64,000 nucleotides of DNA from Scyliorhinus canicula. Taxonomy: Eukaryota. The notes beneath the pieces were generated by a model that saw nothing but the letters and a program-made list of their open reading frames with translations, did no database searches and was not told the origin of the DNA. The translations under genes were made by a program, and so were the position numbers. The stretch lies in assembly GCF_902713615.1 (NCBI RefSeq), contig NW_024055492.1:186001-250000 (forward strand). The letters are read 5' to 3'. This document shows positions 1 to 64,000 of this stretch, piece after piece; position 1 is the first letter of the stretch; each line of letters starts with the position of its first letter.

Positions 1-300
1 TTCTCAACCCAGGCCCATTACCTTCTAGAAGGAAAAGGCAGCTGACACATGGGACGATCACCACCTGGAAATTCCCCTCCAAATCACTCACTATCCTGAC
101 TTGGAAATATATTGCAGAATCTTTAGTGTCGCTGGTTCAAACGGCTAGAACTCCCTCCCTAACAACACCGTCGGTTTACCGACACCAGAGTGATTGCGGA
201 GGTTCAAATCGGTAGCACACCACCACTTTGTGAAAGACAATTAGCGATGGACAATAAATCATGGCCGTGCTAGCGACACCCGCACCATATAACTTAATTT
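1..300 (+). mobile_element. Decayed 3' end of a CR1/L2-type LINE (family 'B' in this window)
   Basis: Matches the LINE tails at ~40140-40460 and ~60170-60440 (…ttcccctccaa…cctgacttggaaatat…caattag(g/c)gatgg…caataaat). Confidence 0.6.
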
Positions 301-768
301 AAAATTGTACTAATCTTTTTGGAACGACGGTAATTGGTGAATTCAATTATTTATATTCATAATTGAATGAAGATTCATGAATATCATTACTATTTTTCTG
401 AACATTTATGACCGACGCCTTCTTTGATGGAAGATATAACCCATCCCACAGGAGATTGAAGATGCAAAATCATAATCAATATCTGAAAACAAAGTGGACA
501 GAGGAGACTGCAGCAACTATTGACATATCTCACTCATAGCAGCACTGGGAAGGCCGTTGCGAGCTTCACATTTTAAACACTTCATCTGCTTGCAGGCCGA
601 ATGTAGCTGGAAGCAAGGTGTGGTGTTTGTGTCGCAAGATTTACTCTGGGCGTGATCTGTTCCCTATACCACAAGTCTACCTCTTCAACTTGCTTTCATC
701 AACATCAATAAACATTCGACACTGTCATCAGAACAGGGACTATAAGATTTGGGGAAACTTGTCTGCCT

Positions 769-1109
769 TAGAACATAGAACAGTACAGCACAGAACAGGC
801 CCTTCGGCCCTCAATGTTGTGCCGAGCCATGATTACCCTACTCAAACCCACGTATCCACCCGATACCCAACAACCCCCCCCCCCCCTTTAACCTTACTTT
901 TTAGGACACTACGGGCAATTTAGCATGGTCAATCCACCTAACCCGCACATCTTTGGACTGTGGGAGGAAACCGGAGCACCCGGAGGAAACCCACGCACAC
1001 ACGGGGAGGACGTGCAGACTCCGCACAGACAGTGACCCAGCCGGGAATCGAACCTGGGACCCTGGAGCTGTGAAGCATTTATGCTAACCACCATGCTACC
1101 GTGCTGCCC
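769..1109 (-). mobile_element. HE1-like tRNA-derived V-SINE, full length, young
   Basis: Minus strand reads gggcagcacggtagcatggtggttagc…ggttcgattccc…ttctccc/ggtttcctccgggtgctccggtttcctcccacagtccaaagatgtg…, ending in a (gttctat)n tail. Near-identical to 44862-45218. Confidence 0.9.
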
Positions 1110-1149
1110 GGTAGCTCCTTCTAAAGCTTCCCTGTCTCATTCACTGCTT

Positions 1150-1735
1150 CCATTGCAAAATGCACTGCATTGTACAGATTGATGATTCCACTTCCGACAG
1201 ATTCCAAGTGAATGATTGAGTGAAAGAGGACCGTGTCATTGACCCAACTCTATTCGGGAGCTTCCTCTTCAAGCTGCTGATCTTCGCCTTCCCTGAAGAT
1301 ATGGATGAAATCCACGAGCACGCTCGGTCAGGCTGCAACCTCTACAACCTTTCAGTCATGAAAACTGAGACATAATCACAATGCATCCTCATCAGAGAAT
1401 TCCTCTAGGCTGAAAATTCGATCATCCAAACAAAACATCAGCTACAGAGACTCATGGACTCTGTCCCCAGTGCCTGTAACTTGTTCTTCCTTGCCATAAG
1501 CATGAGGAAAACAGTGGTCCTGGGACAAGGTGTTGCACTTTCGCCAATGGCCACATTAAATAAGAGCCGGTGAGCAGATTCTGCTCCCGAGTTTCCATGT
1601 TGAGAGACTGCCTTGACGCAGAACGTGATCCTGACATGGGGAAAGCAGGTACTACCTTTGTTTGACTCATTAAAATGTCCATGGAATAACATCAAGCTTT
1701 GGAACGAGCTGATGGTTTATAAGGCCTAAACTCTC
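1150..1735 (+). mobile_element. RTE-clade LINE reverse transcriptase fragment (pseudogenised)
   Basis: Frameshifted translation gives PTLFG.F…FAFPE, QLQRLMDS…ACNLF.L.IS.RKTVVLGQG, GKAGTTF, WNNIKL…LMVYKA, which are typical of RTE RT domains. Confidence 0.7.
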
Positions 1736-1753
1736 AGAACCTTAGGTCAACAA

Positions 1754-2088
1754 GGTAACACACTGGTTAGCACAGTTGCTTCACAGCTTCAGTGTTCCCG
1801 GTTCGATTTTCATCTTGGGTTACTGTTTGTGCGGAGTCTGCACGTTTTCCCCGTGTCTGCATGGGTTCCTCCGGGTGCTCCGGTTTCCTCCCACAGTCCA
1901 AAGATGTGCTGGATAGGGGGATTGGCTCTGCTAAATTGCCATTAGTATCCAACAAAGGTGAAATGGGATTACAGAAATAAGGTGGAGATGTGGGGATAGG
2001 ATGGAGGTATGGGTTAGGTAGGATGCTCTCTCCAAGGGACTTGATGGGCCGAATATCTCCTTCTGCACTGTAAGTTCTATGATTCTAT
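1754..2088 (+). mobile_element. HE1-like SINE
   Basis: tRNA-like head (tggttagcacagttgcttcacagc…ggttcgatt), V-SINE core gggtttcctccgggtgctccggtttcctcccacagtcc, ttctatg tail. Confidence 0.85.
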
Positions 2089-3429
2089 AAACCTTGTCGT
2101 ATGTCTGTGAAACAAGGAACACTTAGAGCTGTGAAGAAAAATAGCTCAAAAAATGTCATCTTTGTTGTCCGCAGTGCGTTATGGATATTTACTGGCAGGA
2201 CAAAATCAGAAATGCAGCAGTTCTCTCAAAGACAGAGCTTCCAAGTCCTTTCAAAACAATCAAAAAGAGGTGGTTTGCACGGTTCTAGTGTGGTCTCCAA
2301 ATGGAAGTTGGTCACATGACCAAGGAATTTCCACTTCGCGAAGCAGCCGGAGCCACGCATCCAGTGGGGAGCCAAATATTCCACTTCAAGGTTTCTTCAA
2401 GTGTGACATAATGTCCCTAAACCTAAATATTGAGCATCGAAATTCGTTGTCACCAGCAGCAAAATGAAAAAATAGGGACACTTCCGGTGGGCCGGTGTGA
2501 GCCACCTGGACCAGTGGATTTAGCAGCTTCGAAATAGACACAAACCGAGAATATGAACACCCAGAACGACAATTGGGAGATTCATGTGCAACACTTGCGT
2601 CAAAATCATTGGATATTTGTTGTGTATCTGTTGGAAGTAGACGGATGCCTGTGACCTGAGTGAAATCCAGTTGTACACAACACGATGTTGTTTCACACAA
2701 CGACACGCAAAAATTCGCTTTCGCACACCCACAGCGAAACACAGACACACACAGTCTCTCCCACAAGCATTCTGTCTGTCTTACACGCACATCCACATTT
2801 CCCCTTTCAATTTAAGATCCCATCTTAACTTCCTTGGAGTCTTTGGAGCCATTGGCCCCAACCGTCTTTCAGCTGGTATAATGAAGCAACAAAATCGCCC
2901 CAACATCATGTACGTTAAGGTGAATGTTAAATTTCCCATGGACTCCATACAGGTCCCAGGAAACACTCATCCATTTAACAAACATGAACAAAAACGCGCG
3001 ACCAGGGATTGAGCCGCTTTGCTCTGGCACTGACCTCACTGCGCAAGAATCAGCCACCAACACCTGCAATGAGTTAAACCTTAGATTATAGCAGCTCCGC
3101 AGAAGGCGATGTGATATTACATTTGTGGAAATGAATTATTGACCCATCAACATCATGGATCATACCTGACAGCAATATTTTCACAGTAACTGCAATTGCA
3201 AAGTTTGGCCAGCAGATGGAATTTAAATCGAGATGCTTTACATTACATGAAGTAGACATTGCCTCAATAATTACTGCACTAATCCCTGTCTCTGTTAATT
3301 TTAAATTGGGCTCCATCTGTTTTATTTTAGACTCTGTCTCTGTTTACATTACACGGCACTCTGTTTCAATTAACACTGCACTAGTACATGTCAATGTTTA
3401 TATCACACAATCACTGTGATCCTATTTTT

Positions 3430-4870
3430 AATGGATAGGATCTACCTTTGCAGTTCACCAACATCCAGTCCTGAATAGTAATGAACAATTAAACAAATAG
3501 CCGGATCAGGAGCCTCAATAAAATTCCCCTCTTCAATGATGGGGGAGCCCAAGCACTATCAGTGCAAAAAAACAAGGCTGAAAGTTCCTGCCAGAGGTGC
3601 CGAGAGGATGATCCATCTCGGCCTCATCCAGTGGTCTGCATCATCATGGATGTCAGTCTTCAGGAAATTAGATCCCTCCACACGATATCAAGAAATGGCT
3701 GACAGCGCTGCAAACGTTATTAGACCTGGCAACATTATATCAACAATTCTAATGATTTGTGCTCCAGAACTGGCTGGGCCCCAGGCAACTTGCTCCAGTG
3801 CAGATACAGCACTGACTTGTACCCAACAATGTGTAACATTGCCAAACATGACCCTTTCACAAAACGCAGGATAAATCCAACCCAGCCAATTATTTCCCGA
3901 TCAGTCCGCCTTTGATCCATCAGGAACTTTATAAAAAGTGTCAAGGATCATCCAGTAACGTATAGTGTCCTGGGATAGTGCCCCCGGCCCTAGCTTAACC
4001 CTTCATCATAAGGTCAGAAGTGAGGATGTTCGCTGATGATTACCCAATGTTCTGCACCATATTCAACTCCTCAAATACTGAAGTAGTTTGTCTTCAAGTG
4101 CAGCAAACTTGGACAACATTCAGGCTTAGGCTGACAAGTGTCGGGCAATGACCATCCCAAAAGCGAGATTCTAACCGTCTCTCCTAGATTTAAAATTATA
4201 CTACCGAGATTGAATTCCCCCAATATCTATATCCTCGGAATTATCATTGCTCAAAAACTGAACATTTAAAAAATATGGCTACAAGAGCAGGTCAGTGGCT
4301 GGAACTTCTGCGGTGAGTAACTCACCTCGCGACTTCCCAACCTCTATTCATCATCTATACGGCTGAAGTCAGGAGTTTGACTGAATATTCTCCATTGGTC
4401 TCACGTGTGCCCCTCAAGCAATACGTGAGATCTCGACGCCATCCAGAGCAGAGCAGACGGCTCGACGAACACCCCATCCACCAACTTCAACATTCTCTCC
4501 CTGCATCACGGGTGCACAATTCTAGTAGATTGAGCGACGCACAAGGATCTAATGCAGCAACTGCCTCCTTCTATAGCACCTTCCAACACAGCAACTCAGC
4601 CGCCTAAAAGGACCAGGCCCGGCAGATGCATTGTAACAGCAGGACCTGCAAGATACCCACCAGGCCACCACCACCTTGATGCGAACTATGTCTCTGTTCC
4701 TTCACTGTCCCTGGTCAAAATCCTGGAACTCCCTTCCTGTCAGCTCTGTGGGTGTACATACTCAGTATGGAGTGCAATGGTTTATAAGCGGGCTCAGCAC
4801 CACATTCTCAAGGGAAATGAGGAATTGACAGCAAATGTTGACGTTACTGGCAGACTCAAGATACCATTAA
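3430..4870 (+). mobile_element. Decayed CR1/L2-type LINE (family B), RT and 3' region
   Basis: atgttcgctgatgat (MFADD) at 4026 and collinear similarity to 38500-40470 and 57900-60440. Confidence 0.7.
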
Positions 4871-5412
4871 ATCATTTTAAACATATCATTTTCTGCTTAC
4901 ATTCACCTTGCCCCCGCCTCTGTTTACATTACACTCAGCCATGTCTCGAGCACATTGCAGCAGGTCCTGTCTCAGTTTTCCTGCACTCGGCTGAATATCA
5001 GTAATTAAAGATCCGGGGCCCACACCCTGTTTATATTACAAATCCGTAATTATGACGCACTGACCCATGTCTTGGTTAGTCTAGTAAGAAACACGTCACA
5101 ATAGTTACAGCATCAGAACGTTTTTCTGTGCATCGTAACTGGAACAACATTCTGTTTGCATCACAAGTTGTTCGATCTCAGTTATTACTCCACTAGATAG
5201 TTAAATTCCAATAAACTCAATCCTGCTTTAGTTAATGCCACACATGTGCATGCCCCTGTTTATATAATACTAGGCCCTGCCTCTGTTATTCTTGGATTGT
5301 ACGATATCCCTCTTATTGCTGCATTGATCATGTCCCAATTTGTATCAATCTGCATTCCGCTGGACCAGAATTCAGTTGATATTGCACTAGGCCCAGCCTC
5401 TGCTTATGCCTT

Positions 5413-5714
5413 CGGCGGAGGGTGGCGCAGTGGGGAGCACTGCTGCCTCATAGCGCCGGTGTTCAATTCCTGACTGTTTGCGTGGAGTTTTTACTTTCCC
5501 CCTGTGTCTGAGTGGCTTTCCTCCAGGTGCTCCGGTTTCCTCCCATAGTCCAAATATGTACAGGTTAGGTGGATTGGCCATTCGAAATTGCCCCTCGGTG
5601 TCCAAGGATGCATAGGTCATGGTGCAAGGGTGGGGGATTGGGGAGGATGATATTTCAGAGGTTGGTGCAGATGCAATGGGCCGAGTGGCCTTCTGCCTTG
5701 TAGGGATTCTATAT
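5413..5714 (+). mobile_element. HE1-like SINE
   Basis: ggcggagggtggcgcagtgg head, V-SINE core, attctat tail. Confidence 0.8.
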
Positions 5715-6959
5715 TTGATCCTGAATCTGCCTACTTTTTCCGAGACCTGCGCATTTTTATTAATGCACTGAATGATGCCGCTGCTTTTAACTGTGCTTTA
5801 TTGCAGATGTCTTTGAGATGGAAAGCTAATACAATAATACATATTTTGGACGATAAATCAGTATATGGTAACAACCTGCAACGGATGTATAGTGTATACA
5901 GTGTATGCTATGCAGCATTTGATATACATTTTCAGTGCAGTCAGCAGAATTAAATTTAAGATATCATTTCTTCTTTGCTGATGCCCAAGACCAATTCCTA
6001 CCCCAGAGAGTTGTATATGTAGGAGGATGCAGAGTATTGTGTTTCCATGTGCTTGTTGTCCTTGTGATTCTCGGAGGTCTCGGGTATGGAAGGTGCTGTT
6101 GAAGAAAATTGGCGAGTTGCTGCAGTGCATCCCGTCGATGTTACACAATACAGCTGCTGTGTGCCTGCTGTGAAGAGAATGAAGTTGCTGTAACATTAGC
6201 TTCTGTCTCAGTTATTTATTTAATTGTCCTTTGTTTCTGTTACACAATTACAACTATTCCATTCCCTTAGTTTATTACATTAGGCCCAGGCAAGAGAAGT
6301 TCAGCTGTACAATTTGAAGTGGCTGCAAGAAGATCAGAGATCTGTGGTTGTACGTACACACATCTAAGGTGCTGACAAGACAGAGTATGACGTTTATCTG
6401 GACATAGATCAGCATTGCTTGCTGAAGAATTTTAGACTATCACTTTTCCCTCAGTTTTTTTTAAATCTTCACAATTTTCACCTCAGCTATTTTCCAAATT
6501 ATTGTGCATGGTCTACCGCAGCAATTACTGAGGCCGGGTAATATGAAGAGACATGGCCCGGCGCAGAATTGAGGCTGTATCTAATGTAATACAAACAGAG
6601 ACAGGTTTAAATGACTAGAAACAGAGTCAGGTGTAGGTTAATGTAAAGAGAGACAAACAGGGTCCCTAAGTCCAAAAGGTGGAGGAGTGGAATTAGGCCA
6701 TTCGACTCATCGCAACTGCTCTGCCATTAAATCATGGCCAATATGTTCCTAATCCCCATTCTCCTCCCTTCTCCCAATAACTCCTGAATGCCTCGTTGAT
6801 CAAGACATGTCCTCTAATTTGTGGCCTAGTTTAATATGAACAAAGATAAATAGGCCCTTATTTAATATAAACTGACAAAGGTACAAGATAGTATAACATA
6901 AACAGAGATGGGCTCACGGCCTGGTACAATACAGCGGCAGGGCCTAGTGTCACTTCAAA

Positions 6960-7500
6960 TACTAGCAGGACAGGGGCATCACAGGTTGGAGACAAAGAGA
7001 AACTCCCTGACACTGTCCCCAGCAAATATTCTCAGAGCAGCTGCAGATTGTTTTGATATAGAATGAAATTCCCTCTACATAACTCGCTCAAACGCATTAA
7101 AGGCCGAAAAACCAAAGGTTCTGTATCAGGTAAAACCTCTTCTGCCCTCTTCCTTCAGAGATCTCCAAGACAGGTTGACAGTGGGGTTAGTTACTGGGTA
7201 AAGAAACCTCTGCATTTTCCCATCAAACTCACCCAGGTCAGGTACAGCACTGTTCAGATACGGAGTAAATCTCCCTATGCACAGTGATATCAAACACTCG
7301 CAGGGCAGGTTCAGTGCAGGTTACATGCAAGTAAACTTTCTCTACACTCTTCAGTCAAATGCTCCAAGGTCTCGGCAGCTGTATAAAGTGCAAGGCAAGA
7401 TTCTTCGGCCCTGCCACATCAAATCCTCAACCACCATGTGCAGCCCAGATCAGATATAGAGGAAACTTGTCTCTACGGTTCTCATTAAACACTCCAAGAT
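6960..7500 (+). repeat. Decayed ~65-bp tandem repeat (acactcccagggcaggtacagca…gatacagagtaaa-type)
   Basis: Recurring motifs caaacactc.cag.gcagg / gagtaaa.ctccct / ctctacact. A related array lies at 22330-22830. Confidence 0.55.
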
Positions 7501-7607
7501 CATTGAATACTCCAACCTCATTTTAGCGTAAAACTTCCTCGCCGGATTCCAATACATTGGATTCGGTGCATTTAGTTGGAAGCCAACGGGGTGAGTTCAG
7601 GCTGAGA

Positions 7608-7740
7608 GGGCTGGTTTAGCTCAGTGGGCTAGACAGCTGGTTTGTGATGCAGAACAAGACCAGCAGCGCGGGTCCAATTCCCGTTCCAGCTTACTGGAAC
7701 AGGCGCCAGAATGTGGCGACACGGGGCTTTTCACAGTAAA
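7608..7740 (+). mobile_element. Short tRNA-derived SINE (gggctggtttagctca…gaacaggcgcc…gtggcgac…ttttcacagtaa family)
   Basis: A/B-box-like head with the same tail as 13237-13410 and 62895-63000. Absent from duplication copy 2. Confidence 0.75.
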
Positions 7741-9685
7741 ATTGTTATTATTGTTGGCCACATGTCGATTAAAGACAATGACCCTTCGTGGAGAGACATG
7801 AGATAGAACCAGATATGAGAAAACCATAGAGAGAGATAGGATACAGGAAAATTCTACAAACACACTTGGCATGCTCTTATATTTAGAGATTAGAGGGGAT
7901 CTTTCCTAATTATGAACATGGATATCATAATGACATTTTTCTCATATAACTGATTAATAAAAAAATGTCGAAAAACAAACACTACTGGAATCCGTTGATC
8001 TATTTCCATCTTTGGCTCTATTTTTGTGCTGTGTTGGTGGGGAAACGTTTGTTTCTCTTTTCTCAGTCCGCAATCTGATCTGGAACTTCTATCTCTGTGT
8101 TTATTTACATAAACACTTCACTGGTCACAATGAAATGTTCATGTCAGCAAAACGAGATAAACACATTCACATATTGATCAGTTTTACCTCAAAATAGCGG
8201 TTTATTTTAGGAATATTGACAGTTGGTTAAAATGAATAGAAACTTCCATAAGGACAGATGTTACTTAATTGAAATGAAAAAATACTTTAAATTAAGTATT
8301 CATTCTGAAAGTTCTGATGCCTCAATTAATAAAGCATCTTTAACCAGCTACTTTTCCACTGAATGTTAATTTGATTGAAATATTAACCGATTTAAAGTAG
8401 ATAGATTCAAACATCAGGCAGAGGAGTGATCTATAGTCACATTAATCTCTGATCAGTCGACATATTACAACTTGCATTTTTAAATGTTAACATTTGGAAA
8501 GGGATTGCTTTTGTAAAACGCTTTACCCGACCTCAGGTCATCCCAACGCCCTTAAAACTCACTGATATATTTTTGCTGAATTTAGTCACTGCTGTAATGT
8601 TGAAAACAGAGCAGGGCATTTGTGCACAGCAAGCTCCCACAAATGGAGATGGGATAAGTGACCAGCTAATCTGTGATTTTAGACGAAGAACGGACATTGG
8701 TTCAAGATACTGGGAAAAGCAGCTCTGCTCTTTAGAATTATATCAGTGAGGTAATCCATCTGAACTGTGAATCTGTTTCTCTCTCTGCTGATGCCCACTG
8801 TCCTGCTCCTCAGTCTTTTTTGTTGTTTTTGTTTTAGATTTCCAGAATCTGCAGCACTTTACACAGTTTTGGATTCATTCTCGCCATATAGCCATCATTA
8901 ACTGTCCATCCTTAGAAGCCGAATGTGAGCCACGTTTTTGATGAGGTGCACTTCGAGCGATTTTATTCACATTTGACTTTCAGTAGCAGCTTCCCTTCAA
9001 CTGACTTGCTTGCTCGGCAATATTAAAGATAGTTAATAGTCAACCACATTATTGCTGAACTAGAGTCACATAGGGGCCAGACAGAGTAAGGAATGAAGCT
9101 TTCTTCTCCTGAAGGACGTTGGTGAACCTGCTGGGCGTTGCGAAATTTCGATAGCTTCATAAGTATTGTAAATGACGCGACGATTTTTGTCTGATTGATT
9201 AAGTCATTCAATTAAAAGTCTCTACAGCTGCCACCATAAGATTTGGAGCAGAACTTGGCCATTCGGCCCATGGAATATGATCTGCCATTCAAAGAGATCG
9301 TGGCAAATCTGGTAAAATCCTCAACTCCACACTTCCACTTTATTCCCATAACCCTTGATTCCCTTACTGATGAAAAATCTGTCTGTCTCAGCCTTGAACA
9401 TATTTATTGACCAGGTGAACTCTCTACGGCAAAGAATTCTATAGAATCACTACGCTCTGAGAGAAGAAATTCCTCCTCATCCTCGTCTGAAATGAGTGGC
9501 ACCTTACTCTGAGATTGTGGCCTATGGTGCTAGATTCTCCCAAAAGTGGGAACAACCTCGAGCATCTACATTGTCAAGCCCGCTGAGAATACTATATATC
9601 TCAGTAACTTCGCCTCTCATTCTTCCAAACTCCAATTCGTGTAGGCCTAACCGACTTAAGCCCTCCCCATGTCAGTCTCTGTGGT

Positions 9686-9890
9686 CACAGTAAGACGTCT
9701 TACAGCACCAGGTTAAAGTCCAACAGGTTTGTTTCAAACACTAGCTTTCGGTGCACTGCTCCTTCCTCAGGTGGGAGCAGTGCTCAGAAAGCTAGTGTTT
9801 GAAACAAACCTGTTGGACTTTAACCTGGTGTTGTAAGACTTCTGACTGTGCACACCGCAGTCCAACGCCGGCATTTCCACATCATGGCCA
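9686..9890. mobile_element. Non-autonomous Penelope-derived fold-back element (205 bp) with 13-bp TSD
   Basis: ~77-bp inverted arms at 9686-9762 and 9774-9850. TSD cagtctctgtggt at 9673-9685 and 9891-9903; single empty site at 15031-15043. Sequence matches the PLE terminus at 24300-24425. Confidence 0.9.
9739..9773 (-). ncRNA. Minimal type I hammerhead ribozyme motif
   Basis: Minus strand reads CAC-CTGAGGA-A-GGAGC.AGT.GCACC-GAAA-G-CT-A-GTG. It has the CUGANGA and GAAA cores, stem II with one mismatch, palindromic AGCU stem III, a CUA cleavage triplet and a 3-bp stem I. Confidence 0.7.
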
Positions 9891-11565
9891 CAGTCTCTGT
9901 GGTGCAATTGGTCAGCGTGTTTGGCTATTTACCGCAAGGTCTGCGTTTCAAGGCCGGATTCTTCTTTATTTGCTGACAGGTAGAGTAACGATGGGCCGAG
10001 GAGCCTCTTCCTGTGCTATTAAATGCTACCTACCTTTGAAAATCCCTCCACACTCTGGATTTACCGAAAGAACCTTCTCTGGACTGCCTCCAAAATATCT
10101 ATCCTTATATAAGGAGACCAAAACTGTTCACAACATTACAATGTGCCCTGGTGGAATTTGTACTCCTGTGTATGGAGTATTAGTTCAGGCCCCCAGATTA
10201 CCCGTTTTGTAATAATATTGCGAGACTATCCAGAAGACTGTAATATCCCGGCATCAAAAAGATGTAACAATTGAACGTTAAACACTCCTTCTGCATTGGA
10301 TCACAGGCTGGATCATGTGCTCAGTATCTGTTGTGGGAGGTGATAGTGATTCCACTGAGACATCATCATGGTTTGCATTTTAACATTCTGAAATGTTGTT
10401 CGGTGAATCTAAAGTTCAAACTATGGGCCCAGTCTTACATGGGTCAATTTAATTTTCCGAGGCTGGTCTTTTACTAGTCTTGGGTCTTATTCTGACACGA
10501 TGGGGTGATAGGGAATTCCACTGGCTCCATGTAAAATATCAGTTATTCCAAAAATAGCACACCAGGGTCAGTTTCTGTTTTGTATCACACCGAACGATGT
10601 TCCTGTTGCCTGTCACGATATTATAAATGTTTTTTTTTTTTGCTTATTTGTACAAGTATAATCATTGTTGATTTGGAGATTATATTAATTTTTGTTAATT
10701 CTAACAAGCAGTTCTATGAAATTTGTATTTGTCTCTGCTATCATGTGGGTAATATTGAGTTTATTATTTTACCAACGTCCCAGTAATGAACTGGGCTTGA
10801 GGGACAGGCCTAGACGTGAACATGGCTGCACTGCAGTTTCGAAAAGTTAATGGAAATCTCTGTTTTGTTCAAAATGATGAATTTACTCTTGTATTACACT
10901 CTATCCATTGGAAAGTTGTTTTCGTGGTGAGGATTCTTTTCCTGCCTCGTTTTATATTTACCAATCACCTGATATACTGGCGGTGTTAGACAGAACAGTG
11001 CTCTAACAGAATCACCAGATTTGGCACCCACAGGATAAATATCCACCCAATCGTAGAACTCTCATCTGGTTAAGAAGAGCAAGTGAATTCACCGCAAACG
11101 GGTATTGGCCGTTCGTGTAGGTGTGTATATAAAATATTGTTCTTGAGTTTTGCAACTGTAATTGATCAAGACGTAATGTTATGTTCAGAATTAATTGTTT
11201 CGCTTTGCGGTGTCTTCATGCGTCTCGGCCCTAAGCTCTGGTATTCATTCCCTACTCCTCTTTACCTCAATTCCCTTATTAAAATCATCTCATATAACAT
11301 GCCTCGTCGACCAAGTTTTTACTCATCTGACCTAATAAGCCTTTACACATATATTAATCCAGACCCTGCAGCAGGAATGACTGCACTATACCATGCCTCA
11401 GTTTATAATACTCTCGACCCTGAATCAATAATCCCTGCTTTATATTCTATATCATTTAAGGGTAATCAACCTTTGTATCATAATTTCTGCACTAGAACCT
11501 GTTTGGGTTTCTGTTAGTCTAGATCCTGCATCTGTAATCACTGCACTAGATCCAATCTCAGTAGC

Positions 11566-11812
11566 ACTGTTGCTTCACAGCGCCAGAGTCCCAAGAGTGC
11601 AGAGTCTGCACCTTCGCCCCGTGTCTGCGTGGGTTTCCATCGGGTGCTCCGGTTTCCCACCACAAGTCCCGAAAGATGTGCTGTTCGGTAATTTGGACAT
11701 TCTGAATTCTCCCTCTGTGTACCCAAACAGGCGCCAGAGTGTGGCGACTGGGATCTTTTCATAGTGACTTAATTGCAGTGCTTATGTCAGCTACCTTGTG
11801 ACACATATTATT
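11566..11812 (+). mobile_element. HE1-related SINE with alternative tail
   Basis: V-SINE core followed by a …aaacaggcgccagagtgtggcgact…attattag tail. A similar copy lies at 29462-29763. Confidence 0.75.
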
Positions 11813-13236
11813 AGATTACTTTAGGGTAATCTCCATTCTATATGAGTGATAATTGTTTTAGACCTTGACATGGAGTCATGGAGAGTTAGCGGTTTACAAT
11901 AGAGAAAGATGCCCTTTACTCACCATATCTGCCATATCTATTCTAAGATCGTCCATAGATTGTCTTCCTACCATAAAACCAAATGACACAGCAGCAGAAT
12001 TCGACGATTAGGCCAATCGAGTGTGCTCCACATTGAATCATGACTGTTATGTTTCTAAAAGCCTATCTCCTGCCTTCTCGCCATAACCCCTGATCCCCTC
12101 ATTAATCAAGATATAGGGAAAGATCCTTCGGCAATGCCACATCAAATCCTCACCACCCTGTTCAGCTCAGGTTAGACACAGGGTAAGTGTTTCTCCACAG
12201 TTCTCATTAAACACTACAGGGTAATTGAATGCTCCAATCACATTTTAGAGTAAAACTCCGTCTACGTATTCCAATTCATTGCGCTGAGAGATTATATTTG
12301 GCACATGTTGATTTTATGTTGTTGATTGAAGGCAATGACCCATCGTGGAGAGACATGAGACAGAACCAGTTAGGAAAAAGGGACAGATATCAGATACAGG
12401 AGAACTGGAAAACTCTGCAAATACATTTTGCATGTCATTATATTTCGAGATTAGAAGGAATCTTTCCTAATTCTGAACATGGATATCATGATGACATTTG
12501 TCTCATATAATTGATGAAGAAACAAATGTCAAAAACAACCATTACTGGAATCCGTTGATCTATTTGCGTCTTTGCCTCTATTTCTGTGCTGTATCGGTGG
12601 GGAAATAGTTGCTGTGCTTTTGTCAGTGTATAATCTAATCTGAGACTTCTATTTCTGTATTTATTTACATAAACACCTCACTGGTTACAACGAAGTGTTC
12701 GTATCAGCAAAACAAGATAAACACAGTCATTTATTGATTAGGTTCAACTCAAAATAGCGGTTTATTTTAAGAATACTGACAGTTGGTTGAAATGTATAGA
12801 AACATCCATTAGAACAGATGTTACTTAATTGAAATGAAAAAATAAATTAAGTATTAATTCTGAAAGTTCTGATGCCTCAATCAATAAATCATCTTTAACC
12901 AGGCTGTTATTCCACGGAATATTAATTTAATTGAAACATTAACCGAATTAAAGGAGATAAATTAAAACATCAGGCAGAGGAGTGACCCATAGTCACATTA
13001 ATCTCAGATCTTTCAACATATTACAACCTGCCTTTTAAAATGTTAACATTTGGAAAGAGCTTTACCCGACCTCAGGTCATCCCAACGCCCTTAAAACTCA
13101 CTGATGTATTTTAGTTGAATTTAGTCAGTGCTGTAATGTTGGAAACGGAGCAAAGAATTTGTGCACAGCAAGCTCCCACAAACTGAGATGTGATAAGTGA
13201 CCAGCTAATCTGTGATTTATGTTCAAGAACGGACAT

Positions 13237-13410
13237 TGAAATGAAAAATGAAAATCGCTTATTGTGACGAGTAGGCTTCAATGAAGTTACTGTGAAAAGC
13301 CCCTAGTCGCCACATTCCGGTTGTCCGGGGAGGATGGTACAGGAATCGAACCGTGCTGCTGGCCTGCTTGAAAAGCCAGCGATTTAGCTCAGTGAGCTAA
13401 ACCAGCCCCT
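13237..13410 (-). mobile_element. Short tRNA-derived SINE, full length
   Basis: Minus strand: aggggctggtttagctcactgagctaaatcgc…aagcgattttcatttttcatttca. Absent from copy 1 at ~8699. Confidence 0.8.
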
Positions 13411-13807
13411 ATTGGTTGAGGATACTGGGAAAAGCAGCTCTGCTCTTTATCATTATATCAATGAGGTAAGCCACCTGAAATGTGAATTTCTTTCTCTCTC
13501 TGCTGATGCTCACTGACCTGCTGAGCAGCCTCTTTTTGTTTTTGTTTTAGATTTCCGGAATATGCAGCACTTTGCACAGTTTTTAACAGTTATTCTTGGA
13601 ATATGACCCTCACTGGCAAAGTCAGCATTAACTGTCCATCCTGAGAAGCCGGATGCGAACCACCTTTTAGATAAGGTGCAGTTCGGATGGTTGAATTCAC
13701 ATCTGACTTTCTGTGGCAGCTTCCCTTGAACTGATTGGCTTGCTCGGCAATATCAGAGATAGTTAAGCGTCAACGTCATCACTGCTGAACTAGTCACATA
13801 TCAAAGA

Positions 13808-14189
13808 ATTTATAAGTGCAGAAGGAGGCCATTCAGCCCATCGAGTCTGCACCGGCTCTTGGAAAGAGCACCCAACCCAAGGTCAACAACTCCAACCTAT
13901 CCCCACAACCCCACAACCCCATAACCCCATAACCCCATAAACCCATAACCCCATAACCCCACCCAACACTAAGGGCAATTGTTGACGCTAAGGATAATTT
14001 ATCATGGCCAATCCACCTAACCTGCACATCTTTGGACTGTGGGAGGAAACTGGAACACCCGGAGGAGACCCACGCACACACGGGGAGGATGTGCAGACTC
14101 CGCACAGACAGTGACCCAAAACGGAATCGATCCTGGGACCCTGGAGCTGTGAAGCGATTGTGCTATCCACAATGCTACCATGCTGCCCC
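13808..14189 (-). mobile_element. HE1-like SINE with internal ccccataa/ccccacaa repeat
   Basis: Head, core and tail on the minus strand. Absent from copy 1 at ~9085. Confidence 0.85.
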
Positions 14190-15654
14190 CATACGGACTC
14201 GGCAGGGGAAGGAGGGACGATTTCTTCTCTTGAAGGACATTGGTGAACCTGCTGGGCTTTGAGAAATTTCGCTAGCTTCATGAGTATTATGAATGACGCA
14301 CAATTTTATTTCTGATTTATTAATTAATTCAATTGAAAGTCCCCCAGCTGCCATAAAACCAGGGGCTGGTTTAGCTCACTGGGCTAAATCGCTGGCTTTT
14401 AAAGCAGAGCAAGCAGGCCAGCACTACGGTTCGATTCCCTTACCAGCCTACCCGGAGAGGGTGGTGGGTGCCTGGAAAGCTTTGCCAGTGGAGGTGGTAG
14501 AGGCGGGCACGATAGCATCATTTAAGATGCATCTAGTCTAGACAGATATATGAACGGGCGGGGAACAGAGGGAGTACACCTTGGAAAATAGGAGACAGGT
14601 TTAGATAAAGGATCTGAATCGGCACAGCCTTGGAGGGCCGACGAGCCTGTTCCTGTGCTGTAATTTTCTTTGTTCTTTGGTCTTTTGTTCCACCTTTCCG
14701 CCTTGTCCCCATAGCCCTTGATTCCGTTACTAATGAAAAATCTGTCTGTCTTAGTCCTGGACATATTTATTGACCCGGCCTCTCCAATTCTCTGCACCAT
14801 AGAATCACTCCCCACTGAGAGCCGAAATTCCGCTCCATCCTCGACTGAAATGAGCGACACCTCACTCTGAGATAGTGCCCTACGATCCCAGACTCACCCA
14901 CAAGCAGAAACAACCTCGAGCATCCACACTATCAAGCTCCTTGAAAATTCTACATATCTCAGTCAGTTCGCCTCTCATTCTTCTAAATTCCAATGCGTGC
15001 AGTTCTTCCCTACTTAAACTCTCCTCATGTCAGTCTCTGTGGTTCAATTGGTCAACGTTTTTCGCTGCAAACCGAGAGGTCTGTGTTTCAAGACTATCCA
15101 GGGCCGGATTCTTCTCTATTTGATGACAGGCGCAGTATCGATGGGCCCAAGAACCTCTTTTTGTGCTGTGAAATTCCAACTACCGATGAAAATCCATCCG
15201 TACCCGAGATTAACCTAATGAACCTTCTCTGGACTGCCTCCAACATATCTATCTTTAGGTAAGGAGACCAAAACTGTTCACATAATTTCAATATGCCCTG
15301 GTGGAATTTGTACTCGAGTCTCTGGAGTAATAGTTCAGGCCTCCGGATTACCAGTCCAGTCATAATATTTCGAAGTACCCTAATGCTGTAATATCATCAC
15401 ATCTAAAAGATGGAGCAACTGATTAATAAAATACTCCTGCATTGGATCACAGGTCTGGATCTGTTGTGAGAAGTGGTATTGATTCCACTGAGACAAGACT
15501 GTTAATCTATCATGGTTTTCATTTTGACATTATATTCTCAAATATTGCTCAGTGTATCTAAAGTTCTAATTCTGGGTCCCGCCTGATATGGGTCAATTTA
15601 ATATTCAGAGGCTAGTCTTTTATTAGTCTTGTCTCTTATTCTTGTTATAAATTT

Positions 15655-15848
15655 AGAGTACACAATTATTTTTTTCCAAATCAAGGGGCAATTTAGCGCA
15701 GCCAATCCACCTAATCTGCGCATGTTAGGGTTTTGGGGGTGAAACCCACGCAGACACGGGGAGAATGTACAAACTCCAGGCGGACAGGGACCGAGAGCCG
15801 GGATCGATCCTGGCAGAAGTGCTAACCACTGTGCCACCGTGCTGCCCC
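15655..15848 (-). mobile_element. HE1-like SINE (short-tail form)
   Basis: Minus strand: ggggcagcacggtggcacagtggttagcact… with V-SINE core. Confidence 0.8.
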
Positions 15849-17739
15849 GTCTTGTGTCTAATTCGGACACGATGGTATTGGTGAACGGGAATTTCACTGG
15901 CTCCAGAGAAAATCTCAGTAATTCCAAAAATAGCATGTGAACACAAGCAAGACATAAACATATATAGAACTGGGTCTTCCCACTGCATGAGCTGCACGGT
16001 CAGAGCGGTTGGAAGCTGGGATTCTTTTCCTTAGAACCGAGCAGTTTTTGGAAGGCGTGATATAAATGTTCAAAATTATGAAGGGTTTTGTTTGGTTAAT
16101 TAGGAAGAAAAGTCATTCACTGGCAGGAGGGTCAGAAATCAGGAGACACTAATTTATGAAATATTAATTTCCCCCTCTGATTCTAAACCTATCAAATTGT
16201 AACAGGACGAGACAGGGCGGATGCAGAAAGATGTGTCCGATGTCGGGGAAGGTAGAACCAGGGGTCACAGTCTCAGGATACGGGGCAAGCCATTTAAAAC
16301 TGTGACGAGGAGTAATATCTTCACCCTGGGAGTTGTGAACCTGTGGAATTCTATACCACAGAATGAAGTTGACTCCAAAGTATATTACGTTTTCAAGGAG
16401 GAGTTAGATAAAGTTCTTGGGGATCAAAACTCTGAAGGGACCAAATGATATGGGGGAAAAGTGGGAACAGGTTACTGAAGTGGATGATCAGCCATCATCA
16501 GAATGAATAGCAGAGCAGGCGAAGGGCAGAATGGTCTGCTCCTGCTCTATTTTCTATGTCACTGTATTACGTCAAATCTGTTTCTTCTCATGTTAAATGA
16601 GACCCTGTCTTTATTTCTCTTAAAGTAACCCCTGTCACTGTCTCTACTACGCTGTACTGTTTGTGTTACACTCAATTAATAATACGCGAGAGCATGCATG
16701 GGATTATATTACATTAAGTTCCGCCTCTATTATATACCACAGGAATTTGTATCTTTACATTACACTCGGGCCTGTGTCTGATATTACACCGGACCAATAT
16801 CCTCTCGATATTATAAATGATTGCACATGTTTGCTTGTTTCTCCGAGTACAATTATAGTTGATTTTGAGATTACGTTAATATCTATAAGTAGTTGTGTTA
16901 AATGCGTATTTGCTCTGCTATCATGTGGGCAATATTGAGTTGAATATTTTACTAACATCCCAGTAATGAACTGGTCTTGAGAGACAAGTCTACATGTGAA
17001 CACTGGTATACTGCAATTTCCAACATTTAGTGGAAATCTCTGTTTTGTTCATAATGATTAATTGACTCTTCTGTTATACTCTATCGATTGGAAAGTTTTT
17101 TTTCCCGAAGTTGATTATTTTCCTGCCTCGATTTATATTAACCAATCACCTGTGCACTGGCAGAGTTAGACAGAACCGTGTTCTCACAGTATCGCCACGA
17201 TGGTAATGGTGGGCACCCAAAGGAGAAATGTCCACCCAATCATATAACACTTAGCTGGTTAAGAAGAGCAACTAAACTCGCTGCAAGCGCGTATTGGCCG
17301 TTCGTGCAGGTGTGTATATGAAACATTTTTCTTAATTTTTGCAACTCCAATCGATCAAGACGTATTGCTATCTTCAGAATTATTTGGTTGATTTTGTGAT
17401 ATCTTCATACGTCTCGGTCCTCAGCTCTGGTATTCATTCCCTATTCCTCGTTACCTCATTTCCCTTATTAAAATCATCCCATAACCGAGGGCCGAAGGGC
17501 TGTTCTATGTTCTAGACTCTGTATCAGTCATCACTGCGCGGGATATAATCTCAATTTAGGTTAATCTACGCCGTTTTAGTGATAATTGCTTTAAACTCTG
17601 TCATAGAGTCATTGTTTCTGAGAGTTTTATAGTTCTAAAGAAAGGTGCCCTTCCACGCATCATCTCTCACCGACGGTAATCAAGCACCTATCTATTCTAA
17701 TATCGTCCATAGATGGTCTTCCTACCATAAAATCATAAA

Positions 17740-18600
17740 CCATAGAAGCAGAACCCGGCCTTTCAGTCCATCGAGTCCGCTCCGCGTTCAATCATGATTG
17801 TTATGTTTCTACTCCCCATTCTCCTACCTTCTGCCCATAATACCTGGCCCCCTTATTAATCAATAACCTGTCTATCTCTATCTTAAAGACACTCAGTGAT
17901 TTGGCCTCCACAGCCTGCTGCGGGAATGAGTTCGACAGATTCAAGACCCTCGAGCTGAACAAATTTATCCTCTTCTCAGTTTTGAAGGTACACCCCTTAA
18001 ATCTGAGGCTGTACCTTTGGGTTCTAGTTTCACCAACTAGGCCTCTGGCTGCTCTATAAGTTTCAATGAGACCCTATCCCCACCCCTGCCCCGCGCCACC
18101 CTCCCCTCACAGCAGCTCATCTTTCTAAACGCTATCCAGCACAGACCCCGAGTCCTCAACCGCTCCTCATATGACAAGTCCATCATTCCGAGGATCAGTC
18201 TTGTGAATCTCCTCTGGAGCTTCTCCAAGGCCAGCATATCCTTTCTTAGATAAGGCGACAAAAAATGCTCATAATATTCCAAATGGGGTCTGACCAGAGC
18301 CTTATAGAGCCTCAGCAGTTACATCCCTGTTCCTGTAATCTAGCCCTCGCAACATGGATGCTAAACTTGCAATTGCCTTCCCAGTTGCCAACTGAACCTG
18401 CATGTTAACCTTAAGAGAATCCTCAACTAGAATTCCTAAGTACATTTGAGCTTCTGATTTCCTCAGCCCTACCCTAATTAGAAAATATTCTATGTTTCCT
18501 CCAAAATGCAGAACCTCACACCTTTCTACATTGTATTCCATCTGCCACTTCTTTGCACACTCCCTTAGCCTGACCAGGTCTTTCTACAGCCTATCTTCTT
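17740..18600 (-). mobile_element. CR1-type LINE 3' fragment
   Basis: Minus-strand translation …SPYLRKDMLALEKLQRRFTRLILGM.DLSYEERL is CR1 ORF2 C-terminus. Confidence 0.85.
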
Positions 18601-18609
18601 CCTCAGCAC

Positions 18610-20253
18610 AATCTGTCCCTCTATGTCTCCTCATCTGGAAAGACACTGCTTGATTAGGGATAGTCAGCACGGACTGAGGGGTAGGTCTTGCCTTACAAAT
18701 CTTATTGATTTCGTTGAGGAGGTGACAAAGCATGTGGATGAAGGTAAAGCAGTGGATGTAGTGTACATGGATTTTAGTAAGGCATTTGATAAGGTTCCCC
18801 ATGGTAGGCTTATGCAGAAAGTAAGAAGGCATGGGATAGTGGGAAATTTGGCCAGTTGGATAACGAACTGGCTAACCGATAGAAGTCAGAGAGTGGTGGT
18901 GGATGGCAAATATTCAGCCTGGAGCCTAGTTACCAGTGGCGTACCACAGGGATCAGTTCTGGATCCTCTGCTGTTTGTGATTTTCATTAATGACTTGGAT
19001 GAGGAAGTTGAAGGGTGGGTCAGTAAATTTGCAGATGATACGAAAATTGGTGGAGTTGTGGATAGTGAGAAGGGCTGTTGTCGGCTGCAAAGAGACATAG
19101 ACAGGATGCAGAGCTGGGCTGCGAAGTGGCAGATGGAATTTAACCCTGACAAGTGTGAGGTTGTCCATTTTGAAAGGACAAATATGAATGCGGAATATAG
19201 GGTTAATGGTAGGGTTCTTGGCACTGTGGAAGAACAGAGAGATCTTGGGGTCTATGTTCATAGATCTTTGGAAGTTGCCACTTAAGTGGATAGAGCTGTG
19301 AAGAAGGCCTATGGTGTGCTAGCGCTCATTAGCAGAGTGATTGAATTTTAGAGCCGTGAGGTGATGATGCAGCTGTACAAAACCTTGGTAAGGCCACATT
19401 TGGAGTACTGTGTGCAGTTCTGGTCGCCTCATTTTAGGAAGGATGTGGAAGCTTTGGAGAGGGTGCAAAGGAGATTTACCAGGATGTTGCCTGGAATGGA
19501 GAGTAGGTCTTACGAGGAAAGGTTGAGGGTGCTAGGCCTTTTCTCATTAGAATGGAGAAGGATGAGGGGTGACCTGATAGAGGTTTATAAGATGATATGG
19601 GGAATAGATAGAGCAGACAGTCAGAGACTTTTTCCCCGGGTGGACAACAAACCACGTGGGCTTGAGTCGGGTGATCATTGCTCGGCACAACATCGAGGGC
19701 CGAAGGGCCTGTTCTGTGCTGTACTCTTCTAATTCTAATTCTAATTCTAATTCTAATTACAAGGGGACATAAATTTAAGGTAAATGGTGGAAGATATAGG
19801 GGGCATGTCAGAGGTAGGTCCTTTACCCAGAGAGTATTGGGGACATGGAATGCACTGCCTGTGGAAGTAGTTGAGTCGGAAACGGTAGGGACCTTGAAGC
19901 GGCTATTGGATAGGTACATGGATTATGGTAGAATAATGGAGTGTAGATTAATTTGTTCTTGAGGGCAGCACGGTAGCATTGTGGATAGCACAATTGCTTC
20001 ACAGCTCCAGGGTCCCGGGTTCAATTCCGGCTGGGGTCGCTGTCTGTGCGGAGACTGCACATCCTCCCCGTGTGTGCGTGGGTTTCCTCTGGGTGCTCCG
20101 GTTTCCTTCCACAGTCCAAAGATGTGCAGGTTGGGTGGATTGGCCATGATAAATTGCCCTTAGTCTATGATCTATGATTAACCTAGGACAAAAGTTTGGC
20201 ACAACATTGTGGGCCGAAGGGCCTGTTCTGTGCTGTATTTCTCGATGTATCTG
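18610..20253 (+). mobile_element. CR1-type (HER1-like) LINE, 5'-truncated, RT pseudogene with nested inserts
   Basis: ORF 18623-19285 has DFSKAFDKVPH, GVPQGSVL.PLLF.IFINDLD, KFADDTKIGG. Stops and frameshifts follow, then [12 protein letters not shown]…RRFTRM. Confidence 0.92.
19963..20180 (+). mobile_element. HE1-like SINE embedded in the CR1 3' UTR
   Basis: gggcagcacggtagcattgtggatagcacaattgc head. The same insertion point recurs at 59011. Confidence 0.85.
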
Positions 20254-20279
20254 AGCATCATCTGAAAACGTAGCATCAG

Positions 20280-21490
20280 TGCCCTCAGTTCAAAAGTAAT
20301 AATAAAAATCTTTATTAGCTTTTACATTACATCAGCCTTTAAAGGCTTCCGTATCGTCTGGCATCACATTAATCTTCGCCACATTGTCTGCTTATTCCTT
20401 TGCTTTTGTGCTGTCCTTCACTTCCCTTGTCAACCATGGATGCCCTGTCCTCCCCTCAGCATGGTTCCTCCTCTTTGGGATTAATTTGTGTAGTGCCTCG
20501 CGAATATTCCCCAAAACGTCCTGCCACTGCTGTTCCACTGTCTCCCTGCTCTGCTCCCTGTCCAATCAACTTCGACCAGCTCATCCCTTTATCTTTGTAG
20601 TTACCTTTATTCAATTGTAATACCGTTACATTTGATTCCAGCTTCTACCTCCCAAACTGCAGGGTGAATTCTATCATAGTGTGGTTACTGTCCCGTGAAG
20701 GTTCCTTCACCTTAAGTTCCCTACTCAAGTCTCAATATACATCAACAAATGCAGAATTGCCTGTTCCCGACAGGGCTCAATCACAAGCTGCTCCAAAATC
20801 TTCTCGTCGATATTCCACAAATTCCTTTTCTTGGGATCTGCTACCAACCTGACCTTCCCTGTCCTGCATTTTGAAGTGCCCCATGACTATTGTAATATTG
20901 CCTCTATCTCCAGATTTATTTTCTGCCCCTCATTCTGACTACGGCTAGGGGGCTGTACGTAACTATCCTCAGGTTCTTTTTTTCTTTTGCGATTCGTCAA
21001 CTCTGCCCAAAGGGATTCTATGCCTTCTGACCCGAAATTGCTTCTTGCTGTCGAATTAATTTAAATCATTACTCACAATGCGACACCATTCCCTTTTCCC
21101 ATCTGCCTGTCCTTTCGATAGGACAGATACCCTTGGATATTTAGATACCAACCCTGATCCCCTCGCAGCCACGTCTCTGTGATGTCCACAACATCGTACC
21201 GACAAATTTCAATGTGTGCAATCAGTTCATTTACCTTGTTCTGTATACTGGGCACATTTAGGTACAACACCCTCAGTTCTGCGTTGACAACCCCTTCTCA
21301 ACGTTGCCCCTCTTTCTGCTGTCCCTGAAGTTGCAAATCTGCCACTTTCCATACTCCCTACTCTAGTACGTGTTCTGGAAACTTTACTAATCTCCCCTGA
21401 GCCACCGGCCCGTTGTACTCGGTTAATGTCCTGATCATTAACCTGCACTCTCACCTTCTCTTTTACTTTGGTTTTCTAATTTTTCGTACA
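20280..21490 (-). mobile_element. CR1-type LINE endonuclease-region fragment
   Basis: ORF 21073-21270: YLNVPSIQNKVNEL…DVVDITETWL…GYLSYRKDRQMGKGNGVAL (AP endonuclease N-terminus). Confidence 0.85.
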
Positions 21491-21599
21491 ACCGAGCCGC
21501 CGCCCCCCCCCCCCCCCCCAATATTTAGTGCATCACTTCTCAACAGTGAATTTTATCTGCCACCTATCTGCCTGTGTACATGAAAAAGCCAGTGACCTG

Positions 21600-22050
21600 T
21601 TGCAGCCTAGGCTGGACGCATCCTTGTTACAACACGACGGACGGCGGGACTATCATATGAGGAGAGATTGACTACGTTAGAATTGTTCTTGCTGGGGTTC
21701 AGAAGAATGAAGACTAGGCAGGGCAGATGCAGGGAAGATGTTCCCAAATGATGGGTGTGTCCAGAACCGGGGCCATAGTCTGGGGATTCAGGATTCATTT
21801 CGGACAGATATGAGGAGACATTTCATCACCCAAAGAGTGGTGAGCCTGTGGAATTCATTACCACAGGAAATAGTTGATCCTAAAACATTGAATATATTCA
21901 AGCGGCGGCTAGATATAGCACCTGGGGAGAATGGGATCAAAGGCTATGGGTAGAAAGCAGGATTAGGCTATGGAGTTGGATGATCAGCCATGACCGTGAT
22001 AGATGGCGGAGCAGGCTTGAAGGGCCAAAAGGCCTCCTCCTGCTCCTAAC
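21600..22050 (+). mobile_element. CR1-type LINE 3' end
   Basis: RGHSL…FRTDMRRHFITQRVVSLWNSLPQE…KTLNIFKRRLD plus a CR1 3' UTR. Confidence 0.8.
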
Positions 22051-22329
22051 TTGTATGTATCGATGTACGTAATCCTCTTTCCTGTTTACTACATTGTCAA
22101 TTTGGGAGACATCTGCAACTTTTCAATTGATGTCCTGTGAACCCGAGTCCTGTCGATTAATATATAACAGATAAAGCAGTGCTGCTAATATTACCCACTG
22201 GAGAATAACACCCTGTACCCCACCCAATCTGAAACAATTGTTCACAACTATCCCTTAGTCACTGTTGTACACATTCTGCTCCTGCCACTTTAATCACATG
22301 AGCATCAGTTTTGCTCACTTTTCAAATAT

Positions 22330-22830
22330 GACACAGACATAAAGATATTTGTCCCAGACATTTCCATTCCCTGCGTCCCATCAGAATTCCAAGGACAGGT
22401 TTAGTAACGCTCTGCTTGTCTAAACTGTTCCGTCAAATTCTAGCAGGTCAGATGCAGGACGGGGTTGTAGACAGAGCAAAGCTTCCTGCACTCTGAACCA
22501 GCAAACGCTCTCAGGCCAAATGCATCACAGGATCAGATAAAGAATAAAGCTTCCTGAACCCTGTCCCATTATATACTCCCAGGGCACCAACAATAAAGAT
22601 TTAGTTCCTGAGTAAACTTCCCTTCACAATCTCTCCTCAAATACTCGAAGGACAGGTGCAGTACAGAGCAAAGCCCCCTTCACAACATCCGCCATCTAAC
22701 ATGTGAAGGACAGGTAAAGCACATGTGAGGAACAGAGTAAAGCTTCCTCTTTGCCGGACCATCAGATACTTACAGAGCAGGAAAAACGCAGGGTATGTGT
22801 AGAGTAAAGTTCCCCATACTCCGTCCCATT
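22330..22830 (+). repeat. Decayed ~65-bp tandem repeat
   Basis: Recurring ggacagg…acagagcaaagcttcct / gagtaaagcttcct motifs, related to 6960-7500. Confidence 0.55.
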
Positions 22831-22920
22831 AATTGGTGTATAAAACAAAGGAATTACTGGTGCAGGATTTTGGTGTGAAAATGTCCACACACTTGCACAA
22901 AAACTCAGAAAAAAACGGAC

Positions 22921-23110
22921 ATAGAACATAGAACATAGAACAGTACAGCACAGAACAGGCCCTTCGGCCCTCGATGTTGTGCCGAACAATGATCACCCTA
23001 CTCAAACCCACGTATCCACCCTATACCTGTAACCCAACAACCCCCCCCCCATAACCTTTAGGACACTACGGGCAATTTAGCATGGCCAATCCACCTAACC
23101 CGCACATCTT
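22921..23110 (-). mobile_element. HE1-like SINE 3' part
   Basis: (atagaac)n tail and cttcggccctcgatgttgtgccg…ggccaatccacctaacc. Confidence 0.8.
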
Positions 23111-23159
23111 AGGACATATGTCTTAATGTATATAATCTCAACCGTGTAACGGTGAACAC

Positions 23160-23520
23160 CACAGTCGGCCCTACATTTATTAACATCAATCTTGGGCCGA
23201 CCCTGCAATCGACCCTGTCTAGCTTTGTACGAATGTATATCCTGAATCAGTAATCACTGCATTAGACCTTATCTCAGTTTTCGTTCATCTAGACGCCGTA
23301 TCAATAATTACGGCACTAGAATCTGTCTCACTTTACATTAATCTCGACGGTCTATCAGCAATTAGTGCTCTAGAACCCTGTCTAAATTTACATTACTGAA
23401 GACCCCTCCCCCCCATCAGAAATCATTGCACTCGACCTTGTCTCGGTTTGCATTAATCTAGACCCTGTATCAGGAATTATAGTACTAGACCCTGTTTCAG
23501 TTTATATCTAATTTAGGCTT
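23160..23520 (+). repeat. Degenerate 54-bp (2 x 27) minisatellite
   Basis: Approximate consensus ctagaccctgtatcagtaattactgca-ctagaccctgtctcagtttacattaat, visible in several consecutive units. Confidence 0.7.
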
Positions 23521-24299
23521 TGTTGCATGACATAGAAACATAGAAGTATAGACAATAGGTGAAGGAGTAGGCCGTTCCGCCCCTTGAACTTGCTCGTCCA
23601 TTCATTCTGAACGTGGCTGATCATCCAACTCAGTAAACTGTTCTCGCTTTCCTTCCATATCCTATGACCCCTATAGCCACAAGAACTATATATAATTCCT
23701 TCCAGTAAACATACAATGTTTTGGCCTCAACTTTTTTCTGTGGTAGAGAATTCCACAGGCTCACCATTCTACGTCAATAAATTTCTCCACATCTATCTCC
23801 TTAGACTGTGTCCCTGATTCTGGACTCCCCTCCATTGATCATTGCTGCACACCCGGTCTCCGTTATTATGAATATTTACCCTGTAACAGTAACCACTGCA
23901 TTAGAACCCTGCCCCAGTTATTGTGAATCCCGGTCTTTTCAAAGAATCATAGACAGTGCAGAAGGAGGACAGTCGACCCATCGAGTCTGCACCCGCCCTC
24001 CAAAATGGCACCTCACTGAGAACCACTCCTCCACTCTTTCTCCATAACCCCAACTAACCTTTGCACACTCACGGGAAATCTTTCAGAATGGCCAATCCAC
24101 CTAACCTGCGCATCTTTGGGCTGTGGGAGGAAATTCTCGGTTTCCGCTGCACTGTCTCCACTTGTATTAATCAAGGCCCTGTTTTAGTAATCTCGGGATA
24201 CCGCCGGCTCTGTGTATTTAATATCAGTTTCTGTACCTGTAAATGATGCGCTTCTCCCTGTTTTAGTTATTACTGTGCGAGACAATACCAATTTTAATG

Positions 24300-25270
24300 G
24301 TGATGTGGAGATTCCGGCATTGGACTGGGGTGAGCACAGTAAGAAGTCTTACAACACCAGGTTAAAGTCCAACAGGTTTGATTCAAACACTAGCTTACGG
24401 AGCACTGCTCCTTCCTCAGGTGAATGAAGAGGGATGTTCCAGAAACACATATGTAGACAAATTCAAAGATACCAGACAATGCTAAGAATGCGAGCATTTG
24501 CAGGTAATTAAGTCTTTACAGATCCAGAGATAGGGGTAACCCCAGGTTAAAGAGGTGTGAATTATCTCAAGCCAGGACAGTTATTAGGATTTTGCAAACA
24601 CAGGCCAGATGGTGGGGGTGAATGTAATGCAACATGAATCCCAGGCCCCGGTTGAAGCCACACTCATGTGTGTGGAACTTGGCTATAAGTTTCTGCTTGG
24701 CGATTCTGCCTTGTTGCGGGTCACCTCACAATGCTCCACTTCTCCAGCTTCCACCCTAAACACATTAAAGAAGCCATCCGCTATGGACAAGCCCTCCATA
24801 TACACAGGATCTGCTCAGACGAGAAGGAGCGTAACAGACATCTACATACGCTGAAAAATGCCCTCGTATGAACGGGATATGGCGGTCGACTGATCAATCG
24901 ACAGTTCCAATGCGCCACAGCAATAAAACGCACCGACCTCCTCAGGAGACAAACACGGGACACAACCGACAGAGTACCCTTCGTCGTCCAGTATTTTCCC
25001 GGAGCAGAGAAACTACGACATCTTCTTTGCAGCCTTCAGCACGTCATCTATGAAGATGAACATCTTGCCAAGGTCATCCCCACACCCCACTACTTGCCTT
25101 TAAGCAACTGCGCAACCTCAAACAAACCATTGTTTGCAGCAAATACCCAGTCTTCAGAACAGCGACCACGACGCCACACAACCCTGCCATGGCAATCTCT
25201 GCAAGACGTGCCAGATCATCGATATGGATACCACCATTACACGTGAGAACACCACCCACAAGGTACACGG
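24300..25270. mobile_element. Penelope-like retroelement fragment with inverted 3' end
   Basis: Plus strand ~24760-25270: IRYGQALHIHRICSD…PFVVQYFPGAEKLRH…PLLAFKQ…PCHGNLCKTCQII. Minus strand ~24620-24700: QKLIAKFHTHECGFNRGLGFMLHY (GIY-YIG C-terminus) followed by the pLTR. Confidence 0.85.
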
Positions 25271-25689
25271 TTACACCATCCAGGACAAATCAGTCGTTTG
25301 ATTGTTGCCATCCACAAGCTTTACTGTTGGAACTAATGAAGGTTTCATATTCAGCACCCACCCGACCCACGGCTACAACCATCAACAAGGACAAGAACAG
25401 CAGATACTTTGGAACACCATCACCTGGAGGTTCCTCTCCAAGTCACTCAACACTTTGACTTGGAAATATATCGCCGTTCCTTCACCGTGGCTGGGTGAAA
25501 ATACTGGATTTCTCTCGCTAAAAGCAGTATGGGTGTAACTGCATATCAGGGACTGCAGCGATTCAATGTGGCAGCTCACCACCACCTTCTGGCAACTTGG
25601 AATGGGCCATAATTGCTGACCCAATCAGTGATGCCATATCGCGCATATGAATTAAAAAAAAATAAAGGTTGTCTAAAAGATAGACACAT

Positions 25690-26048
25690 NNNNNNNNNNN
25701 NNNNNNNNNNNNNNNNNNNNNNNNNNNNNNNNNNNNNNNNNNNNNNNNNNNNNNNNNNNNNNNNNNNNNNNNNNNNNNNNNNNNNNNNNNNNNNNNNNNN
25801 NNNNNNNNNNNNNNNNNNNNNNNNNNNNNNNNNNNNNNNNNNNNNNNNNNNNNNNNNNNNNNNNNNNNNNNNNNNNNNNNNAGATAAAGNNNNNNNNNNN
25901 NNNNNNNNNNNNNNNNNNNNNNNNNNNNNNNNNNNNNNNNNNNNNNNNNNNNNNNNNNNNNNNNNNNNNNNNNNNNNNNNNNNNNNNNNNNNNNNNNNNN
26001 NNNNNNNNNNNNNNNNNNNNNNNNNNNNNNNNNNNNNNNNNNNNNNNN
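25690..26048. other. Assembly gaps (N runs 25690-25881 and 25890-26048)
   Basis: Runs of n in the sequence. Confidence 1.
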
Positions 26049-26930
26049 TATTAAATGCTTTTTATTCGTTCATGGGAAGTGGATGTCGCTGGCTGATCCT
26101 GCAGTTCTTACCCATCCCTGAGGGCATTTAAGAGTCAACGACATTGCTGTGGAGTCATCTGGAGTCATATGTAGGTCAGACTAGTTAAGGGCGACAGATG
26201 TCCTTCCCTGAAGGACATCAGTGAGCCAGATGCGGATTGATTCCACAGAACAATGGTTTCTTGGTCATCATTATACTTTTAATTCCAGATCTTTCTTGAT
26301 TCACATTTCACCACCTGCCGTGGTGGGAGCCCGGGTCCCCAGAGCTTGACTCTGGGTCTCTGGATTACGAGTCCAGCGACAATACCACTGCGCCACTGCC
26401 TTGTGTGTGGAAAGGGGCACTAACTTGTGTTTGGAAGAATATATTTTGTCGAGTCAATAACTATTAGCTGTTACGGAATTTTGTTGCAAAGGCAAATACA
26501 TAATTAAAACTCCTGAGGATCTGTTCTCATCTCTTTGTTTCAGACTACACCTAGATTAATTAATGTCTCTGTTTTCTACTCTCAGACTTAATTCACTTAC
26601 AGAAGCACAATAAATAACTATTTGGTGTTGAGTGATTGGTCTGGTAATGGATGTGTAATATTTTGCTGAAGGATCGGAGTGAATCTTGTGCCATTCACTT
26701 CATCACCAGACTGAGGAACAGGAATAAAGGAGCCATATTGAAAATCACATTACACAACACAGTCACAAACTCCATTGTGGTAGACATGCCTAATTCAGCC
26801 TTGTGTTCATCTGTGGCAATTATCCACTGTTTCCTTTCATTGTCCGAATTGTCTTTCACACTTTTTGCTGAATGGATTTCTGTTTGCTTTTGGTGTGGCC
26901 ACTGATTGTGAGAGGCAAAGTTCTGAAACT

Positions 26931-26975
26931 GTCTGTGTGTGTATGTGTGTGTGTCTGTGTGTGGATATGTGTGTG
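26931..26975. repeat. Imperfect (TG)n microsatellite
   Basis: gtctgtgtgtgtatgtgtgtgtgtctgtgtgtggatatgtgtgtg. Confidence 0.9.
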
Positions 26976-27429
26976 CCTGTATGTCTATAAGGGCCGGTTG
27001 GTCTGGAACACATCATTATTCATTGTTTGCAAAATGGCGTTGCCAATAATTGCAATTATTTTTCAGCACATGCCGACATTTTATTGAGATTACCTTCCAT
27101 ATCCTATGCTGCACTCAATATTTACAGGTCTTGAGTGACTTAGACAGTAATATCAAGCTGTCCATTCCATTGAAAAGGCAAATATATCTTTCAAATTACT
27201 TACATATCGGTTCACCTCGCTTTCTCTGTCTCAGGCTGCACCTAAATCAGTTGAACCCGCTTCTCTCTCTGACACGTAACTCACTTACACAGGCACACAG
27301 CAGCCGGGTCAGGCACCTAGTGTTTAAATATGTTTTGTTGAAGGCACTTCATGTCTACAAAAAATTAAGCACTAAAACGTCATCAGAGGAAAATTCTGTG
27401 CCAGAAAGGCACCAGGTCATTCACTTAAC

Positions 27430-27590
27430 CGCTCTCTCTCCTCCACTCTCTCTCCCCCCCCCTCTCTCTGTCCCCCCTCTCTCTCTCCATCCCCCTCTAT
27501 CTCTCTCCCTGTCCCCCCTCTCTCTCTCTCCCCCCGCCATTCTTTCTCTCTCCCTCTCTTTCTGTCTAGATCTCGCTCTCTCGCTCTCAG
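27430..27590. repeat. CT-rich polypyrimidine tract
   Basis: (CT)n/(C)n low-complexity sequence. Confidence 0.9.
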
Positions 27591-29461
27591 ACATCAAGTG
27601 ACTTCAAACTTCCTACTTTAGTAGAAAGTTAACAGATTGTTGTTTTAATTTCCCTTCATCTCTCCATATTATTATTATTATGTGACCAGTGAAGATCATC
27701 TGTGCACCTCCCGATCGGTTACTGTGTTTCCAAACACATAATCCAACTTTTTCAAGGGAATGGGAATGGAGGTGAATGTAATGCTGAGGCCGGCAGCAAT
27801 CTGTGTGGGTGTTCTTGATGCTGTCAGAGTGAGTTCACCCTCACGGGCAGGACGCCTGTTCACGGTGATAACATGAAACTGACGCCTGCTGTTTCATTCT
27901 CAGGTAACACAACTTCCTGTTTCTCTGCTGCCGGTTCCAAACCGCACATCTCACTTCTGAGCAGAAAATAAATCCAGGGACCACAATCTGGTGAGAACAT
28001 CTGTTAATGCGGCTTATATCTGCCCATAGAGTCAGTGCAGACTCACACTGATCATATTGCGGTGACATTTACAAATGAACCTGTTGTGATCTGTTCAAAA
28101 CTTCCATTCCAGGACATAACTGGATGGTCAGTGGATCAGTCACTGAGTTTCCCCGGTTCTCTGAAACCAGGAAATTATATCTTTCTCCCTTTCACTATTT
28201 TATCATACTCCCTCTCCCTGTGTAATTTATTTTGATTGTTTGTCAGCTTTTATCTCTCAACAAAGTGTATTTCTATCTCCTCTTCAAATGTCTTCGCTCA
28301 GTTTTAATCTGTATCAAGTTAGATGGTTCAACTATAATCATTGTCCAGGCACCTTTTCTGTATCTACCCTTGTCCTTAATTGAGCCCGACTAAAATGCAA
28401 TCATTATCCAGCTTTGCCCGCGTGCTCATCCTATCTTTTGACAGAGGCTGGGTGTATGTCGATAATTGTCAGGAATATTTCAGAGGTTCATCGCTGTTTA
28501 CAATCCATTCTGTGAAAAAAGTAATACTGGATAGAACCGGCTTCGAAAAAGCATGATTATCTTTTGTGGCACTAATTCTTCCTTTGATGAGGTTTTGACT
28601 TTTGAAGTTTGACTCCCAATTTGATGATTTAAACATCAGCCTCCGTAAACTGCCGTATCCGGCTCATGTATGTCTGTGTAGATGAAGAACTGTGGTTAAG
28701 AATAAGAAACTGATGTTTTCAGTTCCTCTGCCAGATGCACCATTATCTCTCAGATATCAGAAAACTCTGTCATCCACCATGATTGTCCTCATATTGGGTC
28801 TCTCATAAATGTTTCCAATCCCTTTTATTGCACGGCAGACTGGACTCAGGCCCGCATCTTTGCTTTCATACAGATTCACTTCCTAATCAAATTAGGCCCC
28901 ATGCCTCCCTCATATTAAGAACAGTCTCTGTTATTGATAAACTGGAGCCTGTCCCTGTGATTATTATTATACCAGACCCCAGTCTGACCCCGGACCTGAC
29001 CCCTAACTCCATGAACTGATTAACTTATTGTGTCATTGTATTTACATTCAATTCCACTGTCAGCTCGGTAAGATTTGAATACAGGGCCTCAGTGAGTTAG
29101 GTTGAGAATCTCAATAACTAGCCCAGTGATATTACCGTTACCATGCTACCGTCTTTTTAAGCAGAGTCAGAGGTTGCTTTCAGTGCAGAAGAAGGTCGTA
29201 CAGCACGGCATGTATTTGCCTTCCGACTAAAGGGGTGATTTATGCAATGGCACCCTTTTCTCCGTAGCCTAGCATTGATTTTCCTTTTGAGATAATAATG
29301 CAATTCCCCTTTGTCAGCATCAATTGACCAGGCCACCGCCACACAGTCAAACAGTCCAGTCCACATCTTTACCACTCACTGGGTGAAAACGTTTCTCTCA
29401 TGTCCCCATGATTTTTTTCCCAATTCCTTTCAACCTGTGTCCTCTGGTACACGATCGTCCC

Positions 29462-29763
29462 ACTAATAATAATAATCTTTATTGTCACAAGTAGTTAACA
29501 CTGCAATGAAGTTACTGTAAAACTCCCCTAGTCGCCACAATCCAGCGCCTGTTCGGGTACACAGAGAGAGAATTCCAATGTCCAATTCACCTAACAGCAC
29601 GTCTTTCGTGACTTGTGGGAGGAAACAGGAGCACCCGGAGGAAGCCCATGCAGACACGGTGAGAACGTGTAGACCCAGCAACAAACAGTGACCCCAAGCC
29701 GGGAATCGAACCTGGGATCCTGGCGCTATGAAGCAACAGTGCTAACCACTGTGCTCCGGCGCC
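29462..29763 (-). mobile_element. HE1-related SINE with alternative tail
   Basis: Minus strand head ggcggcgccggagcacagtggttagc, V-SINE core, gaacaggcgc…attattatt tail. Confidence 0.8.
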
Positions 29764-30109
29764 GCCGAATGAGATCACTTGCTCCATATCTACTCTGTCT
29801 CGAAATCTCATGATTTCGAATACCTCTGCCAGATGGCTTCTCAACCTGTTCGTCAAGGTAAACAGTCGCAATGTCTCCAATCTCTCTTGGTCACTGAAGT
29901 TGCTCATCTCTGGAATCATTTGCGTGAATATTTTCTGCATACATCTTTATGACTTCACATCTTCCCCCACGTGTGTTGCCCACAATCATTCAGTTCAGTC
30001 CGAATCAGTATTTAACATTGGTGTCCATTCTGTTGACTTCATATACTATGGGAATATAGTTAAACGGGTATATTGGAATCCTCTGTATGCTATTCATAGG
30101 CGATATGCT

Positions 30110-30760
30110 CAAGTGAATGAAGTAATGGCTCGGTAGGGAGGAGTATAAACTCAGAGGATTATAAACAAGGGAGAGGTTTACTGCAGTAATAACTGAAACA
30201 GAAGGAGGGCCCATCGTTATACAGCAGACATGCAGATTGTAAGGTAAACAGGAGCCTGGCGTAGTGCCAGTAAAAACTGCGGCAGTCCCAGTGGAATAGA
30301 TACCAAGATACCTGATAATGTAAGAATAAATAAGAAGAGTGTTAGAACTGTACAAAAATAATTCAAGCAAACCCGAGTCTAATATAAAGATAAAGGTGGT
30401 GTTTTACACAATTGTTTGGGGTAGAGTTTATCATGATATAAACTGCATAGGATACAAGGTTCAGTAGAGCAATAGCTGAAATATTTCCTTGCACATTATA
30501 AACAGAGGCATAAAATATTGTATTGACAACTGAATCAATGGATAGTGTAATATAACCAAATGATTTACCCAATGCATTAAAATGAAACAGGGTCCAGTGT
30601 AAATTACCGGGAGGCAGGAAACGTCCACAATAAACAGTGACACTGTTTTGTGTAGTGGGAGCAAACACAGAGTGCAGAGTAATATTAACACAGGCCGGGC
30701 GTTGCCCAGCAATTCATAAGGATTGTACAGTGAAATATAAGCAGAGACGGGATTTGTTAT
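30110..30760 (-). repeat. Degenerate 54-bp minisatellite, reverse orientation
   Basis: gcagtaataactgaaacag / aaatgaaacagggtccagtgtaaattac, the reverse complement of the 23160-23520 unit. Confidence 0.55.
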
Positions 30761-32362
30761 AATACAAACATGGAAATGATTAATTTCAGTAACTTGTTCG
30801 GCGATCACTCGCTAGCAGGTATGTTTGTCCACCTATGCAACTCTGTGCAGGTCATGGGTTCTGTGAGTACAAGACAGTATGAAGCAGGCTCGAATGTAAC
30901 ACAAACAGAGATCAGTGGGGTAATAACTGAGACTGATTGAAATGTGAAATGTACCTCCGGAAAATGTCGATTTTGTGATGTGAATGGATTTCAACTTCTC
31001 ATGAGCTTCTCTCAAATGTGATTGTAAAGTTGTTGACAAATTGGGTATCAACATTTATTGGAGTCAGGGAAACCTGTATTTATTTTACATGTGCGCTTTC
31101 GAATGTGACAAGGTAAATAAGTTGAACAATCCAAGTAGGTTCTAGGAGAGCTGGGAGATTTGAAATCACTGAGATTCTTTCACAAGTCCTCGGGCAGCAT
31201 GATTGTGATAACCTCCAGGAACATTAGCTTGGCAGTTATTGGCTGATTCAATGTATGTCCTGCAGAATACTGGCAAAGATTGGCATTTCCAGGCAGAAGT
31301 TGAACAGTGGTTCCTGGGATTTGCTGCCACCTTGTGGTAGATGTTAGAGATTCCTCCACCAATACTTTATTCGTGGGCAGAGAATTATCGTTTACGAGTT
31401 TCATTTACAATACATTTTGAAGGGAAAATGATTGTGGTAATTAGTAGTTACATTTAGTGCATGACAAGGCACAGTAAACCAGTCAGATTGCAGAGAACTT
31501 TGCGAGCAATGGTAATACATAATGTTTGATCAGAGCACACAGGTTGGAAGTGGTGCAGCGTCGATCTGAAAGAAGTCTCCAGCTGCAATGAATATCCCAG
31601 TCTTTCTCTTGCACTTGTAAGGATGACGAAACATCACCTCTGCCCCTAAGTCGTGAATGTCCTTGATATTTCTTCACTGCCTGAAACTCGCATTATTCAC
31701 ATTCTGAGATGTCGTATCCGTTAAGTTTTAGTCGCTCTATTCTAGCCTTTGCGCACTGTCCTTTCCAGGGTTTGTAACTCACTACAGCAATCTTTCTAAC
31801 ATTTTCGCAATCAAGCTTCTGTATTCAGTCAGTTCCTGACCATTTGTTCCAATGCTTGGAACGCAGCAGGCATGTCTTTCCTTAATTATACATTGTTCAT
31901 AAGATCAAATCAGGCCCTGAAAGTAAACTCTAAGGACTTGTTTACGCTGCAGATTCTTAGCTTTAAGAGATATTAATATTGCGAAATGCTCAGTCAGACT
32001 ATTAACATTATTAGGGTTTTTCTCGCCTGGGTCCATCAGTCTGATATATGATGATATTGTAAACCAATAATGATTTGTGTATTTTCCACGAGTTCATTGT
32101 GATTCGGCGATTTAAACAGTTCCCCAGGCCACCGGCTGGTTTTTGCATTCTCAATGACAGTGTCAAGTTCACTGATATACCGAAATAAACGCCAGCCAAT
32201 TCTGCCCTCCCAGTGTTACTGTATTAATTGGGCGGAATCTATATTCGATGTGAACTATATTAAATGTTGTTTCTGTGGCTTGTGCTCGCGGTCTCCCAGC
32301 ACAGGAAAGGATTCACGTGTCAGCCCCAAACAGACAGCAGCTGTGACCCAGAAAGCAGCGGC

Positions 32363-32401
32363 AGTTTTTGTCCGAGGATCTCACTCGTTGCCATCACTGT
32401 G
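32363..32401 (-). promoter_or_regulatory. 23-RSS of V1
   Basis: Minus strand: CACAGTG (32401-32395), 23-bp spacer, ACAAAAACT (32371-32363). Confidence 0.95.
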
Positions 32402-33438
32402 AGACGCTGTGCACAGTAATAGACCGCGCTGTCAGACAGCCGCAGCTCCGAGATGGTCAATCGGTACAACTTCTCTGATTGTTGGAGGGTAACGGAAAAC
32501 CGTTCCTGAGCGAAATCCGCTTTCACTGGATCACCTCCGCTCTCGTATATCTGGACAGCAAACTCTGGCTCTCTATCTGGGTACTGACGGTACCAGATTA
32601 AATAATAAGCATCGTCGGTATAGGTGCAGGTTAAAGTGACATCTTCTCCCTCTGTCTGTGTGAGTGAGGATTCCCGCTGAGTAACAGAGTCTCCATCGCT
32701 CAGACCTGCAACACACGATTATAGAAATATTAGTCATCGATTAAACGTTACACTAAACTCAACCGACGGTCAAAATCTGCAATCAGAGTTATATAAAAAT
32801 AAATAGAAGTGAGAATGTAAGATAGTAATTCGACCTCACTGGCTATATCAGTGTTAACCACCCCCTCCCTCTCCATCTCACTCTCTCAGCAAATTAACCC
32901 ATTATTTTATTCACCTTCTGTTTCTCTACATTGCTCCAATGCATCAATACCATTTTCCTCAACTGTTCCATGTGGTAGTGAATTCCACGTTCAAACCGCT
33001 CTTTGTGTGACGAGGTTTCTGCTGAATTCCCCATTAGATATTTTAATGACGTTTGTTGTAACTCACAGTTTTGGAATTCTCCATAAGGGCAAACACCTTC
33101 TTGTATTTCCCATCGAACTCCGTCATTACAACGAGATCTATTACATTACCCTTCGGAATACCGTTTAATAGAGAACAGTACCCGAGTTGTAGCGTTATAT
33201 GACAATATGCCGCACTTATGAAATTATTATTCTGTGTGGTATTCTGTGCCCTATATTCATCTTGTAAAATACATACAATAAACGCTTAATACAAACCAAG
33301 GCCGAATCCAGGTACAAGTTTAGCATGTATTCCCTGGCTTTCCAATGTATCCCTCCTGAATTTAAACATTTGTAAAGTTTCAAACTTCTTACCTGCAATG
33401 ACTATCACCCAGGCCAGAGCGAGAGTGGGGAACCGCAT
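32402..33438 (-). CDS. TRAV/DV: T-cell receptor alpha/delta variable segment V1 (germline, open frame, inverted)
   Basis: Leader exon 33438-33393 (MRFPTLALAWVIVIA+G, GTAAG donor), 687-bp intron, V exon 32705-32402: LSDGDSVTQRESSLTQTEGEDVTLTCTYTDDAYYLIWYRQYPDREPEFAVQIYESGGDPVKADFAQERFSVTLQQSEKLYRLTISELRLSDSAVYYCAQR. Both Cys, WYRQ and the RSS are present. Alpha versus delta usage cannot be decided from sequence. Confidence 0.93.
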
Positions 33439-33527
33439 CGCTGCTTCTCAGAAAATGTAGGGACTTTTTTGTATCCCACAGAGCAGCAGAATATCTAACA
33501 AGAACAGGCCATTGGTTGAGGGTGGCC

Positions 33528-33598
33528 TGATGTCACTTTCTTCACAACATTCCATAGGCAGAGCTGAGACCGCTGGGTCTGATTGGTCTGATGTCAAT
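33528..33598 (-). promoter_or_regulatory. V1 promoter: CRE-like TCR-V decamer, twice
   Basis: Minus strand AGTGACATCA at 33537-33528 (~90 bp upstream of the ATG) and ATTGACATCA at 33598-33589. Each has a nearby CCAAT. Confidence 0.65.
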
Positions 33599-33867
33599 CT
33601 GCAACCACAACTCCGTTCGCTGCAGGCCAAGGAGACATTAACCTGACATTGTGCAGATTAGAGAGAATGAGGAGACCATGTAAACAATGTGATCCTTGAT
33701 CGATCGAGCGACGGATTGATCGCTACTTGATCTGAGAGGCGATTCAGAATTGGTCCGAGTGATCGTTTGCTATGTAATTGATCTGAAATAGCTCGTCTCG
33801 AATTAATAAATATTGAATGCAGATAGAAATGTTCAGTTTATTTCATCCGCTATCGTTAATAAGAATA

Positions 33868-34075
33868 CAGCAAGAAGTCTTACAACACCAGGTTAAAGTC
33901 CAACAGGTTTGTTTCGAATCACTAGCTATCGGAGCGCTGCACCTTCCTCAAATTCACCTGAGGAAGGAGCAGTGCTCTGAAAGCTAGCGATCCGAAACAA
34001 ACCTGTTGGAGTTTAACCTGGTTTTGTAAGATTTCTTGTTGTGTTCACCCCAGTCCAACGCCGGAAACTCCACAT
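33868..34075. mobile_element. Penelope-derived fold-back element, second copy
   Basis: Same inverted arms as 9686-9890 (aagtcttacaacaccaggttaaagtccaacaggtttgttt… / …aaacaaacctgttggagtttaacctgg). Confidence 0.85.
33955..33989 (+). ncRNA. Minimal type I hammerhead ribozyme motif
   Basis: CAC-CTGAGGA-A-GGAGC.AGT.GCTCT-GAAA-G-CT-A-GCG. The core is intact, with a G.U pair at the base of stem II and one mismatch in stem I. Confidence 0.55.
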
Positions 34076-34689
34076 CACAGCCACCATCGACACGGTTCAT
34101 AAGAGTGAACTTGTTGATGGTGGGACTGGGGAGGGAGGCGATATAGCATTGAAAAGACACTGAGGTTTCAGCAGCTCAACGGGAATTTCCTGTCTATTTA
34201 CATATCTCTAAAGAACAACTGGGGATCATGCTCACTATCAAGTGATCAGAGAGCTCCCTCCGCTGTACAGCACAAACCTCACGGATAACATTGGAAATCC
34301 GCACAGACACTCAGCAAATGAACACACAGGGACACACACGCCTTCACAGACAGGTAGACACAGTCGATGGCCATGCCAAATTCTTTTTAAACTGGTCAAA
34401 TAACCGAAACTGTGAGAGAACAATTTACCTTGCATTGCCACTGGAGGCTCAGTCATCATGTTTCTGTGTTCTCTGCGCAGAACAATTTAAAGTCATAAAG
34501 TATTGATGGATGTGGATGCAGTTTAGATTGTCCTTTCAGAATGCCCCAGCGGCTACAATTAGCCCCAGTTGTTGAGTAGGAAACTCCAGTTTTTTTGATT
34601 CTCTCACGTTTTGCGAGGATTGGTCCAACTATCCTTCAATTTCTGTGTGACCAACGATTAGTTGATGAAGTCCTAACAGATGCTGATTA

Positions 34690-35670
34690 GGGGGAACTAG
34701 TTAGAGCCGGGAAGATGAGGGGAGTTTCGGACATGGAAGAGAGGGGGATCAGGTATAAAAGTGTGTTCCCAGGGGAAGTTGCGCAGTGGAGGAGTTGGGG
34801 AGAAGATCGGATGGCACAGAGAAGAGTTTTGGTATCTGTGAGTGCGAGACTTTGTAAGTCAGGAGTTTCCGATCTTCCCGATAGCGCCAGCACACTCGTT
34901 GTTGGAGGACGGGGTGGGAGAAGGAGGTTGAGTCGGCGATTTATGGGAAGATTTTGGAGGAAAGTAGGGTATCCATGGAAGAAATTAAGTACAAGTGGGA
35001 AGAAGAGCTGGGGGAGGTAATGGAAGGTTTGTGGTGTGAGAGTGAATGCCCCAACCTCATGAGCTTGGGGTGGTACAAGTGAAGGTCATGTATAGGGTGC
35101 ACCTCAACAAAGATAAGGATGAGCCGACTCTTTGAAGGGGTGGACGATGTTTGCGTGCGCTATGGGAGGGGCCCAGCAAAGCATGAACATATACTTTGGT
35201 CCTGCCCAAACTAGAGAGGTATTGGAGGGACTGTTTAACATCATCTCGGGTGTGTAACATGTGGATTTGGAGCCGGGTCCCCTAGAGGTCATTTTCGGTA
35301 TGTTGGACCGGCCCGAGCTTCAGATGGGTGTTGGGGCAGATGTGTTCGCCTTCGCCTCGCTGATTTCTCGGAGGTGGGTCCTGCTGGGGTGGAGTCGGCT
35401 ATCCACTCTGTGCCTCGCGTGCGGGGGGACTATGTAATCTGACCAGGAGAAGGTGAAATTGAGTAAGAGTCTACAGTTCAGTGGTGTTTTATCTGCACTT
35501 CGGAACGGTTGGCATTGATCACATGGGGGAGTGAGTTGGTTCTTATTTCTGTTTTGTAAACGATTTGGAATTGGGAGCGATGTTGCAGACTGTATATTGC
35601 AGTTTTTGTGGTTCTTGTTGTTTGTGTTTTATGATTGAAATGTGAAATGTGGTGAATAAGGGTTTGGAAA
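34690..35670 (+). mobile_element. L1/Tx1-type LINE 3' fragment (ORF2 C-terminus and 3' UTR)
   Basis: FEGVDDVCVRYGRGPAKHEHILWSCP (degenerate zinc knuckle), IKYKWEEELG, and a T/G-rich 3' UTR. Confidence 0.75.
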
Positions 35671-36999
35671 AAGGCAATCCATTCAGTACTAGTCCGGATA
35701 TATGGAGAATCGTGTTCACACTGGATCTCCACCGATCTCGCTCTAATCCTATCTTGTCGAACTTGATGAGCCGCCATTCACCGCGGAGGGAGCTGACGGC
35801 TGAGTGGTAGACTAGGGACATTCTTGCCCCCGTTACTCTCACGCAACAATATTTTTAGCATATATCTAAATTCCGGATCTCCGCACAAAATAAGGTTTCT
35901 GGTAAAGTGGTAGCGACCGAACGTCGGCTCAGAACTCCGAGTTAAGGTCTACTCAGGACATGGTGGCCACAGAAGTCACTTTCAAACGTGACGAACAGTG
36001 AACCAGCCTAAACTTCCAATTACCTGAGGACAGGTGATACTGCGGGAGAGTTCGTACATCATAGTGCTGAACAGAACGGCACACCTGCAGCCTTGTCCAA
36101 GCGTCATGGCAAAATGAGGGAGTTATGCTCACTAACACCCCTAGGAGTGACCTCAATAACGCATCCATCAATATCACGGGAAATGGGAATAACAAGGGGA
36201 GCACAAGTTCGAAACATATAATTTTCGCTTATTATCGAGGAAAGTGAGATTCTCTCTTTACGGCATCGTGCGAGGATCGAAATTGGAATGTGAGAAGGAG
36301 AAATCAAAGAATGGACAATAACGTGCGAATCACAGCCCAAAGGTCCGAAAATGAACAAGATATATTCCGGAATTACGGAGAAGCATTTTCCTCGCTCATG
36401 ATATTCTCTTGATCATTTCGAGCGAATGTGCGAACAGCTCCAATAAAAGCGTGGGACTGCGAATGAAGAGCGTAACTTAATGATGTTGAGGACCCAATAA
36501 ATTCCCGGCTCACCGGCAGATGGCGCAGGTTACATGTTTGATGTGACAACGGGAATGATCGAGGGAACATTGGGCACCATGCTATTGCAGCGGCTTTTTG
36601 CGGGGTTGGTGTTGGGAGGATTTGTATGCTTGATCCAACTGAAATTCCCGAAGCATGGTTAAGCTCAGGTGAAGAAAACGAAAAAACATCACTATCGCAG
36701 ACCGTTCCCTTCCATCAAATCCTCCTGACTGAGGACCCGCTATTATCCGTTGGCAATGATCAATAACCCTCATTTTTTTGTTTCAATTTCCACACCGGCA
36801 AGTGGTGAAATTAATCCATAAATTTTGGAATTAATCTGTGATGACAAAACCATGGTCGATTGCGAAAAAAAACAGCTTGTTGATTTATGTCCTTTAGGGA
36901 AGGAAATTTGCCGTTATTTCCTGGTCTGGCCTACATGTGCCTCCAGTCCAACAGCAACATGGTTGACTCTTAGCTGCCTTGTCAAATGGCCTAGCAAGC

Positions 37000-39900
37000 C
37001 ACTCAGTTGTAGCAAACCGCTACAAAGTCAATACAAAATGGAAAGAAACCAGATGGACTACCCGGCATCGGCCCAGACACAACGGCAAACTGAGCCGTGT
37101 CTACCCTGCAAAGTCCTCCAAAATTAGTCAAGCACCAGCCTGCAATAGTCATGCGGACAGAATCATACCTTATAGATAATGTCCCAGTCACAACCATCAA
37201 CATCATGGGGTATGTCCTGTGTCACTGGCAAGACAAAGCCAGCAGAGATAGCGACACAGTAGTATACAGTCAGGAGGGAGATGCTCTGGGAGTCCTCAAT
37301 ATTGACTCGGCAGGACAGCATGGTGGTGCAGGGTTAGCACTGCTGCCTCACGGCGACGAGATTCCAGGTTCGATCCCGGCTCTGGGTCACTGTCTGTGTG
37401 GAGTTTGCACATTCTCCCTTTGTGTGTGTGGGTTTCGCCCCCACAACCCAAAGATGTGCAGGGTGGGTGGAGTAGCCACGGTAATTGTCCCTTAATTGGA
37501 AAAAAATGAATTGGGCACTCTAAATTTTTTTTTTAAATATTGACTCTGGACCGCATTCAATCTCATGGTCAAACATGGTCACGGAAATATCCTGCTGATT
37601 ATGTCCATTACCAAGAGTGGCTGGGTAACATCATTACTGACCGAGCTGGCTGGGTACTCATGGATATAACTGCTAAACTGGGTCTGTGACAGGTCGCGAG
37701 GAAACCAAAAATAAGGAAACACATACTAGTCCTGTTGCCTGGTATGGAGGGTAGATCATATGAGGAAAGGCTGAAGGACTTGAGGCTGTTTTCGTTAGAG
37801 AGAAGAAGGTTAAGAGGGGACTTAATTGAGGCATACAAGATGATCAGAGGATTAAATAGGGTGGACATCGAGAGCCTTATTCCTCGGATGGTGATGTCCA
37901 GCACGAGGGGACATAGCTTTAAATTGAGGGGAGATAGATATAGGACAGATGTCAAAGGTAGGTTCTTTACTCAGAGAGTAGTAAAGGCGTGGAATGCCCT
38001 GCCTGCAACAGTAGTGGACTCGCCAACACTAAACGCATTCAAATGGTCATTGGATAGGCATATGGACGATAAGGGAATAGTGCAGATGGACGTTAGAAAG
38101 GTATCACAGGACGGTGCAACATCGTGGGCCGAAGGGCCTGTACTGCGCTGTAATGTTCTATGTTCTATGTTCATCCTCACCAAAGTGCTGCAGCGGATGC
38201 ATTTGGCTATGACAGTATTGGCATGAATGACCAGCGCACAGTCCTTGTGGAGATGAGGTCTGGGCTTCAAATTGAGGATACCGTCCACCATGTTGTTTGG
38301 TAATACCATCGAGTCAAATGAGATAGATTCATAACCTGATCTAGCAACTCAAGACATGGCACCATTGAGGCGTTGTGGTCCATCATCAGCAGCAGAATTG
38401 TACTCAGCCATAATCTGTAACCTCTCAGGACCAGCCATAACCCCCTCTCTACCATTATCACCAAACTAGGGGATCAATCCTGGTTCAATGACGGGTGCAA
38501 GAGGAAATGCCAGAAAGGTGAGATGTCAACCGGGTGAAGCTACAGCACGGGACTATTTGCATGCCAAACAACATAAACAACAAGTGGTGGGATGAGCTAA
38601 GCAATCCCAAAGCCATCGGATCAGATCTCAGCTCCACAGTCCTGCCACATCCAGCCGTGAATGGTGGTGGACAACTAAACAACTCACTGCTGGAGAAGGC
38701 TCCACAAACATCGCCATCCTCAATGGTGAAGGAACCCAGCACATTTGTGAAAAAGACAATAATCTTTAACCAGAAGTGCTGATTGGATGATCCATCTCGA
38801 TCTCCTGCAAAGGTCCAAGCATCCCAGATGTCAGTCTTCAGCCAATAGGATTCACTCCACGTGTAGCAAGAGCAGGCTGACAGCACTGATAGTGCAACGG
38901 CTATGGGCCCTGACAATATTCCGGCAAAGTACTGAAGACTTCTAATCGAGAACTTACCACACGCCTGACCAAGCTGTTCCGGTGCAGCTGCAATACTGGC
39001 ATCTCCCTGGCAATGTGGAAAATTGTCGAATTAGCTCCCTTTCACAAAAAAGGACAGATCCTACATAACAAATTACCCGCCCAATGAGTCCACTTTCAAT
39101 TATCAGTAACGTGTTATAAGGGGTCCTCAATTCTTCTATAAAGCGGCACATATTTAGCAATAGCGTGCTCACTGACACCAGTTTGGGTTCGGCCAGGGCC
39201 AATCAGCTCCAGACCTACAGCCTTGCTTTAAACATGGATAAACGAGAACTTCGGAGGTGAGGTGAGAGTGACTGCCCTTGACATCAAAGCAGCATGTGAT
39301 CGGGTATGGCGTCATGGAGCCCTAGCCAAACTGAAGTCCATGGTGGGGTGGGGGGGGATCGGGGGGGGGGGGGGGGGGGGAGAGGCATCCACAAGCCGGA
39401 GTAATACCTAGCACAAAGGAAGACTATTGATGATTGTGTTTGTTGGAGGTCAGTCATCTCAGCTCCAGGGCATCACTGCAGGAGTAACTCAGGGTTGTGT
39501 CCCAGGCCCAACTATATTCAGCTGCTTCATCAGTGACCTCCTGTCCAACATACGATCAGATGTGGGGATGTTCGCTGATGATTGCACAATGTTCAGCATC
39601 ATTCCTGAATCCTCAGACACTGAAACAGTGCGCGTGCAAAAGCAGCAAGACCCAGACATCCACGATAAGGCTAACACGTGGCAAGTAATATTCAAGCGCC
39701 ACAAAATTTCCAGGCAATTACCATTTCAAATAAGAGAGATTCAAATCGCTCCCCGTTGCGATTCAATAACATTGCCATCACTAAATCCCCACTATCAAAA
39801 TCCTAGGCGTTACCATTGACTGGAAACTGAACTGGACTAGCCATCTAAATACTGTGGCTACAGGAGCAGGTCAGAGGCTCGGTAACCTGGGGCGAGTAAC

Positions 39901-40470
39901 TCACCTTCTGACTACCCAAAGCCTGTCCAACATCTACTGAGCACAACTGAGGAGTGTGATAGAGTACTTCCACCTGCCTGGATTTGTGCAGCTCCAACAA
40001 CACTCAAGACGTGCGCAACACTATCCAGGGCAAAACAGCCGCTTGATTGGCAGGCCCTTTACAAACATTCACTCCCTCCACTACTGATGCACAGTAGCAG
40101 CAATGTGTACCAACTGCAAGATGCACTGCAGGAACTTACCAAGTCTCTTTTGGCAACACCTTCCAAACTCACGACCACTGCAATATGGAAGGACAAGAGC
40201 AGCAGATATCTGGGACCCCCCCCCCCCCCCCACTTAGACGTTTCCCTCCAAGTCACCCGCTATCCTGATTTGCAAATCTATTGCTGTTCCTTCACTGTCG
40301 CTGGGTCAAAATCCTGGAACACTCTCCCCAATACCACAGTGGGCGTGACTACATCGCATTGACTGCAGTGGTTAAAGAAGGCAGCTCATTGCCACCTTGC
40401 CAAGGGCAATTAGGCAGGGGCAACAAATGCTCCCCGAGCCGGCGAATCCCACATTCCATAAAATATATTT
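37000..40470 (+). mobile_element. Decayed CR1/L2-type LINE (family B) with nested HE1 SINE (~37308-37535) and CR1 3' end (~37730-38170)
   Basis: Endonuclease-like MRTESYL…; RT motifs GVTQGCVPGPTIFSCFISDL…GMFADDCTMF; family B tail at ~40140-40460. Confidence 0.8.
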
Positions 40471-42254
40471 TTTAAAAGCCATACCTTTGGTTTGGAGTAA
40501 CACACAGCCTCGGCAGGTATGGCAGGCAGATTTCCTCCCATAAAGTACACGAACGAACCAGGTAGATTTCCACCGACAGTTTCCGGGTGCCATTAATTAC
40601 ACTAGCTTTTCATATTAATTGAATTTACATTTATCTCGCTCCCATGGCAGGGTTTGCAACACTTTCCCCAAGCCATTAATATGGATGCCTGAATTACTTT
40701 TCCAGTGATATTTCCAGTGACACCACCACCACCCCATGGGGTGATGAATGAGAAGAGGGTGTTATTGATGCTTACTTTCCCGTCTATGTTGCGTTCGAAA
40801 TAACTACAAACGAAAACTATAACTATTTATTCCTGAATGGTCCTTTGAAGAAGTCAGCAATGTCAAAATTAACTGCACAATGAAAACATTATATCCTGAT
40901 GTGTTCTTGTGTTATGCCATCATTTAGGGCAGTACCCACAGTACATGTCTGTATTATTTCAGGAATAATAAGCAGGAAACTAGACTTCACTGACTTTCTT
41001 GCGCCTTTAATAAAACCAACATAGCAATGTTTTGGGCAGCCAATTCACCGATATGTACGGACAAATGTAAGAACAAAGAGTTCCAATCGAGCACTCTGCT
41101 CTCGAATCTGTCCTGACGTTCAGTCAGACCAGAGCTGATCTGATCTTTGTCTTTACTCCACATTTCCGCCTGATCCCTATGACACATTGACACCCATTAT
41201 AATTCAAAGACCTGTAGAACTCCGCCGTAAAATTATTCAATGACCCGGCCTCCAGTGTTCTCTGGGAAAGAGAATCCCAAAGTTTAATGTCCCTCTGAGA
41301 AAACGAATTCCTTCCATCTCCAGCATTATTGGGAGACTTCATATTGTAAGCTGCATCCCCTGGTTATAGATTCCCCGCAAAAGGGGAAACATCCTTCCAG
41401 CATCTATCCTGTCAAATCTCTCAGAATCTACTGTGTTTCACTATGATTAACTTTAATTCTTCAAACTCCAATATGTATAGGTCCCGCTGCTCAACCTGTC
41501 CTCATAAGACAAACTCCTTCATCCCAGGTATTAATCCGGTGAACGGTCTCTGAATTTTGCTCAATACCAACTTCATTTTCAGAATTTCCTCGCAGGTCGT
41601 GTTCTTGAGGAATAAGTAGTGTCCAGTGATTGTATCAACCGAGGCAATATTGCAACCCAATCAGCGCTGCCTCTCTTACCTCCACCTGTTTAACATATTG
41701 TAACTCGCACCAGGGTGATCACAATGTCTTCCATTAACATGTGAATCTTTTCATTTGGTGTTGTTGGTTAACTGAGAGTGAGGGGAATCTCACTGGTGTC
41801 ACAGGTATTAACGGTAGGACAGGAAAGCAGAACATTAGCTGCTAATACACCCAATCTCTCATCAGTCCTTGCTCATATAAAAGCAAAATACTGTGGATGG
41901 GAGAAGTCTGAAATAAAAACACAAAATGCTGGATAACCTCAGCAGGTCTGGTCCATATGATTCTTCTTCAGAACAATCTTTGCTCATCGGTTACAATAAC
42001 CAGATGAAGCTTCCATCCACTCGCCGTTCCTAAAGCGGAACAATTTGTCCTATAAGGAACCGACTGGTGCACAGGTTGGTGAGCTTCCATTCAGTGACAG
42101 CCAGTTCAGCATCAACCAATCACACGGTGCCACTGGCGAAATACGGAACTGACGTCTGAGCATTCTGAAATACGTCATCAGATTATTGAGGGTGGGGATG
42201 AGGACGGACGGTTTCAGATATCCGATTCCCCCTTTTACAGAGCGGTCAGCGGCA

Positions 42255-42713
42255 ATGCGGCTCCTCAGCATCTGGGTTGTGTGGGGAGCATTTCTAACAG
42301 GTATTTGTGGATACATCATATTTTCTTTCATTTCTAAAACATGGGTCGGATCTGAATTTTGAGCACATGTCCGTCTGATCTTTAATTGTTTGAACATGTT
42401 TTGCAGATCAGAGTCATGGAGATTCTGTCTCTCAGCCGCTGTCCTCAAATGTTCAGACGGAAGGAAAAGCGGTGACTTTGAACTGTACCTATGATACTGC
42501 AGAAAACAGCTATTATTTATTCTGGTACCGCCAACATCCAGACTCACAGCCCGAGTATATACTGAGGAAGCACTCGGGGGGTTATGAAGATAAAGCAGAC
42601 TTTGCTAAAGTCCGTTTCTCAACTGACCTCCAGACCTCGAAGAAATTCCTCAGTTTGACTATCGGGGATCTGCAGCTGAGTGATGCTGCCGTGTACTACT
42701 GCGCTTTCAGCCT
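42255..42713 (+). CDS. TRAV/DV: T-cell receptor alpha/delta variable segment V2 (germline, open frame)
   Basis: Leader exon 42255-42300 (MRLLSIWVVWGAFLT+G), 106-bp GT-AG intron, V exon 42407-42713: DQSHGDSVSQPLSSNVQTEGKAVTLNCTYDTAENSYYLFWYRQHPDSQPEYILRKHSGGYEDKADFAKVRFSTDLQTSKKFLSLTIGDLQLSDAAVYYCAFS. Confidence 0.94.
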
Positions 42714-42752
42714 CACAGTGATGCAAAGCAGCCTCACCCCTGTACAAAACCT
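42714..42752 (+). promoter_or_regulatory. 23-RSS of V2
   Basis: CACAGTG (42714-42720), 23-bp spacer, ACAAAACCT (42744-42752). Confidence 0.93.
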
Positions 42753-43112
42753 GTTTTTACATTGTAAGTGAGAGCTCCTCTTCGTGTGTAGAATCTAGAG
42801 CAGACGCAGCCACACTTATCACCGGCGCTGTCAGGCGCTCAAACTCAAATCGATGGCAGAACCCACATTAACCTCGAATCAAACTGTCACAAATATGTTT
42901 CCAGCAGCGGCCGACAAAACAAACTAGAGAATAGAATTAGGCGGAGAAATCCGTCACAGAATCAATGAGACAGTTGAACTGTTCTACCTACTGATCAACT
43001 CAGACTTCTTTTAAAATCAGGGCTCTATTTTACGATTTTCCCGAGAAAGTGGTTGTTCACACGAAATATCCCTCAAATGTGGGCCACAAGCGTCAGACAT
43101 ACAACAAAAGGA

Positions 43113-44840
43113 CGTTCGCCATGTTTGTGCGACGTACAGTCTGCCATCTTTGTGTGAAGAACAGTCTAACACGTTTCTGTGATGTGCAGTCTGCCATTTA
43201 TGTGTGATGTACAGTCTGACATGTTTGTGTGATGTACAGTCTGACATGTTTGTGTGATGTACAATCTGCCACATTTGTGTGATGCAGTCTGACATGTTTG
43301 TGTGATGTACAGCCTGCCGCATTTGTGTGATGTACAGTCTGACATGTTTGTGTGATGTACAGTCTGCCACATTTGTGTGATGTACAGTCTGACATGTTTG
43401 TGTGATGTACAGTCTGCCACATTTGTGTGATGTACAGTCTGACATGTTTGTGTGATGTACGGTCTGCCATGTTTGTGTGATGTACAGTCTGCCACGTTTG
43501 TGTGATGTACAGTATAACACGTTTCTGTGATGTACAGTCTGCCACGTTTGTGTGATGTACAGTCAGCCATGTTTGTGTGATGTACAGTCTGCCATGTTTG
43601 TGTGAGGTACAGTCTGCCATGTTTGTGTGATGTACAGTCTGCCACGTTTGTGTGATATACAGTCTGCCACGTTTGTGTGATGTACAGTCTGCCACGTTTG
43701 TGTGATGTACAGTCTGCCATGTTTGTGTGATTATACTGTCTGCCATGTTTGTGTGATATACAGTCTGCCACGTTTGTGTGATGTACAGTCTGCCATGTTT
43801 GTGTGATGTACAGTCTAACACGTTTCTGTGATGCACAGTCTGGCATGTTTGTGTGATGTACAGTCTGCATTGTTTGCGTGATGTACAGTCTGCCATGTTT
43901 GTGTGATGTAGAGTCAGCCATGTTTGTGTGATGTACAGTCTACCATGTTTGTATGATATACTGTCTGCCATGTTTGTGTGATGTAGTCTGCCATGTTTGT
44001 GTGATGTACAGTCTGCCATGTTTGTGTGATGTAGTCTGCCATGTTTGTGTGATGTACAGTCAGCCAGGTTTATATGATGTACAGCCTCCCATTTTTGTGT
44101 GTTGTACAGTCAGCCAGGTTTGTGTGATATACAGTCTGCCATGTTTGCGTGATGTACAGTCTGCCATGTTTGTGTGATGTAGAGTCAGCCATGTTTGCGT
44201 GATGTACAGTCTGCCATGTTTGTGTGATGTAGAGTCAGCCATGTTTGTGTGATGTACAGTCTACCATGTTTGTATGATGTACTGTCTGCCATGTTTGTGT
44301 GATGTAGTCTGCCATGTTTGTATGATGTACAGTCTGCCATGTTTGTGTGATGTAGTCTGCCATGTTTGTGTGATGTACAGTCAGCCAGGTTTATATGATG
44401 TACAGCCTCCCATTTTTGTGTGATGTGCAGTCAGCCAGGTTTGTGTGATATACAGTCTGCCATGTTTGCGTGATGTACAGTCTGCCATGTATTTGTGATG
44501 TACAGTCTACCATGTTTGTATGATATACTGTCTGCCACGTTTGTGTGATGTGCAGTATAACACGTTTCTGTGCTGTACAGTCTGCCATGTTTGTGTGATT
44601 ATACTGTCTGCCATGCTTGTGTGATGTACAGTCTGCCATGTTTGTGTGATGTACAGTCTGCCATGTTTGTGTGATGTACAGTCTGCCATGTTTGTGTGAT
44701 GTACAGTCTGCCATGTTTGTGTGATGTACAGCCTCCCATTTTTGTGTGATGTACAGCCTCCCATTTTTGTGTGATGTACAGTCAGCCAGATTTGTGTGAT
44801 GTACAGACTGCCATGTGTGTGCGACGTGCAGTCGGCCATA
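43113..44840. repeat. 25-bp minisatellite, about 70 units
   Basis: Unit atgtacagtctgccatgtttgtgtg with 23-bp variants and an internal ~321-bp higher-order duplication (44061 vs 44382). Confidence 0.97.
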
Positions 44841-44861
44841 CTTGATAGACATACAATTCGA

Positions 44862-45218
44862 CATAGAACATAGAACAGTACAGCACAGAACAGGCCCTTC
44901 GGCCCTCAATGTTGTGCCGAGCCATGATCACCCCACTCAAACCCACATATCCTCCCTATACCCGTAACCCAACAACCCCCCCCCCCCCCCGCCTTAACCT
45001 TACTTTTATTAGGACACTACGGGCAATTTAGCATGGCCAATCTACCTAACCCGCACATCTTTGGACTGTGGGAGGAAACCGGAGCACCCGGAGGAAACCC
45101 ACACACACACGGGGAGGACGTGCAGACTCCACACAGACAGTGACCCAGCCGGGAATCGAACCTGGGACCCTGGAGCTGTGAAGCATTTATGCTAACCACC
45201 ATGCTACCGTGCTGCCCC
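44862..45218 (-). mobile_element. HE1-like SINE, full length, young
   Basis: Near-identical to 769-1109. Confidence 0.9.
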
Positions 45219-45239
45219 AAAGTTGAGAGAAGCCAAACA

Positions 45240-47990
45240 TTGCTGTTTGGTTGAGAAGAAGGTGAATTTTCAATCAGCTTTAAACAAAGGTTCTACTTGT
45301 AGCTACTTGCAGCTGGAGCTTGTTAATTAGTTCATTGGATTAGGTCAGTTTTCAGAGGCTCGAGTCACAGAATAAATCTGAGCTAGTTACAGTGCAGACG
45401 AGTGCTGAATTTGGGTGCATTTGAGTGATCTCATGAGAGTTTGATAACTAAGGGAGTTAGGTGAGGAGGGGGTCAGCTGCTCCTTTCATTTAATTTCCTA
45501 CATTTCCTCAGAACGTTAAGGGAGCCCGGAGTTTACAGTTGGTCCACAGTGCAGCTGTATTCTGTAAGGTAAGAGGGGATGGAGGCTAGGGCAGTTGCAT
45601 GCTCCCCCTGTAGGATGTGGGTGGTGAGGGATACCACCGGTGTCCCCGATGACTATACCTGCGGGAAGTGCACCCAACTTCAGCTCCTCAGACGCTGTGT
45701 TAGGGAACTGGAGCTGGAGCTGGATGAACATCGGATCATCTGGGGTGTCTAGGGGGTAATAGAGAAGAGTTACAGGGATGTAGCCACACCCAAGGTACAG
45801 GATAAGAGTAGCTGGGTTACAGTCAGGGGAAAGGAAACAAACGGGCAGACAGTGCAGGGATCCCTCGTGGCTGTTCCCCTTCAAATCAAGTATAACGTTT
45901 TGGATGCTGTTTGGGGTGGATGACCTACCGGGGGAAGGCCCTAGCGGCCAGGTCTCTGGCACTGAGTCTGGCTCAGGGGCTCAGAAGGGAAGGTGGGAGA
46001 ATACAAAAGCAATAGTGACTGGAGACTCAATGGGTAGGGGAACAGGAGATTCTGCGGTCGCGAGCGAGACTCCCGGAAGGTATGTTGCCTCCCGGGTGCC
46101 AGGGCCAGGGATGTTTCGGATCGTGTCTTCAGGATCCTTAAGGGGGAGGGGGAGCAGCCAGACCGCGTGGTGCAAATTGGTATCAACGACGGAGGTAGGA
46201 AAAGGGGTGTGAAGGTAATAAACGAGTTTAGGGAGTTAGGCTGGAAGTTAAAAGCCAGGACAAACAGAGTTGACATCTCTGGTTTGTTGCTGGTGCCACG
46301 TGATAGCGAGGCTAGGAATAGGGAGAGAGTGCAGTTGAACACGTGGCTGCAGGAATGGTGGAGGTGGGAGGGCTTCAGATACTTTGATAATTGGAGCGCA
46401 TTCTGGGGAAGGTGGGATCTGTACAAGCAGGAGGGGTTGCATCAGAACCAGAGGGGTACCAATATCCTGGGACGGAGGTTTTCTAGCACTCTTCTGGAGG
46501 GTTTAAACTAATTTGGCAGGGGAATGGGAACTGTCGTCCAGCATCTAAGGTAGCCGATGTTCAGGATGTCAAAGCGTGTAGTGACGCAGTGGGGAAGGTA
46601 ACACTGACAAAGGAGAGTACTTTCAGGCACGGAGATGAGTTGAAGCGTGTATACTTCAACTCAAGAAGCATCAGGAATAAGGTGGGTGTACTTAAGGCAT
46701 GGGTCGGTACTTGGGACTACGGTGTGGTGGCCATCACGGAAACCTGGATAGATGAGGGGCAGAAATGGTTGGTGAAGGTTCCAGGTTATTGATGTTTCAA
46801 TAAGATTAGGGAGGATGGTAACAGAGGTGGGGGGTTGCATTGTTAATTAGAGATAGTATAAAAGCTGCAGAAAGGCAGTTTGAGGAGGATCTGCCTACTG
46901 AGGTAGTATGGGTAGAAGTCAGAAATAGGAAAAGAGCAGTCACCTTGTTCAGAGAGTGGTGGTGGATGGCAAATATTCAGCCTCAAGTCTAGTTACCAGT
47001 GGCGTACTGCAGGGATCAGTTCTGGGCCCTCTGCTGCTTCTGATTTTCATTAATGACTTGGATGAGGGAGTTGAAGGGTGGGTCAATAAATTTGCAGACG
47101 ATACGTAGATTGGTGGAGTTCTGGATAGTGAGGAGTGCTGTTGTTGGCTGCAAAGAGACATAGATAGGATGCAGAGCAGGGCTGAGAAGTGGCAGACGGA
47201 GTTTAACCCTGAAAAGTGTGAGGTTGTCCATTTTGGAAGGACAAATCTGAATGCGGAATACAGGGTTAATGGAAGGGTTCTTAGCAAAGTGGAGGAGCAG
47301 AGAGATCTTGGGGTCTATGTTCATAGATATTTGAAAGTTGCCACTCAAGTGGGTAGAGCTGTGAAGAAGGCCTATGTTGTGCTAGCGTTCATTAGCAGAG
47401 GGATTGAATTTAAGAGCCGTGAGGTGATGATGCAGCTGTACAAAACCTTGGTAAGGCCACATCTGGAGTACTCTGAGTAGTTCTGGTCGCCTCATTTTAG
47501 GAAGGTCGTGGAAGCCTTGGAAAAGGTGCAAAGGAGATTTACCAGGATGTTGCCTGGAATGGAGAGTAGGTCTTACGAGGAAAAGTTGAGGATGCTAGAC
47601 CTTTTCTCATTAGAACGGAGAAGGATGAGGGACGACCTGATAGAGGTTTATAAGGTGATCAGGGGAAGAGATAGAGTAGACAGGCAGAGACTTTTTCCCG
47701 GGTGGAACAAACCATTACATGGGGACATAAACTTAAGGTGAATGGTGGAAGGTTTTGGGGGGGATGTCAGATGTAGGTTATTTACCCAGAGAGTAGTGGG
47801 GGCATGGAATGCACTGGCTGTGGAAGTAGTTGAGTCAGAAACATTAGGGACCTTCAAGCGGCTATTGGATAGGTTCATGCAATAGACTGATGGGGTGTAG
47901 ATTAATTTGTTCGTAATCCAGGAGCTAAAGTTTGGCACAACATTGTGGGCCGAAGGGCCTGTTCTGTGCTGGTATTTTTCTGTGTTCTAT
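45240..47990 (+). mobile_element. CR1-type LINE with ORF1 (zinc finger + esterase/SGNH-like) and internally deleted ORF2
   Basis: ORF1 45579-46511 (frameshifted): MEARAVACSPC…CGKC…GDSMGRG…LPGA…QIGIND. Endonuclease start VYFNSRSIRNK…ITETWI joins directly at ~46948 to [12 protein letters not shown]…KFADD, then the 3' UTR. Confidence 0.9.
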
Positions 47991-48239
47991 GATCTATGTC
48001 TTTGCAATGGGTACAGGAAATTATTGTACCCTCTGTTACTTAGTGTTCTGTGCAGAGGCAAATGGTGGGGATGCCGAGGATGAGCAGTGTTTCAGTCCGA
48101 TTTCCCTGGGCCACCGAACACAATACAGAATTAAGCGCGAACTGTGTCGTTGAATAGACTAAATTTTTGCACTCTTTCCTGTTTATACCAAGGTGGTCAA
48201 AACAGGTGGTCGTTCACACCATCTGAGCCAATTTCCGAA

Positions 48240-48461
48240 ATTTTAAAAATAAATTCAGAATGCCCAATTATTTTTTCCAATTAAGGGGCAATTTAGCGTG
48301 GCCTCTCCACCTAACCTGCACATCTTTGAGCTGTGAGATGAAATCCAGGCAGACACGGGGAGAATGTGCAACTCCACACAAACAGTGACCCGGGGCCGGG
48401 ATCGAATCCGGGTCCTCAGCGGCGAAGGCATCAGTGCCAACCATTGCACCACCATGCCGCC
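48240..48461 (-). mobile_element. HE1-like SINE
   Basis: Minus strand head ggcggcatggtggtgcaatggttggcact, with V-SINE core. Confidence 0.8.
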
Positions 48462-50289
48462 TGCCAATCCAAATTCTAATTGTTCAATAAATGTATTAAA
48501 TTCAAAATACCAAATTTGCGCGAATTAAGCTCATTGGGATTTAAGTGATAAAAATATAGGTGAATGACACAATACTAATCATGAATCTTAAGTGGAAATT
48601 ATTTAGCTTTGGCAATTTATGTTGAAATCTGTGTCAAAGTTCATTGGTTGCTGCAAGAGGCATTAGAAAGACAATCTGCCGGTGCACCGGGGAAACCACT
48701 GAATTTTAAAATTACCCTGGCTGTTGTACCAAAAGTTCGATTATTATTCACAAGTGTATTTATTCGGATAATTAGATAAATCGTATACTGAGTGAGACAT
48801 GCTGACAAAGGCAAAGAGAAAAAGAGGAAAATCCAAAAAGTAATTGTTTAGAGCTCTCACTGATTGGTACCAAAATGTCGACAGCAACAACAAATCAGCC
48901 AACGCTGTCCCTGAGGAAGGTCCCCCGGTTTCTCAATAAGTGAAGTGAAGCCTGATCCTGATGCGAGCTACATTTTAATTTCATACGAGAACGATTAGCA
49001 TATTTAGAATATTCTATTATTTTCTGCCGAACTGTCAACCAGACACAACATACTCCCCATGTCCCTTATTGGTACTATTGGTCTTGCTGTGTAGTGAGTC
49101 TATGTTGAAACAGTTAGTGTGCCATCTAGATCTTATATCTACTCTCTCCATTCAATACACTGAACGATTCTGCGCTTGTGTTACAGGAACGGGGCTCGAG
49201 GAGGGGGAAAGAACCAAGGGAGTTCTGTATCCCAGAATTAACCTGAATTAACGGTTCGTGATGGACAGAGGATAACCATTGACTGTCATTTCTCGACAAC
49301 CTACAGGAACTCAGATCTGTTCTTGTACATCGAATATACTGGGGGAATTTCGAATTTTACTGAATATTGATATCGGTCGTGGGTCACACGTAACTCTGCA
49401 GATTTCCAAAACAGGTTAAGTGCTAGAATGGGGCCCGTATAGGGTGGATACGTGGGTTTGAGTAGGGTGATCATTGCTCGGCACAACATCGAGGGCCGAA
49501 GGGCCTGTTCTGTGCTGTACTGTTCTATGTTCTATGTTCAACTTGTCAAAAAATGATAAAAATTCTCACCCGGTTGCTGTAACCAATGCTTATACAGTTG
49601 GCATGTGGTCTGCTGGTGCAAATTCTAATTTCAGGGAACACCACTGAGCTGAGCACATGGCAACTGTACAATCAGCTGTTACGGGAAGCAATTAAACATT
49701 TCTCAGTCTCTCCATGTCTGTCAGTGAATGGCTCTGTAATGCAACAGACACAGGATGAATCTGCACGCAGGTTACGGCATCAATCATTGGCAAAGCTGCT
49801 GCTGTTGACTGAGTGGGCTTGGAATGAATACGGTGAGCCTCCTGTAATACACCAGAGGTGAGAGGGCGAGAAGGCTATGAGCAGCTTTACATCCACCTGC
49901 AAGTTTATTTTACCATGTCATCTGAACGACGATGCCTCCAATGGTTAATTTTGTGCTCATGTCTATAGACTGGAGTATAACCCCATGACCTGCTAATTCT
50001 GAAGTAAAAGTGCTACCTACTGAGTCACAGCTGACTGGAGGGCCATTGTTATCTTTGCTGGGAGAGAAGAAATACTGATGCCGTTGACCCACAGTAAAGA
50101 TTGCTGTAACAAGTACAGAAGCAGAGTAAAGTGTAATTAATAAAAGCAAATATCGTGAATTCTGGAAGTCTGAAATAAAAACAGAAAGCTGGAAATACTT
50201 AGCAGGTCTGACAGCATCTGTGGAGGGAGAAACTGATAACATTTCACATTGAATACGACTTTTCTTCAGAAATGAAGGAAGGTAAAAAT

Positions 50290-50610
50290 TATAGAACAGA
50301 ATTCCTACAGCGGAGAAGGAGGCCAATTGGCCCATCGCGTCTGCACCGACCACCCGAAAGAGCACACCACCAAGTCCCATGCCACCACCCCATCCCCGTA
50401 ACCCAATAACCCCATCTAACCTTTAACCACTAAGGGGCAATTTAGCAGGGCCAATCCACCCCACCTGCACATCCCCGGACGGCGGGAGGAAAACTGAGCA
50501 CCCGGAGGAAACCGACGCAGACACGGGGAGAACGCGCAGACCCTGCAGTCACCCAAGGCGGAATCGAACCCGGCCCCCCGGCGCCGCCACTGCGCCACCG
50601 TGCCGCCCAT
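50290..50610 (-). mobile_element. HE1-like SINE
   Basis: Minus strand head gggcggcacggtggcgcagtggc, core and tail. Confidence 0.75.
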
Positions 50611-52429
50611 ATCATGGGTTATATGCTGTCAAAAGGGTGCGGGAACAAAAAGGAAGGTCTGCGATGGTTCGAGAATAGGAGAGATTAAATGACAAAGATG
50701 TCATGGAACAAAGGAAAAGAGAGTTATAATGGTTGGAGTACAGAGGCAAAATACCCAACCCCACCAGCATAAATAGACACCAATCGTCTTTGAGTTTGAA
50801 AACGTCTAACCAGCAACAACACCAGGCAAGTCGGAGTGAAACATCAATGTTGGCTGTTAAAAGGCAAATGTGAGGCGATCTTTTAATTTAAACCTCATTA
50901 GCGAATTAAGTAAGAATGCAGATGGAGTTCTGGACAACTGGTTTTATTGCCATTTCAAATAAATATCCCTAGATATAATTCATTCAATTGGGATGTTCCT
51001 CTTCTATTATCAATTGCTTCTCGTGAGCTTAGGAGGATGTATCTTTGAGACTCTCCCATGTTTCTCATATGTTAACTGTGACCCTTTGTAAGAAAGACTC
51101 TCCTAAATCGAGCTGGTGACTGCGGTGGAGGAACAAGCGGTTTAAATCTTGACGGATGAAAACACCAGTAGTAGTGATAGCTATATGTGGTTCTGATGGT
51201 TAACCTGACTGGGCAGCGGGAGATAGATATACTGACAACATCCAGATAGACAGATTAGCAAATGGACAAATAATAGAACGACACCGAGATAAGTGAATTA
51301 ATTTATTATTCCCTTATCCACGAATACTTTATTTAATTATCCTTCCATATATAATTATATTTGTTTTGTTCCTGATTTGGCAATTTTGCGTTGTGAGCTA
51401 GAGGAATTTCGGATTTCGTGTTGTCGGGGACCTTTTCGACAAAGCATTTCACTTTATCATCACATCTCGATCGACTTTACAAAATCTGTATTCTGAAACA
51501 GACAGGTCTCCAAATGAGTTCCCGATTGTCCCTCTTGTCATTCAGAGATAACATTCAGTGGTTTGAAGTATGTGTGCACCTGGACAAAGCTCCAGCATTC
51601 TTATTGGTTTAATAGTCAGATGTTGCTGTGTACTGCAGTGCAGTAAGACAAGGGAAAAAGCCACCCAGTCTGTGGTTTTGGTGCCGTAGTAATCATGCCA
51701 CTAAGTTAGTCGAATGAAATTTGAAATAGGAAGCTAAATTCAGTGATTGCAATCGTGAAACTGTCACCTTTATGTCCATAAACGCCTAACTGATTCATTT
51801 GTGCCCTTTATGGAAGGAAATCTGTCACTCTGAACTGGGCTGACTTAAATCTGACTCAACATGTGGTTTTTCACTGCCCGCTGAATTAACCGAGCAAGTA
51901 AAAATCTTCAACAAACATAATTAAATGTGAACCGTGTTATTTAATAGAATCAAATATAATTTCACAGTTTTTTAAAAAATTGCAATTACATTTCTCTCAA
52001 TTTCACACAAAATCAGAGCTCGTCGAAACAATATTCGGCCTCCTTGTAGCTGCCCTGGTAGTTTTTGCCGCTGAATGCAGAGGGAGAATTTCCCTGCAGC
52101 TGTTTCCTGCTCTATCTGCCATTGAAGTATTTTATGGGACAGTGCAGTGGAACTTTATTAGGTAACTAAGACGTGTGCGCTACTGATTGGGCAGTGAGGA
52201 GGGAGATATTTTGTTGTGTAATATATGTATAGTCCCTGCCCTGAAACTGTTTGATAGGGCAAATAAAGCCGATTTCGTTTCGTATCGATAAAATGTCGTT
52301 CCTTATTGATACGTTTCTTTCTTTTCTCTTGTTATCTATGACCATTTGCCTCCGTGTGCTCTTTGCAAGTACATAGATAGTCTGCAAGCCGTTTTATGTG
52401 TCCAACTGGAGGATTGTGAACATTGTGTT

Positions 52430-52740
52430 TTGGGCAGCAGGGTAGCATAGTGGTTAGCTTCACAGCGCCAGGATCCCAGTTTCGATTCCTGTTTGGGTAA
52501 CTGTCTGTGCGGAGTCTCCCCGTGTCTACGTTGGTTTCCTCCGGGTGCTCCGGTTTCTTCCCACAGTCCAAAGTTGTGCTGGTTAGGTGGATTGGCCATG
52601 CTAAATTGCCCTTAGTTAGATAGGGTTACTGCGTTACGGGGACAGGGTGTAGGTGTGGGCTTAAGCAGGGTGCTCTTTCCAAGAGCCGGTGCAGACGCGA
52701 TGGGCCGAATGACCTCCACTGTACTGTAAATTCTATGAAA
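52430..52740 (+). mobile_element. HE1-like SINE
   Basis: gggcagcagggtagcatagtggttagc head, core, ttctatg tail. Confidence 0.8.
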
Positions 52741-52976
52741 TAATAGAGCTTAATTCCACATTAAGTAAAAATAATGCTGTTGGCTTCAGTATGGTTAATA
52801 GACAATGTTTGTTCAGTGACTGTACTAAAGTCGGTCTCGATAGACCACGCTTGTGTCCACAGAGGGTTTTCCTTCTCTATTAATAAGGAAAACTTGCGAT
52901 GTGCCATTCCACAATGTGGGTGAGGGCATCACCTCCGGCACGAACAGGGATCGAACACTCGACAGAGAGGCTGAAA

Positions 52977-55930
52977 ATGGCAAAGAGTCTTTCACTAAAC
53001 GGGCAGATAACAAATTTTCTCATTGAATTTCAGGAGGTGCTCTATCCCACCCTGGCTGTTATTGGTGTTCCAAGTGAGTCTCTCTATTCAGCTATTAATT
53101 CGATAAGCTATGCTTAACTCTATTAATATTTTTGTCGATTATTATCTCCTTATTGATTCGTGTTTCTCGCAGATACAACTATCAATTCCATGTATAATCT
53201 ATCACATCATTGCTGTTCTCGGCTTTTTTAAGAAGTCGATCTATACACTGCTGCCATTTTTCGCACTGGTTTCGCTTTGTATCAATTGCCGTTTGTTTAA
53301 CTATTGCTCTGGAAACAATTTGTTGAAATGAGAACAATGAATGGTACGTTCTTACTGCTACATGTTTTTCGGTTTTAGATTAAAGTATGCTTGGAGCGTC
53401 AACCATTTAGAAATCGGAACTCTATTTGGATAAATATAAATATGTGTCCCGAATTTGAGAAAACACTCCGGGCTAATAGATTACAAGTAGTTGTTGGAAA
53501 ATCACGCTCTAATAGCTGTATGATTCAGTATGACACATCGCAAATTCCTTTTCCAACCGTCAAACTCAAATCGCGATTCATTTTTCTATATGTTTTAATG
53601 TTGTAATAATCTTGAATTATCACCCACAGCTAAGTGGATTATTTTTCTTTGACTTTTCAATTTACGTACTTCCAAGTGTTATTTGAAATAATTGAATTTC
53701 CTGGCAGCTGCTGAAGGGATCTCCCAATTATTTTAGTGCTTAAATGTTTTGTGTCTTCCTCTATACACGCAAATGCTTCTATCTGGTTAGTATGCCATTA
53801 TATGAATTCAAGAGAACTTTGACATTCTGCCTGAGTCTCCATCTTAGGAAACGCATGAAGTTTCAAAATTATTTTTACTGGATGTGAGGCTTCGCTGACT
53901 AGGCCAGTATGTGTTGCCCATCTCTAATTGTCCTTCAGAATCTCGTGTTGAGCTGCTTCTTGAAACGCTGCAGTGCACGTGATGCAGGTATATTCACTGT
54001 GCGATTAGGGAGGGAGTTCCAGGATTTTGACCCAGCTGCAGTGAAGGAACTGAGATACATTTGCAAGTCAAGATGGTGAGTGACTTGAAGGGGAACCTTC
54101 AGGTGGCCGTGTTCCCACATATATGTTGCCGTTGACTTTCTAGATGGTCGTAGCCGTGGGTTTAAAAGCTGCTGCCACAGGAGCCTTGGTGAGTCGTGCA
54201 GAGTATGCTGGAGATGGTACACACTGCTGCTAGTATGCGGCGGTGCTGGAGTGAATGGGTGCTTATGAAGGGGTGCCAATCAAGCGTGCAGCTTTGACCT
54301 GGATGGTGTAAAGTTTCTTCAGTGATGTTGGAGCTGCAATCATCGAGGTTATTGGGGAGTATGCAATCCCATTTCTGACATGTGCCTTGTTGTCAGTGGA
54401 CAGGCTTTGAGCGTCAAGAGCTGAGTTACTCGTTGCAAATTTCCAAGCCCCTGGATGTTTTAAAAACTGCATGAACTTTGTTACTTTCATTGAAATGGTT
54501 TCTAGATTTCAGCGAAATGTATCCATACCATTAGCAATCTCGAAACGTTCCGATAGAAAATGTGTGTAATCAGCTGACATTAGATATCACACCCAGTTAC
54601 AAAATAATGAGTTTCCTTAATTTTAATTTCAATAAGCAATCCAATTGATAGCTGTTTGAGAAAGCAGAAAGCCAACAATTTGGTATTTTATCCCAAAAGA
54701 TCATTTCTGTTTTACGGCTGTTTTGAGAAAATTGTATGCCGCAGTGTCAGCGAAAAGAAGACAATTATTGTTCTGTTAATTTCCATTCATCACTCCATCG
54801 AATTGCACGTTTACAAACTTTAGGAATTGCTCAGTGGGATTGATAATAGCACTTTGGGTGTAATTACACCACAGAGACGGTAACAGTTCAATGAGGTAAT
54901 TCGTCGCCACCGTCACAAGGGCAATTAGGGATGAACACTAATGCTGAATAAGTCGTCGGCGCCCAAACCCTGTGAAAGAATAAAAATGCGTGATTTGTAA
55001 TGTTCTGTTCTTTTTCTCTTCCATACAGTTAACTTGGTAACAATTGTGATCCTGTGTCGTGGTAAATGTGGTCTCTCTAAATGTGTCACTTACTATCTGG
55101 TGGCCATGGCAGCAGCGGATCTACTGGTCGTTATCATTGACCTGATATTGAGGCACATTCCTGTTCTTTATTGGAAACAGTTTTCTTTTGTGTATGACAT
55201 TCATGTGTGTAATATTCACGCCGTTGTGCTTTATGCAACCACAGACTGCTCGGTCTGGTTCACTGTCAGTTTCACGTTTGATAGATTTGTAGCCATTTGT
55301 TGCCAGAAATGGAAAGATAAATATTGCACTGTGAAAATCACACTTGTTGTCCTGGGTACAGTGACCGTGCTGAGTTGCTTAAAGAATGTTTTCTGGTATT
55401 ACATGCTATCACCAAGATATTGGCTTATCAATTTCCCTTGGTTTTGTGAGGTGAGAAGCGGTGTTATGGAGTCTCAATTCTGGGCCACAATCGAATTTCT
55501 TCATAATATCGTTACCCCGTGTGTCCCGTTTATTCTGATATTGTTTCTCAACAGTTTAACCATCAGACACGTATTAGTGTCCAGCAGAGCCCGGCGGAGA
55601 CTCCGGAATCACAGCAGTGGAGAGAGTATGAGAGACCCAGAGATGGAAAGCCGAAGGAAATCCATCATTTTGCTATTTGTTATCTCGGCGAATTTCATGC
55701 TCTTATGGACAATGTTTATGGTTTACTCTATATGGTGGCGAATGTGGGTTCTGGGATATGAATCTGTACGGTTTCCTGACTTTGTTCTGGAAATGGGCTT
55801 CATGCTGCAGCTCCTTAGTTGCTGCACAAACACTTGTATTTATGCTGTGACGCAGACGAGATTCAGAGAGCAGTTGATGCTTGTGGTGAAATATCCCATC
55901 GCAGTGTTTGTAAAATCAATTAAAAGATGA
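52977..55930 (+). CDS. Class A orphan GPCR, GPR139/GPR142-like (type expanded in cartilaginous fish), two exons, 332 aa
   Basis: Exon 1 52977-53073 (MAKSLSLNGQITNFLIEFQEVLYPTLAVIGVP+A, GTGAGT donor), 1955-bp intron, exon 2 55029-55930 (…NLVTIVILCRGKCGLSKC…AADLLV…FTFDRFVAICC…PCVPF…CCTNTCIY…). Seven hydrophobic segments, DRF in TM3, no internal stop. In-frame upstream ATGs at 52899 and 52914 are alternative starts. Confidence 0.9.
53870..54470 (-). mobile_element. LINE family B 3' fragment in the GPCR intron
   Basis: Reverse complement of the family B tail (…AAGSKSWNSLPN…). Confidence 0.75.
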
Positions 55931-57359
55931 AAAGCACACTTGAAGTGTTTCCCGCATCACAACTCAATTTATTTTTCTCCAACTCAGTATCCCTTAGAGT
56001 GTCACTGAAACAGTTTAATGCTAACCCAGCAGTGTCATACACTCTCCAAATTGTTGTCACAATATCAATACAGAGCGAGTTGTGCGCACCCCGCCAAACT
56101 TTATACTGTGAACACTTTGACAGAAAACATTAGTTTATGTTATTACAATCTCAAAGTTTGCTATTCATTGTACTCCACTGCCGAGGACTGACAATAATAA
56201 ATAAATTATTAAATTCTTGACTTATACATGCAATGAAAGTGATATGACCCATGTGTGACCATCAACCTTGCCCCGTGTACAATGGAGAGAGGCACAGAAC
56301 CAACTTAGAACAGTGCAAGGGACAACTTCCAATTAGAAAGCAAATACCGTTCCCCGACAAATACTCAATATCATCACAATTGTGGAGACACGATTTTTAT
56401 CGTTTTTTAAAAATGATTTTTCCAGGATGTCAGTTTTGTTGTCTAGGCCAACATTTGTTACTCATCCATAATTTCCCTTGAGAAGGTGGTGGTGGCTGCG
56501 TTCTTGAACAGCTGCAGTCCATGTGGTGTAGGGACACCCACAGTGCTCTTACGGTGGGAATTTCCGGGAATTTGACCCAGAGTCAGTGAAGAAACTGTGA
56601 ATTCCACAGATTAACGACCCTGTGAGAGAAGTAATTTCTCCTCGCCTTCGTTTTACATCAGGGTTACTAACTGCTGGAGTCCGAGCCTTTGGTTTTCTCT
56701 TTTAGCCAGAGCATTCACTATAGCAATAGTATTTAAATAGCAAGTGCAGTTCAGCTTTTGGTCTATGGTAAACCCAGGATGTTGATAATGGATAATTCAG
56801 TGCTGGTAGCGCCATTGAATATCATGGGGCGATGGTTCGCTTCTCTTATATTTGAGATGGTGATTGCCTGGCAATTTTATGAATCGAAATTTACTTGCCA
56901 TTTGTGAACCCAAGCATGGATATTATCTAGGTCTTTCTGTATTTGCACGTGACGGTTTCAGTGTCGAAGGAGTCTCGAATGGTCTGAAAATAATGCAATC
57001 ATCAGCGACCATGCCCACTTCGGACTTTTATGATGTACCGAAAGTCCCTGGATGCAGGAATGGTTCTGGTGGATTGTAAAAATGCTGATATAACGTAGAT
57101 ATTCAAAAAGGTGGGTTACAGAAAGGAGAAAACTATAGACAAGTTAGCTTAATATCTGTCGTTGGGAAATTGTTAGAATACATTGTTAAGGGAGTAAAAA
57201 CAAGACATTTGAAGAGTCAAAACGCAATATATCAGAGTCAGCATGGTTTTATGAAGGGTAAAGCGTATTTGACTAATTTGCTAGATGTCTTCGGAGATGT
57301 ACCAAGCCACTTGGATAACGGGGATCCTGTAGATCTGGTGTATAGTGGTATACAGCGAG

Positions 57360-60300
57360 GGAGTTGTTATGGAAGTCCTGAACATCGACTCTGGATGTCA
57401 TGAAGTCTTATGGTTTCAGTTTAAACATGGGAAAAGACACCTCATGTTGATTTACATGTACCGTAGATCATCAGCTGACGAACCAGGACGCCTCCATGTT
57501 GATCATCACTTGGAGGAAGCACTGAGGGTGGCAAGGGCACAGAATATACTCTGGGGAGGGGCGGGACTTCAATGGCTATCACCAAGAGTGGCTCGATAGT
57601 ACCACCAAAGACCGAACTGGCCGGGTCCTGAAGGACACAGCTGCTAGACAGGACTGCAGCAGGTGTTGAGGGAACCAACAAGAGGGAAAACATAGAACAT
57701 AGAACGATACAGCGCAGTACAGGCCCTTCGGCCCTCGATGTTGCACCGACATGGAAAAAAACTAATACTTGACCCCATACTTGACATAATCCTCACCACC
57801 CTGCCTGCTGCACATGCATCCGTCCAATACGGTAACATTGATGACTGCACAGTCCTTGTGGGGATAAATAACCGTCTTCACATTGAGGATACCCTCCATC
57901 GTGTTCTGTGGCACTACCACGTATTAAATGGGATCGGCTTCGAACGGATGTCGCAACCCAAGACTGGGAATCCATGAGACTCTGTGAGCCATCAGCAGCA
58001 GCAGAATTGTATTCAACCACAATCTGCAACCTCATTGCCCTACATATCTCCCACTCTACCATTACCATCAAGCCAGGAGATCAGCACTGTTCAATGAAGG
58101 GTATAGGAAAGCATGCCAGAGCAACACCAGACATCAGGCGTCAAACTGCTGAAGCTACAACACAGGACTACTTGTGTGCCAAACAGCATGAGCAGCAAGT
58201 AATAGACAGAGCTCAGCAATTCCACAACGGACGCATCAGATCTAAACTCTGCAGTCCTGCCACATCCAGCCGTGAATGGTCGTGGACAATTAAACAACTC
58301 TCTGGAGGAGGAGGCTCCACAAATGTCCCCATCCTCAACGATGGAAGAGCCCAGCACATATGTGCAAAAGACAAGGCTGAGGGATTCGCAATAATCTTCA
58401 GCCAGAAGTGCCGAGTGGATGATATATCTCGGTCTCCTCCGGAGGTCCCCAGCATCACAGATGTAAGTCTTCAGCCAATACGATTCACTCCACTTGGTAA
58501 CATGAAACTGTGCTCCAGAACGTTCCGCACCCCTAGCCAAGCTGCCTGGTGCAGTTATAACACTGGCATCTACCTGACAATGTGGAAAATTGCCCAGGAG
58601 TGTCCTGTGCACAAGAAACAGGACAAATCCAAGCCAGCCAATCACCACCCTATCAATCTACTCTCCATCATCAGCAAAGTGGTGTAAGGAATAATCAACA
58701 ATGCTATCAAGCGGCACTTAATCAGCAATCACCTGTTCACGGATGCTCAGTTTGGGTTCCATCAGGGTCCCTCAGCTCCTGACCTTGATTAAAATATGAT
58801 ACCATTACAAGGGGACATAAATTTAAGATAAATGGTGGAAGATATAGAGGGGATGTCAGACGTAGGTTCTTTACCCAGAGAGTAGTGGGGGCATGGAATA
58901 TACTGCCTGTGGAAGTAGTTGAGTCGGAAACGTTAGGGACCTTCAAGCGGCTATTGGATAGGAACATGGATTAGGGTAGAATAATGGAGTGTAGATTAAC
59001 TTCTTCTTAAGGGCAGCACGGTAGCATTGTGGATAGCACAATTGCTTCACAGCTCCAGGGTCCCGAGTTCGATTTCGACTTGGGTCACTGTCTGTGTGGT
59101 GTCTGCACATCCTCCCCGTGGGTGCGTGGGTTTCCTCCGGGTACTCCGGTTTCCTCCCACAGTCCAAAGATATGCAGGTTGGGTGGATTGGCCATGAAAA
59201 TTGCTCTTAGTGTCCAAAATTCTATGATTAAGCTAGGACAAAAGTTCGGCACAACATCGTGGGCTGAAGGGCCTGTTCTGTGCTGTATTTCTCTATCTAT
59301 TGTGCCATAGGTGACGTGAGAGTGACTGCCCTTGAAGTCAAGGCAACATTTTACCGAGAATGGCATCCAGGAGCCTGAGCAAAATCAGGGAGGAAACTCT
59401 CCACTGGATGGAGTCATACCTTGAACAAATGAAGTTGGATGTGGTGTTGGAGGTCAATCATCTCAGTTCCTGAACATCATAGCAGGAGTTCCTCAGTGTA
59501 GTGTCCTCGGCCCAATCATCTTCAGCTGCTTCATCAATGACCTCCCTACCATGGTAAAGTCAGAATTAGGGGTTGTTCGAAGATGACTGCATAATGTTCA
59601 GCACCATTCGCAAAACCACAGATAATAAAGCAGTCCATTTGCAAATGCAGCAAGACCTGGGCAATATCCAGACTTGAGGCTGACAATGGCGAATTACAGT
59701 CGCGCCAGACAAGTGTCAGGTAATGACCATCTCCTACAAGAGAGGATTTAACCATCGTCTCATGACATCCAATGGTATTACCAACGCTCAATTCCCACAA
59801 TTAACATTTTGGTGGTTACATTGATCAGACATTGAACTGGATCAGTCATATTAATACTGTGGCTGGCAGAAGGGGTCAAAGGTCAGGCGTCTTAAGGCGA
59901 GTAACGCGCCCCCTGACTCCCCAACGTTTGTCTACCTGCGCAGTATGTAAGTCAGGAGTGTAATGGAATACTCCACACTTCCCTGGATAAGTGCAGCTCC
60001 AACAACATTCAAGAAGCTCGACACTGTTCAGTACAAAGAAGCCCGCTTCATTGTTCCCCCTGTCCACAAACATTAAATTCCCCATCACCGATGAACAGTG
60101 GCAGCCGTATGTACCATCTACAAGATGCACTGCATGAATCACCTAGGTTGCCTCAGGAAACACCTTCCAAACCTACGACCACTGCTATCTAGAAGGAGAA
60201 GATCAGCATATACCTGGGTAACCCAACACCTGGAGGTTCCCCTCCAAGTCACTCGCCACGCTCACGGCCGCTGGGGCAACAGCCTGGAACACGCTCCCTG

Positions 60301-60440
60301 TCAGCACAGTGGGTGCACATATACATCAAGGACTGAGGTGGTTCAAGTAGGTAGCTCACCACCACCTTCTTAGAGGCAACTACGGATGGGCAATAAATGC
60401 TGGTCTGATCAGCGACACCCACATCCCGTAAATGAATTTC
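57360..60440 (+). mobile_element. Decayed LINE family B with a nested CR1 3' end + SINE composite (58801-59300)
   Basis: ORF 57908-58687 (SKLCSPATSSREW…VHKKQDKSKPANHHPINLLSIISKV), RT region 59300-59700, tail to 60440. Confidence 0.8.
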
Positions 60441-60699
60441 TAAAAAATAAGTGTGCCGGTTAGTTTTCACAATGATAAAGGGGGCTACTTTCTATTCAGC
60501 CTCTAAAGTTAGAGTCACAGGATCCTCCTTATTTGGGTTATAAAACAGAGTACTCGACCAGAACAAGCCTTGTTTACTGAGACAAAAACATTCCTTCATA
60601 ATTTCATCTTCTGTTCAGAGATAAATTATATTCATAAGTTCATCTCTGGCCTCTTAGCTCATCTTATTTCTGTCCATTGGATTTCCATGCTTCATGGCT

Positions 60700-61340
60700 C
60701 CATCTGATGCCCTAAGTCCACACTTGGAGTATAGTGTTCAATTCTGGTCGCCACACTAGTTATGAGGAGCATAAACAGAGTGTATATTCAGAGACCTTTT
60801 CCCAGATTAGAGGGGTCAATTACTAGGGGGCTTTGGTTTAAGGTGCGAGGGGCAAGGGGCAAGGATTAGAGGAGATGTACGAGACAAGTTTTTTAGACAG
60901 AGGGTAGTGGGTGCCTGGAACTCGCTGCCGGTGGAGGTGGTGGAAGCAGGGACGATAGTGCCATTTAAGGGGAATCTTGACAAATACATGAGTAGGATGG
61001 GAATGGATGGATATCGTCCCCGGAAGTGTGGAAGATTTTAGTTTAGACGGGCAGCATAATCGGCGCAGGCTTGGAGGTTCTTGTGCTGTACTTTTCTTTG
61101 TTCTTTGTTGATTGGTCCAGTGAGAACAAACAGAGTTTATCCAACCTCTGCTCATAACGAATACCCTCCATACCAGGCAACATCCCAGTAAACCACTTTT
61201 CTATACTCTCCAAAGCCCCCACATCCTTCAGATAGTGTGGCGTCCAGAATAGAACACTTTATTCCAAGTGGGGCATAACTAAGGTTCTATACAGCTTCAA
61301 CATGACTTGCCAATTCTTATACTCAATGCCCCGGCCGATG
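60700..61340. mobile_element. CR1-type 3' fragments in both orientations
   Basis: cacttggagtatagtgttcaattctggtcgcc, agggtagtgggtgcctggaac, ttctttgttctttgtt tail. Confidence 0.65.
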
Positions 61341-62094
61341 AAAGTGAGCATGCTTTAAGAGGTATCTGGGCAAACGACAAACTGACCCCTCCCAGTATCT
61401 GCTTTATTTCCAGGGATCACATCCTTTTCTAATGTGAGTAATACCCATGTGGGCAGATTTTCATGCACAGTTTTGTTCAGTTCCGGTTACCCATGGGCTT
61501 TGAACCAGCTTCGCCAGCCTCCTTCCGGAGAACTATAATACACAGCAGTGTGACAACTTGCGCTGCAAAGTGCCAATGTGCTGATCCTTCATCAGGTGAA
61601 GCCGTTTCATACTGTACCTATTTATAATACATCTTATGGTTCCAGATGTTTAAATATATCTTTGCAACAGGATAAAAAAAAGATAGAATATTAACGTCAG
61701 ACTATATTCATTAAGTATTAATGTCTTAATGATTAAGACAATCTCCATGCAGCGTTTGAATTGGTTACAACACCAAACCCCAAGTGTGTCTCCTTCGGGA
61801 ACATTTTCACAACGATGTTGCCTTCTCCACACTTCCCGCCACCAGGAGTAAAGTGAATTTCAGCTTTATAGACAATTCATCAGTTCAGATGTCACCAGCT
61901 GCAGAAGATAGCGGTAGATCAACAGCCCACGTCGTTTTTGTGCAGCCAATCAAAACCACGTGACAGAAATCTTCACTGCTGACGGCAACACGAACCGACT
62001 GGCGACTGTGCGCAGACGCTCTGAGTTCTTCTGATGTGAGCTCTGCTCCTCTCCTTTTCACATTTGAATAAAAATGATATATTACACGGTGCAA

Positions 62095-62668
62095 ATGCAG
62101 CTGCTCCCTGTCGTTCTCGTACTGCTGACCTGTAAGTACAGGGGACTTACTCAATAATATGTGGATATAGTGTATTTATTATTTTAAAAATAAATTTAGC
62201 GTATCCAATTTATTTTTTCCAATTCAGGGGCAATTTAGCGTGGCCAATCCACCTACCCTGCACATCTTTGGGTAGTGGGGGCGAAACCCACGCAGACACC
62301 GGGAGAATGTGCAAACTCCACACGAACATCTATAATGTATTTATATTCACCTTGCTCCAATTTCTCTTTTATTTTATAGGCCCATGTGGCTCGGACCAAG
62401 TGTCCCAGTCTCCCATTGCGACAATAACCCAGAGCGGAGATCCAGTGCAAATAAACTGCAGCTATGACATGTCCGGATTTAACGGAATGTATTGGTACAG
62501 ACAAAAATCCGGTCAGGGACCGGAGTGGATAATAAGCAGATTCTCGGCTGGCAAAGAGAGAAAGGACCGATTCGAATTGGAACTTTCCACTGCGGATAAA
62601 CGGGGCCAATTGGTGATTCAAGACACGGAGAGCGCGGATGCCGCTGTGTATTACTGTGCGATACAGCC
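62095..62668 (+). CDS. TRAV/DV: T-cell receptor alpha(/delta) variable segment V3 (germline, open frame, different family from V1/V2)
   Basis: Leader exon 62095-62131 (MQLLPVVLVLLT+T, GTAAGT donor; in-frame upstream ATG at 62074), 248-bp intron containing a SINE fragment (~62177-62328), V exon 62380-62668: PCGSDQVSQSPIATITQSGDPVQINCSYDMSGFNGMYWYRQKSGQGPEWIISRFSAGKERKDRFELELSTADKRGQLVIQDTESADAAVYYCAIQ. Confidence 0.92.
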
Positions 62669-62706
62669 CACACTGACAGGAAAGGCGCAGTCACTGTACA
62701 AAAACC
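62669..62706 (+). promoter_or_regulatory. 23-type RSS of V3 (22-bp spacer)
   Basis: CACACTG (62669-62675), 22-bp spacer, perfect ACAAAAACC (62698-62706). Confidence 0.88.
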
Positions 62707-62894
62707 TCACGCCTGGTTACCATTCCGGAGAAGCTGCAGCAATGTCCCCACTAACACAGGGCGGGCAAGGTGGGTGAGAATGACAGCAAGAAAGGGAGGC
62801 TCTGAGCGGGGCTTGATCTTTCCCTTACGAAGCGGCTTTGCCCAGAGATCCTGATGGCCAAGGTATAAAGTGGCCGATTGAAGAAACGGACTCT

Positions 62895-63000
62895 CAATGA
62901 GCCAGCCTCCCCGAACAGGCGCCGGAATGCGGCGACTAGAGGCTTCTCACAGTAACTTCATTTGAAGCATACTTGTGACAATAAGCGATTTTCATTTCAA
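62895..63000 (+). mobile_element. 3' half of the short tRNA-derived SINE
   Basis: agccagcctccccgaacaggcgccggaatgcggcgactagaggcttctcacagtaacttc…gattttcatttca. Confidence 0.75.
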
Positions 63001-64000
63001 TTTTATGTTTGTGTGTGACGGCTGACCGTCAATATTAATAAAATTCTACTGTAAGTTTCATGTTTGCTTTTAAAGTGTCCATACTCTGCTGTGGATTTCT
63101 TCCCGTTCTTAATCCTTAGGAATCATCAACCGTAAAAGACCAGAACAATTCTCAGAGAAGGTTTCCATAGAGACCAATTTAATATTTTTCCCTCGTGAGT
63201 GGCAGAAAATTCGATTTCACCCCGCGCCAATGACCTCGTTCTGATGGTGACAGTGAGTGAAGTAAACTTAAAAACATCTTCCTGCGCAGGGCCCAGACAG
63301 ACCCTGTCCATCAGTCTCTGCCTCATCAGCCGGCTTACCTCTCTAAAGGAATTTATGGCATTCAGCTGCATTCTTCCATGGTAACATGGAAATATTACAA
63401 TTAATGGTAGATGGGCATTGTGATTAGCAGCAGCAGGTCGAAAGTATCTGTTCTGATTTGGCATAGTTGGAACGCTCTTGCATCTGAAACAGGAGGTCCA
63501 GCTTTTAAATCTAAGTGCCGTGACTTGAGACCAAATAGTCGGTTGCTCCTTCCCCTGCTATTAACAGGAACGTTGATGTGTTTTCAAGCCAAAGCGATAG
63601 AAATTATGTTTGTGGGGTCAGTCTGTGACGTGGAAGGAGTGATGGGAAAAAAACAATGTTGTTGTGGTGCCAATTCCAGAGTTTCTTCAGACCTTCTCAC
63701 TGGACATGCTAACTGTCTACAGCCTAAATAGGAAGCGTAATAGGCAGGCAGCTGAGGGACCTGAACAGAACAATATGGTAAATTACACAAATAGAAATGA
63801 AATGGGGACTGCCCAAAAGGTTTGAGAAAATTATTGTTGGGCAAACAAGTAGAATGAGTGATATTTGGGAGAACAGAACAGAAGGGAGAATTGAGTTTTA
63901 AAGTGAAGGAACTATTTTCTGAGAATTAAGGTAACGATGAGGATCGGAACAATTGTATCCTCATAACCGTTCCTGAATCAGCCCCTCTTCAATGGAGGCA

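What the first reader, a model, noticed from the sequence alone, without database searches (positions are those of the whole stretch)
52977..55930. Intact orphan GPCR gene embedded between functional TCR V segments
A complete 332-aa GPR139/142-like receptor (DRF in TM3, NTCIY in place of NPxxY) lies 10 kb downstream of V2 and 6 kb upstream of V3, on the same strand. If J/C is to the right, every V2-or-upstream deletional join removes this gene from that allele, making T cells somatic mosaics for it. If J/C is to the left, V3 joins would invert it toward the TCR enhancer. Either way V(D)J recombination would change a non-immune receptor's dosage or context according to V choice. Mammals have olfactory receptors interleaved at the TRA/TRD 5' end, so this may be an independent parallel. 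Whether it is functional coupling or co-duplication of two expanding families cannot be told from one window.
Basis: partly seen in the sequence, partly recalled or inferred. Interest (0 to 1): 0.7.

Follow-up and report, generated by a model that had tools for sequence, protein, structure and literature searches.

The report
Shark receptor gene inside TCR V cluster
An intact, transcribed receptor gene from a very large shark-specific family sits between T-cell-receptor V segments in the small-spotted catshark, but nothing found here shows this is more than an incidental lodger, like the trypsinogen genes inside the mammalian TCR-beta locus.

Summary
A two-exon, 332-aa class A GPCR gene (exon 1 52977-53073, intron 53074-55028, exon 2 55029-55930) lies 10.2 kb after V2's recombination signal and 6.1 kb before V3's leader, on the same strand. 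Its spliced translation is identical to the public model 'probable G-protein coupled receptor 139' of Scyliorhinus canicula, on a 270-kb contig. Contigs from two independent studies carry the exact predicted splice joint. Pairwise dN/dS against relatives is 0.20-0.27. V2, V3 and a third, opposite-strand V have leaders, phase-1 introns and 22/23-bp-spacer signals, and match TCR alpha/delta V domains best.

Any V-to-J join spanning the gene would delete or invert it, but that holds for every gene inside a V array. The gene belongs to a shark family with over 2,000 database clusters on many chromosomes. Three Heptranchias relatives sit in receptor arrays with no V segment in 132 kb. The window shows no co-duplication with V genes, no J or C segment, and no tissue information. 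Three polar ligand contacts of human GPR139 are hydrophobic here, so the ligand probably differs. First readers of this scan noted similar GPCR-in-TCR-V cases on two other pieces of this genome; these are unchecked.

The parts
52977..53073 (+). GPCR coding exon 1 (ATG to 32 codons + 1 nt; N-terminus and start of TM1, ends ...GVP)
   Evidence: Sequence. The spliced product equals P0001. Three Heptranchias relatives have the same exon end (GVP + 1 nt + GT).
53074..55028 (+). Phase-1 intron (GT..AG, 1955 nt) carrying repeat-derived sequence around 53910-54060
   Evidence: Joint 53073->55029 in contigs of runs X2 and X3. Very high contig depth at 53910-54060 marks a repeat.
55029..55930 (+). GPCR coding exon 2 (TM1-TM7, helix 8, stop TGA 55928-55930)
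   Evidence: Model with seven helices plus helix 8.
55931..56219 (+). 3' untranslated region, as far as transcript contigs reach
   Evidence: X3 contig covers 55555-56219 at depth 149; depth falls after about 56220.
42255..42752 (+). V2: leader exon 42255-42300, intron, V exon 42407-42713, 23-spacer RSS 42714-42752
   Evidence: Pfam V-set E 4e-16. Best single-domain solved matches are TCR alpha and delta V.
62074..62706 (+). V3: leader exon 62074-62131, intron with a SINE-like insert, V exon 62380-62668, RSS 62669-62706 (CACACTG, 22-nt spacer, perfect nonamer)
   Evidence: Pfam V-set E 4e-15. Best single-domain solved matches are TCR alpha V.
32363..33438 (-). V1 on the opposite strand: candidate leader from 33438, V exon 32705-32402, 23-spacer RSS 32401-32363
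   Evidence: Pfam V-set E 2e-17. 57% identical to V2.

Best explanation
This is a working member of a very large, shark-and-ray-specific offshoot of the GPR139 branch of class A GPCRs. It lies as a single copy in a transposon-rich spacer between TCR alpha/delta-type V segments. It is transcribed from its own two-exon unit, spliced as predicted, and has been kept open by purifying selection. Three polar ligand contacts of human GPR139 are hydrophobic here, so it probably binds something other than GPR139's ligands. Its place in the V array is most likely a by-product of DNA-level dispersal of a highly duplicative family into a duplication-prone region. V(D)J joins that span it would delete or invert it in T cells. 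That is a passive side effect, as for trypsinogen genes in TRB, not a regulatory device. Shown here: gene structure, identity to the annotated model, splicing, family size, constraint, and V segment anatomy. Inferred: function outside T cells, incidental location, and the different ligand.
For: The spliced CDS equals the annotated 332-aa protein. Pfam 7tm_1 matches at E 2e-18, and the model shows seven TM helices plus helix 8 and matches class A receptors at TM 0.6-0.77. The exact exon-exon joint 53073->55029 is present in two studies; in X3 exon 2 has depth 140-175 against 2-14 in the intron. Fourteen runs from 8 studies hold at least half of the exon 2 + UTR words, while sister runs of the same studies hold none. 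The family gives 2403 hits at E<=1e-5, and the top 120, from seven shark species, lie on many chromosomes and scaffolds. The protein keeps 152 of 163 family-conserved positions, against a family median of 157. dN/dS is 0.20-0.27 at dS 0.8-0.9. The intron position and phase are shared with relatives, which argues for DNA-level duplication rather than retroposition. Three Heptranchias relatives lie in GPCR arrays with no V segment in 132 kb. The window holds one GPCR and three dissimilar V segments. GPR139 pocket residues E108, R244 and N271 (PMC12775434) align to L, F and F. Non-TCR genes inside TCR loci are an established pattern (PMC2685407; PMC7824213).
Against: The tissue of expression is unknown, so expression in thymocytes is not excluded. 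First readers flagged two other pieces of this genome with a GPCR inside a TCR V array, which hints at more than one landing. The contig is only 270 kb and the wider locus was not seen. The expressed copy differs from the window at four exon 2 sites (three of them amino-acid changes). It may also have a different 5' part of exon 1, so the window allele itself may not be the transcribed one. The terminal branch is long, 0.68 against a median of 0.3. A frame-shifting alternative joint 53073->55555 was also seen.
Confidence: 0.7

Rival explanations
1. Functional coupling: the receptor is expressed in developing or mature T cells, and V(D)J deletion or inversion, or the TCR enhancer, sets its dosage or expression according to V choice.
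For: The geometry allows it. The gene is transcribed in a subset of samples of unknown tissue. First readers noted two other GPCR-in-TCR-V cases on other pieces of this genome.
Against: No J, C or enhancer is in the window. Family members elsewhere are not near V segments. No read joined the gene to a V exon. One oligo-dT RNA run had zero reads on the gene. Known embedded genes such as trypsinogens show no such coupling.
Confidence: 0.05
2. Assembly artefact: the adjacency of the GPCR and the V segments is a chimeric join or a collapsed haplotig on a short, 270-kb contig.
For: The contig is only 270,398 bp. The region is rich in repeats. Contigs from other animals differ from the window at about 35 intron sites.
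Against: The 20 kb from V2 to V3 has no N run. A 2.1-kb contig from an independent run is collinear across the intron, exon 2 and UTR. First readers report similar layouts on other pieces.
Confidence: 0.08
3. A decaying copy: the window allele is drifting towards a transcribed pseudogene even though its frame is still open.
For: The terminal branch is long. Retention of conserved sites is slightly below the family median. A frame-shifting alternative splice and a variant 5' part of exon 1 appear in transcripts, and three of four exon differences from the expressed copy change an amino acid.
Against: The 999-nt frame is open at dS 0.8-0.9 from its nearest sampled relatives, with dN/dS 0.20-0.27. 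All eleven departures from conserved sites are substitutions, most between similar residues. The canonical productive splice is present in two studies.
Confidence: 0.12

Closest known systems
Human GPR139 (solved structures 7vug, 9m42)
   Same: It is the best sequence match among solved structures (E 7.5e-9). Both are class A receptors with a D-R-aromatic motif in TM3, W6.48, H at the aligned 187 position, an aromatic residue at 109, and an N-x-x-x-Y motif without proline in TM7.
   Different: The match score is low (38.6 bits). The polar contacts E108, R244 and N271 are L, F and F here. GPR139 is a single gene; the shark family has thousands of members. By fold the model ranks with cholecystokinin and chemokine receptors, not specifically with GPR139.
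Shark/ray 'probable GPR139' expansion
   Same: It is 64-74% identical to members from Heterodontus, Heptranchias, Pristiophorus, Mustelus, Stegostoma and Scyliorhinus. It has the same two-exon structure with a phase-1 intron after GVP.
   Different: The other sampled members sit in tandem GPCR arrays. This one is solitary, on a long branch, and flanked by TCR V segments.
Trypsinogen genes inside the mammalian TRB locus
   Same: They are non-immune genes of a duplicating family lying between V segments and the D-J-C clusters, and are therefore lost on alleles that join upstream V segments (PMC2685407; the deletion consequence is established V(D)J knowledge).
   Different: Their synteny is conserved across mammals. 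Conservation could not be tested for the shark gene.
Olfactory receptor genes at the 5' end of mammalian TRA/TRD
   Same: They are class A GPCR genes of a large family next to TRA/TRD V segments. OR10G3 is the IMGT 5' border gene (PMC7824213).
   Different: They lie at or near the locus edge (interleaving with the first TRAV genes is from my own memory, not checked here). They belong to an unrelated GPCR family.

Membership tests
Class A (rhodopsin-like) GPCR | Full-length match to the 7tm_1 profile | tested here: met
   E 2.2e-18, profile positions 2-260 of 260.
Class A (rhodopsin-like) GPCR | Seven transmembrane helices plus helix 8 | tested here: met
   AlphaFold2 model has mean pLDDT 69.8 and pTM 0.60, with helices 7-42, 50-79, 95-131, 134-159, 182-225, 236-272, 283-307 and 309-320. 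Foldseek matches class A receptors at TM 0.6-0.77.
Class A (rhodopsin-like) GPCR | Microswitch motifs D/E-R-Y, W6.48 and NPxxY | tested here: inconclusive
   DRF is at 117-119 and W259 is present. TM7 has NTCIY without proline, as in GPR139's NFFLY. P6.50 aligns to M.
GPR139/GPR142 subfamily | Closest to GPR139 by sequence | tested here: met
   GPR139 is the top hit among solved structures at E 7.5e-9; the next is CCR1 at 4e-6. The margin is weak.
GPR139/GPR142 subfamily | GPR139 ligand-contact residues E108(3x32), R244(6x51), N271(7x38) | tested here: not met
   They align to L, F and F in the HMMER alignment. The residue list comes from PMC12775434.
GPR139/GPR142 subfamily | One-to-one orthology with vertebrate GPR139 | tested here: not met
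   It is one of more than 2,000 shark database clusters and has no close orthologue in the tree.
TCR alpha/delta V gene segments (the flanking elements) | Leader exon, phase-1 intron, and V-set exon with conserved Cys, Trp and YYC | tested here: met
TCR alpha/delta V gene segments (the flanking elements) | Heptamer, 23-nt spacer and nonamer directly after the V exon | tested here: met
   V1 has a 23-nt spacer and an 8/9 nonamer. V2 has a 23-nt spacer and a 7/9 nonamer. V3 has a 22-nt spacer, a perfect nonamer and the heptamer CACACTG.
TCR alpha/delta V gene segments (the flanking elements) | Closest to TCR alpha/delta V domains; linked to TRAJ/TRAC or TRD elements | tested here: inconclusive
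   The best single-domain solved matches are TCR alpha and delta V. No J segment is in the window, and C exons were not searched.
Non-immune gene embedded in an antigen-receptor locus | Lies between RSS-bearing V segments on uninterrupted sequence | tested here: met
   No N run between 42255 and 62706.
Non-immune gene embedded in an antigen-receptor locus | Position conserved in related species | not testable with these tools
   No orthologue was found. Shark V segments are absent from the protein database. The three fetched Heptranchias loci are paralogues.

The most novel reading that the evidence does not exclude
GPR139-like receptor genes have settled repeatedly inside catshark TCR V arrays: this window plus two other pieces flagged by first readers. 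At least some would be expressed in thymocytes or T cells, so V choice would alter the receptor repertoire of a T-cell clone by deletion or inversion.
Probability: 0.05. Interest if true: 0.7.

Novelty: new member of a known kind. Interest (0 to 1): 0.3.

Why it matters
By itself the case adds one more non-immune gene lodged inside an antigen-receptor locus, which is a known situation. Such genes become somatically mosaic in lymphocytes as a side effect of V(D)J joining. The more useful point concerns the family. Sharks carry thousands of conserved, transcribed GPR139-like receptors with a hydrophobic version of the GPR139 pocket, and I found no paper describing them in four searches. A genome-wide map of this family against TCR and Ig V arrays would show whether V arrays act as landing or nursery regions for other duplicating families.

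Tried and rejected
- **Synteny through the closest relatives.** Three Heptranchias perlo loci (132 kb) were fetched and scanned. They hold GPCR arrays and no V segments, and they are paralogues, so they say nothing about orthologous position.
- **Reaching other sharks' V arrays through V2's protein.** The protein database holds no V segment products, so the search gave nothing.
- **Earlier findings.** A look-up by place was also blank.
- **Literature.** Four searches for a description of the shark GPR139-like expansion found nothing. The library covers open-access papers only.
- **Tissue of expression.** Run and sample ids are coded and library descriptions carry no tissue.
- **Intron versus exon divergence.** Run contigs differ from the window at about 35 sites in the intron and 4 in exon 2. 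I considered this as evidence of selection and set it aside, because synonymous sites are equally quiet and part of the intron is repeat-derived.
- **Fold search.** It confirmed only a generic class A fold.
- **Co-duplication of GPCR and V units.** This finds no support in the window.

Full report
**What is there**

The window holds a two-exon gene on the + strand.
- Exon 1 runs from the ATG at 52977 to 53073, followed by GTGAGT.
- Exon 2 starts at 55029, after a pyrimidine tract and AG, and ends with TGA at 55928-55930.
- Joining the two gives 999 nt. The translation is identical, residue for residue, to the 332-aa public protein 'probable G-protein coupled receptor 139 [Scyliorhinus canicula]', which sits on a 270,398-bp contig of assembly GCA_902713615.2.
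- Pfam 7tm_1 matches over the whole profile at E 2e-18.
- An AlphaFold2 model built on 31 family members (mean pLDDT 69.8, pTM 0.60) shows seven long helices plus helix 8. It superposes on class A receptors at TM 0.6-0.77.

**The neighbours**

Three V segments are in the window.
- V2 (+): leader 42255-42300, phase-1 intron, V exon 42407-42713, then CACAGTG, a 23-nt spacer and a 7/9 nonamer.
- V3 (+): leader 62074-62131, V exon 62380-62668, then CACACTG, a 22-nt spacer and a perfect ACAAAAACC.
- V1 (minus strand): V exon 32705-32402, a 23-spacer signal and a candidate leader at 33438.

All three pass Pfam V-set. The best single-domain solved relatives of V2 and V3 are TCR alpha and delta V domains. 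The stated distances of 10 kb and 6 kb are right. No assembly gap lies between V2 and V3; the only N runs are at 25690-26048. The rest of the window is transposon debris: reverse-transcriptase fragments and an esterase-like LINE piece. No J segment was found.

**Is the gene alive?**

Contigs of public runs laid on 52400-56900 carry the exact joint 53073->55029 (GT..AG, 1955 nt skipped) in two different studies. In run X3, exon 2 and about 290 nt of 3' UTR stand at depth 140-175, against 2-14 in the intron. Searched alone, exon 2 plus the UTR is held at half of its words or more by 14 runs of 8 studies. Four sister runs of the same studies hold none, which points to sample-specific expression. 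One raw oligo-dT RNA run had no read on the gene. Run and sample identities are coded, so the tissue is unknown.

Constraint was checked two ways.
- Against three Heptranchias perlo relatives, pairwise dN/dS is 0.20-0.27 at dS 0.8-0.9. A 999-nt frame that stays open at that distance is not drifting freely.
- The protein keeps 152 of the 163 positions that are at least 90% conserved among 120 family members (family median 157), and all 11 departures are substitutions, most between similar residues.

Its terminal branch is long, 0.68 against a median of 0.3.

**What family**

The search returned 2403 proteins at E<=1e-5. The top 120 are all from sharks (Heterodontus, Heptranchias, Pristiophorus, Scyliorhinus, Mustelus, Stegostoma) and nearly all carry the automatic name 'probable GPR139'. 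They lie on many different chromosomes and scaffolds, and none is closer than 74% to this gene.

Relatives share the gene structure: exon 1 ends ...GVP plus one nucleotide before GT in three Heptranchias copies as well. The family therefore spread by DNA-level duplication, not retroposition.

Among solved structures, human GPR139 is the best sequence match, but weakly (E 7.5e-9). In that alignment NTCIY falls on GPR139's own NFFLY. W6.48, the histidine at the 187 position and an aromatic at 109 are kept. The polar ligand contacts E108, R244 and N271, listed in PMC12775434, align to L, F and F. It is therefore a GPR139-derived lineage, not a GPR139 orthologue, and it probably binds something else. 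This agrees with an earlier follow-up note of this scan on another piece of the genome.

**The interpretation**

The geometric argument is sound: a V-to-J join whose two ends bracket the gene must delete or invert it. But this holds for every gene in a V array and is already known in kind.
- Five to twenty trypsinogen genes lie inside mammalian TRB (PMC2685407).
- An olfactory receptor gene is the IMGT 5' border of TRA/TRD (PMC7824213).

Nothing here lifts the case above that.
- The window has no J, C or enhancer.
- V orientation is mixed, so even the direction of joining is open.
- No read links the gene to a V exon.
- The window shows one GPCR copy and three V segments only 28-57% identical to each other, so there is no co-duplicated unit.
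- Three sampled relatives in Heptranchias sit in tandem GPCR arrays with no V segment in 132 kb.

A very large, mobile-by-duplication family will by chance leave members in large, repeat-rich, duplication-prone regions such as V arrays. I put 0.7 on this incidental-lodger reading.

**What keeps the door slightly open**

First readers of this scan flagged two other pieces of the same genome with a complete GPCR inside a TCR V array (s1-270795 and s1-262477). These are unchecked, and they may or may not be independent loci. Whether three such cases exceed chance needs a genome-wide count that these tools cannot make.

**Loose ends**

- All three contig runs share four differences from the window in exon 2. 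55197, 55352 and 55401 change an amino acid and 55411 is silent. They also share about 35 differences in the intron.
- One X3 contig reaches exon 1 only from 53032 and carries 26 unmatched letters before it. Read in the downstream frame, those letters stay open but encode a different stretch.
- X3 shows no depth over the window's ATG.
- A frame-shifting joint 53073->55555 and a minor joint 53073->53848 also occur.

The expressed allele or copy may thus differ from the window at the N-terminus.

**Verdict**

The gene is real, annotated, expressed and constrained. It is a new lodger of a known kind rather than a new mechanism. The coupling hypothesis is untested and unlikely. Interest is modest (0.3); most of the value lies in the undescribed shark receptor family itself.

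Noticed in passing
window 43118-44839: A 25-bp minisatellite of about 69 copies (85% matches) begins about 370 bp after V2's recombination signal. It produces long spurious ORFs on the minus strand.
   Followed up: partly
window 53032 (exon 1) and 52853-53003: In run X3 the transcript contig departs from the window upstream of 53032 with 26 unmatched letters that stay open in the downstream frame. No depth covers the annotated ATG. The expressed allele or copy may have a different N-terminal stretch.
   Followed up: partly
window 55555: An alternative acceptor inside exon 2 (joint 53073->55555, GT..AG) appears in two runs. It skips 526 nt and shifts the frame.
   Followed up: no
window 62133-62379: V3's leader intron carries a SINE-like insert.
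   Followed up: no
window 52551-52701, 53910-54060 and 56477-56627: These stretches have extremely high contig depth in all runs, up to about 470,000. Joints link 53930 with 56475, so copies of one abundant repeat family flank exon 2.
   Followed up: no
L002 about 10000-10300 and L003 about 10000-10200 (Heptranchias perlo): Upstream of exon 1, in frame, relatives carry tandem 14-residue repeats (of the type ...LRTIDWNVTTKGQ...) that inflate the automatic gene models to 374-401 aa. The window's gene lacks them.
   Followed up: no
window 32363-33438 (minus strand): A third, apparently functional V segment lies in the opposite orientation to V2 and V3. Some joins in this array must therefore be inversional, whichever side J/C lies.
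   Followed up: partly
window 46167-46511: An ORF matches the GDSL-lipase/esterase profile below its Pfam cut-off (E 1.7e-6, 29.1 bits against 32.9), next to reverse-transcriptase fragments. It is probably part of a LINE element with an esterase domain.
   Followed up: no
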